A stretch of 64,000 nucleotides of DNA from an uncultured delta proteobacterium (GCA_963845195.1 CAWJRH010000004.1:1638104-1702103), one strand, 5' to 3'. Counted from the stretch's first letter, positions 1 to 64,000 are shown. Notes: generated by a model from the sequence alone, not told the origin. A program made the numbers and translations.

Positions 1-158
1 AGGACCACCGTCGAGGGATAGATCCCCTCCGACAGGTCGAAGAACTCGAACTGGACTTCGTTGAGCTCGAGGCCAACACGGTATTCGGGCGCCTCGCCGC
101 ACGCCCAGACGAGCATCAGCAAACCGATAGCAGCGCGCTTAGTAAGTGAATTGCACAT
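1..158 (-). CDS. putative lipoprotein, N-terminal part only (gene runs off the window start)
   Basis: The minus-strand ATG at 158 opens MCNSLTKRAAIGLLMLVWAC|GEAPEYRVGLELNEVQFEFFDL..., a signal peptide with a lipobox-like VWAC. The frame stays open to position 1. The start overlaps the last codons of the upstream GH-barrel gene. It is absent from the ORF track because it is under 60 aa in this window. Confidence 0.4.
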   Translation of the reverse strand, partial: MCNSLTKRAAIGLLMLVWACGEAPEYRVGLELNEVQFEFFDLSEGIYPSTVV

Positions 159-3100
159 AAGTTTTGATTTCCCATTCGCGACCTTTCCGGCCCGGGTCGG
201 CCGGATCGTATAAGTATCGATTGGAGAAGCGATTCAAGTTGCGGAACTGACCCGCCACCCCGAACCGCGTCGCCGCAGGCGCGTAGAGCGCGGGCGGCAT
301 ATAGGCATACGATAGATCGATGAGCACTTGTAGCGGATAGGTGAGGTTGAAGTCCTTGTGGTAGTCGTAGGGACCCCAGTCGTTGAACTTGAGGAAGTAG
401 TTCGCGGTGAACGAGCCGAGCGAGTACCAGCCATAGGTGCCGAATCGGGAGACGGTACGGGGGTTGTCGCCATTGGCCTGCCCCTGCCCCGCGTAGACCC
501 AGTTCACCAGGCGCATGTTGTAGGTGAAATTCACAATCGTGCGTGCGCTGAGGTCCCAGAGGTTTCGCGCAGGAGCCGACGACGGAAACGCGAAGAGGAA
601 GTCGGGGCCCACTCCGGTGTCGGGCACTCCGATTGCAACCGCCGCGTCCTGGGCCGTTGGAAGAATCCTGTACACGAAGTCGAGCGCGACCGACACGTCC
701 GCATCTTCGCGCTGGGCATTGTCCCAAGCGTACAGAGGCGTCTCAGGTGTGGGGTCCCAGCCGACGAGCAACTCGAAGCCGTAGGTCTCTCGATTGGAGC
801 GAACCCAGAACGGGTCAGAGAGCTGGTTCCGCGCTTGCACCCCGGGAAAGTAGAGGCCGGTGTTCGGGTCGAAGGCGTCTGGGATGAATGGGAGCGGACC
901 TTCGAGTGGCCGCTGCGCCAGGAAGTTTGGCGCAAGGATCACCTTGCCCAGGTAGTAGCCAATGCCGGATGAGACCGCCCAGTGATTGCCCTGGCCGCTC
1001 TCTTTGAGCGACCACCCGGTGATGGTCATCGTATTGTCGACGCCGCCGTCGCTGACGAGCCCGCGCATTCCTCCTTGCACGTACCAGAAGAACGGCGCCG
1101 CGTTATAGGTGAGCTTCACCTTGCCGCCGAGGGTATCGGCGAACCGAACCTTGCCGTCGAGGATGATGTATCCCGAGTCGAGATACGAAGGGCCGTCGGT
1201 CTGCCGGGCAGTCTCGTACGACTCGCCGATGAAGTTCGAGCGGCCCGAGATCACCCCAGCCTCGAGCTTGACTCGCTTCGCGGTGTAGCCGAAGAACAGC
1301 GTGCTCTTGCGGCTTCTCGGCTGGGGAATCACGGAGCTCGCGAACGTGTCCGGCAGTCGCTGGGCAAAGTCCTCTTGATGTATGACCGCGAACGCAAAGT
1401 CGCCGAACTCACGGTAATACTTGCCCAGAATCGTCGGGTTGGCGCCCCACCACAGCTCAGGGCCGAACGCAATGGTAAGGCCCTTGATCTTGTCCTTGCC
1501 CGTGAAGGTGAGCCCGATCGGCGCGTTGGCATTGTAGGTATCGATGTCGAACTGCTGATGGACCTCGGGATAGAGGCCAAAGAAGTCCCCCTCGTACCCC
1601 CAGTGGTAGTGTCCCGGACCTCGGAAGAAGCTTTCCAACAGGAAGTACTTGTTGTCCCAGTCAAAGGCTGCCTCGTAAATCTGGAAGCGCTCGCTCAGGG
1701 CTACGACGTTGCCTTCGACATCTTCGAAGCCAACCGGCTGTCCTCGGTCTTCGTAGAAGATCTCGTTGATCGGGTTGAGGGCGACGTTGCCAAGCCCGTT
1801 GATCACGACCTTGGCCCGAACCCCCTGCGTGGGCCGGACTTCCATCCCGAGGTAGATCGACTCGGTATCGCCGAACCGCGTGCTGTCTCGGTCGGGGTCG
1901 TTCAGCTGCCGGCCGCCCGTGGTGAAGGTCTCGAAGTCGACGCGCACGATCGGTGTAAACTTCTCGAGCTTGGCTAGCTTGCTCTGGGTATCCGCTGAGG
2001 AGCGTGGACCAATCCGCCCGAAGTGCTGTCGAATCACTTCGATGTCAGTGCCAGGCGCGTACGGGTCGAGTTCGAACGCATCCTGAAGGACGTAATAGGC
2101 TTCTCGCGGATAGACGCTGTAGATACCACGTGAGTTCGCACGCCCCTTGGACGTGATCCCGAACCACTCCTCGTTCATGTTGTTCTCGCCTTCGACATAG
2201 TCGAATCGATAGGCGTCGTTGCCCCATGACGCCGTATTGTCGTGCACGTCCAGGTTGACTTCCTGGTCGTACTTCCACCAGCCGTCGCTCCACTGGAAGA
2301 TCATGCCGCCGATGGCGTTCTGCACCCTGCCCTTCCCGTAGCTCTGCTCGTAGATCTCCTGCCAAAGAGACTGCAGGTAGAGTGCTTGTGCGACCGGGTC
2401 TTCGATGCCGCGCTTTGCGTCGTACGCATCGGAGCCAAACTCGGCGTACATGAGCGGCACCCCGAGCTCGCTCTCAACGCGCTCGAAGAGGTCTCGCGAC
2501 GAGGCGCCTCGATAGACGTTCGTGCCGAAGATATCGATGTTTGGACTCTCTTCTTTGATCACCTCGAGAAAGCCCAAATCCCCATTGACGATCGCCACGG
2601 GGTGGTTGGAGTCCATCGCGTGGATTTGCTCCGTGATCTCCCCGAAGAGTGAGTAGAGAAAGACCGCCCTCGCGTCGCCCTGTTCTGCTTCGGGCAAGTC
2701 TTCGATCTCGTTCGACTTCCAGTAGAGGCCGTAGTTGTTCTCATTGCCGAGCATCCACATCAGCAGGCCCGGCGTGTCTTTGTACTCCGCAACGAGTTCG
2801 GCAATTTCCTGCTTCACGAGCTCTCGGAAATGCTCATCGGAGTAATCCACGGGGCTCACCCAGACACCGTCGATCGTCATCCCGTAACGACCCACCGCAT
2901 GATTCAACGCGGTGTAGATCCCGTACTTCTCGTAGATGTAGTTGATCCATCTGGCCGGAACGCCAACGTACTGCCGAACGACATTGACCCCCATCTCTTG
3001 GAGGAGCCGCATGTCGCCTTCGAGCGCTTCAACGATGATTTCGTCGGGCTTATTCCAAAAGTTGTAGGTGTAGTTCTGCCCAATCGGCATGTATCCCCAG

Positions 3101-3498
3101 TTCATACCGAAGACCATTGTGGGCTTTCCGTCGACCAGCAGCTGATAGCCCCGCTCGTCCTTGTAGACCTCGACGGAGTTCGGGCCGTCGGTCTTGATCG
3201 GCGCGACCCTGGTGGACCCGGGCGGAGGTGCCGGCGGCCGCGTCGAGGCCGACCCGGACACACTCGGGTCGTCGGGGGCCACGGGGCTTGGCGCCTGCGT
3301 GGGCGGCGCGGGATCGATCGCCCGTGGCGCGTCAGTTCCGGGCTCTTCAGGAGGAAACTCAGACTCGCCGGGTGGAGGAATCGCATTGGGACCGGACGGA
3401 GCGCCCGAAGGCGTCGGCGCCCGCGTCTCTTCTCCGAACTGCTGTGCGGCCGCCGTTGCCGACCAGAATGTGAAGAGGATCACAAGAGCGACTCTCAT
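139..3498 (-). CDS. secreted clan GH-A TIM-barrel glycosidase (GH2-C/GH158-like, family unresolved) fused to a ~600-aa C-terminal predicted outer-membrane beta-barrel
   Basis: Part of ORF 139..3627(-). The internal ATG at 3498 gives the signal peptide MRVALVILFTFWSATAAAQQ, followed by a ~100-aa Pro-rich linker. Glycosidase motifs are LMWMLGNENNYG (candidate acid/base Glu) and PLMYAEFGSDAY (candidate nucleophile Glu). The C-terminal ~600 aa is rich in Gly/Tyr/Asn/Asp with alternating hydrophobicity and an OMP-style terminus KTYVQFTY. Confidence 0.8.
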   Translation of the reverse strand: MRVALVILFTFWSATAAAQQFGEETRAPTPSGAPSGPNAIPPPGESEFPPEEPGTDAPRAIDPAPPTQAPSPVAPDDPSVSGSASTRPPAPPPGSTRVAPIKTDGPNSVEVYKDERGYQLLVDGKPTMVFGMNWGYMPIGQNYTYNFWNKPDEIIVEALEGDMRLLQEMGVNVVRQYVGVPARWINYIYEKYGIYTALNHAVGRYGMTIDGVWVSPVDYSDEHFRELVKQEIAELVAEYKDTPGLLMWMLGNENNYGLYWKSNEIEDLPEAEQGDARAVFLYSLFGEITEQIHAMDSNHPVAIVNGDLGFLEVIKEESPNIDIFGTNVYRGASSRDLFERVESELGVPLMYAEFGSDAYDAKRGIEDPVAQALYLQSLWQEIYEQSYGKGRVQNAIGGMIFQWSDGWWKYDQEVNLDVHDNTASWGNDAYRFDYVEGENNMNEEWFGITSKGRANSRGIYSVYPREAYYVLQDAFELDPYAPGTDIEVIRQHFGRIGPRSSADTQSKLAKLEKFTPIVRVDFETFTTGGRQLNDPDRDSTRFGDTESIYLGMEVRPTQGVRAKVVINGLGNVALNPINEIFYEDRGQPVGFEDVEGNVVALSERFQIYEAAFDWDNKYFLLESFFRGPGHYHWGYEGDFFGLYPEVHQQFDIDTYNANAPIGLTFTGKDKIKGLTIAFGPELWWGANPTILGKYYREFGDFAFAVIHQEDFAQRLPDTFASSVIPQPRSRKSTLFFGYTAKRVKLEAGVISGRSNFIGESYETARQTDGPSYLDSGYIILDGKVRFADTLGGKVKLTYNAAPFFWYVQGGMRGLVSDGGVDNTMTITGWSLKESGQGNHWAVSSGIGYYLGKVILAPNFLAQRPLEGPLPFIPDAFDPNTGLYFPGVQARNQLSDPFWVRSNRETYGFELLVGWDPTPETPLYAWDNAQREDADVSVALDFVYRILPTAQDAAVAIGVPDTGVGPDFLFAFPSSAPARNLWDLSARTIVNFTYNMRLVNWVYAGQGQANGDNPRTVSRFGTYGWYSLGSFTANYFLKFNDWGPYDYHKDFNLTYPLQVLIDLSYAYMPPALYAPAATRFGVAGQFRNLNRFSNRYLYDPADPGRKGREWEIKTYVQFTY

Positions 3499-3600
3499 GC
3501 CGCATGCTCGCCCGTCAGCGTGGTGCGTCTCGCGATCCGACTGTGCATTGGTCCGGAATCTCCCGCTCAAACAGGCGGCGAAGCTGCCCGGTCGTCGAGT

Positions 3601-3619
3601 TTGTTCGAAGAGCGAACCA
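3601..3619. promoter_or_regulatory. candidate operator palindrome TTGTTC-N7-GAACCA in the divergent GH-barrel/ROK intergenic region
   Basis: The sequence ttgttcgaagagcgaacca was read directly. The same TTGTTC-N7-GAAC(A/C)A architecture recurs at 6864-6882. It resembles TTTGTT..AACAAA-type operators of ROK repressors such as XylR. Confidence 0.35.
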
Positions 3620-3733
3620 ACTATCAATTCATCTTCGAAATGTCAACAGCGTCCGCTATTTACCCGATGTTACTCAGTCTTCTCAAACCTCGGAGTCGCT
3701 TGACATTTTTGGGGCGCCAGAATAGTTGGTTCG
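3613..3733. repeat. perfect 12-nt inverted repeat pair CGAACCAACTAT (3613-3624) / ATAGTTGGTTCG (3722-3733)
   Basis: Read directly. Both copies lie in the relatively AT-rich 369-nt divergent promoter region. The right copy overlaps a TTGACA (3700-3705)-N15-AATAGT promoter-like element upstream of the ROK gene. Confidence 0.5.
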
Positions 3734-3867
3734 GACTGCGAACGAAGCAGAGCGAGCGGCATCCGAATGAAAGGCATCCATCAGACCCAAAGCTCCGCGG
3801 CTGCTCCTGCTTGCCTTGGACGAGCGGCGTCCGCCTACTGCAACGCGCCTCGCGCCCGAGGCCAGTG

Positions 3868-5106
3868 ATGTTGCGTTCGAGCCGCGCCACGGGTGAAGTC
3901 CTCGACGCGTCAGCAGTTCGAGCTCAGCACAGCCGACTAATTCTGAATCTGCTCTGGGCAGAACGTGAGATTTCACGGGCGGAATTGGCACGACGCACAA
4001 GCCTCAGCCGCTCGACGGTATCGGCGATCGTGAGCGATCTCCTGGACACGGGCCTCGTCGAAGAGGCACGCACGGGGGTCTCGAACGGCGGTCGGCGCCC
4101 GATCATGCTCGGCTTCCAAGACCAATCGAGCTTCATCGTGGGGATCGAGCTGGGCGCTACACACGTCTCATGCGTGCTCACAGACCTACGGTGCAACGTG
4201 AGAGCCTCCTGGTCTGCACCCGCCCCGGTTCGCGATAATCCTCAGGTCGCGTTGGAGAAGCTCACACTGGGAGTACGCGCCGTGCTGGCGGGGGATGAAA
4301 TCGAACCGTCGCAGCTCCTCGGCTTCGGTGTGGCTGTCCCAAGCCCCGTGGACGATGCGCACCCAGGCGAGCTATTGCCCCTCGTTCTCCCGAAATGGGT
4401 GGGCTACAACATCACCGAGCATCTCCGGAAGAGCTTCGAACGGCCCGTGTTCGTCGACAACGATGCGAACCTCGGCGCCTTGGCCGAGCTGTGGTGGGGC
4501 GCCGGCTCCGAAGGCAACGACCTCGCGTACATCAAGGTGGCAACCGGAATCGGTGCTGGCCTGATCATCAACGGCCGCATTTTTCGCGGGACTGGCGGCA
4601 TCGCGGGAGAGATCGGACACATGTCGATCGACCCGAACGGCGCCCAGTGCATTTGCGGGCTCAAAGGATGCCTCACGACCTTTATCGGTACGCCTGCCTT
4701 ACTGGAGCGCGCCGCACAAGCGTCGCGATCGAACGGCTCCGGGAGCCGCCCACCGCGAACCATCGACGAGTTGGTCGACTCGGCCTTGGCCGGCGACCCA
4801 GCATCCGTGGAGCTGATTCGCTACGCCAGCGAGAAGCTCGGGGTCGGCGTCGCCAATATGCTCAATCTTCTCAACCCGAAGACGGTAGTGCTCGGAGGTG
4901 GCATCGCGCGCGCGGGCGACCTCGTTCTCGAGACGGTCAACCGGACGATTCGCGGACTGTCTCTCCCCGCCTCGATCTCGAAGACCGAGATTCGGACCAC
5001 CGGCCTCAACGAGTGGGGCATCGCGGTTGGGGGTGCGACCCTGGTTCTGCAGAACGCGCTCGAAGCTCCGGCTCTCTTTCCCACTTTGGTGCGAGAAGTC
5101 GGTTGA
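3868..5106 (+). CDS. ROK-family transcriptional regulator (NagC/XylR-like)
   Basis: This is the 3' part of ORF 2830..5106, with the start taken at ATG 3868 (MLRSSRATGEV...). It has an N-terminal wHTH (ISRAELARRTSLSRSTVSAIVSDLLDTGLV), a ROK core (DNDANLGALAE) and a Cys-rich Zn motif (CICGLKGCL). The upstream part of the ORF is antisense to the GH gene. Confidence 0.85.
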   Translation: MLRSSRATGEVLDASAVRAQHSRLILNLLWAEREISRAELARRTSLSRSTVSAIVSDLLDTGLVEEARTGVSNGGRRPIMLGFQDQSSFIVGIELGATHVSCVLTDLRCNVRASWSAPAPVRDNPQVALEKLTLGVRAVLAGDEIEPSQLLGFGVAVPSPVDDAHPGELLPLVLPKWVGYNITEHLRKSFERPVFVDNDANLGALAELWWGAGSEGNDLAYIKVATGIGAGLIINGRIFRGTGGIAGEIGHMSIDPNGAQCICGLKGCLTTFIGTPALLERAAQASRSNGSGSRPPRTIDELVDSALAGDPASVELIRYASEKLGVGVANMLNLLNPKTVVLGGGIARAGDLVLETVNRTIRGLSLPASISKTEIRTTGLNEWGIAVGGATLVLQNALEAPALFPTLVREVG

Positions 5107-5152
5107 CCATCTCCCGCAGGGTAGCCGGCTTGCCGAACCTCGAGCGTGCGCG

Positions 5153-6643
5153 GTGAGCGGTTCTGGTTCGCAGCCGGCGCACTACGAAACGGCTCCAGAA
5201 GACCGAATCTCTTTTGCGCACAAGCTGATCTACGGCCTCGGCGGGCTCGTGAACAATCTCCTCGCCGCCGCGATCGGTGGCATGGTCATCGTATTGAACC
5301 TCGGGCTCGGCATGAGTCCTTGGCTCGTCGGCATGCTTGGCGCTCTGCCCCGGCTGACTGACGCCTTCACCGACCCGCTGATGGGCTACATCTCGGACCA
5401 CACGCGTTCGAGATGGGGCCGGAGACGCCCGTACATCTTCGTGGGTGCCATTGCCGCAGGCCTCATCTATGCCCTGCTTTGGCAGCTACCCGAAGGACGC
5501 AGCGAGAGCTTCTACTTCTGGTTCTTCCTCGCCGGATCGCTCGTCTTCTACTTGGCGTACACGGTGTTCGCGACGCCATGGGTCGCCCTCGGCTACGAGC
5601 TCACCCCCGACTATCACGAGCGCACCCGATTGATGGGCGTCCAGAACTTCTTCAGTCAGCTGGCCTACGTGATCTCCCCCTGGTTCTTGCTGGTGATGCA
5701 GTACGAGCCGTACTTCGACAACATGGTGACTGGCGCTGCGGGCCTGGCCATTGCGATCGGCTTGCTCACCGCGGTGGTGGGCGTCTTGCCCGCGATCTTT
5801 CTGAAAGAACCGTTCAACCCTGAAGCAATTGCCGAGCTCGACCAACACGACAGCGCCCTTGCCACCGGACCAGCCGACAAGATGTCCCTCGTGGACAGCA
5901 TGCGCGACTTCTTCAAAGGCTTCGCCGCGACGCTTCGCTTTCGGCCCTTCCTCAAGCTGTGCGCGGCAACCTTCCTGGTGTTCAACGGCTTCATGCTGAT
6001 CTCGTCGTTTCAGTTCTACGTGATCATCTACTACGTGTTCGGCGGCGATAAGGTCGCCGGGGCCGAGTACGTTGGCTACTCGGGTACCATCTCGGCCGTC
6101 GCTACGTTCTTCGTCATCGTGTTCATCACATGGCTCGCAACCAGGGTCGGCAAGCGACGCGCGTTCTTCGTGGCGACCGGTGTTTCGGTGATTGGCTACG
6201 GACTCAAGTGGTTTTGCTACGACCCTGAGACGCCCTGGCTGCTCCTCTTGCCTGCGCCGTTGATGGCGTTTGGCTTGGGAGGTCTGTTCACCTTGATGGG
6301 CTCGATGATCGCCGACGTGGTCGACCTCGATGAGCTCAAGACCAACGAGCGCCGAGAAGGCATGTTTGGGTCCATCTATTGGTGGGTCGTGAAGCTCGGG
6401 ATGGCCGCGGCGCTCGCCGGCGGCGGCATCCTTCTCGAAACGACCGGCTTCGACGTTGCACTCGAGGGAGCCCAGACCGACGCAACCCTCCTGTGGATGC
6501 GTCTGTTCGACATCCTGGTGCCGATGATCTCATCGCTCGCGGCCATCTGGATCGTCGCCTCCTACGGACTCACCGAGGCCAAGGCCCACGAGGTTCGGGA
6601 GGAACTCGAGCGCCGACGCGGCGCCGTCCAAGCGGCTCAGTGA
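5153..6643 (+). CDS. glycoside-pentoside-hexuronide (GPH/MelB-like) sugar:cation symporter, MFS superfamily
   Basis: The GPH signature is LTDAFTDPLMGYISDHTRSRWGRRRPY, with ~12 hydrophobic segments. GTG 5153 is the first plausible start after the ROK stop, so the start is uncertain. Confidence 0.85.
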   Translation: MSGSGSQPAHYETAPEDRISFAHKLIYGLGGLVNNLLAAAIGGMVIVLNLGLGMSPWLVGMLGALPRLTDAFTDPLMGYISDHTRSRWGRRRPYIFVGAIAAGLIYALLWQLPEGRSESFYFWFFLAGSLVFYLAYTVFATPWVALGYELTPDYHERTRLMGVQNFFSQLAYVISPWFLLVMQYEPYFDNMVTGAAGLAIAIGLLTAVVGVLPAIFLKEPFNPEAIAELDQHDSALATGPADKMSLVDSMRDFFKGFAATLRFRPFLKLCAATFLVFNGFMLISSFQFYVIIYYVFGGDKVAGAEYVGYSGTISAVATFFVIVFITWLATRVGKRRAFFVATGVSVIGYGLKWFCYDPETPWLLLLPAPLMAFGLGGLFTLMGSMIADVVDLDELKTNERREGMFGSIYWWVVKLGMAAALAGGGILLETTGFDVALEGAQTDATLLWMRLFDILVPMISSLAAIWIVASYGLTEAKAHEVREELERRRGAVQAAQ

Positions 6644-6863
6644 CCTCCGGCGAATCGCCCTAGCGCGGCAACAGATGAGCCCGGCCGGGCGTCCTGGTCA
6701 GCCAAAACCCCAAGAGTCTCGGGCCTGAACCCGCGTTTAGTCCCCGCCGCTCAGCGGGAGCCCGTAGCCCGTGGAGAATCAGGGGATTCGCGGAAATCTC
6801 GCCGCAATAAATTCTTCTTGATCTTTTCTCGGGACTTGGGCACTCAGTAGCCTCCCTGGACCT

Positions 6864-6882
6864 TTGTTCAAGACCCGAACAA
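6864..6882. promoter_or_regulatory. candidate operator palindrome TTGTTC-N7-GAACAA upstream of the CBM lipoprotein gene
   Basis: The sequence t-ttgttcaagacccgaacaa-a gives a perfect 7-nt inverted repeat (6863-6883), about 58 nt upstream of ATG 6941. It has the same architecture as 3601-3619. Confidence 0.35.
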
Positions 6883-6940
6883 ATCCCCCAGCCACTTCTG
6901 GCTTTGTGAATACGCAAGACGAACAGATGGAGATGTTTCG

Positions 6941-9274
6941 ATGAAGTTTATATCAGCTCACCTGGTAGCCGCGCTGGTCGCGGTTGCCGCACTCGCAGGA
7001 TGTGCGAGTGACACCACAAGCTCCGATGCTTCGGGCAGCGTGGCGGTCAGCCTCATCGTCGGAAACACCGACGTGAAGGCGGTCTCGTTCGACGTGACCT
7101 GCGACTCGGGGACCAACCTGAGCGGACAGTTCAACGTCAACGACGAGCAAGATCCGCCGATCTGGTCGACGATCATGGACCTGCCCCCGGGCGATTGCAG
7201 CATCACGCTCACCGCGTCCGACGCGCAGGGCGAAGTCCTCTGCACCGGCTCCGAAGACTTCACGGTCATCGCAGACGAGACCGTCAAGGTGAACGTCGTT
7301 CTACTGTGCCCGGGTGAGGGCGAAGACCCGCTCGGCAACGTCGAGATCGATGCGACCTTCGAAATCGTCGAAGGCAACCTCTGCCCGCGACTCAACTTCT
7401 TCAACGCGGTTCCGGACGAAGTGCCGGCCGAAGGCTCCGACGTGACCGTTCTCGCGAGCGACCCCGATGGCGGCATGCTCTCGATCCTGCTCAGCGCGAC
7501 GGGCGGCAGCTACGCGGACCCAACCGCAGCATCGACCACCTACACCTGTGATGGTGCCGCTGGCACGCAGACACTCTCCGTCACAGTCAGCGACGGCGAC
7601 GCGGCATGCGACAAGAGCAAGAGCTTCGACGTCACCTGCCCCGGCGAGAACCTTTGCGACAACGTCGTCTGTGAAGACGATGGAAACGTTTGCACCGACA
7701 TCGCCTGCAATCCGGCGAACGGCGAGTGCGAGGCCACGAACAACACCAACGAGTGCAACACGGGTGGCGGCGGCGACATCGCCATCAACGGCGGATTCGA
7801 AACCGGTGCGTTCAACGACGGCAGTCCTGATGCGAGCTGGCAGCAGTTCCCGAACGGCGGCACCCAGGCGATCACGACCGACAACCCGTCCGAAGGCACC
7901 TTCGCGGCCAACCTCATCGTACCGGTCCGCACGCAGGGCGCCCCGCCTGTCGACAACCTCATCAAGAACGCCAACCTGCAGGCTGGAAACCTCACGCCTG
8001 GACAGGCGATCACAGTCACTTGGGACATGCGCGGTGAGCTCATCGGCGCGGGTGGCGTCGTATTCGTCGAGCTCTTTTCGGAGTTCGCGGGCGGAGGCGC
8101 GACCGGAGAGATCTACACCGGCGGCCCGATCTTCCCGAACGCAGACTGGGAGTCCTTTACCTGGAACACCAACCTCGGCGCTGACGTCGCCGGCGGCGTG
8201 ACCCTCCAGCTCAAGGTCTCGTGCGGACCGGTCGAAGGCTGTGGCGCGAACGTCTTCTTCGACAACGTAACGATCGTCATCGAAGGCGGACCCGGCGAGC
8301 CCGGCACCTGCAGCGAAGGCATCTGCGTTCCGAACGCGGAATGCACCACCGCCGCAGACTGTCCGGACACCGGCAACGAGTGTGTGGACGCTGTGTGCAA
8401 CGCGGGGACCTGCGGGATCTCCAACAACACCAACGTGTGTGACGGCGGAGCCGGCACCTGCGACGGGCAGGGCAACTGTGTGCCCGACGCAGAGTGCACC
8501 ACCGGGGCGGACTGCCCGGACGACGGCAACGAGTGCACCGACGCGGTGTGCAACGCGGGGACCTGCGGGACCTCGAACAACAGCAACGTGTGCGACGGCG
8601 GTACCGGCATTTGCGAAGCAGGAGCCTGTGAGCCCATCGCTGAAGTCGTTTACTCGCAGGACTTCAACTCGCTCGATGCGGCCAACGGCGGCGCCCTAGG
8701 CGGCGACGGCTGGTTGGTCTTCGGCAACGTGTTCACCGGCGCCGGTGTCTTCAAGTTCGGCTTCGGACCGTTCTCGGCACCCAACGGCGGCCCAGGGTTC
8801 TCGGCAATCGTCGACGACCAGGGCGGCCCTGAGCAGGAACCACAGCAGCTCAGCGTGTACAACGACTACAACTGCTGCCAGTCGACCAACGAGGGCCACT
8901 TCAACGGCACCGACCTGGTCGAGGCCATTGTCCTGCAGGAGCCACGCCCGCTGGGCGCTCCCATCACGGCGTCCGACATCGGCAAGACGTTCACGTTCAG
9001 CTTCGATGCCAAGAACGGCGACATCCAGCCGCCCACCACGGCACGAGCGTTCATCCAGACGCTCATTCCTCCGTCGTTCGGCCAGACCAACTTCGTCGAA
9101 GTTGACATGACCAACATCGGAACCGACTGGAACCGCTACGAGATCTCGTTGGACCTCACGGACCCGGCCCTCCAAGGCCAGATCCTGCAGTTCGGCTTCT
9201 CGAGCAACGCGTCGGACTTCAACAACTCGCAGAACGTCTACGACAACGTCCTCGTGACCTTGTCGGCACCCTAG
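6941..9274 (+). CDS. surface lipoprotein with N-terminal 4-Cys module, CBM4/9-like domain, Cys-rich repeats and a C-terminal CBM-like domain (putative glycan-binding protein)
   Basis: - The lipobox is AALAGC|AS.
- The N-terminal module is shared with genes 9505 and 17032.
- The segment INGGFETGAFNDGS...FFDNVTIV looks like a CBM_4_9 jelly roll.
- There are two near-identical repeats, ECTTAADCPDTGNECVDAVCNAGTCG.SNNTNVCDGG.
- The C-terminal domain AEVVYSQDF... is paralogous to the C-terminus of 17032..19089. Confidence 0.8.
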   Translation: MKFISAHLVAALVAVAALAGCASDTTSSDASGSVAVSLIVGNTDVKAVSFDVTCDSGTNLSGQFNVNDEQDPPIWSTIMDLPPGDCSITLTASDAQGEVLCTGSEDFTVIADETVKVNVVLLCPGEGEDPLGNVEIDATFEIVEGNLCPRLNFFNAVPDEVPAEGSDVTVLASDPDGGMLSILLSATGGSYADPTAASTTYTCDGAAGTQTLSVTVSDGDAACDKSKSFDVTCPGENLCDNVVCEDDGNVCTDIACNPANGECEATNNTNECNTGGGGDIAINGGFETGAFNDGSPDASWQQFPNGGTQAITTDNPSEGTFAANLIVPVRTQGAPPVDNLIKNANLQAGNLTPGQAITVTWDMRGELIGAGGVVFVELFSEFAGGGATGEIYTGGPIFPNADWESFTWNTNLGADVAGGVTLQLKVSCGPVEGCGANVFFDNVTIVIEGGPGEPGTCSEGICVPNAECTTAADCPDTGNECVDAVCNAGTCGISNNTNVCDGGAGTCDGQGNCVPDAECTTGADCPDDGNECTDAVCNAGTCGTSNNSNVCDGGTGICEAGACEPIAEVVYSQDFNSLDAANGGALGGDGWLVFGNVFTGAGVFKFGFGPFSAPNGGPGFSAIVDDQGGPEQEPQQLSVYNDYNCCQSTNEGHFNGTDLVEAIVLQEPRPLGAPITASDIGKTFTFSFDAKNGDIQPPTTARAFIQTLIPPSFGQTNFVEVDMTNIGTDWNRYEISLDLTDPALQGQILQFGFSSNASDFNNSQNVYDNVLVTLSAP
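8339..8640 (+). repeat. two tandem ~50-codon Cys-rich coding repeats
   Basis: The repeats were read from the translation and the DNA. They are near-identical to the repeats on the opposite strand at 17646-18250. Confidence 0.8.
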
Positions 9275-9297
9275 CCAATCGGGGTTCTCACAGTGAG

Positions 9298-9336
9298 GAC
9301 CCGGCCTGTGCACCCCTCCAGGATCCAGGCCGGGTC
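9298..9336 (+). terminator. putative terminator hairpin after the CBM lipoprotein gene
   Basis: GACCCGGCCTG-(17 nt)-CAGGCCGGGTC forms a perfect 11-bp stem starting 24 nt after the stop codon. There is no clear T-tract. Confidence 0.4.
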
Positions 9337-9504
9337 GACTCACTCATGACACGGCGTCAAGTGACGCATGCTGCAGCAGCAGTTCCATCAGGGACTCCAA
9401 CGAAGCAGCCTTACTGAGCGTAGACACGGTGGCGGGGGCAAACGAGCCCACCGCCATCGTGTTTGCCTGATCTTGGGGGAAGTGACTCGCATCTCTCGAA
9501 TTTC

Positions 9505-10653
9505 ATGAATTACTCATTCCTTTTTCTGTCTGCCGCCACGCTCCTACTCGCGACCACGCTTGTCGGCTGCGCCGACGATGCTCCGAGCGAAGAGACCTTC
9601 CGCGGCGTTCGAATCGACCTAGTCATTGGGGATGTCGACGTGCCCGCGCTGACTTTTGATGTCATCTGCGAGGATGGCTTCGAGCTGAGCGGACAGTTCA
9701 ACGTGAACGACGACCTCGATCCGCCCGTCTGGTCCGCGCTCATGGACCTGCCCGTTGGCGACTGCAGCATCACGCTCACGGCGCCCGACGACGAGGGCAT
9801 CCCTATCTGTTCCGGCTCTTCCGATTTCACGGTGCGCCTCAACGAGACGGCGAAGGTCAACGTCGTGCTGACGTGCTTCGTCAACTCGCACGACGAAGGC
9901 GAGCCTGAGTGCGTCACCCTCCCCGACTGCGAGCTGGTCTGGGCCGACGAGTTCAATGGCGATGCCGTGGACCTGACGAAGTGGGAGTTCCAACTCGGCG
10001 ACGGAACTCAGTTCGGCATCCCGCGCTGGGGCAACCAAGAGCTCCAGTGGTACATGTCGAGAAACGCCACCGTGGCAGACGGCGTCTTGACCATCCAGGC
10101 ACGAGAAGAACGTATTGGACGCTTCAACTACACCTCATCGCGTCTTCGCTCTCTCGGCAAAGGTGACTGGACGTACGGTCGCTTCGAGATGCGCGCGAAG
10201 CTGCCGGTAGGGCAAGGCATGTGGCCCGCGTTTTGGATGCTGTCGAGCGACCCCTCAATTTACGGCGAGTGGGCCGCAAGCGGCGAGATCGACATCATGG
10301 AATCAACCGGCGACGACCCGGACAGAATCCTCGCCACGATTCACTACGGCCGCACGGCACCCGAAAACGAGTCTTCTAGCTCCAGCACACGGCTCCCCGA
10401 AGGGGGCGCGAGCGAGTTTCACGAGTACGCCATCGAGTGGAAGGCCGGCCAAATCGACTGGTACCTCGACGGTGAACTCTATGCCACGCGCACTAGCTGG
10501 TACTCGAGCGGCGGGCCCTATCCTGCGCCTTTCGACGTCGACTTTCATCTCCTTCTCAACCTCGCCGTAGGCGGCAATCTGCCGGGCGACCCGGACGCAA
10601 CAACCGTCTTTCCGCAGGACTTCGTCATCGACTACGTGCGGGTCTACCAATAG
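9505..10653 (+). CDS. GH16 endo-beta-1,3-glucanase (laminarinase) lipoprotein with the shared N-terminal module
   Basis: The start is taken at ATG 9505 (MNYSFLFLSAATLLLATTLVGC|ADD). GH16 motifs are WADEFNG and the catalytic ExDxxE in GEIDIMES. The protein ends DYVRVYQ. Confidence 0.9.
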   Translation: MNYSFLFLSAATLLLATTLVGCADDAPSEETFRGVRIDLVIGDVDVPALTFDVICEDGFELSGQFNVNDDLDPPVWSALMDLPVGDCSITLTAPDDEGIPICSGSSDFTVRLNETAKVNVVLTCFVNSHDEGEPECVTLPDCELVWADEFNGDAVDLTKWEFQLGDGTQFGIPRWGNQELQWYMSRNATVADGVLTIQAREERIGRFNYTSSRLRSLGKGDWTYGRFEMRAKLPVGQGMWPAFWMLSSDPSIYGEWAASGEIDIMESTGDDPDRILATIHYGRTAPENESSSSSTRLPEGGASEFHEYAIEWKAGQIDWYLDGELYATRTSWYSSGGPYPAPFDVDFHLLLNLAVGGNLPGDPDATTVFPQDFVIDYVRVYQ

Positions 10654-10655
10654 AG

Positions 10656-11711
10656 ATGATGCGACCAATGCCTCTCGCCGCAATCGCGGTCACTGTCGCC
10701 GGGTGCCACTCGGCACCCGACGAGACGCGCACCACTATCGATGCATCACGTGAGCAAGCACCCAACGGATTGTTGGCCGGAGAAGTCATGGCAGTTGCGT
10801 ATTCGGGCTTTCGCGAGGGCCAGTACCCAGATCGAGGCGACGGTGCGGTGAACCCGAGCCCGGAAGAAATCCTCGAGGACCTCGAGCTCCTCGTCGCTCA
10901 CGGGTTCAGGCTCATCCGCTTGTACGATTCGGGCGACAACTCGTCATTGACCCTGGAGCTCATCAGGAAACACCGACTCCCGATCAAGGTGCTCCTTGGG
11001 ATCTGGCTCGAGGCGGAGGTCAGCAACCACGAAGGCTGTCCGTGGCTTCACGAGCCGATTCCCGAAGAGGCGCTGGAGGCCAACACCTGGGCGAACGCGG
11101 CCGAGCTTCGACGCGGGATCGCGCTCGCGCGGCAATTCGAGGACGTCGTGGTCTCGGTGAATGTGGGAAACGAAGCCTTGGTCGATTGGAACGATCATAT
11201 GGTGCCGGTCAAGAAGGTGATAGCCTACGTTCGCCTCGTGAAAGCCGCTGTCGAGCAACCCGTCACGGTGGCTGAGAACTACGCCTGGTGGATACGCGAC
11301 GGTGCTGCACTGGCAGCCGAAGTGGATTTCCTGGGTGTGCATACGTACCCAGAGTGGGAGGGCAAGACCATCGATGAGGCCCTCCCCTATACCCTCGAAA
11401 ACATCGAAGGTGTTCGGCAGGCGCTACCCGACAAACAGATTGCGATCCTCGAGGCGGGCTGGGCAACCACGGCAGTCGAGTTCGGTGACCGGGCCAACGA
11501 GGCGAACCAGGCGCGCTACTATCTCGAACTCGAGGAATGGGCCCGGAGCACGAACACGACCGTGTTCTTCTTCGAGGCATTCGACGAGCCGTGGAAAGGC
11601 GAGGCGAACGCCCCGCTCGGCGCCGAGAAACACTGGGGACTCTTCAACGTCGATCGAACGCCCAAAGAGTTCCTTCGCACGCGGTCGAACGCAGACGCCG
11701 AAGCACGCTGA
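10656..11711 (+). CDS. GH17-family beta-1,3-glucanase/transglycosylase, lipoprotein
   Basis: The lipobox is TVAGC. GH17-type motifs are VSVNVGNEALV (acid/base) and AILEAGWAT (nucleophile position, equivalent to ETGWPS), followed by FFFEAFDEPWKG...KHWGLF. Confidence 0.85.
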   Translation: MMRPMPLAAIAVTVAGCHSAPDETRTTIDASREQAPNGLLAGEVMAVAYSGFREGQYPDRGDGAVNPSPEEILEDLELLVAHGFRLIRLYDSGDNSSLTLELIRKHRLPIKVLLGIWLEAEVSNHEGCPWLHEPIPEEALEANTWANAAELRRGIALARQFEDVVVSVNVGNEALVDWNDHMVPVKKVIAYVRLVKAAVEQPVTVAENYAWWIRDGAALAAEVDFLGVHTYPEWEGKTIDEALPYTLENIEGVRQALPDKQIAILEAGWATTAVEFGDRANEANQARYYLELEEWARSTNTTVFFFEAFDEPWKGEANAPLGAEKHWGLFNVDRTPKEFLRTRSNADAEAR

Positions 11712-11732
11712 GCGCGAGCACTCTCGAATGAT

Positions 11733-12497
11733 TCATTCGACCAACACGACCGAGCCGAACAGGCCCGCGTCGATCCAGCCGCGGTCCTTCTTGTCCCCGG
11801 GCGCCGACTCAGAGCCAACGAAGTTCTCGCGGAGCTCGCTGCCGTCGTTGTCGCAGTAGGCAAGCATCAGGCCTATCACTTTGCCAGGCACCAGCTTGAC
11901 GGGTTCGTTCTTGTCGGAACCGTCGACGTAGTCGTCTGCGTAGATGTCGATTGCGACCTCCCAGACGATCTTGTTGCCGTACTGCCGCCAGCGGCTCTGA
12001 ACGTGATGCGAGTAGCTGTGGGGCGCCTTGTCGGTACCGATGTCGATGGCCTGGTTGTCGAGCGACACGTGATAGGCGAACGCGTTGTGGTTGTATTGGT
12101 GATCGCCGCCAGAGTAGTCCTCGTCGACGAAGACCTCGAGACAGTCGTCATCCCAGTACTGGACGAGCGGGTCACGGTGGCTGTCGAACAAGATGTCGTC
12201 GACGAACTCGCCGAGAATGTAGATGCGCTCCGAAGTCCAGACCACCTTGAAGCGGCCCTGAAAATCGGTCTTCGAGTACTCCGGGCCGAGCCAACGGTGC
12301 GTGAGCGCCTGCCAGCGAGCGCGCTTCCACACGGCCTCGTCCGCCACGCCATCGACCGTGGGCGCCTGCCGGGCGCGAGGCGCGCGATACTCGGTGCGCC
12401 CCGGGTAATGAGTGGAACCCTTCGCGAAAGCGAGAGGTGTGGCACACAGCCCAAGCGCCGCAAGCGCAACGCACAACATGGCGCCCACACGAAGCAT
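11733..12497 (-). CDS. secreted CBM9-like carbohydrate-binding protein
   Basis: It has a signal peptide ending LAFA|KG. The segment PTVDGVADEAVWKRARW...FKVVWTSERIYILGEFVDD...WDDDCLEVFVDEDYSGG matches the CBM9/DOMON-like pattern by eye. Confidence 0.6.
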   Translation of the reverse strand: MLRVGAMLCVALAALGLCATPLAFAKGSTHYPGRTEYRAPRARQAPTVDGVADEAVWKRARWQALTHRWLGPEYSKTDFQGRFKVVWTSERIYILGEFVDDILFDSHRDPLVQYWDDDCLEVFVDEDYSGGDHQYNHNAFAYHVSLDNQAIDIGTDKAPHSYSHHVQSRWRQYGNKIVWEVAIDIYADDYVDGSDKNEPVKLVPGKVIGLMLAYCDNDGSELRENFVGSESAPGDKKDRGWIDAGLFGSVVLVE

Positions 12498-12536
12498 GCC
12501 TCGACCTAGGTGCTCCGTCCGCTCCGCTCGACGGCG

Positions 12537-13511
12537 TCAGACAAACTTCGGCTCGCCTTCCTCGTTCCAGAGTCCCCAGTAGGCTCCGACATCACCCTCA
12601 TCGCTGGTCTTCCAGGTTTCGTCGAAGGCCGAGAAATAGAACACCTCAATGCCGTCGGCGTTGGCCCATTGATAGGTCCTGATGAAGTACTCGAGCGCAG
12701 CGTCGTAGGACGGCACGGCGGCACCGAAAGCGGACCCCGAAGTAGGCCAGCCCGTTTCACTGATGATGACTGGTTTTCCATCGGCTACGTTTTGCGCGCG
12801 TCGATACATCTCTTTCATATACAGCAGGGCATATTCCGCAGGACAGCTCTCCCAGAACGGATAACAGTTGACCAGCAGCGTGTCGCAGGCCGCAGACACG
12901 CGGGGGTGGTTCTCGAAGAGGAAGTAGGCATCGACGGTCCCCACGGGAACACCGGGGACCGAAGCCTTCGCGCGTTCGATGTACTGGATGAGCTGCGTTT
13001 CGGTGAGGTCTTCGCGAAGCATGACTTCGTTGCCGACCGCGAGAATGTCGGCGTGCCCCGCCCGGGCAACCTCGATGCCATTGCGTAGCTCGACTTCGTT
13101 CGCGTCCAAATCGCCCGACAGGCTGATTCCCACCATCGTCCGAAGCCCGAACTCACGCGCGATACGAGCCGTTTCCTGCTGTCCGTCGATGCATGAGAAA
13201 CTCCGGACCCACCGCGTGTACGGCGCGATGATGCTCATCCGTCCGCGTATCTGGTCGGCGCCGATATCACGCCCAGGAGCCTGTCCCGGCAAATACGGGC
13301 TGAAGGACATGCCATGGATCTTGTGACGCAGGATCGTCTGAAGGAGCGCCACCTTCTTCGCACGCGACATCTGTGAGAAATCGGTACCGAGAAGCCCCGG
13401 AAACCCCGGCAGCTTATAGCCGGAACGTCGGAACGCCACGGCAGCGCTCGACAGGGAGCTGACTGAGAACTCTTTGTGGTTGACTCCGGACACGATTCTC
13501 GCGTGGTGCAC
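12537..13511 (-). CDS. GH17-family beta-1,3-glucan hydrolase/transglycosylase without detectable signal peptide
   Basis: Motifs are ILAVGNEVML, the canonical VIISETGWPTSG, and FYFSAFDETWK...YWGLW. No hydrophobic N-terminal segment appears for any candidate start (M1 or the internal MSRAKK). Confidence 0.85.
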   Translation of the reverse strand: MHHARIVSGVNHKEFSVSSLSSAAVAFRRSGYKLPGFPGLLGTDFSQMSRAKKVALLQTILRHKIHGMSFSPYLPGQAPGRDIGADQIRGRMSIIAPYTRWVRSFSCIDGQQETARIAREFGLRTMVGISLSGDLDANEVELRNGIEVARAGHADILAVGNEVMLREDLTETQLIQYIERAKASVPGVPVGTVDAYFLFENHPRVSAACDTLLVNCYPFWESCPAEYALLYMKEMYRRAQNVADGKPVIISETGWPTSGSAFGAAVPSYDAALEYFIRTYQWANADGIEVFYFSAFDETWKTSDEGDVGAYWGLWNEEGEPKFV

Positions 13512-13541
13512 ACCACGCCCCAGCGCCGGACATTAGCACGC

Positions 13542-13561
13542 CGGTTCGCCTGATTGAACCG
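13542..13561. promoter_or_regulatory. inverted repeat CGGTTC-N8-GAACCG upstream of the cytoplasmic GH17 gene
   Basis: Read directly in the 65-nt gap between the GH16 stop (13577) and the GH17 start (13511). The half-site GGTTCG/CGAACC also occurs in the 3601-3733 region. Confidence 0.3.
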
Positions 13562-13576
13562 TGAAACTTCGCGCGT

Positions 13577-14986
13577 TCAGTCTGACGGGTCGACCCGCCT
13601 ATAGACCCTGACGTAGTCCACAAGCATCGTCTGGGGATAGGTCTCGGTGCCCGTGGGCGGTTGGTTGTTGCTGCCCAGTGTCCCGCCCATCGCGACGTTG
13701 AAGATCATGTAGAACTCTTCGAGGAACTCGCTCATCGTCTCTGGATTGATCGACTTGACAAAGTAAGTAATCCCGTCGATTTTGCCGACGATCTTGCTCT
13801 CGTCCCATTCGGCCCCGAAGAGGTGAAAGTCATCGCCAAGTGAGGTGTCGAAGGACTTGTTGGCGCTGACGAAGACCCGCCCTTCAGGAAACGAACAGGT
13901 CTCCGGAGCCTGGATCGACTCGTCGCACCAGTGGATCGTGAAATGCGTCGTTCTCTCGTTTGAGAACGCGTTGTGAAGCTCCATGAAGTCGATTTCGCCC
14001 GAGCGTGGCCACCCCACGGTCGGGAAGTTCGCTCCGAGTGCCCAGAACGCGGGCCACGCGGCCCTCCCAACGGGGGCCTTGATCCGGGCCTCTACTTTGC
14101 CGAACTTGAAATTGACCTTGTTGAGGGAATTGATCTTTCCTGATGTAATCGTTCCATCGCGGACACCGCAGGGCGGCGCAGGACACAACGCGGAGAGCAC
14201 CAGGTTGCCATCTTCGACGCGCACGTTGTCTGGCGACTCCGTATAGAGCTGCCACTCGTTGTTGCCCCATCCTTCGTTGCCGTATCCGGTCTCGATGGTC
14301 CAGTTGGTCGGATTCGGAGCCGTTCCCGAATCAAAGCCATCCTCGAAAACCAGCTCGTACTCGACATCGCTTGGCGGGCAGCCGTCTGACTGCGTGATCC
14401 CGTCGTAGTAGAATGTCCAGTCATCCGGATCGTTGCCCGCATCGCCGGTGACTCCCAGGTCAAAGATGACCGTGATTGCCGTAGCTTCGTCCCCGTCGGT
14501 GCCATCCGCGAAGTCGAAACATAGCTCTTCCCAGGCACCGCTCCCGCCATGCGCGGCCGGTCGCTCTTGCTCCAACCCCTCGAGCTTGAACAGTACGTCT
14601 GCGGGACGTGTGGACCAGACCTTCATCGTGAAGGCCGTGCCCGACCCCCAATCGACCGAATCGTCGAGCATGAGCGTGCTTCCGCCAAACACCTCGCCGG
14701 GGAATTTCTGCATTCTTGCAGCCTTGGGCGTCGCGTTGATTCCGCTCGGATCGGGATTGTCGACCACTCTCGACACGCCCCCGCCGAAATCAACGAAGGT
14801 GAACGGACCGCACGCGTCCTCGAACTCGACCGCGTCTGCGCAGTTCGCTGGTGGGGGTTCAGGGCGCTCAGGGCGCTCAGGCTCCTCGGTGGAGCCGACG
14901 CTTTCGTTGCTACAGCCGACCAAGCCGGCAATCAGCAAGAGAGAAACGCACACGCGCGGAAGCGGCGAGCGGTGTTTGGTGTACAT
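13577..14986 (-). CDS. GH16 endo-beta-1,3-glucanase (laminarinase) lipoprotein with an N-terminal CBM-like domain
   Basis: The lipobox is IAGLVGC|SNE. A ~170-aa beta-sandwich-like N-terminal domain precedes the GH16 catalytic ExDxxE in GEIDFMEL. The protein ends DYVRVYR. Confidence 0.9.
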   Translation of the reverse strand: MYTKHRSPLPRVCVSLLLIAGLVGCSNESVGSTEEPERPERPEPPPANCADAVEFEDACGPFTFVDFGGGVSRVVDNPDPSGINATPKAARMQKFPGEVFGGSTLMLDDSVDWGSGTAFTMKVWSTRPADVLFKLEGLEQERPAAHGGSGAWEELCFDFADGTDGDEATAITVIFDLGVTGDAGNDPDDWTFYYDGITQSDGCPPSDVEYELVFEDGFDSGTAPNPTNWTIETGYGNEGWGNNEWQLYTESPDNVRVEDGNLVLSALCPAPPCGVRDGTITSGKINSLNKVNFKFGKVEARIKAPVGRAAWPAFWALGANFPTVGWPRSGEIDFMELHNAFSNERTTHFTIHWCDESIQAPETCSFPEGRVFVSANKSFDTSLGDDFHLFGAEWDESKIVGKIDGITYFVKSINPETMSEFLEEFYMIFNVAMGGTLGSNNQPPTGTETYPQTMLVDYVRVYRRVDPSD

Positions 14987-15148
14987 GAAAAAACTCCAAG
15001 GAAACGTGCAGCCAAGAGCATAGTTCTATTGCCCGGTCGGGGTAGCCCCACGGCCACCCTTTTCCAAGCAAACTCAGGCTTTTTAGGCCAAATCCACAGT
15101 ACGAGAGATGGGCCGCGTCGTACAGGACGCCGTGCTAGGCAGTAGCCG

Positions 15149-16975
15149 ATGGGGCGCGTGAGGAAACATGACTGGGCCGCTACGTTGCGCGTGGTCGCGC
15201 GCGCGCTCGTACTCTCGTGCGCCTGCCTGGCCTTGTGGCCATCCGCCGGTGCGGCAGAGCCCATCCCCGTCGAGCTACGTCGCACAGAGGAAGGCTGGCA
15301 GCTACTGCGGGGCGGCAAGCCGTATTTCATTCGCGGCGCGGGCGGCGACGCTTCCCTCGAGCAACTTGCAGCCGCCGGCGCCAACTCTGTGCGCACCTGG
15401 GGATCGGACGACCTCGAAGCGAGTCTCGACGCGGCCCACGCGCTTGGCCTGTCGGTGACCGTTGGCATCTGGCTTGGCCACGAACGCCATGGGTTCGACT
15501 ACGGCGAAGAGGCCCAGGTGCGCGAGCAGCTCGAACGCGCCCGCAAGACGGTGCTCCGCTACAAAGACCATCCGGCGGTTCTTCTCTGGGGCATCGGCAA
15601 CGAGATGGAGGGCTTCGACTCGGGTGACAACCCAGCCATCTGGCGTGCAGTCAACGACATTGCCAGTATGGTCAAGAAGCTCGACCCGCACCATCCGACC
15701 ATGACCGTCACCGCCGAGCTTGGGGGCGGACGGATCGAAGGCGTTCACAAGCACTGCCCGGCGATCGACATTCACGGCATCAACTCCTACGGCGGTGCGA
15801 CCAGCGTCGCCGAACGCTACCGCGCCGCCGGAGCAACCAAGCCGTACATACTCACGGAGTTCGGGCCACCTGGCGTCTGGGAAACCCCGAAGACCGATTG
15901 GGGCGCACCCCTCGAGCCAACGAGTTCAGAGAAGGCGGCGTTCTACCGACGCAGCTATCAGCGTGGCATCCTCGACGCCCGGGGCCTTGCGCTCGGTTCG
16001 TACGTCTTTACCTGGGGCTCCAAGATGGAGGCAACCCCGACCTGGTACGGCATGTTTCTCGATGACGGCGCTCCACTTGGAGCAGTCGACGTCATGACCG
16101 AGCTCTGGTCGGGCACCCCCCCGAAAAACCTCGCGCCCACGATAGACCCCCTGGTGATAGACGCTCAACCAGAGCTCGACGCAGGCCAGGAGCTGCGCGT
16201 GCGGGCCGTGGTCACCGATCCAGAACGTTCGGCGCTCCGTGCGCGCTGGGTGCTGCGGCGCGAGCCCGGCGAATACTCGACCGGGGGCGACGCCCGGCCC
16301 GTGCCACCGGAGGTGACAGGCGCGATCCTCGAGGCGCGCACCGACGGAGCGCGCGTGCGCATGCCGAACGAGCCGGGCCCCTATCGGCTGTTCCTGACTG
16401 CCTACGACGCCGAAGGTAAAGCCGCCACGGCGAACGTGCCGCTCCGCGTGAAGGGCCAAGTGCGCACACCGATGCCTTTCTACGTGTACCAAAACGGTTT
16501 CGAGGGCATGCCCTGGACGCCCTCGGGCTGGATGGGTTCGACCGAATCGTTGACTCTCGATGGCAGCCATACCGTCAACCCGTACGATGGTGACGCCTGC
16601 ATCGAGGTTCGCTTCGAGGGCGACATCGGAACCTGGGTCAGCGTCGCCTGGCAGCACCCTCCCAACAACTGGGGAGATCAGGAAGGTGGCTACGACCTCA
16701 CGGGGGCGGGTTACCTCGAGTTCTGGGCTCGAGGCAAGTTCGGTCCGGAACAGATCAGCATCGGTGTCGGACTCCTTGGCGCCGACAAGGCACACCCCGA
16801 TTCAGCGAAGACTACGGTCGACGATATGCGGCTGACGCACGAGTGGAAGCGGTACCGCGTTCGTCTCAAGCGACTCGACCTCTCCAGCATCAAGACGGGC
16901 TTTGTCGTGACGCTCACCGGGCAAGGCTCGCCTGTGACGGTCTACCTCGACAGCATTCGCTTCGTCGCCAGGTGA
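15149..16975 (+). CDS. secreted clan GH-A TIM-barrel glycosidase (paralogous in layout to the 139..3498 catalytic domain) with a C-terminal CBM-like domain
   Basis: A signal peptide is present (...CLALWPSAGAAEP). Motifs are LLWGIGNEMEG and PYILTEFGPPG. The C-terminal ~170 aa, FYVYQNGFEG...VYLDSIRFV, looks like a jelly-roll CBM. Confidence 0.75.
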   Translation: MGRVRKHDWAATLRVVARALVLSCACLALWPSAGAAEPIPVELRRTEEGWQLLRGGKPYFIRGAGGDASLEQLAAAGANSVRTWGSDDLEASLDAAHALGLSVTVGIWLGHERHGFDYGEEAQVREQLERARKTVLRYKDHPAVLLWGIGNEMEGFDSGDNPAIWRAVNDIASMVKKLDPHHPTMTVTAELGGGRIEGVHKHCPAIDIHGINSYGGATSVAERYRAAGATKPYILTEFGPPGVWETPKTDWGAPLEPTSSEKAAFYRRSYQRGILDARGLALGSYVFTWGSKMEATPTWYGMFLDDGAPLGAVDVMTELWSGTPPKNLAPTIDPLVIDAQPELDAGQELRVRAVVTDPERSALRARWVLRREPGEYSTGGDARPVPPEVTGAILEARTDGARVRMPNEPGPYRLFLTAYDAEGKAATANVPLRVKGQVRTPMPFYVYQNGFEGMPWTPSGWMGSTESLTLDGSHTVNPYDGDACIEVRFEGDIGTWVSVAWQHPPNNWGDQEGGYDLTGAGYLEFWARGKFGPEQISIGVGLLGADKAHPDSAKTTVDDMRLTHEWKRYRVRLKRLDLSSIKTGFVVTLTGQGSPVTVYLDSIRFVAR

Positions 16976-17031
16976 CGGCCAGCAGAAAGACACATGGGAA
17001 CCCGTCCTTCGCCGGCCGAAGCCCTGCCGGG

Positions 17032-19089
17032 CTAGGGTGTTGGCGCCGAGGTAAGCACGAGGTTGTCGTAGAACACCCCGGACGGCTGGTTGTTCGTCGT
17101 CGTCGCCGAGAATCCAAACTGAAGAATTTGGCCTACGAGCGCTGGGACGATTGGGAGTGAGATGGAGTAGGTGTTCCAGTCTGTCGAAATGCTGGTCGTA
17201 TCGACCGTCACCAAGTTGGTTTGGTCGAAGGCGGGCGGGGCCAGCGTTTTGATGAACGCATACGCCTCGCTTGTGCCCGAGATGTCGCCACGTTTCGCCT
17301 GGAACTCGAACGTGAGCGTATTCCCCACATCGGTCCCTGCGATCGTGAATTCCTGGAACGTAAGCCCCTCGACGTTGTTGCCAGCGGTCTGATTGGCCTG
17401 GTTCTGGTAGTCGCTGATGATGACCAGCTGCTGAGCACCCTGCTCAGGACCACCTTCCCCCGCTGCGATGAGCGAGAAGGCAGCCTGCGGTGGGTTGTTT
17501 GGCGCAGGAAACGTTCCGTAGAAGGCGATGACCGTATCCGTCATGCCCTCGAACACGTTGCCGAACACCAGGAATCCGACATCACCCAACGCGGTCAGGC
17601 TCGCTTGGTTGAGCGATTCGAAGTTCTGCGAGTAGACGACCTCAGCATTCGGCTCACAGACCCCAGCGCTGCAGGTGCCCGTGCCGCCCTCGCACGAATC
17701 GGTGTTGTTCGAGGTTCCGCAGTTCCCTGCGTTGCACACCGCGTCCACACACTCGTTGCCTGTGTCAGGGCAGTCCGCGTTCACCGTGCATTCCGGGTCC
17801 GGTACGCAAAGGCCTCCGTCGCAGGTACCGTTCCCGCCGTCGCACACGTTCGTGTTGTTCGAGGTCCCGCAGGTCCCCGCGTTGCACACTGCGTCCACAC
17901 ACTCGTTGCCGGTGTCCGGACAGTCCGCGTTCACCGTGCATTCCGAGTCCGGTACGCAAACGCCTCCTTCGCAGGTGCCGTTCCCGCCGTCACACACGTT
18001 GGTGTTGTTCGAGGTTCCGCAGGTCCCCGCGTTGCACACCGCGTCCACACACTCGTTGCCCGTGTCCGGGCAGTCCGCCGCGGTGCTGCATTCCGCGTCG
18101 GAGACGCAGTTGCCCTGCCCATCGCAGGTTCCGTTGCCGCCGTCGCAGACGTTGGTGTTGTTGGAGGTCTCGCAGGTCCCCGCGTTGCACACCGCGTCCA
18201 CACACTCGTTGCCCGTGTCCGGGCAGTCCGCCGCGGTGCTGCATTCTGGCGGCGCTTCGATACACATCCCGTCAACGCAGGTCTCGCCCGCATCGCAGTC
18301 GTCATCGACCGTGCACTCGGGAGGGGCTCCCCCGACGCCTGCCATGCCGCCCGCGCCGCCGGTTCCGCCGGTTCCGCCGGTTCCGCCGGTTCCGCCGGTT
18401 CCGCCACCATCGACGCAGCGCACTGCGACTGTCCATCCGCTTACGCAGACGTCGAAGTCGTCATCAGACACCTTGATCGTCACTGACTGATCGCCCGCCG
18501 TTCCGCAGGTGTATGTGGTCGAGCTTGCGCCCGGGTCGGCAATCGTGCCGCCGGTCGCGCTCCACATGTACCGGCTCGCGTCGCCTTCCGCATCGACGGC
18601 GGTTGCCATGAGATCGATGTCGTTTCCGACCGAGGTCTGTAGTGGAGAGACGACCACTTTGGTCAGCTCGGCGCAGATGTTGAGCTTCCCGTTTACGCGA
18701 ACCGAACCGAACTGCGGAGGCCGAGTGCAGCGAAGCATCACGTGCACCTCGGTCGCAGCGCCGACCTCGACTCCGAACGGAGCCGATCCTCGGCAGACTG
18801 TGCCGTCCGCCGCCGCCGCAGCCATCTCGATTTCGTAGTCGTCGCAGGCCGGTAGCCCGAACACCTCGACCGAGGCTGTCGCCTCCGGAGCGCTGACATC
18901 GATGGTGCCGACCATGGACGGCATGTCGCAGCCGCTGATCTCCCAATCGACCTCCGCGATCTCGACTCCGTCGGCAAGGGTGAGGTTCAGCGCAAGCGAC
19001 CCTGTGTCCGGGTCGGCATCGGTCGAGCAAGCACCGACCCCCATGAGACTGGCTACACCGAAAACGAGAGCGAACGTGGAGCGGTTCAT
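17032..19089 (-). CDS. surface lipoprotein, paralog of 6941..9274: 4-Cys N-terminal module, (GGT)n linker, four Cys-rich repeats, C-terminal CBM-like domain
   Basis: The lipobox is MGVGAC|ST. There are four copies of EC(S/T)xxADCPDTGNECVDAVCNAGTCGTSNNTNVCDGGNGTC. The C-terminal AEVVYSQNFESL... is homologous to the C-terminus of 6941..9274. Confidence 0.8.
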   Translation of the reverse strand: MNRSTFALVFGVASLMGVGACSTDADPDTGSLALNLTLADGVEIAEVDWEISGCDMPSMVGTIDVSAPEATASVEVFGLPACDDYEIEMAAAAADGTVCRGSAPFGVEVGAATEVHVMLRCTRPPQFGSVRVNGKLNICAELTKVVVSPLQTSVGNDIDLMATAVDAEGDASRYMWSATGGTIADPGASSTTYTCGTAGDQSVTIKVSDDDFDVCVSGWTVAVRCVDGGGTGGTGGTGGTGGTGGAGGMAGVGGAPPECTVDDDCDAGETCVDGMCIEAPPECSTAADCPDTGNECVDAVCNAGTCETSNNTNVCDGGNGTCDGQGNCVSDAECSTAADCPDTGNECVDAVCNAGTCGTSNNTNVCDGGNGTCEGGVCVPDSECTVNADCPDTGNECVDAVCNAGTCGTSNNTNVCDGGNGTCDGGLCVPDPECTVNADCPDTGNECVDAVCNAGNCGTSNNTDSCEGGTGTCSAGVCEPNAEVVYSQNFESLNQASLTALGDVGFLVFGNVFEGMTDTVIAFYGTFPAPNNPPQAAFSLIAAGEGGPEQGAQQLVIISDYQNQANQTAGNNVEGLTFQEFTIAGTDVGNTLTFEFQAKRGDISGTSEAYAFIKTLAPPAFDQTNLVTVDTTSISTDWNTYSISLPIVPALVGQILQFGFSATTTNNQPSGVFYDNLVLTSAPTP
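17646..18250 (-). repeat. four tandem ~49-50-codon Cys-rich coding repeats plus a degenerate half repeat
   Basis: The repeats are visible in both the translation and the DNA. Segment 17865-17922 is the reverse complement of 8360-8417 with 57/58 identity by manual alignment. Confidence 0.85.
18361..18405 (-). repeat. perfect 9-bp tandem repeat (ggttccgcc) x5 encoding (GGT)5
   Basis: Read directly from ggttccgccggttccgccggttccgccggttccgccggttccgcc. It is in frame inside gene 17032..19089. Confidence 0.9.
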
Positions 19090-19204
19090 AAAGGCCTCCC
19101 AAAGACCGACGAGGATCGAAAAACGTGAGCGACGCTACCATTCTCGGACCCTCGTTTGCAACGGTCATCGAGGAGGCCTCGGGGCTCAATCTTTGTGAGT
19201 TTCC

Positions 19205-20662
19205 TCACAAAACGAAGGCCACGGGCCACCCGCGTCGGAAGAGTGCGTCTACTTTCCCTCGCAGGCCGCGATGTCGTCCTGAGTGACTCCCGAGATCCGC
19301 TGCGGCCGCTTTGAGCTCCTGGGCAGTCGCGTCCGCGCTCTGTGCCTCGTTTACCGCCTCGCCGACCTCCGCGACCCCCGCCCGCCCCGCGCTCTTCGAC
19401 GCGACGCTGAGAAGTCGTCCAAGACCCCTCTTCCGCTTCTTCGCGGCCTCGGCGGCAGCCATTCGCTCTTTCAGGCAGGCCTCTTGTGCTGGCGTCATCG
19501 AGCTCGACGCGCCGGCTGAGGGTGCTGCCCCGGCAGGGGTTGCCGAACGCTGGCTGTCCGAAACGGCGGCCGGCACCTTGGCCGCAGGGGGTCCGCCGTT
19601 GCACCGAATGCTGATGATACGGGACTCGATCTCCATCCCGCCGCCTGCGGCAAGGCTCTCGAGCATCTTTCGCTGCGGTCCCATCTGATTCATGACCATC
19701 TCACGCTGCTCGGGCGGCATCGAGGCCATCTGCTTGTCGAAATCTGCGAGCTTGGCTCGGGCCTCCTCAAGCTGGGCTTTGTCTTCAGCGTTCAGCATGC
19801 CGGACATCTTCATCACGGAGACGAAGGGTTCGTACATGCCGCCGCAGCCGGGGACCTCTCGATAGTCCCTGTCGTTCCGCTCGAGGACGATCGGGCGCGT
19901 CTCGGTACCCTGGCGCATCGTGCCTTCGATTCTCATTCGCACCGGTACGTACCGCTTCGCGTCGACCCACATCCGTACACGATCCACTTCAAACTCGCCC
20001 TCGTCGACGCGTTGCTTCGTCCCCTCACCCTTTGACTCGACAACGATCGTCTTCTTGCCATCAACGGTCTCCCGACCGACGACCTTCGACCGCGCCTTCA
20101 TCCTCTGAAGGTCTTTCGACAACTGTTTTGAATCCGCCTTGGCGTCGGCGGAGCGCTGACGCTCGCCCTCGGCCGCGCCGCCGAGCATCGTCGCGTACAT
20201 GCCGGTCATGTCGCTCGGGTTCGCCGAAAGCCAGGGCTCGTCCTCATTCGACGCGATCAGCATGTCGCCCACGCCTGGTGGCAGCCCTGCGGACTGCATC
20301 TCCTGGTGCATCCCCTGTTCCATCTGCGCCCCTGCCCCAGGCATCGCCGCTGCGGCGCGATCGAGGTCCCCGGCGGTCGCACCGGTGGTTGAGGATCCGC
20401 TCACCGGAACGCTCCGCATCACGTACGCGGTTTGTCCGTTGCTCAGCCGCACCTGCGCCTCCTTTTCGAAGTACGAGAGCGTCTCAACCCCCATCACCTC
20501 GACTTGCATCACGTAATTGTCGATGCCCTCGAGGGCTTCGTTGTCGGCGCGGATCATCTTGTCGATTACCTGCTCGGCCGACTGCCCGTGGGCCGACCCA
20601 GAGGCCGCAACAACGGCAAAAAGCGACGCTGCGACGGCTACAAGGTTCCGAGCTGTTCGCAT
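19205..20662 (-). CDS. secreted Met-rich hypothetical protein (possible 3'-end frameshift)
   Basis: It has the signal peptide MRTARNLVAVAASLFAVVAASGSAHG. Met-rich stretches include AQMEQGMHQEMQ and MASMPPEQREMVMNQMGPQRKM. The last ~27 codons are Arg-rich with low GC3. The +1 frame reads GVTQDDIAACEGK* with high GC3 and ends at 19249. Confidence 0.6.
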   Translation of the reverse strand: MRTARNLVAVAASLFAVVAASGSAHGQSAEQVIDKMIRADNEALEGIDNYVMQVEVMGVETLSYFEKEAQVRLSNGQTAYVMRSVPVSGSSTTGATAGDLDRAAAAMPGAGAQMEQGMHQEMQSAGLPPGVGDMLIASNEDEPWLSANPSDMTGMYATMLGGAAEGERQRSADAKADSKQLSKDLQRMKARSKVVGRETVDGKKTIVVESKGEGTKQRVDEGEFEVDRVRMWVDAKRYVPVRMRIEGTMRQGTETRPIVLERNDRDYREVPGCGGMYEPFVSVMKMSGMLNAEDKAQLEEARAKLADFDKQMASMPPEQREMVMNQMGPQRKMLESLAAGGGMEIESRIISIRCNGGPPAAKVPAAVSDSQRSATPAGAAPSAGASSSMTPAQEACLKERMAAAEAAKKRKRGLGRLLSVASKSAGRAGVAEVGEAVNEAQSADATAQELKAAAADLGSHSGRHRGLRGKVDALFRRGWPVAFVL

Positions 20663-20878
20663 GGTCAGGTCCTCCAGCTACGCTCGACGCTGCTCTGGTT
20701 GCGCCGCAGTGTCAATACCGGGGCTCGGGACACCAGAGTCGCCCCAAAGGCGAGGCAGCCCTCGAGCCATGTGTTTACTGGGCTTTTGGACAGAGCTGAT
20801 AGGGCGTGGCGATGTTGCGACTGGCGCATTCATGCTACACGCCGCTCGGGAAACAATTCCTTAGGGAAAGGGAAATCA

Positions 20879-21520
20879 ATGATGAAGAGTTCAAGTCTAC
20901 GAATCGGGGCCACACTTGCGCTGTGCTCCGGGCTGCTGCTGTCGACCGGATGTGTGAAGAAGTCCGAGTACAACGCGCTCATGGACCAGTACAACGAAGC
21001 AGTCGCCAAGCAGGAGAAGCTTACCGGAGTCGTCGTGGAGCAGGACGCAGAGCTCGCCTCGCTTGAAAGCGACTACAACCGACTGGCAACCCTGTTTGCG
21101 GCGGAAATCGCAGCGCAGGAGCTTCAGGTCGAGCAACTGGTAGACGGCATCGAGGTCGAGATTCCTTCTGACGTCATGTACGCGTCCGGGTCGGCGACCG
21201 CGACGGTCGGCAGCGACGGGCTCGAGTACGCCGAGAAGCTCGCCGGTTTCCTCGCCGACACCGACTACATCGTCAGCGTGATCGGTCACACGGACAATCA
21301 GAAAATCTCGAAGGCTCTCGCGCAGAAGTACCCGACGAACTGGGAGCTGGCCGGGGCCCGGGCCGCGAACGCCGCGCGCTTCTTGGTCTCGAAGGGCGTC
21401 GACCCGGAGAACGTGCTCGCCGTCTCACGCGGACAGTTCGATCCGGTTGCCTCGAACAAGACCGCCGAGGGCCGAGCGCAGAACCGCCGCATCGAGATCG
21501 TTCTTCGTAACCTTCCCTAG
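20879..21520 (+). CDS. OmpA/MotB-family peptidoglycan-binding lipoprotein with a coiled-coil N-terminal region
   Basis: The start is ATG 20879 (MMKSSSLRIGATLALCSGLLLSTGC). OmpA-like C-terminal motifs are VIGHTDN, NWELAGARAANAARFL and NRRIEIVL. Confidence 0.85.
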   Translation: MMKSSSLRIGATLALCSGLLLSTGCVKKSEYNALMDQYNEAVAKQEKLTGVVVEQDAELASLESDYNRLATLFAAEIAAQELQVEQLVDGIEVEIPSDVMYASGSATATVGSDGLEYAEKLAGFLADTDYIVSVIGHTDNQKISKALAQKYPTNWELAGARAANAARFLVSKGVDPENVLAVSRGQFDPVASNKTAEGRAQNRRIEIVLRNLP

Positions 21521-21534
21521 GCAGCGAGGGGTGG

Positions 21535-21559
21535 GGAGGCAGCCGTTGGCGCTGCCTCC
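21535..21559 (+). terminator. putative terminator hairpin after the OmpA-like gene
   Basis: GGAGGCAGC-cgttggc-GCTGCCTCC forms a perfect 9-bp stem 15 nt after the stop codon. Confidence 0.45.
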
Positions 21560-21718
21560 TCGTCCGGAATCTCCTATGATTCCGCGCCCCGATTCGCCCT
21601 CACACCGGCCCGAGACCAGGAATCGCACCCGCGCGAGTGAAGCCTCGTACTTGCGTCGATGTCACGGCTCTGACAGCGGGTTTTTGACACCGCCTGCCTG
21701 CCTTGTTTTGGTGTAACC

Positions 21719-22321
21719 ATGGCGCCGAGTTCCCCTTCCTCACGACCGTATTGGACAGTCAGGCTTCTGACATGTCTCGCGGTGGCTCTTTGTGGCGTCG
21801 TGGCCACAGAGGGAGCGGTTCGCGCGGACCGTGCAATCGGTGGACCTTGGATTCTCATCGATACCCAGGCGCGAAGCCTCTCTGTGTACGACGGGGACGC
21901 CCTGCTGGACCGATTCGAGAACATCGCCATTGGCCGCAACGGATTCGCCGAGGATCGAGTACGGGGCGACGGAACAACGCCGCTCGGAACCTTCCACATC
22001 AATCGTATTCGACGCAGTTCGCGGTTCTTGAAGTTTTTTCGAATCGACTACCCGCTCCCCGAGCACGCCGAACGGGCCCTCGAAACCGGTCGCATCAGCA
22101 CCGCCGACTACGAGCGCATCGTCCGGGCCTTCGAGGAGAACCGACCTCCGCCTCAGAATACCCCCCTTGGGGGCCAGCTCGGATTGCACGGCGTCGGTGG
22201 CGGGGACCCACGGATTCACGAGGCCTTCGACTGGACCAAGGGCTGCGTCGCTCTGACGAACGCCCAGGTCGAGAGGCTCTCCCAGTGGATGTATCTCGGG
22301 ATGCCGGTCCAGATTCGCTGA
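21719..22321 (+). CDS. YkuD-domain protein of the YafK (DpaA/LdtF)-like type
   Basis: It has a signal peptide. Motifs are GDGTTPLGTFHI, QLGLHG and DWTKGCVALTNAQVERL...GMPVQI, which match the YafK-type layout (HG...DWTxGC(I/V)A). This was recognised by eye only. Confidence 0.75.
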   Translation: MAPSSPSSRPYWTVRLLTCLAVALCGVVATEGAVRADRAIGGPWILIDTQARSLSVYDGDALLDRFENIAIGRNGFAEDRVRGDGTTPLGTFHINRIRRSSRFLKFFRIDYPLPEHAERALETGRISTADYERIVRAFEENRPPPQNTPLGGQLGLHGVGGGDPRIHEAFDWTKGCVALTNAQVERLSQWMYLGMPVQIR

Positions 22322-22354
22322 CCGCTCGATCTCGCATGCTCGCCTAAACGGCTG

Positions 22355-22382
22355 TTGTCTCGGTCTCGTCGCTGGATATACT
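22355..22382 (+). promoter_or_regulatory. sigma70-like promoter candidate for the lpp-like gene (TTGTCT-N16-TATACT)
   Basis: Read directly, about 50 nt upstream of the start codon. The RBS AGGAGAGG lies at 22416-22423. Confidence 0.3.
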
Positions 22383-22428
22383 CGCCCGGCTGCGGGCAGC
22401 TCTCGCGGCCCAAGCAGGAGAGGAACAA

Positions 22429-22740
22429 GTGATGACGAGGAAAGCACTGAACTGTCTCATGGCAGCAACCCTACTTACCGCTTCGGCGTCGTTGGTGGGA
22501 TGCGCTTCATCAGACATCGATCAGCTCCGCTCGGAGCTGGCAGACGTCCGGACGCTCGCCAACCAGGCGAACACGACCGCGGACCAGGCGCTTCAAGAAG
22601 CGCGCGCCGCAAACACGACCGCCGGCGAGGCCAAAGCGTCGGCCGATCGAGCCAGCGCTGCGGCGGCTCAGGCGCAATCGGCGTCGGCGGCTACCAATGA
22701 GAAGCTCGACGCGATGTTCGAAAAGAAGATGCGCAAGTAG
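22429..22740 (+). CDS. lpp: Braun lipoprotein (Lpp)-like alanine-zipper lipoprotein ending in C-terminal Lys
   Basis: The lipobox is SLVGC|ASS. The N-terminus of the mature protein, CASSDIDQLRSELADVRTL, compares with E. coli CSSNAKIDQLSSDVQTL. The C-terminus NEKLDAMFEKKMRK compares with NQRLDNMATKYRK. The start could be GTG 22429 or ATG 22432. Confidence 0.7.
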   Translation: MMTRKALNCLMAATLLTASASLVGCASSDIDQLRSELADVRTLANQANTTADQALQEARAANTTAGEAKASADRASAAAAQAQSASAATNEKLDAMFEKKMRK

Positions 22741-22777
22741 TACGCGCCCTCTTCGGTCGATACGGGGCCGACACCCG

Positions 22778-23746
22778 TCAGGGCGCTGCAACCGCTTTTA
22801 CTGCCGTTGCTTGTGCGATGGGTGTCGGTATTCCCGTCCTCCGTTCGACGGCGCGCTTCAGCGCGTTCGCATTGAGTTCGAACGGTCGGCGCCGCGACTC
22901 AGCTTCAATCACCAGACGTGCGCGCTCCTGCAACGCCGCCAAGCTTTCGGTCTGGCCGGCGACAGCATGTACCTCGATGTACAGCAGGTCGTTTAGCCAA
23001 CCGATCTTGATCGGCTGATCGACAATCGCAACGCGCGTTCCGACGGACACCAATCCGTATAGCTGCTCGATATCGTCTGGATACATTCGAACGCAGCCGT
23101 GAGTCACACTCATGCCGATCCCCGAAGGCCGGTTGGTCCCGTGAATGAGGTATCCCGGCAACCCAAGCCGGATGGCGAACTTGCCGAGCGGGTTGTCCGG
23201 GCCCGGAGGAACGACCTGCGGCAGCTCGTCCCCGTCGTTGGCATGTTCCTCGATGATCGACTCCGGCGGCCGCCAGCTCGGGTCTTCGGTCTTGCGGACC
23301 ACCGCGGTTTCCCCAAGCGGCGTGGCCCAGTCCATGCGGCCGATGCTCACGGCGTACGTATGCACGATGTTTGGCAGACCGGGTACGGGCGGAGGGTAGT
23401 AGTAAAGCCTCATCTCCGGAACGTTGAGCACGAGGCCCCTGCGTTCGCTGCGCGGAAGGATGTACGCAGTAGGTAGCGTAATCCTCGCACCGTCATCGAC
23501 GAGCCATCGATCGACCGAAGGGTTTGCGAAGACGAGTTCGTCCTGGCCGACCTTGTGCTGTACAGCAATGTCGACGAGCGTTTCGTCCGGCGCCGCAGAG
23601 ACGACGAAAAGTGCACCGACGACTTCGGCCGGCGCGGCGGGGACGGTCAGGCGCTGGGCGAGCGCCGGCGCCACGGAGGCCAAAATCAAGAGGGTGGCGA
23701 CGCACAGCCCTGCACTTCGTATCGTCGTCCCCGTAGCTCGTCGCAT
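22778..23746 (-). CDS. LysM + YkuD L,D-transpeptidase (ErfK/YbiS/YcfS/YnhG family)
   Basis: A signal peptide is followed by a LysM-like segment (DETLVDIAVQHKVGQDELVFANP). The catalytic motif is YLIHGTNRPSGIGMSVTHGCVRM. Confidence 0.85.
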   Translation of the reverse strand: MRRATGTTIRSAGLCVATLLILASVAPALAQRLTVPAAPAEVVGALFVVSAAPDETLVDIAVQHKVGQDELVFANPSVDRWLVDDGARITLPTAYILPRSERRGLVLNVPEMRLYYYPPPVPGLPNIVHTYAVSIGRMDWATPLGETAVVRKTEDPSWRPPESIIEEHANDGDELPQVVPPGPDNPLGKFAIRLGLPGYLIHGTNRPSGIGMSVTHGCVRMYPDDIEQLYGLVSVGTRVAIVDQPIKIGWLNDLLYIEVHAVAGQTESLAALQERARLVIEAESRRRPFELNANALKRAVERRTGIPTPIAQATAVKAVAAP

Positions 23747-23775
23747 CGCGAACGCACCATGGCGCGATTCCCGAA

Positions 23776-23817
23776 CGACGACCAGTATTCGATCGCATCA
23801 GTAGACTCTGGTCGTCG
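23776..23817. promoter_or_regulatory. 10-nt perfect inverted repeat CGACGACCAG-(22 nt)-CTGGTCGTCG in the ldt/comEC divergent region
   Basis: Read directly. Its function is unknown; it could be an operator or a 5'-UTR hairpin. Confidence 0.25.
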
Positions 23818-23847
23818 AAAAGAACGTGGCGCTCACGTCGAACGTCG

Positions 23848-26271
23848 GTGGCGGCCGCCGACCTGCGAGGCGGCCCGCCGAAAGCCCCAGAATGGAATTC
23901 CGAGGGGGTAGCATCGACCCCGAGCCGGCATGGCCTTTGCTCACTACACGCCGTGCTCGTCTGGATCGCTTGCGCCTGGGTCTTGGGACTGTTCGTTCGA
24001 GTCTACGGTTCGGGCGGACACGCCGAAGCGCTTGCCGGGGTCGGTCTCGTGCTTGCGCTGTTCTTGTTCCGGCATGGGCGACAGCTCCGCGCTCAGCTCT
24101 GGGCTGCCCCCATGGCCGTCCTGGCTCTGCTCGGTGCGCTTGGGACGGCCCGTCCCGACGCGCCTGCATGCCCAGGGAGGGGCACCCTCCATGCTGACGC
24201 CCAAGTCACCCGCGTGCGCTTCGGAGCAGAAGAAACCCGTGTCCGCCTGGCAGTCATCAGGGGTAGATGGCAGCCGGGGAACCAGCGAGTCCCGCCGGGC
24301 CTCGCAGTCGACGTCAGTGTGCCGCTCGCTGAAGCCCCGGCCAATGGAAGTGTCGTGCGGTTCGAAGGCCTGGTTCGACCGCGCGCAGCCCTTCGTAATC
24401 CATCTCTTCAGCCCCCGAATGACGTCGCCACTGGCGGCTGTTGGGGCCGGCTCGTCGACCGTTCGACGCTCCGTCCGATTCGAGTCACCGGAACGCAGCA
24501 GGCAACCCTCGACGTTCGACAACACGTTCGCGCGCGTCTGGTCGAGGGTCTCCCTGCAGAGGTCTCAGCCGTGGCGCGCGCGCTGGTTCTCGGAGACGGC
24601 AGCGCCCTACCCAACGACCTTCGCCGCAGGATCGCCGACGTGGGCCTTGCGCACCTATTCGCAGTTTCGGGACTTCACATCGCGCTGGTGAGCGGCACCC
24701 TGGTACGGCTGCTTCGGTGGTTCCTATGCGGACTGCTGGTCCGTGCCGACCCGTCGCGAGTCGCAGCGGCGCTTGGGGTTCCGATCACCCTGCTGCACGC
24801 GGTCCTCGCAGGCGGCGCGCCAAGCGCGTGGCGCGCCGCGATGACCGCGGCGATCACGTGGACCATCGTCGTCTTCAATCGACGCCCTTCTGCTGCGGCG
24901 GTCACCGGGGCGGCGGCCCTCCTTCTCTCGGCACCCGACCCGACGATGGCGACCCGGCCTGCGTTCCTGCTCTCGATCGTCTCCACCTCGGCAATTCTGG
25001 CATCGCCGACAGTCCGCTCGGGTCGTCTTCGTTGGCTTCGGTCCGCATCGACGATCAGCGCCCGCACGTTGGTTGCCACTACGCCGATGGTCTGGTGGTG
25101 GTTCGGCTCCGTGCCGCTGATCGGCTGGGTGACCAACATCATCGTTCTCCCATTTGGGAGTCTCGTCGTCATTCCGCTCGCACACCTGTTCGCGATCTTC
25201 GGAAGTACGCCGTCCGTTGGTACGGCTCTCGGGCTGCTGCTCACGGGCGCCACGCAGTTCTTGCTCCAAGTCTGTGCCGCGTTCGCGCCGCTGGCGCTCT
25301 CAAACCGTCTCCCTCCGCTAGACGCGGCGCAGGGGCTCATCGTCCTCTGCGCCTGCACACTCCTGCTCGTCGTACGCAGGTGGCGCGCGCGGGTAGCGGT
25401 GCTGAGCGTCGCGGCCTTCCTGTGGCTTGCAGCCGAACGTCGCATCGTGGCCCGTGAACAACCGAGCGGCCTGGTACGCGCCACCTTTGTCGACGTGGGC
25501 CAGGGGGATGCAGCGCTGCTGGACTTTCCGGACGGGAGCCTCACCCTGATCGACACGGGCCAAGGCGGCAGTCATCCGGCGGGCCGCGCAGTAACGCGTT
25601 TGCTCCGCGAGCGCCGGCGCGGCCGTATCGATCGGGTAATCATCACTCACGGCCACCCGGACCACTTCGGCGCACTTCCGCAACTACTTAGCGAAGTGCG
25701 AATCACCGAACTCTGGCTCAACGGACAGCTTCTCGCTGAAGAGGACGATGCGACCATGCGTAGTCTCGTCGAAGAAGCGCGCCGCCGCGGAACCCGCGTG
25801 CGGTTCGCGCCGGAACTCTGCGGGACTCACGACATCGGAGGCGCCTTCCTCGACGTGCTCTGGCCTTGCCCGCGCTACGACCCGACGCTGGACCTCAACG
25901 ACAATTCGATTGTGGTGCGGCTGCGGTTCGGCCGCCACAGGTTCGTATTCACCGGCGACCTCGAAGCCGAAGGCGAAACGCGCCTGGTGCACGCCACCGA
26001 CGTGGGTCGAGCCGACGTCCTCAAGGTGCCGCACCACGGATCCAAGACCTCGAGCACGGCGCTACTCGTCGACGCGCTCGAACCTGGAGTGGCGGTGGTC
26101 AGCCTGGGTGCCGCGAACTCGTACGGGCATCCGAGCGACGCGGTCATCGATCGGCTGCGCTCCTCGGGGGCGCTGGTTCTTCGCACCGACGACCAGGGCG
26201 CCATCATCGTCGAGACCGATGGCGAGCGGATGCAGGTCCGCACCGCCGTCGGACCGGTGCGTTTGCGCTAG
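23848..26271 (+). CDS. comEC: DNA internalisation competence protein ComEC/Rec2 with a C-terminal metallo-beta-lactamase domain
   Basis: It has a multi-TM competence domain (GLAHLFAVSGLHIALV) and an MBL motif (VIITHGHPDHFGAL...LKVPHHGS). The start is uncertain (GTG 23848, alternatively GTG 23953). Confidence 0.85.
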   Translation: MAAADLRGGPPKAPEWNSEGVASTPSRHGLCSLHAVLVWIACAWVLGLFVRVYGSGGHAEALAGVGLVLALFLFRHGRQLRAQLWAAPMAVLALLGALGTARPDAPACPGRGTLHADAQVTRVRFGAEETRVRLAVIRGRWQPGNQRVPPGLAVDVSVPLAEAPANGSVVRFEGLVRPRAALRNPSLQPPNDVATGGCWGRLVDRSTLRPIRVTGTQQATLDVRQHVRARLVEGLPAEVSAVARALVLGDGSALPNDLRRRIADVGLAHLFAVSGLHIALVSGTLVRLLRWFLCGLLVRADPSRVAAALGVPITLLHAVLAGGAPSAWRAAMTAAITWTIVVFNRRPSAAAVTGAAALLLSAPDPTMATRPAFLLSIVSTSAILASPTVRSGRLRWLRSASTISARTLVATTPMVWWWFGSVPLIGWVTNIIVLPFGSLVVIPLAHLFAIFGSTPSVGTALGLLLTGATQFLLQVCAAFAPLALSNRLPPLDAAQGLIVLCACTLLLVVRRWRARVAVLSVAAFLWLAAERRIVAREQPSGLVRATFVDVGQGDAALLDFPDGSLTLIDTGQGGSHPAGRAVTRLLRERRRGRIDRVIITHGHPDHFGALPQLLSEVRITELWLNGQLLAEEDDATMRSLVEEARRRGTRVRFAPELCGTHDIGGAFLDVLWPCPRYDPTLDLNDNSIVVRLRFGRHRFVFTGDLEAEGETRLVHATDVGRADVLKVPHHGSKTSSTALLVDALEPGVAVVSLGAANSYGHPSDAVIDRLRSSGALVLRTDDQGAIIVETDGERMQVRTAVGPVRLR

Positions 26272-27404
26272 TCGCCGATCGGCTTTTCGTAGATGCGGTA
26301 GACCTTGTCGACCTCCGCGCCCATGCCACGAATGCCCGCGTTGATGAGACGATTGTCTTCGAGGGTCCAGCCTAGTTCGGCCCATTCGTAGCCTGCCGCG
26401 AGGCCGCGTTTGGAAACTTCGGCGAACAGAGCCGTCGACAGGGGTGCGTAGCGACGGGAGCCCCGGTACTTCTTTCGAATCCCCAGCAGCATCAAGCGGG
26501 CCGACTTCACGCCGCGGACCTTCAGGCGCCAAACGAGCTTGGTCGCGGTCACCGGGTTGAGCTTGCCGTTGAAGTCGTAGGTGGCCTCGTTGACGTTCGG
26601 GAGGCAGATGCACATCGCAGCGGGCTCTCCGTCGATGTCTGCGAAAAACGAAATCCGTTTGTCGATGATCATCGACAGGTCCTTCGCCATCTTCACCGCC
26701 TCTGCGTCGGTCGATGGCACGAAGCCCCAGTTCTCATGCCAGGCGTCGTTGAAGATGCCGAGCAGCTCGTCGATCTCGGTCTTGAGGTCCTTGGGTCGGA
26801 TCGAGCGAAACCGGACTTCCGGCATCTCCATAATGGCCTCCCAGGCCCTCTGCGGTCGGGGCGGGGGCGGCGCGACCTCGTACCTCCATCCCCAAAGGTC
26901 CTTCACCTTGGAGAGCCCCGCCCCTTCGGCCAGTGCGCCCTGATACGGCCGGTGGTGAGGGTTCATGAGACAGGGCGGCCGGTGGAAGCCGTCGACGAGA
27001 AGACCCGACTCTTCGTTGATCGAGAGCGAAAACGGCCCCCGCATCACGCTCATCCCGCGCTGTGCGAGCCACTGCTCCGCGGCAGCCACGAGGGCGCCAG
27101 CAACCTCGGGGTCGTCCATCGTGTCGAAGAACCCGAAGAACCCGGCCTCGTCTTGATGGATGCGTAGATGCTCGTGATCGACCTGCGCAGAGATTCTCCC
27201 GACCAGTTCTCCGTCGCGACGCGCCGTGAAGAGCGCGGCCTCAGCATGGTCGAAGAAAGGGTTCTTCTTTGGGTTCAGGCGCTCGCGGAGTTCCATCTCG
27301 AGCGGCGCGATCCACTGGGGATCATCGCGATAGACTCGATAGGCAACCTCGAGGAAGTCGTCGACGTGCTCGCCTGGCCTATGCTCCTCGACCTCGATAG
27401 TCAT
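26268..27404 (-). CDS. GNAT-fold N-acetyltransferase-like protein (~380-aa family, function unknown)
   Basis: The start is ATG 27404 ([12 protein letters not shown]...). The pattern DDPQWIAPL...[27 protein letters not shown]...GFFGFFD...[19 protein letters not shown] matches a widespread putative acetyltransferase family by eye. The ATG overlaps the fumC stop codon (ATGA). Confidence 0.6.
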
Positions 27405-28795
27405 GCCTTGAGGGGTCCCACCATCTCTTCGGGCTTGATCGCCGCGTCGAACTGCTCCCCCGTCAAGAGCCCGAGCTCGATCGCGGCCTCGCGCAGCGTC
27501 GTATTGTTCTTGTACGCGTGCTTGGCCACCTTCGCCGCGTTGTCGTAGCCGATACTGGGATTGAGGGCGGTGACGAGCATCAACGAACGGTGGAGTTTCT
27601 CGTCGATCGTGTCGACGTTCGGCTCGATCCCGATCGCACAGTGGTCGTTGAAACTCTTCGACGCGTCCCCGAGCAGGCGCACCGACTGCAGCAGGTTGTA
27701 GGCCATGACGGGCTTGTAGACGTTGAGCTCGAAGTTGCCCTGCGATCCCGCAACGCCGATCGTGACGTCGTTTCCGAACACCTGCGTACAGGCCATCGTG
27801 AGTGCTTCGCACTGCGTCGGGTTGACCTTACCCGGCATGATCGAGCTACCCGGTTCGTTTTCGGGAATTCGAATCTCCCCAATGCCCGAGCGCGGCCCTG
27901 AGGCGAGCCACCGCACGTCGTTCGCGACCTTCATCAGCGCTGCAGCCAACTGCTTGAGCGCGCCGCTCGTCCCAACCATCGCATCGTGCCCCGCAAGAGC
28001 CGCGAACTTGTTGGGCGCTGTGACGAACTCCGTCCCAGAGAGCTCGGCGATTTTCTCGGCGACGAGCGTTGCGTAGCGAGGGTGCGTGTTGAGACCCGTA
28101 CCAACTGCCGTACCTCCGAGCGCAAGCTCGCGCAGCTGCGGAAGCGTCGCCTCAATCGCGGCAAGAGCATGGTCGAGCTGCGAGGCCCAACCGCTCACCT
28201 CCTGGCCGAGGGTCAACGGAGTCGCATCCTGTAGATGCGTACGGCCGATCTTGACGATGTGGGCAAAGTCTTCGGACTTGTTCGCGAGGGTGTCGCGCAG
28301 CTCGCGCACCTTTGGAAGCAGCTGCCGCTCAATGTCGACCACTGCCGCGATGTGCATCGCGGTCGGAAACGTATCGTTCGAAGACTGGGAGCGATTGACG
28401 TGGTCGTTCGGGTGCACCGGTTTTTTGGAACCCATCTCGCCACCCGCCATTTCGATGGCGCGATTCGAGATGACCTCGTTCACGTTCATGTTCGACTGCG
28501 TGCCGGACCCCGTCTGCCAGACCACGAGAGGAAACTGATCGTCGAGTTTCCCCGCAATCACCTCGTCTGCCGCCTTTACGATCAAGTCGCAGATCTCAGC
28601 CTCGAGATTGTCGAGATCTCGATTGGTAAGCGCAGCTGCCTTCTTCAGGATGCCGAACGCCCGGATGACCCCGATTGGCATCAGCTCGCCACCGATCTTG
28701 AAATTCATGCGCGACCGCATGGTCTGGGCGCCGTAGTATTTGTCCGCGGGCACTTGGATCTCGCCCATCGAATCGGTCTCTACACGCGTGTTCAT
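27401..28795 (-). CDS. fumC: class II fumarate hydratase
   Basis: The start is ATG 28795 ([25 protein letters not shown]). The lyase signature [15 protein letters not shown] is present, and the protein is 464 aa. Confidence 0.95.
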
Positions 28796-28851
28796 CTCGC
28801 CTCCGGGCGGGAGCTTTACCCCGTCCTTGACCCGATGTCGATTCCTCGTAC

Positions 28852-31065
28852 GTGCTGAGAATGCGGCCGGAACGCCCTCAGATTCGTGCGCGCCCATGCC
28901 CCGCATGCGGGGGCGACGTGGATCCGATCCGCGCTCCCCGCGTGCTCTGGCTCGACGACGGCGTGCGTTTTCTCTGTGGAGACGCCTGTCGCGACCGATT
29001 CCTTCACGGGGACCGCGATCACGACCTACCGCATGATGACGTCCAGGCTGACCCCGAGCAGGGCGATGATGGCGAGGAACGCCCTTCGCTCCCCGACCTG
29101 GTCCGAGAGGCGACCCATACCCACCAAGGCGACGAAGTACCCAAGCGAGACCGGTCGGAACACGCCCGATACGATTTCTGGGCGGCGGTCGCTCTTTCGT
29201 GCGCCACCGTGGCCTTCGGTGCCGCGAGCGAACGAATGCAGACCGGTTGGGTCGCCGGGATCTTCGCGATAGGGGCCGCCTGGGCCATCGCGCGCAACCC
29301 TCTGCCGACCGTCGGCGCGCGGCGTCTGGTCCAATGGGTTGCGCCCGTGGGCCTCGCGTTGGCAGGGCTTGCAGCGGTTTCGATGCCGATCGAATCGGTT
29401 TCATCATGGGAGCTCATGGGTCTTGGCGGCGCCGCGTTGGTCCTTTCCCTCCGCCACCTCCTGCATGACGCGATCCTTGCTCCCATCGAGACCAACGCAC
29501 TTCGACTGTCGCGCACGCTTCCGACACACGTCCGAGTCCCATCACCGGCAAGCGTTCCCTCGACCCGCCCCAACGAACCTACCGCGTCGTTCGAAGAGGT
29601 CCCGCTCTCGGACGTGGGTCCGGGAGAACTCATCGGCGCACTCGAGGGAGAACTCATCGGCGCCGACGGAGTGGTCGAGAGTGGACGCGCAGTGGGGCTC
29701 CACTACCCGGGCGCCGCTCTGAGTCGAACCTACGAGGAAGGCGATTTCATTCTCGCAGGCACTCGCGTGCTCGAAGGTGCGCTCACCATTCGCGTACGGC
29801 GCACGGGCCGAGAGCGGAGCGTCGCCCGCACCCTGAGCCTCGGCGCGCATCGAGGGGAAGCCTGGAGCAGCGCACCGTTTCGTCTGCCGTGGGTGCTCAA
29901 CTATTGGAGCTGGGCTGCGCTGTTGCCCCTCACCATGGTTGCCGGCGTCATCGGAGGACTCGATGCCGCGGGCACATTCCTTCTCGGTGTCCCTGTCATC
30001 GCAGCGCTGGGAGCATTCGACACTCCTCTGCGCGCGGCGGCCTTGGCTTTGGTGCGGCGCGGAATGCTGTTCGGAAGCACCAAGACGCTTCGCGACGCAG
30101 GGCGGGTGACGAGCACGGCGATTCTCTTGCGGGGGGCGCTGAGTGCTGGGCATCCGAGCGTGCAACAGGTCCATCGATTCGGTCGTCTCGACCCCGACGC
30201 GGTGCTCCGCGCGGCAGCGGCGGCAGAGCGTAGCGCTGGAGATCATCCAGTCGCCATCGCAATCCGAGGGTATGCCGCCGCGCGCCACCAGGGGGACGAC
30301 TCGGTTCGTCGGGCAAGCGTGCATCCGGGCCTTGGCGTGACCGCCGTCGACCAGGACGGCTCCGCACTCGTCATCGGGCGCCGGCAGATGCTCCTCGACG
30401 AAGGCATCAGCGTCGCAGCCGCCGATGCCGATGCAGCGCTCATCGAAAACGCCGGACTGACACCGGTCTTTATCGCGGTCGACCGCCAACTCGAGGCCCT
30501 CGTCGCCGTCGACGACCCTACCCACGTAGGGGCCCCCGACGCCGTGCGCCGTATCGCCGAACTCCCGAGCGAAGTGCTGATTCTCTCAGGGGACGATCGC
30601 CGCACCGTCGAACGCGTCGCGGAGCGGCTCGGCGCAGGCCAGGTCAAGGCGCCCCTCCTCCCGGGGGAACGCATCGATGAGGTGCGTGCGCTTCGTGAGA
30701 CCGGAGGCATCGTCGCCGCCGTTGGGCGCGGAGGAGACGACGATGACGTGCTCGCGGCAGCCGACGTCCCGATCAGCGTTAGGCTGGTCGGTTCCGCGCT
30801 GGAAGACCGGGGAGTGGCGATCGCGAGCCAGGACATCCGGGACGCCGCGGGCGCACTCTGGATCGCGCGAGCCACGCACCGCACGACGCTTCGCGCCGTC
30901 ATCGCCGTCTTCCTCGCGGCGCTCGTCGCGTTCTTCGGAGCCGTGTTCGGCTGGACCACCCCCGTCACGGCCGCGTTGCTGAGCCTCGCCGCAGACGCCT
31001 GGGCCCTCAGGGCTGGCTCCCGACTCCTTCGGCGTGTAGACCTCCGAGTGCCAGTGCAGGAGTAG
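28852..31065 (+). CDS. TRASH-domain P1B-type ATPase homolog lacking all catalytic motifs (pseudo-ATPase)
   Basis: - The N-terminus carries CPAC-x22-CGDAC, a TRASH pattern (C-x2-C-x19-22-C-x3-C).
- The body aligns by eye to CopA/ZntA.
- The CPC motif is absent ([11 protein letters not shown]).
- DKTGT is replaced ([10 protein letters not shown]).
- TGES is absent.
- GDGINDAPAL is replaced by [10 protein letters not shown].
- The HP motif is kept (GDHPVAIAI).
- The start is GTG 28852 or ATG 28861. Confidence 0.75.
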
Positions 31066-31079
31066 CGGAGAAGACCACG

Positions 31080-32471
31080 ATGAGCGACAAGGCATGGGGC
31101 GGGAGATTCGAAGAAGAACTCGACGCCATTGCGGCGAGATTCAGCGCGAGCGTCGACGTCGACAAGCGCCTGTGGCCTCAAGACATTGAAGGCTCGATCG
31201 CACACGTGCGAATGCTCGCGGACCAGGAAATCGTCTCGGAGGAAGATGCTCAGGCGATCGTCGCGGGCCTCGAAGCCATTCGCGGCCAGATAGAGCGCGA
31301 CGAGTTCTCCTGGGACGCGGCCAAGGAAGACGTTCACATGAACATCGAGTCCGCTCTCACCAAGGCCATCGGCGAGGCGGGCGGTCGATTGCACACTGCC
31401 AGGAGCCGCAACGACCAGGTGGCTACCGACATGCGGCTTTGGACGCGCACCGCTTGTACGTCGGTTGCGGCGGACATCGACGCCCTGCTCCTCGTGCTCG
31501 CCAAGAAGGCCGACACACACATCGATCATCTCATGCCGGGCTACACCCATCTGCAGCGGGCGCAGCCCACCCGCTTGGCGCACCACCTGCTGGCGTGGTC
31601 CGAGATGCTCGAGCGCGATCGCTCCAGAGTCGTCGACGCGGCACGACGCATGAATCAGAGCCCTCTTGGAAGCGCTGCCCTCGCGGGCACGACTTTCCCG
31701 ATCGATCGACAGGCCACCGCCGCGGCCTTGGGCTTCGACGGAGCGATGACCAATTCACTCGACGCGGTGAGCTCACGCGACTTCTTGCTCGAAGCAGTCA
31801 GCGCGCTTGCGATCTGCGCCGTGAACCTGTCTCGTATCGCGGAGGAACTGGTTCTCTGGTCTAGCCAAGAGTTTGGGTTCGTTCAGATGAGCGATGCCTT
31901 CACCACCGGCTCGTCGATCATGCCGCAGAAGAAGAACCCGGACATGCCCGAATTGGTGCGCGGCAAGACGGGGCGCGTCGTCGGCTCACTGATGAACCTG
32001 ATGATGATGCTCAAGGGTCTTCCCCTGGCGTACAATCGCGACCTCCAAGAAGACAAAGCTCCGGTGTTCGAAGCTTTCGACACGGTGCGAGATAGCCTCG
32101 CCGTTCTCACGGGAGCGATCGAGAGCGCCTCCTTCAATCGAGACGCCATGGCGGACGCGCTGCGGTCCGGATTTCTGGACGCGACCGAGGTCGCCGATTG
32201 GCTCGCTGCGCGAGGCGTACCCTTTCGGGACGCGCACCACGTGGCCGGCTCACTGGTGAAGCGCGCAAGCGAACTCGGGAAAACGCTTGGGGAGCTTCCT
32301 CTCGAGGCCTACCAAGAGGCCCACGCTTCGTTTGACGCATCGGTATTCGATGCGCTCGACATGGAAACCGCCATCGAACGCCGCAACGTGCTCGGGGGTC
32401 CCTCGCGACAGCGCGTCGCCGAGGCAATCGCCGAGCTCCACGGTCGACTCGCGGGGCGACAAGACGCATAA
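31080..32471 (+). CDS. argH: argininosuccinate lyase
   Basis: The N-terminus is MSDKAWGGRFEE, and the signature GSSIMPQKKNPD is present. The protein is 463 aa. Confidence 0.95.
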   Translation: MSDKAWGGRFEEELDAIAARFSASVDVDKRLWPQDIEGSIAHVRMLADQEIVSEEDAQAIVAGLEAIRGQIERDEFSWDAAKEDVHMNIESALTKAIGEAGGRLHTARSRNDQVATDMRLWTRTACTSVAADIDALLLVLAKKADTHIDHLMPGYTHLQRAQPTRLAHHLLAWSEMLERDRSRVVDAARRMNQSPLGSAALAGTTFPIDRQATAAALGFDGAMTNSLDAVSSRDFLLEAVSALAICAVNLSRIAEELVLWSSQEFGFVQMSDAFTTGSSIMPQKKNPDMPELVRGKTGRVVGSLMNLMMMLKGLPLAYNRDLQEDKAPVFEAFDTVRDSLAVLTGAIESASFNRDAMADALRSGFLDATEVADWLAARGVPFRDAHHVAGSLVKRASELGKTLGELPLEAYQEAHASFDASVFDALDMETAIERRNVLGGPSRQRVAEAIAELHGRLAGRQDA

Positions 32472-32481
32472 CGGTCGGCGC

Positions 32482-33777
32482 ATGTCCACTCCACACATCC
32501 CAGAGTCCCCGTGGTTCTCCTACCGAGACGGCATGCTCTGCTGCGAAGGTGTCCCGCTCTCGAGCGTCGCCGCAGAGGTCGACACGCCTACCTTCGTGTA
32601 TTCGGGCGGCGCAATCGACGAAGCGTATCGGGAGATCGACGCAGCATTGAGCTTCGCGCCCCACATGATCGCCTACGCCGTGAAGGCCAACGGCAACCTC
32701 TCGATTTTGGCGCGTCTCGCGAGTCAGGGCTCGGGTGCCGACATCGTGTCCATTGGCGAGATGCAGCGCGCTCTCAAGGCAGGATTCCCTCCAGACCGAA
32801 TCGTGTACACGGGGGTTGGCAAGCGGCGCGAAGAAATCGTCGCCGCAGCGCAGGCCGGAGTGCGCGCCATCCACGTCGAAAACCTCCAAGAGATCGACGT
32901 CATCGAGAGCGTCGCCCGTGAGCTCGGCCGGCCTTTGGCCATTGGGCTGAGGGTCAACCCGGACGTGGACGCGAAGACACACCCGTACATCGCCACGGGA
33001 CTCCGCGAGTCGAAGTTCGGCCTATCCATTCCGACCGCAGAGGCGCTGGTGCCACGCATCCTCGAGAGCTCTCACCTCGAGCTGGAGGCGGTTGCCTGTC
33101 ACATCGGGTCGCAGCTCGGCTCCCCGGAGCCACTGCGAGAGGCCATCGAGATCCTCGGCATCTTCGCCAAGCAGTGCCTCGATCGCGGCGCGCGTCTCCG
33201 TGCGATCGACGTCGGCGGCGGATGGCCAATGCACTACGGACGCGAAGACGCCCCCTACCCGCCGGCCGCGCGATTCGGCGAAGCGATCCGCGGGGGCCTC
33301 GAGGCGGCGGGAGTGCTCCGGCCAGACATCGAGATCGTAACCGAACCGGGCCGGGCGATCGTCGGGGATGCCGGCGTGCTTCTAACCCGTGTGCTCTATA
33401 CGAAGCACCAAGGAGAGCGGCGCTTCGTGATCGTCGATGCGGCGATGACCGAGCTGATCCGGCCTGCTCTGTACGGTGCGTATCATGCGATCGTGCCTGT
33501 CCAAGACCCAGGACCCGACGCGATTGCAGCTGCCGTGGACGTGGTCGGGCCGGTTTGCGAGTCCGGAGACTTCGTTGCGCAAGACCGCCCTCTGCCGCCT
33601 CTGGTGCCGGGCGACCTGCTTGCGATCCGCGGAGCAGGCGCTTACGGACGAGAGATGCAGAGCATGTACAACGCGCGACCTCTGCCGCCGGAGGTTCTCG
33701 TCGACGGAACACGCTCCCGAGTGGTTCGACGACGCAGCGGACCCGAAGCGCTCTGGCAAGGGGAGGTCCTCGCTTGA
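32482..33777 (+). CDS. lysA: diaminopimelate decarboxylase
   Basis: The start is ATG 32482 (MSTPHIPESPWFSY...). It shows PLP-dependent fold-III decarboxylase patterns (YAVKANGN, DVGGG, CESGD). Confidence 0.95.
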   Translation: MSTPHIPESPWFSYRDGMLCCEGVPLSSVAAEVDTPTFVYSGGAIDEAYREIDAALSFAPHMIAYAVKANGNLSILARLASQGSGADIVSIGEMQRALKAGFPPDRIVYTGVGKRREEIVAAAQAGVRAIHVENLQEIDVIESVARELGRPLAIGLRVNPDVDAKTHPYIATGLRESKFGLSIPTAEALVPRILESSHLELEAVACHIGSQLGSPEPLREAIEILGIFAKQCLDRGARLRAIDVGGGWPMHYGREDAPYPPAARFGEAIRGGLEAAGVLRPDIEIVTEPGRAIVGDAGVLLTRVLYTKHQGERRFVIVDAAMTELIRPALYGAYHAIVPVQDPGPDAIAAAVDVVGPVCESGDFVAQDRPLPPLVPGDLLAIRGAGAYGREMQSMYNARPLPPEVLVDGTRSRVVRRRSGPEALWQGEVLA

Positions 33778-34832
33778 ACGGGATCGCGATCGTCGGGACC
33801 GGCCACTTCGTTCCTGGCGAACCCGTCACGAACGACGCGCTGGCGAAGGTCATGGAGACGAGCGACGAGTGGATCGCGAAACGAACGGGAATCCGTCAGC
33901 GGCACTACGCAGTCGACGGACAAGGGGCGAGCGACCTTGCGGTCGAGGCGAGCCGGCGGGCCGTAGCCGATGCCGGGCTCGCACTCGGGGACATCGACTA
34001 CATCATCTTCTGCACGATGACGCCCGACTATTTTTTTCCGGGGTCTGGGCCTCTGCTGGGGGCGAAGCTTGGCATTCCGGGAGTTCCCGCACTCGACATT
34101 CGCCAACAGTGCGCCGCGATTCCGTATGCCCTGCAGCTAGCCAACGGCCTCGTCGCCACCAACGCGGCGACGACGATCCTTCTTGTGGGGGCCGAAGCTC
34201 ACGCTGGCTTCATGCCATGGTCCGACTGGGACGTGGTGCGGTCGTCGGTCGAGCGCGAGGTGCCCACCGAGGACTTCGCGCGTGCCACGAAGCACCGCGG
34301 TCTCGCCGTGATTTTCGGCGACGGTGCAGGAGCGATGGTACTGCGCAAGAGCACGCAACCCGACCAGGGCTTCATTGGCGCCGAGCTTCACAGCGACGGG
34401 AACGCCTACGATCACCTGTTCGTCGACGGGGTTGGCTTCCGCCAGGTGCCCTACGTCACCTCGGAGCGCGTCGCGCAGGACCTCCACCTACCGCAGCTGC
34501 GGGGGCAAGCTCTCCTCAAAAAGGCGGTCCGCACCTTGACGGCGACCGTGCGCTCTATTTGCGAGAACTACGACATCGCTCAAGACGACATCGACTGCTT
34601 CATCGCTCACCAGGCCAACGACCGCATCAACAATGCCGTCCGTCGATCGCTGAACATCGACCCCGCAAAGATCCCGTCAAACATCGCACGCTACGGAAAC
34701 ACCTCGGCAGCGACGATCGGGATTCTCACCGACGAACTCCGCAAGGAAGGAAAGATCGTCGAAGGGGACCTCCTTTGCTTCCTCGCCCTCGGGGCCGGCC
34801 TCAACTGGGGCGCCGCTCTCCTGCGGCTCTAG
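33774..34832 (+). CDS. fabH: 3-oxoacyl-ACP synthase III (FabH-family)
   Basis: A TTG start at 33774 overlaps the lysA stop codon (TTGA). Patterns are IVGTGHFVPGEPVTNDAL...SDEWIAKRTGIRQR, AHQANDRI and GNTSAATI. Confidence 0.8.
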   Translation: MNGIAIVGTGHFVPGEPVTNDALAKVMETSDEWIAKRTGIRQRHYAVDGQGASDLAVEASRRAVADAGLALGDIDYIIFCTMTPDYFFPGSGPLLGAKLGIPGVPALDIRQQCAAIPYALQLANGLVATNAATTILLVGAEAHAGFMPWSDWDVVRSSVEREVPTEDFARATKHRGLAVIFGDGAGAMVLRKSTQPDQGFIGAELHSDGNAYDHLFVDGVGFRQVPYVTSERVAQDLHLPQLRGQALLKKAVRTLTATVRSICENYDIAQDDIDCFIAHQANDRINNAVRRSLNIDPAKIPSNIARYGNTSAATIGILTDELRKEGKIVEGDLLCFLALGAGLNWGAALLRL

Positions 34833-34862
34833 CAGGATCGCACGCCACGCGCGGCGATGCAT

Positions 34863-35939
34863 TCAGCCCCGAAGCACGTCCGGCCGTTCGCCGATCTTCG
34901 GATGCACGACCCCGCGCTCGGTGTAAATCGAATCGACCAAGGCCGCAGGAGTGATGTCAAACGCGGGGTGCCGGCAATGGATGCCGTCGGGAACGAGGCT
35001 GCGCCCGGCCATCGTAGCGACTTCCTCGTGCGAGCGCTCCTCGATGGGGATATCGGCCCCCGAACCCATTCTGAGGTCCACGGTGCTCCAGGGTGCGGCG
35101 ACCGTGAAAGGAACCGCGTGGTGGTTTGCCAGCACCGCAACCGGGTACGTGCCGATCTTGTTGGCGACATCGGCATTGGCCGCAATACGGTCGCTGCCGA
35201 CGACGACGAACTGAATCTCGCCGCGCTGAAAGAAGTGGCCGGCCATGTTGTCGGTTATCACCTCGACGGGAACCCCGTCCTGGTGGAGTTCCCAGGCGGT
35301 CAGTCGGGCGCCCTGAAGGTACGGTCGGGTCTCGTCGGCAAGCACGCGGATGCCTTTGCCCTGTGCGTGCGCCGCCCGAATGACGCCGAGAGCGGTGCCA
35401 TAGCCGCCGGTCGCGAGCGCCCCCGCATTGCAATGCGTCAACACCACCGCGCCCTCGGGAACATCGGCTGCGCCAAGCTCGCCCATCCTGCGACAGGCCG
35501 CGACGTCTTCGCGGTGGATGTCTTCGGCCTCTGCAAGCATCGCAGCGAAACGGGAGGCGGGAGCCTGCTCCGCGACTTGCCCGGCTCTGCGGGACATGCG
35601 TGCGATCGCCCAGCCGAGGTTGACCGCGGTCGGCCGGGTTTCGTTGAGAATCCTTCCGGCCATCCCGTTGGCGACCAAGAAGATCCGGGCGTCGCCCTCT
35701 TCTCCTCGCGCCAGGAGCGCCAGTCCGTAGGCGGCGGCAATGCCAATCGCGGGCGCGCCTCGAACGACCATGGATCGGATCGCATTCGCGACTTCGTCCG
35801 GCGTTCGATATCGGTGGTAGACGACGGCTTCGGGAAGCTGCCGCTGGTCGAGCATCACGACCTCGTCGGTCGCAGGATCGTATTCGACGGCGAACCAGTC
35901 GGCGCCGCTCAATGGGTCCCGGCCGAGACGATGGGTCAT
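34863..35939 (-). CDS. mtnA: S-methyl-5-thioribose-1-phosphate isomerase
   Basis: It shows the eIF-2B-like family pattern LDQRQLP...[19 protein letters not shown]. The ATG overlaps the gatB stop codon (ATGA). Confidence 0.9.
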
Positions 35940-37399
35940 GGGGTGTTCAAGAGCCGCCGAAGAATTTCGTTCACGATCCTCGGGTTCGCTGAGCCTTGGG
36001 TAGCTTTCATCACCTGGCCAACGAAAAAGCCGAGCACGCTGGTCTTGCCGCCGCGGTACTGATCCACCTGCCCTGGGTTCGCCTCGAGGATCTCCCGCAC
36101 GGTTTGCTCGATTGCACCCTCGTCGGTGACCTGCGCAAGGCCCTGCTCCTCGATGATGGTACTCGCGGACCGGCCGCTCTCGACCATCGAGGCGAAGACC
36201 TTCTTAGCGATCTTCCCGTTGATGGTCCCATCCTCGACCGCAGTGAGAAGCTCACCAATCGCTTCTGGCGAGATGGGAAAGCTCGCGGACAGCCCGTCGG
36301 TTTCCACGTGACGCATCACTTCAGACTGAATGAAGTTCGCGGCCTTCTTGCCCGCCTGCGCGGCACCAAGGGCAGACGACAGGTCGAGAGCATGGACGGC
36401 CCGCTCGAAGTAATCAGCAATCGCCGGGTGGGCGCTCAATACGCCCGCGTCGTAGTCCGTCAGGCCGAGTTCGCTCTGCCAACGAGTTCGCTTGGCCTCC
36501 GGCAGCTCGGGCAATGCATCACGAAGTGCTCGTATTCGCGCCTCATCGACCACGATCGGCGGCAGATCGGGGTCGGGGAAATAGCGGTAGTCGTGCGCTT
36601 CTTCCTTGCTCCGCATGGACACCGTCTTGCCCTGCTCCTCGAGCCAGGTTCGGGTCTCCTGCACCACCGTACCGCCCCCCTGGAGCACCGCCTCTTGGCG
36701 CGCGATCTCGTGGTCGATGGCCTTCTTCACGAATCGAAAAGAGTTGATGTTCTTGAGTTCGGCGCGGGTGCCGAGTTCTTCTTGTCCGACCGGCCGGATC
36801 GACACGTTGGCATCACATCGAAACGAGCCCTCTTCGAGGTTGCCGTCGTTGACGCCGATGAACATCAGAATGTCGCGAAGCTTCTTCAGATAGGCTTCCG
36901 CCTCGTCGGCGCTTCGGAGATCGGGCTCGCTGACGATCTCGATGAGCGGCGTACCGGCGCGATTGAAATCGACGAGCGTGGCGTCCGTGCTCGCTCCGCC
37001 GTGAATGTTCTTGGCGGCATCTTCTTCGACGTGGATCCGCGTAATCCCAATGGACCGCGTCTCGCCGTCGACTTCGATGTCGAGCCGACCCGCCTCGTTC
37101 AACGGCAGCGCGAATTGCGAAATCTGATAACCCTTTGCGAGATCCGGATAGAAGTAGTTCTTGCGGGCGAAGCGACTCATCTGCGCCACCTCGCAGCCAA
37201 GAGCGAGTCCGGCCTGGACTGCAAACTCGATCGCGGCACGGTTCGTCACGGGAAGCGACCCCGGGAGGCCCAAGCATACTGGACAAGTGTGCTCGTTCGG
37301 CGGGGCTCCGTAGTCTGCAGGGCAACCGCAGAAGAGCTTCGTTCGCGAGCGCATCTGCGCGTGTACTTCGAGCCCAATCACGGCCTCATAGGCGGTCAT
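35936..37399 (-). CDS. gatB: Asp/Glu-tRNA amidotransferase subunit B
   Basis: The pattern [19 protein letters not shown]...[12 protein letters not shown] is present. The protein is 487 aa. Confidence 0.95.
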
Positions 37400-37496
37400 G
37401 CGTGCGGGTTATAGCGCACCCCGGACGGATGGCCACGACGTGTAACGGGCGAGATCGATTGGCAATCTACGATGGCATTACCCAATATGAAGGGGG

Positions 37497-38996
37497 GTGG
37501 ATATACCTGCTGCAGAGTACGAGCGGAGTAGCACCGCGCCCGAACGGTTTCGGGCGCTGGTGGTGGACGACAGTCCGACGATCCGAAAGCTCGTCGTCGG
37601 CAAGCTCACTGAGCTCGATCTCGACGTGACCGAGGCAGGCTCCGGCGAAGAAGCACTCCAGGCGACTCTCGACCAAACGTTCGACCTCGTGGTGAGCGAC
37701 ATCGAGATGGGCGCGATCACTGGAGTCCAGCTCTGCCGAGTGCTGCGTCGAGACCCGGTGATGGCGGACGTAGCCTTCATCTTGCTGACCGCAGCCAAGG
37801 AAGCGAAGACCCGCTTCTGGGGTCGCAACGCGGGGGCGGACGCCTACCTTGCGAAGGAACACATGAGCACCGATTTGGTGCCTGCGGTGCGCGGCCTGCT
37901 CGAAGGGCGCAGACCGCGCAAGAGCGCGCGCCCGGAGTTCACCGGCACCCCGATTGAGCGCGTGAGCGCGGTTCTCGACGATCACCTCTTCGATGTCGTC
38001 GTGGCTTCCGAGGTCCGAAAGCTGATGGACCACGTCCACGATCGCATCGAGTTCGGTGCCAAGACGCTCCAGCTCGCTGCAGAGGTGATCGGTTGCCCCT
38101 ACCTCGTCCTCAAGCTCCACGGACCCGGTGGGCCCAGCTACTCGGTGCTGGCGCGAGGCCCGTGGCCCGAGGACGAGTCCACCGCGGGATTGGCAGCGCT
38201 CGCCATCCCAGAGACCTCGATCCCCGCAACACATACCGTGGTCGCGCGTGAGCCGCGCTTCGGCGACGGCATTCACGCCGTGGCAGGGAAGGCACAGGTC
38301 TGCGACATCCGGGTCGGCGACGAAGTGCTCGGGAGTCTGCAGCTCTTTTCGGGACCGACTGAATGCGCACCGGCTGACGTGCAGAGCGCCACCTTGGTTG
38401 CAAGCGCGCTCGGCATCGTCGTGAAATCCCTCTTCCTCATCGAAGAAACGCAGCTTTTGGCGCTCACCGACGGGCTCACGGGGCTCTACAATCGTCGACA
38501 CGCGACGAAGAGACTCGGAGAAGAGATCGCACGCGCACGCAGAAACGGCACGGGGCTTTGCGTGGCCATGTGCGACGTCGACCACTTCAAGGCGATCAAC
38601 GACGAGTTTGGACACGGCGCCGGAGACCGGGTGCTTCAGCAGATCGCCGCCTCTCTGACGGAGTACGTGCGTCGAAACGACGTCGTGGCGCGCTGGGGCG
38701 GCGAGGAGTTCTTGGTGATCTTCTCCGAGATCAAGCTCACTGCAGCGCGCATCGTGGCCGAGCGACTCCGAGGACGGCTTGCCAACACCCCGAAGGTCGA
38801 AGGCGGGCCAGATCAGATCACCGTGAGCGTCGGGCTCTCGATGCTCGATTCCGACACCGATGCGGAGACGCTGATCGAGCAAGCGGATCAGGCCCTCTAT
38901 CGCGCGAAGGCGCGAGGTCGCAACCGCGTCGAGATCGCCGGCGAAGAGCGCCGGACGGAGTCGGGCGTCATGCAAACGCAGGCGGACGGGACGTGA
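37497..38996 (+). CDS. response-regulator diguanylate cyclase (REC + middle domain + GGDEF with I-site)
   Basis: The REC domain shows ALVVDDSPTIRKL. The GGDEF domain shows DGLTGLYNRR...RRNDVVARWGGEEF, with RxxD five residues before GGEEF. It uses a GTG start. Confidence 0.9.
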   Translation: MDIPAAEYERSSTAPERFRALVVDDSPTIRKLVVGKLTELDLDVTEAGSGEEALQATLDQTFDLVVSDIEMGAITGVQLCRVLRRDPVMADVAFILLTAAKEAKTRFWGRNAGADAYLAKEHMSTDLVPAVRGLLEGRRPRKSARPEFTGTPIERVSAVLDDHLFDVVVASEVRKLMDHVHDRIEFGAKTLQLAAEVIGCPYLVLKLHGPGGPSYSVLARGPWPEDESTAGLAALAIPETSIPATHTVVAREPRFGDGIHAVAGKAQVCDIRVGDEVLGSLQLFSGPTECAPADVQSATLVASALGIVVKSLFLIEETQLLALTDGLTGLYNRRHATKRLGEEIARARRNGTGLCVAMCDVDHFKAINDEFGHGAGDRVLQQIAASLTEYVRRNDVVARWGGEEFLVIFSEIKLTAARIVAERLRGRLANTPKVEGGPDQITVSVGLSMLDSDTDAETLIEQADQALYRAKARGRNRVEIAGEERRTESGVMQTQADGT

Positions 38997-40431
38997 CGAG
39001 CCCGCAGGCGTCCTCGACGACCTGCGCTGCGCTGCACATACGCTCTTCCTCGAACGCAGGCGCGGTAATCTGAACCCCGATGGGAAGCCCGTCGGAAGAA
39101 AGCCCACACGGCGTGCTCAGCGCTGGCAGGCCAGCGAGGCTCGCCGGGAGCGTGAAGACATCGGCAAGGTACATCTCGAGCGGATCGCTCTTCTTTTCAC
39201 CGAGCGCGAAGGCGGGCGTCGGCGTGGTCGGACTGCAAATGACGTCGCAGGACTCGAACGCGGTCTGGAAGTCTTCGCGTATCAGGGTCCTCGCGCGCTG
39301 CGCTCGCAGATAGAACGCGTCGTAGTACCCCGCCGACAGCGCGTAGGTGCCCAGCATGATGCGGCGACGAACCTCAGGCCCGAAGCCTTCGGCACGCGTT
39401 GCCGTATAGGTTTCGGTGAGATCGGAGCCCGATACGCGGAGGCCATACCGCATGCCGTCGAAACGAGCGAGGTTGCTCGACGCCTCGGCGGGCGCGATCA
39501 GATAGTAGACCGACACCGCGTGCTTGGCGCGAGGGAGGGTCACATCGACGAGGGAGGCGCCCTCCTGCTCGAGCGCCGCGAGTGCCTTTTCGATCGCCTG
39601 ACGAACCTCAGCGTCCTGGAGCCCATCGATCTGATCGCGTACGACGCCGACACGCATCCCTTGGATCTCTCTGCCGCACGACGCTTCATAGGACGAAACC
39701 GGTCGGTCGGAGGAGGTTGCGTCGCGAGGATCGTGTCCGGCAACGACTTCGAGCAGCAGCGCGGCCTCTCGGACCGTACGCGCCATCGGGCCAACCTGAT
39801 CGAGCGAAGACGCGAAGGCGATGAGGCCGTAGCGTGAAACGCGACCATAGGTCGGCTTCATCGCGGTCAAGCCGCAGAACGCGCCGGGCTGGCGAACCGA
39901 GCCGCCGGTATCGCTCCCAAGGGAAAGCACGGCGAGACCGGCTGCCGTCGCGGCCGCCGATCCCCCTGACGACCCACCCGGAGCACGGTCGAGGTTCCAC
40001 GGATTGTGGACGTCTCCGAACGCGGAGTTTTCGTTCGACGAACCCATGGCGAACTCGTCGAGGTTGGTCTTGCCAAGAATCACCGCACCCGCTTGGCGCA
40101 GTCTTTCGACGACGTGCGCGTCGTAGGGAGGCACATATCCAGCCAGAATCTTCGAGGCACAGGTCGTCGGGACGCCGCGCGTGCAGAGGTTGTCTTTGAC
40201 CGCGATCGGCACTCCCGCGAGTGGACCCAGGTCGCGGCCCGCTTCACGCTCCCGATCGACTTGCGCTGCGGCCGCGAGCGCGCCCTCGTGGTCGACGTAG
40301 AGGAACGAGCCGAGTTGCGGGTTCAGCGCCTCGATGCGATCGAGGTAGGCTCGCGTGGTTTCGACGGCGCTGACCGTGCCGTGCGCGACGTCCTCACGAA
40401 TCTCGAACGCCGTTTGCCAGCCGATATTCAT
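38968..40431 (-). CDS. gatA: Glu-tRNA(Gln) amidotransferase subunit A
   Basis: The amidase signature GGSSGGSAAATAAG is present. The protein is 487 aa. Its 3' end overlaps the convergent GGDEF gene by 29 nt. Confidence 0.95.
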   Translation of the reverse strand: MNIGWQTAFEIREDVAHGTVSAVETTRAYLDRIEALNPQLGSFLYVDHEGALAAAAQVDREREAGRDLGPLAGVPIAVKDNLCTRGVPTTCASKILAGYVPPYDAHVVERLRQAGAVILGKTNLDEFAMGSSNENSAFGDVHNPWNLDRAPGGSSGGSAAATAAGLAVLSLGSDTGGSVRQPGAFCGLTAMKPTYGRVSRYGLIAFASSLDQVGPMARTVREAALLLEVVAGHDPRDATSSDRPVSSYEASCGREIQGMRVGVVRDQIDGLQDAEVRQAIEKALAALEQEGASLVDVTLPRAKHAVSVYYLIAPAEASSNLARFDGMRYGLRVSGSDLTETYTATRAEGFGPEVRRRIMLGTYALSAGYYDAFYLRAQRARTLIREDFQTAFESCDVICSPTTPTPAFALGEKKSDPLEMYLADVFTLPASLAGLPALSTPCGLSSDGLPIGVQITAPAFEEERMCSAAQVVEDACGLVTSRPPAFA

Positions 40432-40733
40432 CCGTCGACCTCGAGCACGCGCGGGACCGCGAAGCCTCCCGCCTCCGACTCCGGCGCTTCGGCGAGGATC
40501 TCCTGGCGGTCGGTGCAGGGTACCGGCACGTCGGGTCTCAACGTCGCGCCGGTGTCGACGGCATGCAGAGTCGGCTCAGCGCCGGTGCAGTCGAGGGCAT
40601 CGAGTTCGGCGATGTATCCGAGGATCGCATCGAGCTGCGCCTGCATCTGACCGGCTTCCTCGGCCGAGAGCTGGAGGCGCGCTAGCTTGGCGACGCGAAG
40701 CACCTCGTCCACACTGATTTTTGGGTCGGCCAC
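40428..40733 (-). CDS. gatC: Asp/Glu-tRNA amidotransferase subunit C
   Basis: The sequence ISVDEVLRVAKLARLQLSAEEA is typical of GatC. A GTG start at 40733 gives 101 aa. The ORF also stays open up to ATG 40781. The stop codon overlaps the gatA start. Confidence 0.85.
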   Translation of the reverse strand: MADPKISVDEVLRVAKLARLQLSAEEAGQMQAQLDAILGYIAELDALDCTGAEPTLHAVDTGATLRPDVPVPCTDRQEILAEAPESEAGGFAVPRVLEVDG

Positions 40734-40818
40734 GGCGGCCGAAAGTAGCAGATCCGCCCTGGGGCGCGAGGACTGCGCCATGGCTCACGAAAAGCGCCCT
40801 TTTGATTGACGAAGCTAC

Positions 40819-42273
40819 TTGGTCCGTCGTACGTTTTCATTGAAACGGACGTTTGCGGTGACATTAGAACTAATTCGTTGGCTGGCTCACCAACTCCATC
40901 TCGCGCTTCTCGAGGAGAGCCGCGATGGACAGCTCAGCGCCAACGTCGACGCGCTCGACCGACTCGGCAAGCCGCAGCTGGAAGAGATCGGGCGCGACCT
41001 TGCCACCTTGGTCGATCTCGACGACCCGGGAGAGCTGCTCGAAGCGCTCGCCGACGCGCGTGCCGGGCAGCAGGTAGCCTTCGAGGTACGTCCGGGGGTC
41101 GAGCTGCTCGCCATGCCCACCGAGGGCGGGGGGCTCGCGGTCTTGGTGCCCCCGAGCAAAGCCGCTGCGGGGGCGATGCAGGCCAAGGCGGCAGCCGCCG
41201 ATCTCGCCGCAGGGGTCTCGCACGAGGTGGCAAACGCACTCAGCGCGATCGTCGGTTGGGCACAGGTTGCGCGGGAGCGCCCGGACAAGGCGTCGCCCGA
41301 AGAAGCCCTGAGCCTCATCGAGAAGAGCGCACAGGTTGCCCGTGATGCAACGCAGGACCTCTTGCGGATGGTACGCAATACCAACCACGAAAAAAGCCGC
41401 GCGGATCTCGCCACCGTTCTCAACGACGTAGCGCGCCTTCTCCGGCCCGAAGCGCAGCAAAAGCGAGTCACCGTGCATGCCAACTCCGACGAGGCCTGCT
41501 GGGTGGATGCGAAGCGGTCTCAGCTCTTTTCGATCGTTTGGAACCTCGCACACAACGCCGTGCAAATGGTGCCGTCTGGGGGTCAGGTGCGTCTCGAAGT
41601 GCGCCATCGTGGGGACCTCGTTGAACTCGAGGTCCAGGACGACGGCCCCGGAATGTCGACCGCCCAGCGGGACAAGGTGTTTGAGCCCTACTACACGACG
41701 CGCGCCGAAGGCACGGGACTCGGACTTGCGATCGTACGCGGAACGGTCGAGTCGCTCGGAGGTCGCATTCGGCTCGATAGCTCTCCGGGACAGGGAGCCA
41801 CGTTTCGGATCCAACTTCCGGCGGTCGGCGCCCGGCGAGAATCTGAGCTCATCCAGCGAACCCCCCGCATCAGCCGCGTGATGAGACCCGAAGAGGCCGA
41901 GCGCGTGCACATGCTCGTCGTCGAAGACGACGAAGGGGTACGCGGATTGATCTCGACGGCGCTGGCGCTCGGGGGAGTGACCTCGACCTGTGTCGCGTCC
42001 GCGGACAAGGCGCTCGAACGCAAGGAAAGGTTCTCCGCAGCGCTGATCGATCTCACTTTGCCCGATTCACGAGGCGACATCCTGCTCGCTGCCCTCCGGG
42101 CAAACGGTACGGTCTCGACCGCGGCGATCATGAGCGGCGCGCCTCCCCCGGACGACACCGATCCGGGCGGGCAGCCCGATCGCTGGCTTCGAAAGCCGTT
42201 CGACCCGTCGGACCTGATGGTCTGCGTGCGCGAGCTGACCGAACTAGACCTGAAGAACGCCGCCAACTCCTGA
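40819..42273 (+). CDS. hybrid sensor histidine kinase (HisKA + HATPase + C-terminal receiver)
   Basis: Motifs are the H-box GVSHEVANAL, the G-box GTGLGLAIVRG, and the receiver segment MLVVEDDEGVR...LIDLTLPD. The start is uncertain (TTG 40819 or GTG 40858). Confidence 0.85.
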   Translation: MVRRTFSLKRTFAVTLELIRWLAHQLHLALLEESRDGQLSANVDALDRLGKPQLEEIGRDLATLVDLDDPGELLEALADARAGQQVAFEVRPGVELLAMPTEGGGLAVLVPPSKAAAGAMQAKAAAADLAAGVSHEVANALSAIVGWAQVARERPDKASPEEALSLIEKSAQVARDATQDLLRMVRNTNHEKSRADLATVLNDVARLLRPEAQQKRVTVHANSDEACWVDAKRSQLFSIVWNLAHNAVQMVPSGGQVRLEVRHRGDLVELEVQDDGPGMSTAQRDKVFEPYYTTRAEGTGLGLAIVRGTVESLGGRIRLDSSPGQGATFRIQLPAVGARRESELIQRTPRISRVMRPEEAERVHMLVVEDDEGVRGLISTALALGGVTSTCVASADKALERKERFSAALIDLTLPDSRGDILLAALRANGTVSTAAIMSGAPPPDDTDPGGQPDRWLRKPFDPSDLMVCVRELTELDLKNAANS

Positions 42274-43087
42274 GCCCCACCGCGCGGCGAGGGTACGGAT
42301 GTGTTGCGGCCCAGTCCCGCAGCACCCGCCGACGACCGTGGCACCGAGGTCGACCCATCGTTCCGCGAGAATCGGCGTATCGGCGGGCAGCCTCCTCTGC
42401 TGGAGCGTCCCAGCCCAAACCCTCGTCGGGACTCCCCGCGTTGGCGTAGACCCCGATCGGAGCGCCGACCGATGCGAGTGCGTCGACGAACGGAGCGGTG
42501 CGCGTCGCTGCGATGCAGTTGACGAGCAGACGCCCGGCACCGAGCCGCATCGCTCGCTCACCAATGCGCGCGAAGTCTTTGGGTTCGAGCAAGTCACCCC
42601 GGGGGCCCGCAGTCATCGCGAGCCACACCGGACGTCGGGCATCGACCGCCGCGCGCACTGCAGCCAACGCCTCGGCCTCGTGAGCGAACGTCTCGCAGAG
42701 CAGGATGTCCGCCCCGGCGTCGACGAGCGCATGAGCGACCTCCGCGTGCTCGGCATACGCGGCATCGCCGGGGCTGAGGTCCGGTCGATAGCAGTCTGCC
42801 AGCGGCGCAATGCTGCCAAGCACCCGATCGTCCCTGCCGATCGACGCGCGGGCGATCCGCACAGCCGCGTGAAGATCATCTCGCCACGTCGACCCGAGAA
42901 CGGGACGTTGAGTCCGAAAGGTGTTGGCAGTGTGCAGCGTGGCGCCGGCCGCCGCATAGTCGGCGTGAACTTGAGCCAGGGTCTTAGGCGCATTCCGAAT
43001 CGCCTCCGCGCTCCAGGCGGGCGGCTCGAGCGCAACGCCGCGAAGGCCGAGCTGAGTTCCAAGGGCGCCGTCGAGAATCTGCATCAC
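42244..43087 (-). pseudogene. mmuM: homocysteine S-methyltransferase (MmuM/YbgG family) interrupted by a +1 frameshift near 42371-42380
   Basis: The N-terminal ~235 aa lie in frame 42128..43087 (MMQILDGALGTQL...GVYANAG...AEEAARRYAD). The conserved C-terminus ILAERWVDLGATVVGGCCGTGPQHIRTLA lies in the frame of ORF 42244..42597. Either frame alone gives Arg-rich nonsense on the other side of the junction. Confidence 0.7.
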
Positions 43088-43154
43088 TGGTGTCTCTCAG
43101 TCTGGGTGTACTGCACCCACTGACCCGCTGGAAGAGAGCTGTTAGGCTCCGCCG

Positions 43155-45293
43155 GTGGACGCAAGAACTCAGACGTCGTTCATCGCGGCGCTCCTATGCC
43201 TCGCGCTCGCAGCGAGCGTTCTCCTGCGTCCGGAGCGCCGACGGGCCCACTGGCTGTTCGGCATCCTCGCGATCAACATGGGGCTCTGGTACCTGAGCAC
43301 CTTCATGGTGGGGGTCAGCGGCAACCTTCCGTTTTGGAGGCGCGCGAATCTCATCTGCGCGGTGCTTCTGCCGCTATCCGCGGTCCGTTTCTTCGGCGTC
43401 ATGGCGCCATCGGAAAGCCACCGCACCCGCCTGGTGGGGCGCGCGGCCGTGGTGGGCGCAGTCGTTCTGCTCGGAGCCATGCTCACCCCGTTCTACGATC
43501 ACACGATCGTGGTCGCGGGACTCTTGCTCTACGTCATCGTGTTCCTGACCCTCGCCCTCCTCTATCTCTTTCAGCTCGGATTCGAGGCCAGCTCTCGCGC
43601 GGAGGGTGCTCGCCTTCGCTACATCGCACTCGTCGGCGGGCTCGGCGGCGTGTTCACCCTGATCGAATATCTGCCGTATTTCGGACTCGATATCCCGCCG
43701 GTGGGCACCGTGCTCATCCTGGTGTTCCTCTATGCCCTGTCGCAGTCGATCATGCTGTATCGTCTGATCGATCTCTACGAGGTGGCGGGACGCCTTGGTG
43801 TCCTGACCGCGCTTGCGTTCATGCTTGCCGTGCTTCTGTGGCTGATGCGCCTCGTGTCCGGCGAGCAGCTTTTCTTGCATGTCGTCGTGTCGGCGTTCGT
43901 GGTGCTCATTTTGTTCGACCCGGTCCGCGCGCGAGTGCAGCAGTGGATTTCGCAAGTGTTCTTCCACGAACGCTTCGAGCTCGAGCGCTCCGTAGGCGCT
44001 CTTCGGCGGTCTCTCACGCACATTCTCGACGTCGACGAGCTCGGAGGGGCGCTGATGAAGGGCCTGTCTGACTCACCCCGCTTCACTCAGGGCGCGCTCT
44101 ACCTAATCGCTCCCGACGGGCTGCATTTCGCAACGCACAGCTCCTTTGGCCCAAAGGCCCCCGAGCGAGTCGAGATGGCGCCCGTTCGCCCGCTGCTCGA
44201 CCGTCTTGGCAGTAGCGGCGTGGCCGTGCTCGAGAGTCTGGAACGGGAACTCGAGGACAGCAGGCTCGCGGGGGAGGACCGTGAGGCCGAAACCGCACAC
44301 GACGTCGCGGTCATCCTTCGCGCGCTTCAGGCCTCCGTTTGCCTTGGCATCAGGGGCGAAGGCGGCGATGTCTACGGACTGCTAACCGTCCGCGACGATC
44401 GGCTGCGCGATGCGTTCTCTAGCGAGGAGATTCAGCTCTTGGCGGGACTCGCAGCGCAGGTTGCGGTGACCGTGGAGAACTCCGAGCTCTACCGGCAGAT
44501 GAAGGACAAGGACCGCCTCGCAGCGCTCGGCGAGATGGCCGCAGGACTCGCCCACGAGATTCGAAACCCGCTCGGATCGATCAAGGCTAGCGCCCAGTTC
44601 CTGGGCGAGACAGACCGCGACTTCGAGCAGGCCCGAGAGTTTCTCGACATCATCGTAGACGAGGTCGACCGGCTGAATCGGGTCGTCGGCTCGTTCCTCG
44701 ACTACGCGCGCCCTGCCGGCACGAATCCAGAAGCCATCTACGTGAACTCCGCCGTGCAGCGGACGCTTCAGCTACTGCGGCCCGAGTGCGACGCCGCCTC
44801 GGTCGCATTGCACATCACGCTCGATCACGACTTGCCCAAGGTCCGCATCGAAATCGAATACCTGCGGCAGGTGCTAATCAACCTGGTTCAGAACGCAGTG
44901 CAAGCAATGGACACCGGGGGGGATATCTATGTCGAGACGCGCACACAGGATCGGTTTCGCATCGGTGGCGGCGCCGATCGCTGGGTCCAGATCAGCGTCC
45001 GCGATACCGGCCCCGGCATCGCCCCAGCACTGCTCACGAACTTGTTCGTGCCATTCGTGACGACCAAACAGCAGGGAACGGGGCTCGGCCTCGCCATCTC
45101 TCAACGCATCGTCAGCGAAGCGGGCGGTCGAATCGACGTTCGGAGTCGACAGGGCTACGGCACCACGTTCGTCGTACTCCTGCCCTCAGAAGAGCCGGAA
45201 CCCACCTTCGACTCGCTTGCACCGGACGGAGCCGCGGAGTCCGCCGGCGATGCCGACAATCCGTCCGCTCGACTCGAAGCGGTCGAACCGTAG
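43155..45293 (+). CDS. multi-TM sensor histidine kinase (membrane N-domain + GAF-like + HisKA + HATPase)
   Basis: There are about 7-8 hydrophobic segments at the N-terminus. Motifs are the H-box LAHEIRNPLGSI and GTGLGLAISQRIV. It uses a GTG start. Confidence 0.85.
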   Translation: MDARTQTSFIAALLCLALAASVLLRPERRRAHWLFGILAINMGLWYLSTFMVGVSGNLPFWRRANLICAVLLPLSAVRFFGVMAPSESHRTRLVGRAAVVGAVVLLGAMLTPFYDHTIVVAGLLLYVIVFLTLALLYLFQLGFEASSRAEGARLRYIALVGGLGGVFTLIEYLPYFGLDIPPVGTVLILVFLYALSQSIMLYRLIDLYEVAGRLGVLTALAFMLAVLLWLMRLVSGEQLFLHVVVSAFVVLILFDPVRARVQQWISQVFFHERFELERSVGALRRSLTHILDVDELGGALMKGLSDSPRFTQGALYLIAPDGLHFATHSSFGPKAPERVEMAPVRPLLDRLGSSGVAVLESLERELEDSRLAGEDREAETAHDVAVILRALQASVCLGIRGEGGDVYGLLTVRDDRLRDAFSSEEIQLLAGLAAQVAVTVENSELYRQMKDKDRLAALGEMAAGLAHEIRNPLGSIKASAQFLGETDRDFEQAREFLDIIVDEVDRLNRVVGSFLDYARPAGTNPEAIYVNSAVQRTLQLLRPECDAASVALHITLDHDLPKVRIEIEYLRQVLINLVQNAVQAMDTGGDIYVETRTQDRFRIGGGADRWVQISVRDTGPGIAPALLTNLFVPFVTTKQQGTGLGLAISQRIVSEAGGRIDVRSRQGYGTTFVVLLPSEEPEPTFDSLAPDGAAESAGDADNPSARLEAVEP

Positions 45294-46264
45294 TCGACGG
45301 CAATCGTCTGCATTCTGAACCGGTAGAGCCGCAGGTCGTTTCGTTCGAAGCTCTCTTCGGGCAGATCGTTCTGTCTAAACAGGAGTCGATAGGCTGCGGT
45401 CGGGCTTTCCTGCAGATGGGTCGTGACCGGCAGTAAATAGCGCCATCTCGATGGCTGCTCATACGCCACGCCGTGCGCTGGCTGCACGAACGGGTCGATG
45501 AGAGAGGTTGCCGCCGGATCGAAGGTCCCGTCGTCGAACAAGAGTGCGACCTCCACATCCAATCCCGCGAGCCGTTCATCGAGTGCGCCTCCCATCGACG
45601 TAGAGCGCTCTTCCCATCGTTTCCGCGCGGCCAGCGCGGCCGTGTTCAGCCCTTCGGCGATCGACTCCGCCCGCGCAGATCGCCAGAGCCGCAGCCCCTG
45701 CGGGCCGCGAAGCAGCACGAGGACCTCCACGGGCTGCCGCCGCGCGAGCCCCTCTGGATAGGCGTCGATCGGTGGAGGCTCCCCGCCGTCGAGAATCTGG
45801 CGGGCCACGCGCCCGAGCGCTTCGTTTCCAAGCGCTTCAGGCCACTCTGTTTGCTCGGGGACGTATAGAATGCCCCGCACGCTTAGATAGCGACCGCGAA
45901 AACCTCGAACGACCATGCCCGCCGAAAGTCGTTCCCCGACCGAGCGCTCCGGTCCAGCGCCGGCGTCCGGCGTCGCGGGAACCCACACCCCTTCGAGGTC
46001 GGCACCCCGAAGCGCTGCCGCGACCGCATCGGGATCCGTGCCGGCAAGCGCTTCGGCAATTTCCGGCACCTCGGCAGCCTGCACCCAGTCCACGCCGCCT
46101 GGCGCCGGGGCGACCGCGACGATCCGGGTCGCAGTCGCCAGGGCGGGCGGCGTAGGCAGGGGTCGGCCGAAGCGGAAGAACCCCACTGCCACCAGCCCCG
46201 CCACTGCAATCAGAAACGCGATCCGCTTTGCCACCTTGGTAGGCTGTATCGTAAGAACGTCCAT
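45155..46264 (-). CDS. membrane-anchored hypothetical protein
   Basis: ATG 46264 opens MDVLTIQPTKVAKRIAFLIAVAGLVAVGFF, a single TM anchor. I recognised no family. The last 139 nt overlap the convergent kinase gene, so the true 3' end is uncertain. Confidence 0.45.
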   Translation of the reverse strand: MDVLTIQPTKVAKRIAFLIAVAGLVAVGFFRFGRPLPTPPALATATRIVAVAPAPGGVDWVQAAEVPEIAEALAGTDPDAVAAALRGADLEGVWVPATPDAGAGPERSVGERLSAGMVVRGFRGRYLSVRGILYVPEQTEWPEALGNEALGRVARQILDGGEPPPIDAYPEGLARRQPVEVLVLLRGPQGLRLWRSARAESIAEGLNTAALAARKRWEERSTSMGGALDERLAGLDVEVALLFDDGTFDPAATSLIDPFVQPAHGVAYEQPSRWRYLLPVTTHLQESPTAAYRLLFRQNDLPEESFERNDLRLYRFRMQTIAVDYGSTASSRADGLSASPADSAAPSGASESKVGSGSSEGRSTTNVVP

Positions 46265-46772
46265 GCCCCAAGGCCTCAAGCTACGTGCACCCGCGCTCGA
46301 GCCACCATTTCACGTCGTCCTGGTGGAGCCCGAGATCCCGCCGAACACCGGGGCGGTGGCGAGGACATGCGCGGCCACGCAGTGCCCCCTGCATCTGGTG
46401 GGACCCCTCGGCTTCTCGATCGATGAGCGCGCGGTGCGCCGAGCGGGCGTCGACTACTGGCATCTGGTGGACCTGCATCGCCACGAATCGTTTGAAGCCT
46501 TCGAGGAAAACCACTCAGACACTCGGATTCATTTGTTTTCCGCTACCGCAACAAACTCCTATCTCGACGCGGATTTCCAGCCCGGCGATGCACTTGTGTT
46601 CGGATGCGAGTCCGTTGGACTGCCCCCGAAACTGCTCGAAGGTCGCGAACGGGTCTGGGGCATCCCGACTTTGGGCCCGGTCCGGAGCCTGAATCTCAGC
46701 AATGCGGCGGCGATCGTCGTCTACGAAGCCCTGCGTCGCGCGGGCGCTCTCGATACGACCTTTCTGGGCTGA
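46263..46772 (+). CDS. trmL: tRNA (cytidine/uridine-2'-O)-methyltransferase TrmL (SpoU family)
   Basis: The sequence VVLVEPEIPPNTGAVARTC resembles the E. coli TrmL N-terminus. The pattern SLNLSNAAAIVVYEALR is also present. ATG 46263 is the only good start. Confidence 0.85.
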   Translation: MPQGLKLRAPALEPPFHVVLVEPEIPPNTGAVARTCAATQCPLHLVGPLGFSIDERAVRRAGVDYWHLVDLHRHESFEAFEENHSDTRIHLFSATATNSYLDADFQPGDALVFGCESVGLPPKLLEGRERVWGIPTLGPVRSLNLSNAAAIVVYEALRRAGALDTTFLG

Positions 46773-46862
46773 GACGACCCGGAGGGAGGCGCGCAGCCCT
46801 CGAACGCGCACCGCGCGGCCGCTGACCATGAATACCGGTGCCCGAGGGTCCGTCCCAGCACC

Positions 46863-47816
46863 ATGGTCACCCGACAAATCCTTTGGCTGGTCCCGACGAT
46901 GATCCTGCTCGTCGGATGCCCGATCTACGGCTCGGACAGCGAGGGGCAACGCCCCCCCGTGCCGCTCGGCGGCTGCGTCGACGACTTCGACTGCTCCCAA
47001 GACGCCTTCTGTGATCGATCAACGGGAGTCTGCGAAGCCTTCGACTACGGGGGCATCTGTCTGACCGACGGAGACTGCTCGCGCGGCAGCTACTGCGAAC
47101 GCGCGGACGGCACCTGCTGGATCCCGAACCTGTCCGAGTGTCGGCAAGACGTCGACTGCAGCTTTGGGTTCGAATGCGACTTCCGCGGCGGATGCAGACC
47201 CGAGGTCGAGGGCAACTGCAGTTTGGATTCGGACTGCAGGGTGGACGAACTATGCATCGAGAACGAATGCCTCGCCGTGAGCGCAACCTGCCAGTTCGAC
47301 TTCCAGTGCGCGGCGGGCTTCACCTGCGCAAACAATCGGTGTCGGCTCATCTGCGCGAGCAACACCCGATGCCCAAGCGGGACCACGTGCAGCGGAGGGC
47401 TTTGCGAACCGCGAACCGGCGAGTGCATCGACAGCAGCGATTGCGTGGACCTCGACACCAACTGCGTCGAAGGAATCTGCCTCAGACGATGCGAGGTGGG
47501 TTGCGCCGAGTCGACCGAGCAATGCGACGGCGAAGGCTTTTGCCGCCCGCGAAGCACCCCAGACCCGAACGCTCCCAGCCCGACGTGCCGTGTCGATGGA
47601 GACTGCACTGGGAGCCTCTGCGTCGAAGGAATCTGTCGGGCTACGTGCGACTCGAGCCTGCCACACCCAGACACGATGTGCGCCTCGTTCGACGGGCAAG
47701 TGCCGATCTGCGGCCACGACGACCTTTGCTACGCCGAGAGTGAAGCGCTCAGCGACTGCCAGACGCGGACCGATTGCGCCGAAGGTCAGAGCTGCATCGA
47801 CGGGCGATGCCGATGA
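46863..47816 (+). CDS. Cys-rich repeat lipoprotein (~45 Cys in 317 aa)
   Basis: The lipobox is ILLVGC|P. The motif C-x2-3-D-x-DC-x4-7-C-x5-7-C is reiterated, for example CVDDFDCSQDAFCDRSTGVC, CRQDVDCSFGFECDFRGGC and CQTRTDCAEGQSCIDGRC. Confidence 0.7.
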   Translation: MVTRQILWLVPTMILLVGCPIYGSDSEGQRPPVPLGGCVDDFDCSQDAFCDRSTGVCEAFDYGGICLTDGDCSRGSYCERADGTCWIPNLSECRQDVDCSFGFECDFRGGCRPEVEGNCSLDSDCRVDELCIENECLAVSATCQFDFQCAAGFTCANNRCRLICASNTRCPSGTTCSGGLCEPRTGECIDSSDCVDLDTNCVEGICLRRCEVGCAESTEQCDGEGFCRPRSTPDPNAPSPTCRVDGDCTGSLCVEGICRATCDSSLPHPDTMCASFDGQVPICGHDDLCYAESEALSDCQTRTDCAEGQSCIDGRCR

Positions 47817-47826
47817 GCGTCTGTGT

Positions 47827-48972
47827 TCAGACCGTATACCGCAAGCGGCGCACGTCGCGCACGATCCGGTCGATCGAATAGGCCGGCTGATAGTCGAGCT
47901 CTTCACGCGCCTTGGTGTCGTCGACCATGCACACGTAGCGCAGATGGTCGAGCTCCTCCGCAGGAAAGCTGCTGAGTCGAAGCCGCCAAAGCTGGTCGAG
48001 AGTGAGCTTGGCGACTGTCGACGGCAGCACGCGTGGTCGACCGCCAGCCCGTCGCACGAGGTGCGAAAGCGGCATCTCACCGGGACCGCGGATGTTGAAG
48101 ATACCGCGGGCGCCCGGACGGAGCGCGAGCTGAATCGCGCGCACGACGTCCCTCTCGTGAACGACCTGGATCATCGGATCAAACCCGAGAATCATGACGG
48201 GCCGATCGAGCCGGAGATAGTTGCTTGCCGCGTTGTGGACCCGACCCACGATGTGACAGGGGCGAAGAACGACCGTTTCAGTTGCGGGATGCTTCCAGAA
48301 AAAGCTCTGAGCCAGCATGTCGAGTTCGACGAGGTCGCGCATCTGCCCGTAGTGCTGGGCGCCGAGGAGCGGGGCATCCTCTCCGAGAAACTGAGGGTTG
48401 TTGGACTGGGGCCCGTACACGTTGGCGCCTGAAAGTACAATGAGCTTCGGCACCTCGTACTGGCTCATGTACTCGAGCAGCTTCTGGAACGCGACGATGT
48501 TCCAGGAGTGGCGCTCTCGGGGGCTCTGCCGCGGGTCGTGAAGCACCCCGAGGTGAATCACCGCCTTGATGTCGCGGCTCCGGAAGATGTCTTTCATCTT
48601 CTTGCGGCGCATGTCGATGCGGTGATGGATGATGTCTTTGGGCCGTCCCTCGAACGCCCGCCGGTCGACGCCAACCACGGGATCGCTTCGATGAAGCTCG
48701 CGTGCGAGAAGTTGCCCGAGCCGGCCACAGATACCGGTGATGAGCACGCCGCCATCGGGCATCGCGCCGGTCTTCGGGATGACCCCGCTCTTCCGGGTCT
48801 CGCCGGAAGCTTGGGGCTGCTGCGCCTGAATATTGCCGAACACGCCGCGGGCGACGGGCGCGCGGGCGGCAGGCGCGCGGGCGGCAGGCGCCGAGTCGTC
48901 CGAGACGCGCTTTCGGCGCGCCTTGGGTTTGTACCGTTCGTGGGACTCGGGGCCGGCCATGGGGTTCACCAT
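47827..48972 (-). CDS. NAD-dependent epimerase/dehydratase (extended SDR) with a basic low-complexity N-terminal extension
   Basis: The Rossmann motif is VLITGICGRLGQ. ATG 48972 is coupled to the upstream stop codon (TAATG). An alternative start is ATG 48762. Confidence 0.8.
   Translation of the reverse strand: MVNPMAGPESHERYKPKARRKRVSDDSAPAARAPAARAPVARGVFGNIQAQQPQASGETRKSGVIPKTGAMPDGGVLITGICGRLGQLLARELHRSDPVVGVDRRAFEGRPKDIIHHRIDMRRKKMKDIFRSRDIKAVIHLGVLHDPRQSPRERHSWNIVAFQKLLEYMSQYEVPKLIVLSGANVYGPQSNNPQFLGEDAPLLGAQHYGQMRDLVELDMLAQSFFWKHPATETVVLRPCHIVGRVHNAASNYLRLDRPVMILGFDPMIQVVHERDVVRAIQLALRPGARGIFNIRGPGEMPLSHLVRRAGGRPRVLPSTVAKLTLDQLWRLRLSSFPAEELDHLRYVCMVDDTKAREELDYQPAYSIDRIVRDVRRLRYTV
48858..48892 (-). 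repeat. 15-nt tandem duplication (gcgcgcgggcggcag x2.3) encoding APAARAPAARAP
   Basis: Read directly. It lies within the N-terminal extension of the epimerase ORF. Confidence 0.8.
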
Positions 48973-49904
48973 TAGATGAAGACGCCCTTCCGTTCGCGCA
49001 AGCCGCGGTTGACCATGCTTTGAATCGTGCTCTTCACGAGCCAGACCTTTTCTTCTATCGCCGAGTCGTCGTCGTCCGGATCGCCGTCGAAGAGGAAGGG
49101 CTCGCCGAAGTAGAGTCGATACTTGGTTGGCAGCGGCGCGACCATGCCGAAGAAAACCTGCGGTACGACCGGAAATGCCGGCATTCCAAGGAGCTTTGCG
49201 AGCGGCTTGAGGTCGGCGATCGAAGGGTACTGTTCCTCGCCGCCGATCACGGCGACCGGTACGATTGGGGTTTGGGTCTCGAGGGCCAGGCGGACGAACC
49301 CGAGCCCGAAGTCTGCCAGCTGATACCGCTGGTCGAAGGTTTTGCTGATGCCGCGCGCGCCCTCGGGAAAGACGATGAGGGATTCTTCCTGGCGAAGGAG
49401 TCGGCGAGCGTTCTCGGGCGAGCCGACGACCTGCCCGAGCCGTGGGTAGAGGGTCGAGATGAAGGGAAGCTCGGCGGTCCAGGTCTCGACCATGCTTCGC
49501 GGAAACCGAGGTGGATCGGCATCCAGCATGAGGGCGCTAGCGATGAGAACCGCGTCGATCGGAAGCTGGCCCGAGTGATTGGGTACGATGAGCACACGGC
49601 CTCGCGGAATGCGATCGATGCCGAAGACCTGAGTCCGGAAGTACCGGCGATGCAAGAGACCTGCGAGGGCGAGCGCATAGCGGCTGGTCCCCGGATCGAA
49701 CCCGAACGGGTCGTGACCCACCTCGTTGGGGTGCGTCTTGATCCCTGCGATCCGCGCATCGATGTCCTGGCCGACAACCTCTTCTGCGATGCGGACCACG
49801 CGATCGCCGACGGAGCGGAGTGTTGCTCTCCAACCCGAATCACCACGCATCTTGGGCCGCCGCCAGCCGGCGAACGGCACGATCGACCCCCCCCTGGAAG
49901 ACAT
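48972..49904 (-). CDS. lysophospholipid/glycerol-3-phosphate acyltransferase-family protein (PlsC-like)
   Basis: The start is ATG 49904 (MSSRGGSIVPF...). Motifs are LIVPNHSGQLPID (an H..D block) and LIVFPEGARG. Confidence 0.8.
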   Translation of the reverse strand: MSSRGGSIVPFAGWRRPKMRGDSGWRATLRSVGDRVVRIAEEVVGQDIDARIAGIKTHPNEVGHDPFGFDPGTSRYALALAGLLHRRYFRTQVFGIDRIPRGRVLIVPNHSGQLPIDAVLIASALMLDADPPRFPRSMVETWTAELPFISTLYPRLGQVVGSPENARRLLRQEESLIVFPEGARGISKTFDQRYQLADFGLGFVRLALETQTPIVPVAVIGGEEQYPSIADLKPLAKLLGMPAFPVVPQVFFGMVAPLPTKYRLYFGEPFLFDGDPDDDDSAIEEKVWLVKSTIQSMVNRGLRERKGVFI

Positions 49905-50008
49905 GAGCCCATCGTGAGCAAGAAGCCTGTGGAGGTCAATGCAAAAGCGGGGTGAAGAGCGACCGATTCGCGCTACCGGGAAACGCGAGGAGCGGTCATC
50001 CTTGTGCG

Positions 50009-50812
50009 ATGGCAGACCCATTTGACGTAGATCGGATCGGCGGTGCGCAAGCGCTCGCAGACTTGACGCAGACCGTCGTTCGCGCCGGAGACACGGCACG
50101 GGAACGTTTTCATGCTGGGATCTCGATCGAAACGAAGCCCGATCGCAGCCCTGTCACTGCGGCAGATCGGGAGGTCGAAGACGTGGTGCGCGCCTACGTT
50201 TGCGGTAGATATCCCGACGCCGAGTTCTTCGGAGAGGAGACCGGCCGTCACGGAGACAACCCGGCGCTACGGTTCATCGTCGATCCGATCGACGGCACCC
50301 GCGCATTCATTCGCGGGCTGCCAACCTGGTCTGTGCTGCTGGCGATCGAGGTCGACGACGATCCGGTTGTCGGTATTGCCTACATGCCCGCCGCAGACGA
50401 TCTCTTCGTCGGGGTGCGTGGGGAAGGAGCGACCCACAACGGAACGCCGGTACGGGTCTCGAAGGTGCAATCCCTCGCAGACGCGACGGTCATGCACGGG
50501 AGCCTCCAGCAGTTCACGGAGTCCGGCGTGGAGGAAGCCCTTGGCGCCTTGGCACGAAGCTGCGATTCGGCGCGTGGCTATCCCGACTTCGATGGCTACC
50601 GCCAGGTGCTCCTCGGACGCGCGGACGCGATGGTCGACCCCGGGGTCAAGCCCTACGACGTAGGTGCCGCAGCAGTCCTGGTCCGCGAGGCTGGCGGACG
50701 CTTCAGCGCGATGAATGGTGAGCCGACGATCTACGGAGGCAGCTTCGTCGCAAGCAACGGCGCGATCCACGACAGCCTGATCGCCGCACTCGCCCCAACA
50801 TCTAAGGGTTAA
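50009..50812 (+). CDS. inositol monophosphatase-family phosphatase (possibly HisN-type histidinol-phosphatase)
   Basis: The start is ATG 50009 (MADPFDVDRIG...). Motifs are KPDRSPVTAADREVE, FGEE and VDPIDGT. Confidence 0.85.
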   Translation: MADPFDVDRIGGAQALADLTQTVVRAGDTARERFHAGISIETKPDRSPVTAADREVEDVVRAYVCGRYPDAEFFGEETGRHGDNPALRFIVDPIDGTRAFIRGLPTWSVLLAIEVDDDPVVGIAYMPAADDLFVGVRGEGATHNGTPVRVSKVQSLADATVMHGSLQQFTESGVEEALGALARSCDSARGYPDFDGYRQVLLGRADAMVDPGVKPYDVGAAAVLVREAGGRFSAMNGEPTIYGGSFVASNGAIHDSLIAALAPTSKG

Positions 50813-50897
50813 TCGTCCTCGGACGTAACGACTTGCGATCGGGGCCGTCTTGCGGAAGGTTCCCCCGCCCCAGCAAGAGCAGAAGCAGGAGAGAGGT

Positions 50898-53264
50898 ATG
50901 ACGAAACCAGTACGGCGAGCAGGCGTAATCGGAGCGGGTGTGATGGGAAGCGGCATCATGGCGCACTTTGCGAACGCCGGCATCGAGGTCGTGATGCTCG
51001 ACATCGTGCCACCTGGCTTGAGCGAGGATGACAAGAAGGACCGCTCGAAGCGGAACGCCTTCGCGGCAGGGGGGCTCAAGGCCGCGCTCAAGGCAAAGCC
51101 GGCCGCGTTCTTCTATCCGAAGTACGCCAATCGGATCACCGTCGGGAACCTCGAAGACGACATCGGGCTGCTCAAGGGCTGCGACCTAGTCATCGAAGCG
51201 ATTATCGAGAACCTCGATATCAAGCGGAACCTGCTCGAGAAGCTCGAGCAGACCGTCGACGAAGATACCGTCATCGCGTCGAACACCTCAGGCCTGCGAA
51301 TCCAAGACATGCTCGAGGGCCGAGCGGATTGGTTCCGAAAGAACTTCCTGGTGATGCACTTCTTCAACCCGGTGCGGTACATGAAGCTCCTCGAGCTCGT
51401 CGCCGGCGAAGAAACCGACCCTGCGGTCATGCAGCGCATAGCGACCTTCGGCGAGAACCAGCTCGGCAAGGGCATTGTCGTCGGAAAAGACACCCCCAAC
51501 TTCGTGGGAAATCGCATCGGGACGTACTCGATGTCGCTCGGCATGCATCAGATGCTCGAGGACAAGCTCACGCCCGAGGACGTCGACGCGATCACCGGCC
51601 CCCCGATGGGTCATCCGAAGAGTGCAAGCTTCCGAACCGCCGATATCGTCGGCCTCGATACGATGAGCCACGTGGCGCAGAACTGCTACGAGGCGCTCCC
51701 CGACGATCCGGAGCGCGACGTCTTCAAGCTGCCGCCGTTCATCACCCAGATGGTCGAGCAGAAACTCCTGGGAAACAAGACCAAGGGCGGCTTCTACAAG
51801 AAGACCAAAGAGGGCATACAGACCTTCGACCCATACACGAGCGAGTACCGCCCCAAGGGCGGCAGCGACGAGATCAAGAAGTTCTGCAAGAGCCTCAAGG
51901 GCTCGGCTGCCGAGCGCGTCAAAGCACTCGTCGCGAACGACGGGCCGGCCGGCCAGTTCGCCTGGAAGGTACTCTCAAAGACCCTCGCCTACTCTGCCAA
52001 CAAGATCCCGGAGATCACCGACGACGTCGAAGCGATCGATAACGCGATGAAGTGGGGCTACAACTGGGACCTCGGCCCCTTCGAGACCTGGGACGCAATC
52101 GGTTTCAAGACGGCATACGACCGCATGAAGGCCGACGGACTCCCGATCCCTGCTTCGGTCGACGCGATGGTCGCATCGGGGGCGGAAAGCTTTTACACCG
52201 ACGACGGTCGAGTCTTTAGTCTCGTCACAGGCGAGTATCAGGCGCGGGACATCGATCCACGCGACGCGACGCTCTCGGTGCTGCGACAGGGTGAAGCCCC
52301 TGTGTTCAGCAATCGCGGCGCCGAGGCGTGGGACCTCGGGGATGGCGTGCTCGGGCTGACCTTCACCACCAAAGCCAACAGCATCGACGACCAGGTGATC
52401 GCCGCGCTCGGCGAGGCCGTGACGATCGCCGAACGCGATTTCCGCGGACTGCTCATCTTCAACGAGGGCGACCACTTCTGCGTCGGCGCGAATCTCTTCG
52501 CCGTCGTGATGGCGGCCCAGCAGAAGGCGTGGGACCAGATCGGGGACATGATCAGCGGGCTGCACAACTCCGTGCAGCGCATGAAGTACTCCACGATTCC
52601 AGTCGTCGCCGCGCCGTTCGGCATGTCGGTTGGCGGTGGACTCGAAGTCTGCCTCGGATCGAATTCGGTGCAGGCGGGCGCCGAGACCTACGCCGGCCTC
52701 GTCGAGGTGGGCGTCGGCCTGCTTCCCGGAGGCGGCGGCAACATGAACATGCTCTGGCGGGCCCTCGAAGGCATTCCGGACGGCACCGACGTCGATCTGC
52801 TGCCCTTCGTCTCTCGTACCTTCCAGAACATCGCGATGGCACGGGTCGCTACGAGCGCCGCCGAAGCCCAAGAGTTCGGCTACTTCCGAAAGAGCGACGG
52901 CATCTCGTTCGACAAGGCGCGACTCCTGACAGAGGCCAAGGGCCGCGTGATCGGCATGGCGGAGTCGGGCTACCATCCGCCCGCGCCAAGAGCGTACCGA
53001 CTCCCGGGCGAAAGCGGAATCGCGACACTCGACATGATGATCGACACGCTCCAGGCGGGCGGCTACGCGAGCGACCACGATGCGCTGATCGCGCGGAAGG
53101 TGGCCCACGTCCTGTGCGGCGGGCCCTCGGGCAACGCGCACGAGGTCACCGAACAGCAGATGCTCGACCTCGAGAAGGAAGCGTTCATCAGCCTTTGCGG
53201 CGAGCCCAAGAGCCAGGAACGCATGCAGCACATGCTCACCACCAACAAGCCTCTTCGTAACTAG
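50898..53264 (+). CDS. multifunctional 3-hydroxyacyl-CoA dehydrogenase / enoyl-CoA hydratase (dehydrogenase-first, FadN-like order)
   Basis: ATG 50898 follows the RBS AGGAGAGAGG. The NAD motif is [18 protein letters not shown] crotonase-like C-terminal domain is present (FCVGANL). Confidence 0.9.
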
Positions 53265-53293
53265 ACCCCTTCTGCCGGATCCAGGAGAAAACA

Positions 53294-54463
53294 ATGACCG
53301 ATATCGTAGTCGTAGATGCCGTTCGCAGCGCCGTCGGGCGCGCCAAGAAGGGGTCGCTTGCCAACCGTCGTCCGGACGAACTCGCCGGAGAGGTCGTTCG
53401 CAACCTGCTCGCGCGAAACCCCGGTGTGAAGCCTGAGCTCGTCGAAGACTTCATTCTTGGGTGCGCGTTTCCGGAGGGCGAGCAAGGCATGAACGTCGCA
53501 CGCATGGTCGGCATGCTCGGCGGGTTGCCTGAAGAAACCTCCGCCATGACGATCAACCGCTTTTGTTCGAGCGGCCTTCAGGCGATCGCGCTCGGAGCCG
53601 GGTCGATTGCCGCTGGCTACAACGACGTCGTCATCGCTGGAGGGGTCGAGTCCATGACGATGGTCCCGATGACCGGGAACAAACCAAGTGCCTCGCCCGA
53701 GGTGATGGCAGAGTACCCGGATGCCTACACGCCGATGGGCATCACCGCTGAGAACGTCGCCAACAAGTTCGGCATCAGTCGTGACCAGCAGGATGCGTTT
53801 GCCGCGCGTAGCCACGAGCGAGCGCTTGCGGCAATCGAGAACGGCGCCTTCGTCGACGAGATAGTACCGGTTCACGGCGTTCGCTTCGACTCGAAGGGCG
53901 AGCGCGAACTGTTCGAGTTCAAGGTTGACGAAATGCCGAGGCCGGGCACCACCGTCGAAGCGCTCGCCAAGCTTCGACCGGTGTTCGCAATGAAGGGCAG
54001 CGTCACCGCCGGCAACTCTTCGCCACTCTCGGACGGCGCCGCCGCGGCGATCATCATGAGCGCGGACAAGGCCGAGGAGCTCGGCGTCACCCCCCTCGCC
54101 TACTTCCGCTCTTTCGCGACGGCCGGCGTAGATCCGTCGATCATGGGCATCGGGCCGATTCCCGCGGTTCGGAAACTGCTCGCCAAGAACAAGCTCACCA
54201 TCGACGACATCGACGTCATCGAGCTCAACGAGGCCTTTGGAAGCCAAGCAGTGTACGTGGCGAAGGAGCTCGGCCTCCAGGAGGACAAGCTCAACGTCAA
54301 CGGAGGTGCCATTGCGCTTGGCCATCCTCTTGGTTGCACCGGAGCCAAGCTGACCGCGACCGCGCTCAACGAACTCAAGCGACGCGGTGGCAAACGGGCC
54401 ATCGTCACCATGTGCATTGGCGGCGGCATGGGTGCTGCGGGCCTCTTCGAGGCAATCGGCTAG
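53294..54463 (+). CDS. fadA: acetyl-CoA C-acyltransferase (thiolase)
   Basis: Motifs are the active-site Cys in [26 protein letters not shown] and CIGGGMG. Confidence 0.95.
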
Positions 54464-54496
54464 GTCCGACGGGCACCGCTCCTCGGAGCGCCGCGC

Positions 54497-54937
54497 CTAC
54501 CAGGTTCCGGTGTTCGGCATCGACGCCCAAGGTTCCTTCGGCGCCAGCGCCTCGCCCCGCTGCAGTAGTTCGACGGAAATCTCGTCGGGTGACCGCACGA
54601 ACGCCATTCTGCCGTCTCGCGGCGGACGAAGAATCGTCACTCCCCCGTCCGTCAAGCGCTGGCACAGCGCGTAGATGTCTTCGGTCTCGAAGGCGAGGTG
54701 TCCAAAGTTCCGGCCACCTTCGTAGTCCTCGGGGTCCCAGTTGTAGGTGAGCTCGACCAGGGGCGACGCGTCGGCTTCGGCACGACCACGATCGTCGGGT
54801 GCGGTCAGAAACACTAGCGTGAAGCGACCCTTGTCGCTCTCGCGGCGCCGGTGCTCGACGAGTCCGAGCTTGTTGCAGTAGAAGTCGAGCGAGGCCTCGA
54901 GATCGCTCACCCGTACCATCGTGTGGAGGTATCGCAT
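54497..54937 (-). CDS. gloA: lactoylglutathione lyase (glyoxalase I, VOC family)
   Basis: Patterns are [20 protein letters not shown] and ELTYNW...FGHLAF. The protein is 146 aa. Confidence 0.9.
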
Positions 54938-55023
54938 GGTTGCCGGACCCTAGCACCGTCGGGCGATTCGTCCGTCCCGACCCCGATTGACGCCCGCCCG
55001 GCTCGCCACCAGACTCCCGTGCG

Positions 55024-56436
55024 ATGGCCAAAGAATACGAAGCGATTGTGATTGGTGGGGGTCCCGGCGGCTACGTGGCCGCGATTCGTCTGGCGCAGCT
55101 GGGGGTCAAGACCCTCTGTGTCGAAGAAGAGGCGATGGGTGGCGTCTGCCTCAACTGGGGCTGCATCCCATCCAAGGCGCTCATCGCGGCAGCGAATCTC
55201 GCCAACAAGGTGCGCAATGCGCAGCACATGGGCATCACCGTCAAAGACCTCGAGGTCGACGTCTCGAAGATGCAGGAATGGAAAGAGGGCATCGTCAAGA
55301 AGCTCACGAGCGGCGTGGCGAGTCTAGTCAAAGGCAACGGCGGCGACATCGCGATGGGCAGAGCGACCCTTCTCGACCCGAATACGGTCGAAGTCACCGA
55401 CGCAGCAGGCAAGAAAGAAGCCTACACGGCCACCAAAGGCATCATCGTCGCGACGGGCACGCAGATGATTCAGATCCCGGGCTTTGAGCCGGATGGCGAG
55501 ATCGTCATCACGGCTCGTGAAGCCGTGAGTCTACAGGAAGCGCCGAAGAGCATGGTGCTGATCGGCGGCGGCGTCATCGGACTCGAGCTGGGCATGGTGT
55601 ACCAAAAGCTCGGGACCAAGATCACCGTCGTCGAACTGATGGACCAACTGCTGCCTGGGACGGACCGCGACCTGGTCCGTGTGGTCGAGAAGCATCTCAA
55701 GAAGGGCGAGCCAGCAGCGGAGGTGCATCTCGAGAGCAAGGCGATCAAGCTCGACAAGACCGGACCGCTCGTCCAGGTGACCATCGAAACCAAGGGCAAA
55801 CAGCAGGTCGTCGAAGCCGAGAAAGTACTGGTCGCCGTCGGGTTCCGGCCCAACTCCGCGGGCCTCGGTCTCGAGAAGCTCGGTGTCGCGCTCGACGAGC
55901 GAGGCCACATCAAGACCGATGACCAGTTCCGGACCAATGTGCCGACCGTCTTCGCGATCGGAGACGTCGCGGGTGCGCCCTACCTGGCGCACAAAGCCTC
56001 GAAAGAGGGAGAGGTCGCCGCCGAGGTCATCGCAGGCCATAAGACCGTACGCGATTGGCGCGGGATGCCGGCGGCTATCTTCACCGACCCGGAAATCGCC
56101 ACGGTCGGTCTCACCGAAAACGAGGCCAAGGCGCAGGGCAAGAAGATCAAGATCGGGAAGTTCCCATTCGCGGCCTCGGGTCGCGCGATGGCGGTCAGCG
56201 AAACCGACGGATTCGTCAAGACGATCATCGACGCCGACGACAACCAACTCCTCGGGGTCGCAATCGTCGGGCCCGAAGCGAGCGATCTGATCAGCGAGTC
56301 GACCTTGGCGCTCGAGATGAGCGCCTTTGCCGAGGACGTGGCGCTCACTGTGCATCCGCATCCGACGCTCGGCGAGAGCGTCATGGAAGCCTTCAAGAGC
56401 TCGCTTGGCGAAGCGATTCACATCATGAACCGCTAG
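55024..56436 (+). CDS. lpdA: dihydrolipoyl dehydrogenase
   Basis: Motifs are GGGPGGYVAAIR and the redox-active GGVCLNWGCIPSK. The protein is 470 aa. Confidence 0.95.
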   Translation: MAKEYEAIVIGGGPGGYVAAIRLAQLGVKTLCVEEEAMGGVCLNWGCIPSKALIAAANLANKVRNAQHMGITVKDLEVDVSKMQEWKEGIVKKLTSGVASLVKGNGGDIAMGRATLLDPNTVEVTDAAGKKEAYTATKGIIVATGTQMIQIPGFEPDGEIVITAREAVSLQEAPKSMVLIGGGVIGLELGMVYQKLGTKITVVELMDQLLPGTDRDLVRVVEKHLKKGEPAAEVHLESKAIKLDKTGPLVQVTIETKGKQQVVEAEKVLVAVGFRPNSAGLGLEKLGVALDERGHIKTDDQFRTNVPTVFAIGDVAGAPYLAHKASKEGEVAAEVIAGHKTVRDWRGMPAAIFTDPEIATVGLTENEAKAQGKKIKIGKFPFAASGRAMAVSETDGFVKTIIDADDNQLLGVAIVGPEASDLISESTLALEMSAFAEDVALTVHPHPTLGESVMEAFKSSLGEAIHIMNR

Positions 56437-56445
56437 GCCACGATC

Positions 56446-57102
56446 GTGCTGTTCTGCAAGCTCGGAACCGTCGACTACGGAACCGCACACGACCTACAGC
56501 AGCGCCTGCAACGGCTGCGCATCGCGGGCGAGATTCCGGACACGGTGCTTCTGCTCGAACACGAACCCGTCATCACACTCGGCCGATCCGCACACGAGCA
56601 GAACATGCTCGTTCCACAAGACGCACTTCGGGCACAGGGCATCGGAGTCTACGAGGTCGGACGCGGCGGCGACGTGACCTATCACGGACCCGGCCAACTG
56701 GTTGCCTATCCGATCCTCGACCTCAGCCCCGACCGGCGAGACGTCCGCAAGTACGTCTGGTCGCTCGAAGAAGCGATGATTCGCACCTGCAACACCTTCA
56801 GCGTCACGGCTTCGCGTATCCATGGCCTCAACGGTGCATGGGTGGAGGACCGCAAGATCGGAGCCGTCGGCGTTCGCATCAGCCGCTGGGTGACGATGCA
56901 CGGTCTCGCCTTGAACGTCAGCACCGACCTCTCCGCCTTCGATCTCATCGTTCCGTGCGGCATCGTCGACAAGGAGGTCACCTCCCTAACGCGGGAACAC
57001 GCAGCCCCCGTGGAAGTGGAGGCCGTGTTCGAGCCGCTCGCCGGACATCTTGCATCTCTCTTCGAAGCCCCGGTCGAATGGCAGGACGGGCCGCCCGCCT
57101 AG
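56446..57102 (+). CDS. lipB: lipoyl(octanoyl) transferase
   Basis: The pattern RGGDVTYHGPGQLVAYPILDL...KIGAVGVR is present. It uses a GTG start. Confidence 0.95.
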   Translation: MLFCKLGTVDYGTAHDLQQRLQRLRIAGEIPDTVLLLEHEPVITLGRSAHEQNMLVPQDALRAQGIGVYEVGRGGDVTYHGPGQLVAYPILDLSPDRRDVRKYVWSLEEAMIRTCNTFSVTASRIHGLNGAWVEDRKIGAVGVRISRWVTMHGLALNVSTDLSAFDLIVPCGIVDKEVTSLTREHAAPVEVEAVFEPLAGHLASLFEAPVEWQDGPPA

Positions 57103-57112
57103 TAGGCCGAGT

Positions 57113-58171
57113 TCACCCTGAACTCGGTCCAGTCCGCAAGAAGTACTGCACGGCACTCTGCCCCATCGCCGTGGTCCCGGCTCCGGCGACGCCCGCAGAG
57201 ATGGCGTTACCCGCCCCCGGAATGAACTTTGCGACAGTCTGTGCGGCGAATCTCAGGCCCATTCCCATGCCGCCTACGATCCCGAGACCCGCGATCCACT
57301 CGGCTACCGTCCGCGGCCCGAGTGTCCGGCCACTGAGATACGCAAGCGCACTCACCATCATCGCCTGCAGCGGGCCGAGCACCACCATGTCGGAAAACGG
57401 AATCGGGGTGACGCCGATGGTGACCGAGATCGCCGTGCAGGTCTGGACGATCTCGTTCCCGATTCGAATGCGCGCCTGCTTGGCACGGGTAAGCGCCCGC
57501 GCCGTTTCGATCTGCGCCTCGTCCGGGAGCGCCGAGACGATCGCCTCCGAAAGCCCCGTGAGTCCGTGCTCGGAGATCGCCGAGACCGTACGCGGCGGAT
57601 CGGCCTGGATCGACGAGGCGCGAATGGCGCTTGCCAACTGTCGCCGGGCGCTCTCGATGTCGCCCTCGTCGGTACCGATCAGGTCGCAGTGGGTGAGCAA
57701 CGGGAAAATCCGCGTCTTCGACTCCCCCGGTGGGAGGCTCCGAAGCAGGGGTCTACAGCGGTCGAGGATCTCCGATGCCCGCGGCAGCTTCGACGGCTCC
57801 ACCATCAGTAGTACCAGATCGGGGGTGTGTTGATCGAGGGCCGCCTCCCATCGTGCCTGGACGTCGGGCGCATCGACGTCGACTTCCATCCAGTCGATCT
57901 TCGCGCCGACGTGCTCGATATGGACCCATTGCCCATGTTCGGCGTGGAGCGCGTCTTGGGCCGCACCGCGCTGGACGAGCGAGCGCAGCAGGGATGACCG
58001 ACCGCTACTTGGAAGGCCCAACGCGACGATGCGCGGCGGGCGACGATCGTAGAGTAGCGAGCGAAGGCGGGTGAGGTCGTTCTTGATACTGGATACGATC
58101 GGAACTCGGTCGAGCACCTTGACGAGCTGATCGAGCGCGAACCTCTTGAGCGTGCGTGCCATAGGGGCCAA
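57113..58171 (-). CDS. GTPase-like domain + DUF697-type membrane domain protein (degenerate P-loop)
   Basis: The G1-like motif GLPSSGRSS has Arg in place of the P-loop Lys. The G4-like motif is THCD. The C-terminal Gly/Ala-rich hydrophobic region (IPFSDMVVLGPLQAMMV...GAGNAISAGVAGAGT) looks like YcjF/DUF697. Confidence 0.65.
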   Translation of the reverse strand: MAPMARTLKRFALDQLVKVLDRVPIVSSIKNDLTRLRSLLYDRRPPRIVALGLPSSGRSSLLRSLVQRGAAQDALHAEHGQWVHIEHVGAKIDWMEVDVDAPDVQARWEAALDQHTPDLVLLMVEPSKLPRASEILDRCRPLLRSLPPGESKTRIFPLLTHCDLIGTDEGDIESARRQLASAIRASSIQADPPRTVSAISEHGLTGLSEAIVSALPDEAQIETARALTRAKQARIRIGNEIVQTCTAISVTIGVTPIPFSDMVVLGPLQAMMVSALAYLSGRTLGPRTVAEWIAGLGIVGGMGMGLRFAAQTVAKFIPGAGNAISAGVAGAGTTAMGQSAVQYFLRTGPSSG

Positions 58172-58208
58172 TTGATTCGTCGTACGCGCTAGGCGCGCAA
58201 CCCGAGTC

Positions 58209-59379
58209 GTGTTAATCTCGCCGGCGGGGGCAAGGGTGAGCTGGGTCGAGGCTTTGAAGAAGGTCGGGGGGCGTCTCGTCGAGGGCGCGAGCGAGTTCGT
58301 GCGCTGGCAGGCTCTCGATTCACCGGAAGCGGGCCCCTCGGGCGTTCGATGGCTCGCCGAACGAATTGATTGGTTTCTCGAACAGGAGCCCGACGACGAG
58401 GTCGACGGCCGCTTTGTCGAGGGTGCCGGGGCGTTCCTCGGGGTTCTGCTGATCGACCATCTGGGCGGCCGTGCCCAGATTCACGAGGGGGCCCACCGCG
58501 TTCAGCTCGGTCGATACGGCTGGTTCGATCCTTTCCACGCGATCGAGCAGGCGCTGGACGCCGAAAACCCACGGCAGAGCCTCTCGGAGTCCCTGGTCGC
58601 TGCGGAGCGCGAGGCGACCGGAACCGGCGACATCTCTCGGGTGGTTTCGCTATTCGCGAAGGTACTCGCCGACGAGCGTCCGGGGGTCGAAATCGAGTCT
58701 CAGGTCGGTCTCGCGGTCGACCTGAGCAACGGTGCGACAGTCGATTCTCGCAAGGCTCGAGAAGGTCTCCCAGGCGGGAGAGGCCCACGTCGCCGTCGAG
58801 GCGGCAAGACGTATCGTGAGTATGATGCCAGGCGCATCCGGACCCGAGGAGACCGATTGGTCGGAAGCACGGCTGCGCATCCTTCCGCGATTGGTGTCTC
58901 AGAGCTTCCTCGGCACGATCCCCCACGAAGAGGGTCTCTTTCGTCAGGCCCTCGGACACGATGTCCACATCACCCTGCAGCTTCGCTACGGAACACGCGC
59001 GCGCTATGTGCGACGCGCCGAGGTCGAGCACTGGGGACTTGGCGAAGGCGCGATCGGACATGCGGTACTCAACCTTGCCGAACGCACCCGAGAACTCCGC
59101 GTCGAGCCCGTCGAAGACGGCCTCCTGCGCGTGCGCCAGGGCGACGGGCTGGACGGGTCGCGACTGATCCTCCCCGATCTCGCTGCGCGACTCCAAACCC
59201 TCGGTGGCGGGGACTGGCTGGCCGCCGCGCCCCATCGCGACGTTCTGCTCCTCGCCCGTGCAGAGCAACTCCCGACGCTCGCTGCGCGCGCGCAGGACGC
59301 GTCTGAGCGCGCACCGCACCCAATCTCAGCAGCGGTTTTCGCCGTGCGCGAAAACCAGCTTCGTCCGGTCACTGCTTGA
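58209..59379 (+). pseudogene. conserved hypothetical protein (C-terminal half tentatively DUF1444/UPF0354-like) split by a +1 frameshift near 58742-58751
   Basis: Frame 58209 (alternative start GTG 58236) reads sensibly to ...LAVDLSNGATVD and then turns into 190 aa of Arg-rich nonsense. Frame 58732..59379 reads ILARLEKVSQAGEAHVAVEAARRIV... to a clean stop. That frame is closed by a TGA at 58723-58725 just upstream. Confidence 0.5.
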
Positions 59380-59452
59380 GGCAGCTACGGGTTACCGGGC
59401 TCCGCGCGCCGCAGCGTGTGCATCGAACCGAGAACGGGTCACACTACCGGCT

Positions 59453-62251
59453 GTGGCCGAAATCGTCTCCCTGCGCGACCACCCGTACGCGCCTTTCGTC
59501 GACCGGGTGCGCAAACCTGCGCAGTACCTAGGCGGCGAGCAGGGCGAGGTCCGAAAAGACTGGGACGCGGTGGACTGCCGTCTCTGTCTCGCGTTTCCCG
59601 ACCTCTACGAGATCGGCATGAGCCATCTCGGCTACAAGATCCTCTACGACGTCGTCAATCGCGACCCGAGATTCACCGCAGAGCGAGCCTACGCAGCATG
59701 GCCGGACATGGAAGCCGAACTCCGCGCTCATAGGCAGCCGCTGTGCTCCCTCGAGAGCGCACACGCCCTCCGTGAGTTCGATATCGTGGGCTTCTCCCTG
59801 CAGTACGAACTCACCTATACCAACGTCCTGCAGATCCTCGACCTCGGACAGATCCCCCTTCTTGGAAGCGACCGCACCGAAGGCGACCCGCTGATTGTCG
59901 CGGGCGGTCCGACGGCGACTCACGCCGAGCCCATGGCGCCGTTCATCGACGCGTTTCTCATCGGCGACGGGGAGAAAAAGCTGCCTGAACTGATGGAAGC
60001 CTGGGCAACGATGCGCGACCAAGGACTCACTCGGCACGAGCGATTGGTGCGCATCGCCTCACTTGACGCCTTCTACGTCCCCTCGCTCTACCGGACCGAA
60101 CGTTGTCCCGAAACTCAGGTGGACGTAGTGGTTGCCGATCATCCCGACGCACCCTTCCCGGTTCGACGGGAAATCCTCGAAAGCCTCGATGACCACCCCT
60201 TCCCCGTCGACGGGCCGGTCCCGCACTGTGACACCGTCTTCGACCGTGCCTCAGTCGAGATTGCGCGCGGGTGTACCGAAGGATGTCGCTTCTGCCAGGC
60301 GGGGATGATCTATCGACCCGTTCGTGAGAGGTCGCCCACGGCAATCGTCGATGCGATGGTCGAAACCGTCTCGGAAGCAGGCTATGACGAAGCCTCTCTC
60401 ACGTCGCTCTCGACCGCAGACTACAGCGCCATTGCTCCGCTTGTACGGCGGGCGGTCGAAGCGCTGGGGCCTAAGCAGGTCTCTCTCAGCGTTTCTTCAC
60501 TTCGAGCCTACGGACTCGGCGAGGAAGTGCTCGACGACCTCAAGAGCCAGCGCGCCGGAGGCCTGACGTTCGCGCCCGAAGCGGGCAGTCAACGGATGCG
60601 GGACGTCATCAATAAGAACGTCACCGACGCCCAGCTCATGGAGACCGCCGAACGCGTGTTTTCTCGTGGCTGGAGCAAGATGAAGCTCTACTTCATGATC
60701 GGCCTTCCGACCGAAGAAGACGAGGACGTCGCGGCAATCGTCGATTCGGGGGCACGCGCACTCGGGGTCGCCCGCCGGGTTCAGGGGAACCGCCGCGCCA
60801 AGGTCACGGTGAGCGTATCGACTCACGTCCCAAAACCGCACACCCCCTTCCAATGGTGTGCGATGGACACTCACGACGAGATCCTCCGCAAGCAGGCGCT
60901 CCTGACCGCCCAGGCGACGAGCACCGGGGTGAGGCTCAGGATGCACAGCTCCCGGGGGTCTTGGCTCGAAGGAATGCTCGCCCGGGGCGACCGACGTCTC
61001 GCGCCGGCGATTGCGTCTGCCTTTCGACACGGCGCGCGCTTCGACTCGTGGGACGAACACCTCAATCTCGACGCCTGGAACGAAGCGATTCGCGAGACCA
61101 AGGTGCGGCCGGATCTCTACCTCGGAACCATTCCAGTGACGGCGAGGCTCCCCTGGGATCACATCGACGTCGGTCTCGCGCCGGGCTTTCTCGCGCGTGA
61201 ATACCGCAAGGCCCTTCGCAACCGGCTAAGTCCTCCCTGCGGCAAGACATTCGGCAGCTTCGTGCACGCCACCAACATCGAAGACGCACGGGCCGACGCG
61301 CGGCCTCTGGTTTGCTACCAATGCGGCGTCGCCTGCGACCTTTCGCAGATGCGTGAAGAGCGCGTCGACTTTCTTCGCGACATGGAGGCGCTGACTCCGC
61401 GGACGCGGCTCCCGCTGGCCGAGCAGCACGACCACGCGCTCGAGGTCGACCGACGACCGTTCCGCAACGTCAATCAGGGTCCTGCGGTGAGACTCCGTCT
61501 CGGGTACACCAAGCTAGGGCGCGCTGCATACGGGTCCCACCTCGATATGGTGCGGAACTTTCCCCGTATGTTGCGTCGGGTGGGCCTGCCACTCTACTAC
61601 AGCGAAGGGTTTCGTCCGCTCCCGAAAATGACGTTCGGTCCCGCCCTGCCCGTCGGTACGTCGAGTCTTGCAGAGCACGTCGACATTCGACTCCGGGGCG
61701 ACGAACTCGGTGACATCGAGCAACTCACTGAGCGCCTGAATGCCGTGGCTCTGTCGGGGCTCGAGTTCTTCGGGCACGCCTTCCTGGGAACGCGCGACCG
61801 TGCCCTCAACCGGGTCATTGACGAAATCGAATATATCGTGGGCCTTTCCCCGAACGAGCTCCACCAGCTTGGCGCCGAGAACGCCGCCGAGCTGTCGACG
61901 CGGCTCGCCGTCACCCCGCAACCCCTCAGCGTGTGGAGGGACCTCAACGGCCTCGGCAAGCGCATCGACGTGGGGGCCGCACTGGCCGAGATCGCCGTGG
62001 GCGAAGGAGGCCGGGAACTCTCTGCTGCCGGGCTTCGGGGCGACCTGACTCCGGTACGCATACTGCTTCGTCTCGGCGGCGCAACGACGCCCCGCCCACG
62101 GGAAGTCCTCACTGCGCTCACCGGGGTCGACGACATTTTTCCCCGCGTGGTGCGGACCGCCTTCTACAGCCGCCAGGACGCACGGCGCGTCTCCCCCCTC
62201 GACCTCCAGGGTTTGCGGCAACCGCGAGCAGAGCAGGAGGCGACGCCGTGA
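59453..62251 (+). CDS. B12-binding-like/radical SAM protein fused to a DUF2344-like C-terminal domain (TIGR03960+TIGR03936-type fusion)
   Basis: GTG 59453 opens AEIVSLRDHPYAPFVDRVRKPAQYLGGE. The radical SAM cluster motif is RGCTEGCRFCQAG. The C-terminal part RLRLGYTKLGRAAYGSHLDMVRNFPRMLRR resembles DUF2344. The upstream part of ORF 59204.. overlaps the previous gene. Confidence 0.85.
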   Translation: MAEIVSLRDHPYAPFVDRVRKPAQYLGGEQGEVRKDWDAVDCRLCLAFPDLYEIGMSHLGYKILYDVVNRDPRFTAERAYAAWPDMEAELRAHRQPLCSLESAHALREFDIVGFSLQYELTYTNVLQILDLGQIPLLGSDRTEGDPLIVAGGPTATHAEPMAPFIDAFLIGDGEKKLPELMEAWATMRDQGLTRHERLVRIASLDAFYVPSLYRTERCPETQVDVVVADHPDAPFPVRREILESLDDHPFPVDGPVPHCDTVFDRASVEIARGCTEGCRFCQAGMIYRPVRERSPTAIVDAMVETVSEAGYDEASLTSLSTADYSAIAPLVRRAVEALGPKQVSLSVSSLRAYGLGEEVLDDLKSQRAGGLTFAPEAGSQRMRDVINKNVTDAQLMETAERVFSRGWSKMKLYFMIGLPTEEDEDVAAIVDSGARALGVARRVQGNRRAKVTVSVSTHVPKPHTPFQWCAMDTHDEILRKQALLTAQATSTGVRLRMHSSRGSWLEGMLARGDRRLAPAIASAFRHGARFDSWDEHLNLDAWNEAIRETKVRPDLYLGTIPVTARLPWDHIDVGLAPGFLAREYRKALRNRLSPPCGKTFGSFVHATNIEDARADARPLVCYQCGVACDLSQMREERVDFLRDMEALTPRTRLPLAEQHDHALEVDRRPFRNVNQGPAVRLRLGYTKLGRAAYGSHLDMVRNFPRMLRRVGLPLYYSEGFRPLPKMTFGPALPVGTSSLAEHVDIRLRGDELGDIEQLTERLNAVALSGLEFFGHAFLGTRDRALNRVIDEIEYIVGLSPNELHQLGAENAAELSTRLAVTPQPLSVWRDLNGLGKRIDVGAALAEIAVGEGGRELSAAGLRGDLTPVRILLRLGGATTPRPREVLTALTGVDDIFPRVVRTAFYSRQDARRVSPLDLQGLRQPRAEQEATP

Positions 62252-62862
62252 GCGATCGGCTCAACGTGCTTCGCAGCCTCCTCCGGGGCGCCGCCGATCG
62301 GGTGCTCGATCGAGCCGGCGACACACGGATCGCGCGAGCAACCCGTGACGTGCTCGAGCGCATGACCCAACAGCGCTGGCGCCTGAGCGACGATGCGCTG
62401 ACGACTGCCGCCGCGCACGCCGAGGGCGTCGATTCGGCCATGGTGATTTGTCGAAGCGGACGGATTTTCGTCGACGCTTCGCTTGCTACCGGTCGCGACG
62501 TGCAGTTCAGTCTCGGGCCACTGCCGGTTCGGTTCGCACCCCGAGGCGCGAAAGAAATCTCGTTTGACGTAGAGCCGCCCGGCGCGATGGATGGATCGAT
62601 CGTGGGCGCTCTTGGCGCATGCATCGCGCGCGCGACCTGGCCGATGATCATGCCTCCCGACACCCGCGACGTGGGATGCGCCATCGTGGAACGTGAAGCA
62701 CCGGACCGCGTGCGAATCGATCTGCGAACGGTCCCAGCCGTGCGGCGCTTCGCATCGAGCGGTCCAGCATCGATGATTTTCGACGTGCTCGAGCTCGAGT
62801 CGATTCAGGTGGAGACCGGCAGCCTCACTCTCAAACTGAAGCTTCCGCAGATGGCGCCATGA
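62248..62862 (+). CDS. hypothetical protein, translationally coupled to the radical SAM gene
   Basis: GTG 62248 overlaps the upstream stop codon (GTGA). The 204-aa product has no family I recognise. Its 3' end overlaps convergent glpD by 32 nt. Confidence 0.5.
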   Translation: MSDRLNVLRSLLRGAADRVLDRAGDTRIARATRDVLERMTQQRWRLSDDALTTAAAHAEGVDSAMVICRSGRIFVDASLATGRDVQFSLGPLPVRFAPRGAKEISFDVEPPGAMDGSIVGALGACIARATWPMIMPPDTRDVGCAIVEREAPDRVRIDLRTVPAVRRFASSGPASMIFDVLELESIQVETGSLTLKLKLPQMAP

Positions 62863-64000
62863 CGGCAGCGCTCGATTCGCCGCGCCACCGTCGAGACAGG
62901 GCGACCTCGGCGCGATAGTCCGCGATCGACCTCTCTTTTTCGGCCCCACTCCACCCGATGAGCACTGCCATTCGGTCGGCCACGCGATCGACGGCACCGA
63001 GACCCTGATCGACGTCACGATAGAACAGCTGGGTGCGGCGCACCATGACGTCGGACACGTTGGCGGCGAACTCTTCTTCGACGCCCCAATCAACCTGGGC
63101 CATGATTTCAGGCCGGCCGCGTACGATTGGCTCGCAAAGCGACTGGTCCTGCGCACAGCGCGTCGCGATCTCCAACGCACGCATGCCGTAGGTCTCGGCC
63201 AAATGCAGACACACCCGGTCTTCGAGTCGTCCCTGCGAAAGGGTCGCGACCTCTCCCGCGACCTTCGCCTTGGCGTCTTCCTCAGGCCAGCCGACGCCCC
63301 CCGGAAGAGGGAATTTGAAGGTCTGGGCGGAGTGGAGGTCGGCAGGCAGCTCGTCGCAGAGCTTTAGAAGCTGGACCGCCGTATCCACCGCCTCTTTGGC
63401 CATCTTGCGGTACGTCGTGAGCTTGCCGCCGGCAATCGTGATCAACCCGTCCTCTCCGACGACGATCCGGTGCTCGCGGCTGATCTTCGATTCGGCGACG
63501 TCGCCGATCTCGGGCGATGGAGCGATGAGCGGCCGGAGCCCGGCCCACGTGGATATCACGTCTTCGGGCCCGATGGGGTTGTCCGGGAAGTGATGGTTCG
63601 CGGCAGCGATGAGATAGTCGACGTCTCGTTGCGTCGCATGGACTTCCGAAGGCGACGCGTCGTCATCGGTGTCGGTCGTTCCAATGTAGGCACGATCGCC
63701 CCAAGGGAGCGCGAACAGCACTCGACGGTCCTCTGGGTGGAAAAGCACGACGACGTGCTGCACTGGGAGCCGCTTGGCGTCGACCACGATGTGTACGCCC
63801 TTGGTCGGTCGCAGGAGGCGCCCGGAGCGGGGTCCGCTCATCCCAAGCACTTCGTCCGTCCAGGGGCCGGTCGCGTTGATGACCGCGCTGGCCGCGACTT
63901 CCACGACCTGACCGGTGCGGTGGTCGTTCACCACCACTCCCGACACGCGACCGCGATCGTCTTTGCGGATCGCGTCGACGCGCGCCCAGCTAACGATGCT
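62831..64000 (-). CDS. glpD: FAD-dependent glycerol-3-phosphate dehydrogenase, C-terminal ~390 aa (N-terminus beyond the window end)
   Basis: Patterns are INATGPWTDEV, TKGVHIVV, WAGLRPLI and GGKLTTYRKMAKEAVD. The frame remains open upstream of M63946 to position 64000. Confidence 0.85.
   Translation of the reverse strand, partial: SIVSWARVDAIRKDDRGRVSGVVVNDHRTGQVVEVAASAVINATGPWTDEVLGMSGPRSGRLLRPTKGVHIVVDAKRLPVQHVVVLFHPEDRRVLFALPWGDRAYIGTTDTDDDASPSEVHATQRDVDYLIAAANHHFPDNPIGPEDVISTWAGLRPLIAPSPEIGDVAESKISREHRIVVGEDGLITIAGGKLTTYRKMAKEAVDTAVQLLKLCDELPADLHSAQTFKFPLPGGVGWPEEDAKAKVAGEVATLSQGRLEDRVCLHLAETYGMRALEIATRCAQDQSLCEPIVRGRPEIMAQVDWGVEEEFAANVSDVMVRRTQLFYRDVDQGLGAVDRVADRMAVLIGWSGAEKERSIADYRAEVALSRRWRGESSAAVMAPSAEASV

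Follow-up and report, generated by a model that had tools for sequence, protein, structure and literature searches.

The cluster at positions 20879-23746 of the window, a stretch of 64,000 nucleotides from an uncultured delta proteobacterium (GCA_963845195.1 CAWJRH010000004.1:1638104-1702103), raises the question of whether neighbouring genes encode a lipoprotein that is covalently tethered to peptidoglycan together with the enzymes that attach and release it, and which of the genes belong to such a system. The first-pass annotation had described four envelope genes here as a complete tethering toolkit. All four open reading frames are present exactly where it placed them (Table 1), as are the motifs that it quoted: FDWTKGCVAL in a small YkuD protein, here called YkuD200, THGCVRM in the L,D-transpeptidase Ldt322, and a terminal Lys in the lipoprotein encoded between them. 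Our preferred reading, to which we assign a probability of about 0.6, is that 21719-23746 is a three-gene module for reversible covalent outer membrane-peptidoglycan tethering of the Braun-lipoprotein/OprI kind in a Myxococcota host.

Table 1. Features of the cluster, with window coordinates and strand.
Feature	Position	Strand	Details
OmpA-domain lipoprotein	20879-21520	+	213 aa; lipobox and PF00691
Small YkuD protein, YkuD200	21719-22321	+	200 aa; signal peptide, Pfam YkuD
Sigma-70-like promoter match TTGTCT-16-TATACT	22355-22382	+	ends some 50 bp ahead of the gene for the lipoprotein
Lpp/OprI-family alanine-zipper lipoprotein	22429/22432-22740	+	102-103 aa; PF11839, NF040598
L,D-transpeptidase Ldt322	22778-23746	-	322 aa; Pfam YkuD, signal peptide

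The conserved module consists of the genes for YkuD200, the Lpp/OprI-family lipoprotein and Ldt322, which cluster far beyond chance. With YkuD200 as the seed, 80 species genomes were collected; the lipoprotein was found close by in 70 of these 80 loci, usually directly downstream, and an L,D-transpeptidase (Ldt) of the LdtA-E type in 51. Metagenome loci seeded with the C-terminus of the lipoprotein contained YkuD200 in 41 of 48 cases and an adjacent Ldt in 44 of 45, and eight loci of the Myxococcota clade have the trio alone in common, with differing flanks. Against our explanation stand 10 of the 80 loci, notably those of Nitrosomonas, in which YkuD200 occurs with no lipoprotein nearby. The suggestion of a self-contained module holds for the trio. 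Its companion, possible co-regulation, does not extend to co-transcription of all the genes: the Ldt322 gene is not transcribed together with those for YkuD200 and the lipoprotein because it lies on the opposite strand, where it converges on the lipoprotein gene with 37 bp between the two.

To call the toolkit a complete set of four was an overstatement because the OmpA gene is not conserved beside the trio. Its product has a lipobox (LSTG-C), a coiled-coil-like stalk of about 70 aa and a C-terminal OmpA/MotB-type peptidoglycan-binding domain (PF00691, 55 bits, cutoff 27) whose sequence shows two peptidoglycan-binding motifs, GHTD and RA. It is thus of the OmpA/Pal type, and its partial NCBIfam matches to OmpA domains of the MotB/TssL/YiaD type miss every equivalog cutoff. 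This lipoprotein is probably an independent, non-covalent peptidoglycan binder. It is highly improbable that all four genes form one co-regulated, complete set. The genes are consecutive and all encode envelope proteins, and the first three share a strand with gaps of 198 bp (OmpA gene to YkuD200) and 107 bp (YkuD200 to lipoprotein); however, an OmpA-domain gene is found near the trio in just 3 of the 80 YkuD200-seeded loci, all gammaproteobacterial, where it lies within about 1 kb on the opposite strand, and it is missing beside the trio in all seven closest relatives examined. The Polyangiales loci have no tblastx match to the OmpA gene, which is also absent from loci L007 and L088-L090. In addition, the orientation of the Ldt322 gene argues against a single operon, and with no Pal/Tol genes present the set is not a complete one. 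The neighbourhood survey therefore upholds conservation for the trio and not for the OmpA gene, which lies outside the module and, among close relatives, is a neighbour of the trio in this genome only.

The host is not an enterobacterium, as had been recognized; it belongs to the Myxococcota because its GatB is 77-81% identical to that of Polyangiales MAGs. Besides Myxococcota, the trio is carried by Betaproteobacteria, many Gammaproteobacteria and two MAGs labelled as deltaproteobacterial/Desulfobacterota.

The proposed substrate is the lipoprotein, whose gene starts at GTG 22429 or ATG 22432 behind an AGGAG Shine-Dalgarno sequence at 22416-22420. The sigma-70-like pattern upstream of it, found once where 0.7 matches were expected from shuffled sequences, might conceivably be a promoter of its own. 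The lipobox LVG-C (ASLVG-C-ASS, residues 21-28) leaves a mature protein of 79 aa, and a lipobox was detected by a simple pattern in 51 of 61 homologous reading frames. The protein belongs to the Pfam Alanine_zipper family PF11839 (45.6 bits, cutoff 23.1) and to NCBIfam NF040598, the 'Lpp/OprI family alanine-zipper lipoprotein' (50 bits, cutoff 43). In a Pfam profile search it had no match to PF04728 (LPP) at E<=0.1, and so it falls outside Braun lipoprotein in the strict sense, for which Witwinowski et al. and Winkle et al. used the gathering threshold of PF04728; E. coli Lpp behaves in the reverse manner, with 89.5 bits on PF04728 and 20.6 bits, below the cutoff, on PF11839. Its heptads carry A/L/I/V/M at 83% of the a/d positions in a single continuous register over 79 residues, a score reached by 0 of 2000 shuffles of the sequence and to be compared with 88% for E. 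coli Lpp, which the coiled coil exceeds by three heptads.

The C-terminus of the lipoprotein (...LDAMFEKKMRK) places the terminal Lys after a basic residue. A C-terminal Lys is found in 60 of 61 neighbourhood homologues (tail consensus DRMFKKxMxK), its column is invariant in the lipoprotein alignment (A2), and the last eight residues are kept in homologues whose remaining low-complexity sequence varies greatly. These observations bear on the idea that the lipoprotein stays free, with no covalent attachment, as a structural or surface protein, that both YkuD proteins act on peptidoglycan alone and that their linkage reflects shared regulation of envelope remodelling. E. coli has a large pool of free Lpp (PMC11449479), but so constant a tail on so variable a protein makes this idea very unlikely, and the tail ends in the same Arg-Lys as Lpp and OprI, where it is the proven attachment site (PMC10434034).

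Judged by its sequence, Ldt322 is an L,D-transpeptidase of the ErfK/YbiS/YcfS/YnhG lineage (LdtA/B/C/E and LdtPae2). It matches Pfam YkuD (PF03734) with 70 bits, and its catalytic segments (...YLIHGT...SVTHGCVRM) hold the catalytic His and an (S/T)xGCh(R/N) motif with Arg at C+2. It is 35-37% identical to E. coli LdtA, LdtB and LdtC nearly end to end, and to LdtE over about 240 residues; BLASTP aligns its residues 14-314 with residues 7-306 of LdtA at 37% identity, so the two are co-linear over their full length, the C-terminal Ldt_C domain included. Near full-length NCBIfam matches were obtained to PRK10190 (residues 17-314 on 8-306 of 310), LdtE and PRK10260 at 168-188 bits, while Pfam Ldt_C taken alone is weak (15 bits, cutoff 26.8). 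The equivalog cutoffs of 480-583 bits lie far above those NCBIfam scores, and the identification of Ldt322 with any specific one of E. coli LdtA/B/C/E was rejected; in a neighbour-joining tree the four E. coli enzymes form a 100% clade that excludes Ldt322, while those of Myxococcota group together with 99% support. The LysM domain that had been ascribed to Ldt322 is not borne out by Pfam, which gave no match even when the N-terminal segment was searched alone at E<=10. Among the E. coli enzymes, Pfam detects LysM in LdtE (35 bits) and LdtC (26 bits) and none in LdtA. Of the three domains that the first-pass annotation had named, YkuD is therefore present in both enzymes, LPP is replaced by PF11839/NF040598, and LysM was not found.

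By analogy, Ldt322 is likely to be the enzyme that attaches the lipoprotein. Enzymes that anchor proteins and those that form 3-3 cross-links do not make up separate lineages, and function does not track phylogeny (PMC10434034); phylogeny cannot separate the two activities for Ldt322. Ldt322 might instead be a 3-3 (DAP-DAP) cross-linker like LdtE, with the lipoprotein attached by YkuD200, attached by an unlinked Ldt, or unattached, which we regard as quite unlikely. That it branches outside the four E. coli paralogues favours this alternative and weighs against our explanation. The E. coli tethering genes had been described as scattered, yet in K-12 lpp and ldtE are direct neighbours that converge, 63 bp apart. 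This shared geometry speaks for our explanation, but LdtE makes 3-3 cross-links and does not anchor Lpp, which counts against Ldt322 as the anchoring enzyme. Many Methylococcales loci, moreover, keep YkuD200 and the lipoprotein with no Ldt within 6 kb. On the other hand, an Ldt is adjacent in nearly all lipoprotein-seeded loci, and Ldt322 scores marginally higher with LdtA, which anchors Lpp (177 bits), than with LdtE (148 bits) and, like LdtA, is without a LysM domain that Pfam can detect. YkuD200 does not possess the Arg or Asn at C+2 of known transpeptidases, and LdtPae2, the sole member of the lineage in P. aeruginosa, anchors OprI to peptidoglycan through its C-terminal Lys (PMC10434034).

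YkuD200 matches Pfam YkuD with 68.8 bits and carries its catalytic His157 and Cys176 in ...LGLHG...DWTKGCVAL. H157, T173, G175, C176 and A178 are invariant in 84 of 84 family sequences (alignment A1) and G155 is present in 83; the family comprises about 205 clusters at E<=1e-30, and the AF2 model (pLDDT 82) has the YkuD fold. The segment TKGCVA conforms to an (S/T)xGChA motif, with Ala at the usual position of the transpeptidase Arg, and a motif of the TxGCxA type has been tied to DAP-protein amidases (Winkle et al.; PMC10434034). The description 'YafK/DpaA-like' is apt with regard to this motif and to the E. coli paralogues, among which DpaA is the top match (22.1 vs 14.2 bits); homologues are also often named 'YafK' in IMG, as a database label. 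It is less apt in that the family profile, run against PDB chains, is equally near to Bd1075 (26.8 bits), DpaA (22.2 bits) and Pgp2 (21.6 bits). Identity to DpaA is low at about 21-26% (BLAST, 26% over 108 aa), and a BLAST search in a database of just 7 sequences brought YkuD200 no closer to DpaA than E=3e-5, short of the E<=1e-8 by which Winkle et al. define DpaA. YkuD200 stops just past the catalytic domain and is without a DpaA-type C-terminal tail (residues 184-229), and the column aligned to Lys83, which binds substrate and is essential in DpaA, is variable (Asp in YkuD200, Lys in 25 of 84) in a loop that the model gives with low confidence. The distance from DpaA, the missing tail, the variable Lys83 column and the equal profile scores all weigh against our explanation.

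These scores lend some weight to another reading, which we nevertheless consider unlikely: that YkuD200 is an LD-carboxypeptidase of the Csd6, Pgp2 and Bd1075 type that trims tetrapeptide to tripeptide stems, and so limits Ldt donors or shapes the sacculus, and does not cut DAP-Lys. The LD-carboxypeptidases (H. pylori Csd6, C. jejuni Pgp2, B. bacteriovorus Bd1075) are its nearest solved relatives by profile and fold, and Bd1075 tops the profile matches. Foldseek with the YkuD200 model puts Pgp2 and Bd1075 among the top matches, ahead of DpaA at rank 12, which has the highest identity (21%); the comparison does not discriminate between these enzymes. A hydrolase-type active site that lacks the transpeptidase Arg is common to YkuD200 and these enzymes, and Ala at C+2 is not specific to amidases, being shared by Pgp2 (RGCIAL); DpaA-like proteins and LD-carboxypeptidases are both placed in MEROPS C82.A01 (Winkle et al.). 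What sets YkuD200 apart is that a conserved Gly155 occupies the site at which LD-carboxypeptidases line their D-Ala pocket with Trp, that it is a single-domain protein without the NTF2-like C-terminal domain implied by the chains of Pgp2 and Bd1075 (286-324 aa), and that its gene is coupled to that of a lipoprotein ending in Lys, more tightly than to that of the Ldt. We propose, from its sequence, that YkuD200 is a periplasmic hydrolase-type enzyme that frees the lipoprotein from peptidoglycan.

The covalent link itself, the enzyme making it and the amidase activity are what we infer in the following scheme for reversible tethering. The lipoprotein, in its 102-aa form, would acquire its lipid at Cys25 after export and then be sorted on to the outer membrane, where it would build a long alanine-zipper coiled coil. 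In the periplasm, Ldt322 would attack a tetrapeptide stem at the carbonyl of meso-DAP, forming a thioester and releasing D-Ala, and would then join the C-terminal Lys of the lipoprotein, through its epsilon-NH2, to meso-DAP. YkuD200, which does not have the transpeptidase Arg, would hydrolyse the DAP-Lys bond and thereby set how much of the lipoprotein is bound and how much is free.

In Pseudomonas, oprI and ldtPae2 are presumably adjacent, and mature OprI, which we take to be 64 aa long, would be shorter than the mature window lipoprotein. OprI of P. aeruginosa is likewise an alanine-zipper (PF11839/NF040598) lipoprotein that ends in Arg-Lys, and LdtPae2 is of the same lineage as Ldt322; the P. 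aeruginosa system (OprI/LdtPae2/LdtPae3; PMC10434034) also includes a third YkuD protein with an (S/T)xGChA motif that has been proposed to release the lipoprotein. The three genes of the window are contiguous, whereas in Pseudomonas the locus tags of the putative hydrolase (PA14_15840) and of ldtPae2 (PA14_27180) place these two genes far apart, and YkuD200, at 200 aa with a helical insert and no DpaA-type tail, belongs to another subfamily. The hosts differ as well, the window trio being from a myxococcote. The E. coli system of Lpp, LdtA-C and DpaA (YafK, LdtF) follows the same logic, with an Arg-Lys-ended outer-membrane lipoprotein trimer, SxGChR transpeptidases and an SxGChA hydrolase, and in both genomes an lpp-type gene is convergent with one of the LdtA-E type. 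E. coli, however, has four Ldt paralogues, and its anchoring enzymes and DpaA are encoded elsewhere in the genome, whereas in the window the trio stands together.

Covalent Lpp tethering had been regarded in the first-pass annotation as a gammaproteobacterial trait. That view rests on surveys with a single profile, since PF04728 was the sole Pfam model behind the published restriction of Lpp to four orders of Gammaproteobacteria (Witwinowski et al.; Winkle et al.), and a PF11839-type lipoprotein, OprI, is already known to be anchored to peptidoglycan in Pseudomonas. The lipoprotein of the window matches PF11839 and NF040598 and not the surveyed PF04728, and the trio to which it belongs recurs across many bacteria that are said to be without an Lpp-type tether.

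The conserved unit at this locus is a cassette of three genes, encoding the small secreted YkuD protein YkuD200, a lipoprotein and the L,D-transpeptidase Ldt322. The first-pass annotation had proposed a four-gene toolkit for tethering the outer membrane to peptidoglycan, with an OmpA-domain lipoprotein as an additional member, and all four of its open reading frames were recovered with the boundaries and motifs that it had reported. As an interpretation, tethering was correct in kind for three of them, and the annotation went astray over the OmpA protein, co-transcription, a LysM domain and the gene layout in E. coli. No further Lpp-like or YkuD genes were found within the 64-kb window.

Features of the window discussed in the text
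Feature	Coordinates	Strand	Characteristics
GH16-like protein	9463-10653	+	partial model match
GH16-like protein	13577-14986	-	partial model match
Probable lipoprotein, 685 aa	17032-19089	-	…GVGAC; tandem Cys-rich repeats
Secreted protein, 485 aa	19205-20662	-	LolA_like PF17131 15.9 bits, sub-threshold (cutoff 30)
OmpA lipoprotein, 213 aa	20879-21520	+	lipobox LSTG-C; C-terminal OmpA domain; PF00691 55 bits (cutoff 27)
YkuD200, 200 aa, secreted, single-domain	21719-22321	+	PF03734 68.8 bits; ...LGLHG...FDWTKGCVAL
Candidate promoter	22355-22382		sigma-70-like match
Lipoprotein, 102/103 aa	22429 (GTG) or 22432 (ATG) to 22740	+	lipobox LVG-C; AGGAG ribosome-binding site upstream; C-terminus ...LDAMFEKKMRK
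Ldt322, 322 aa, secreted YkuD protein	22778-23746	-	...YLIHGT...SVTHGCVRM

With an alignment of the YkuD200 family, one genome of each GTDB species was scanned, and the best 80 loci of 572 relatives were kept. A homologue of the lipoprotein was present in 61 of these 80 loci by phmmer and in 70 by HMM, its gene nearly always lying on the same strand and directly downstream of the YkuD200 gene, and 51 of the 80 encoded an Ldt of the LdtA-E type, typically convergent and right after the lipoprotein gene. Lipoprotein homologues were gathered both by HMM searches of the neighbourhoods and by a motif-seeded metagenome scan. This reciprocal seeding of metagenome contigs on the C-terminal motif of the lipoprotein returned YkuD200 in 41 of the 48 loci with enough sequence and an Ldt in 44 of 45. 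The trio also recurs at 59-64% identity, between completely different flanks, in seven close relatives (SG8_38, two other Polyangiales or Sandaracinaceae MAGs, one 'delta proteobacterium' MAG and three metagenome contigs). Taken together, the neighbourhood counts and the close relatives define the unit as a three-gene cassette. The OmpA lipoprotein was rejected as a member because only 3 of the 80 loci have an OmpA-domain gene in the neighbourhood, there on the opposite strand, and none of the seven close relatives has one; it is therefore a chance or lineage-specific neighbour.

The cassette is not uniform across its carriers. In ten of the 80 loci, mainly from Nitrosomonas, no lipoprotein gene lies near that of YkuD200, and in four of the five Nitrosomonas loci the YkuD200 homologue is accompanied by neither an Lpp/OprI-like open reading frame nor an Ldt, over approximately 6 kb on either side in L028, L064 and L074 and only approximately 1.4 kb downstream in L079. 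A neighbouring lipoprotein gene thus cannot be a requirement for a YkuD200-type enzyme everywhere. In many Methylococcales loci YkuD200 and the lipoprotein are retained as a pair with no Ldt beside them. A second layout occurs mostly in Thiobacillus-type Betaproteobacteria (L012, L014, L016-L018, L070, L130, L133, L135, L138 and L140), where the YkuD200-type gene is convergent with the lipoprotein gene and the Ldt follows on the far side of the YkuD gene, on the strand of the lipoprotein where strands were reported; the window, in contrast, has the order YkuD, lipoprotein, convergent Ldt.

The lipoprotein scores above the cutoffs of both Pfam Alanine_zipper PF11839 (45.6 bits, curated cutoff 23.1) and the NCBIfam model NF040598 'Lpp/OprI family alanine-zipper lipoprotein' (50 bits, cutoff 43), and it gave no match to Pfam LPP PF04728. 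Its mature form has 79 residues, 29% of them Ala, in a single unbroken heptad register with A/L/I/V/M at 83% of the a/d positions, a value reached by none of 2000 shuffles and comparable with the 88% of E. coli Lpp by the same measure. It is longer than mature Lpp (58 aa) by 21 residues, which is exactly three heptads. Mature lengths among the homologues in the YkuD200-seeded loci run from 59 to 101 residues, a natural series that might set periplasm width, and internal 14-residue repeats are present in L026, L027 and L050. The terminal Lys is found in 60 of the 61 neighbourhood homologues, within a conserved tail DRMFKKxMxK, and the window lipoprotein shares with Lpp and OprI the terminal Arg-Lys that is their proven attachment site (PMC10434034). 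Three homologues, two from Haliea/Halioglobus MAGs (L031, L040) and one from an unclassified gammaproteobacterial MAG (L039), carry a Cys-Cys pair approximately 17 residues from the C-terminus (…AQACCNAN…, …NTCCTQT…, …AQACCDAN…) that is absent from the other homologues and could form inter-chain disulfides in a trimer.

Ldt322 is 35-37% identical, nearly end to end, to E. coli LdtA (177 bits), LdtB (158) and LdtC (155), and it aligns with LdtE at 148 bits over approximately 240 residues. Its transpeptidase motif carries Arg at C+2, and its matches to NCBIfam models are near full-length and all under the equivalog cutoffs. The LysM domain previously assigned to it was not detectable with Pfam; E. 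coli LdtC and LdtE do match LysM and LdtA does not. In trees built by neighbour joining from Kimura distances with bootstrapping, E. coli LdtA, LdtB, LdtC and LdtE form a 100% clade that excludes Ldt322, which makes it a co-orthologue of Lpp-anchoring and cross-linking enzymes alike. According to the literature, neither activity has a lineage of its own, and LdtPae2, the only P. aeruginosa member of the Ldt322 lineage, anchors OprI (PMC10434034). A caveat on Ldt322 as the anchoring enzyme comes from E. coli K-12 itself. There lpp (+) and ldtE (-) lie next to each other and converge, with 63 bp between them (NC_000913.3 1757421-1758725; L001 4422-5726), so the earlier description of the E. coli genes as scattered needs correcting, and this geometry is the same as that of the lipoprotein and Ldt322 genes in the window (gap 37 bp) and in most related loci; LdtE, however, is a 3-3 cross-linker. 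An ancestral cassette common to both may have left the lpp-ldtE pair as its remnant.

Five residues of YkuD200 (His157, Thr173, Gly175, Cys176 and Ala178) are invariant in 84 of 84 family members and give the (S/T)xGChA motif, which Winkle et al. and PMC10434034 have linked to DAP-protein amidases. Against E. coli proteins the best match of the family HMM is DpaA (22 bits; LdtA 14), in an alignment that takes in the N-terminal sheet and the catalytic loop. YkuD200 could instead be an LD-carboxypeptidase. Although phmmer with the single sequence gave no matches in the PDB, the family profile did, and its highest score was to the LD-carboxypeptidase Bd1075 (26.8 bits), followed by DpaA (22.2) and Pgp2 (21.6), the last of which likewise has Ala at C+2. 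Two positions ahead of the catalytic His, Csd6 and Pgp2 carry a Trp that lines the pocket, DpaA carries Met133, and the YkuD200 family has an invariant Gly, which, to judge from the sequences, argues against a D-Ala-specific carboxypeptidase role. The AlphaFold model (mean pLDDT 82) does not discriminate between the classes, with TM values of approximately 0.4-0.5 to all of them. [quoted passage not shown] The most fitting description of YkuD200 is a separate hydrolase-type YkuD subfamily, not a DpaA orthologue; a search of 1.84 billion representatives at E<=1e-30 places approximately 205 clusters (50% identity) in the family.

The sequences establish the identities of the genes, their catalytic residues, the families to which the lipoprotein and Ldt322 belong, the conserved terminal Lys and the linkage of the genes across phyla. 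We infer from these assignments a covalent bond, the enzyme that makes it and the one that breaks it: the lipoprotein would acquire its lipid anchor, be sorted to the outer membrane and form trimers, Ldt322 would be acylated by the DAP carbonyl of a tetrapeptide stem and pass the acyl group to the epsilon-amino group of Lys102, and YkuD200 would act as an amidase hydrolysing the DAP-Lys102 bond. E. coli Lpp with LdtA-C and DpaA works alike, and the likeness to OprI with LdtPae2 and LdtPae3 of P. aeruginosa is closer. The window system differs from both in the clustering of its three genes, the hydrolase subfamily, the longer coiled coil and the host phylum. Co-transcription of all the genes is incompatible with the Ldt322 gene lying on the opposite strand, and a single operon is thus impossible. 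One sigma-70-like match, against 0.7 expected, could weakly indicate a promoter of the lipoprotein gene's own, and no convincing intrinsic terminator candidate was found between the convergent lipoprotein and Ldt322 genes (fold z = -0.99).

Several other genes in the window were noted. The 485-aa secreted protein, whose gene diverges from that of the OmpA lipoprotein, may also belong to the envelope. The 685-aa protein contains Cys-rich tandem repeats, four to five in number and approximately 45 aa each (ECxxxADCPDTGNECVDAVCNAGTCGTSNNTNVCDGGNGTC), located after a (GGT)n linker, and a family search gave no confident matches for it. Partial matches of two further proteins to endo-beta-1,3-1,4-glycanase and kappa-carrageenase (GH16-like) models suggest a polysaccharide-degradation region upstream of the envelope genes.

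The host belongs to the Myxococcota. GatB, encoded 13 kb from the trio, is 77-81% identical to proteins labelled Myxococcota, Polyangiales or 'Myxococcales bacterium SG8_38', and its named top matches are all from Myxococcota; since YkuD200 and GatB, as exact proteins, both have their records on a single 1.9-Mb contig, bin contamination is not an issue. By record title, the majority of carriers are gammaproteobacterial (Methylococcales, Halieaceae, Chromatiales and Thiohalobacter, Granulosicoccaceae, Marinobacterium), and the others are betaproteobacterial (Thiobacillus, Accumulibacter, Pseudogulbenkiania and one Nitrosomonas), MAGs labelled 'Desulfopila' and 'delta proteobacterium', and the Myxococcota clade. 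This last clade has 96% support for YkuD200 and 99% for the Ldt and is placed among gammaproteobacterial branches, as in a midpoint-rooted neighbour-joining tree. Cultured carriers include Methylomonas methanica NCIMB 11130 (L025), Methylomonas rivi WSC-6 (L036) and Pseudogulbenkiania subflava DSM 22618 (L014). Recent horizontal transfer was rejected on composition, the trio being equal in GC and GC3 to the flanking genes and the rest of the window; an older transfer into Myxococcota is possible, the tree placement being compatible with it and no proof of it.

Two widely cited surveys placed Lpp in a subset of Gammaproteobacteria only, with DpaA-like enzymes mostly without Lpp. Witwinowski et al. 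searched for Lpp with PF04728 at the gathering threshold, and Winkle et al., who also used PF04728, concluded that DpaA-like proteins are present in many Lpp-less bacteria; a PF11839-type lipoprotein would escape both. Our search of a literature library found no description of the cassette, nor of a PF11839-type lipoprotein outside Pseudomonas, and a 2025 LDT review does not mention OprI. Tentatively, with a probability of roughly 0.4, we propose that Lpp/OprI tethering is not a recent invention of four gammaproteobacterial orders but a widespread cassette of lipoprotein, anchoring Ldt and release hydrolase, found across Gamma- and Betaproteobacteria and reaching Myxococcota and Desulfobacterota, with E. 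coli lpp-ldtE as its remnant and the YkuD200 family of approximately 200 clusters as previously unrecognised lipoprotein-release amidases. If true, this would explain the role of some 'DpaA-like' enzymes in supposedly Lpp-less bacteria.

The main value of the finding is distributional and evolutionary, the chemistry being expected and the 'Lpp/OprI family' model being already curated by NCBI. The three adjacent genes make a minimal, readily reconstituted test system, transferable to E. coli delta-6ldt delta-lpp, and the range of coiled-coil lengths offers natural variants for how a tether sets periplasm width. This locus and more than 130 related ones document that in Betaproteobacteria, many non-enteric Gammaproteobacteria, Myxococcota and deltaproteobacterial or Desulfobacterota-labelled MAGs a PF11839-type lipoprotein with the same Lys terminus accompanies an Ldt and a hydrolase-type YkuD, and the cassette contradicts an often-repeated statement on where Lpp-type tethers exist. 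Should attachment be confirmed, the phylogenetic view of outer-membrane tethering would have to be revised, and hydrolase-type YkuD proteins would gain a concrete candidate substrate.
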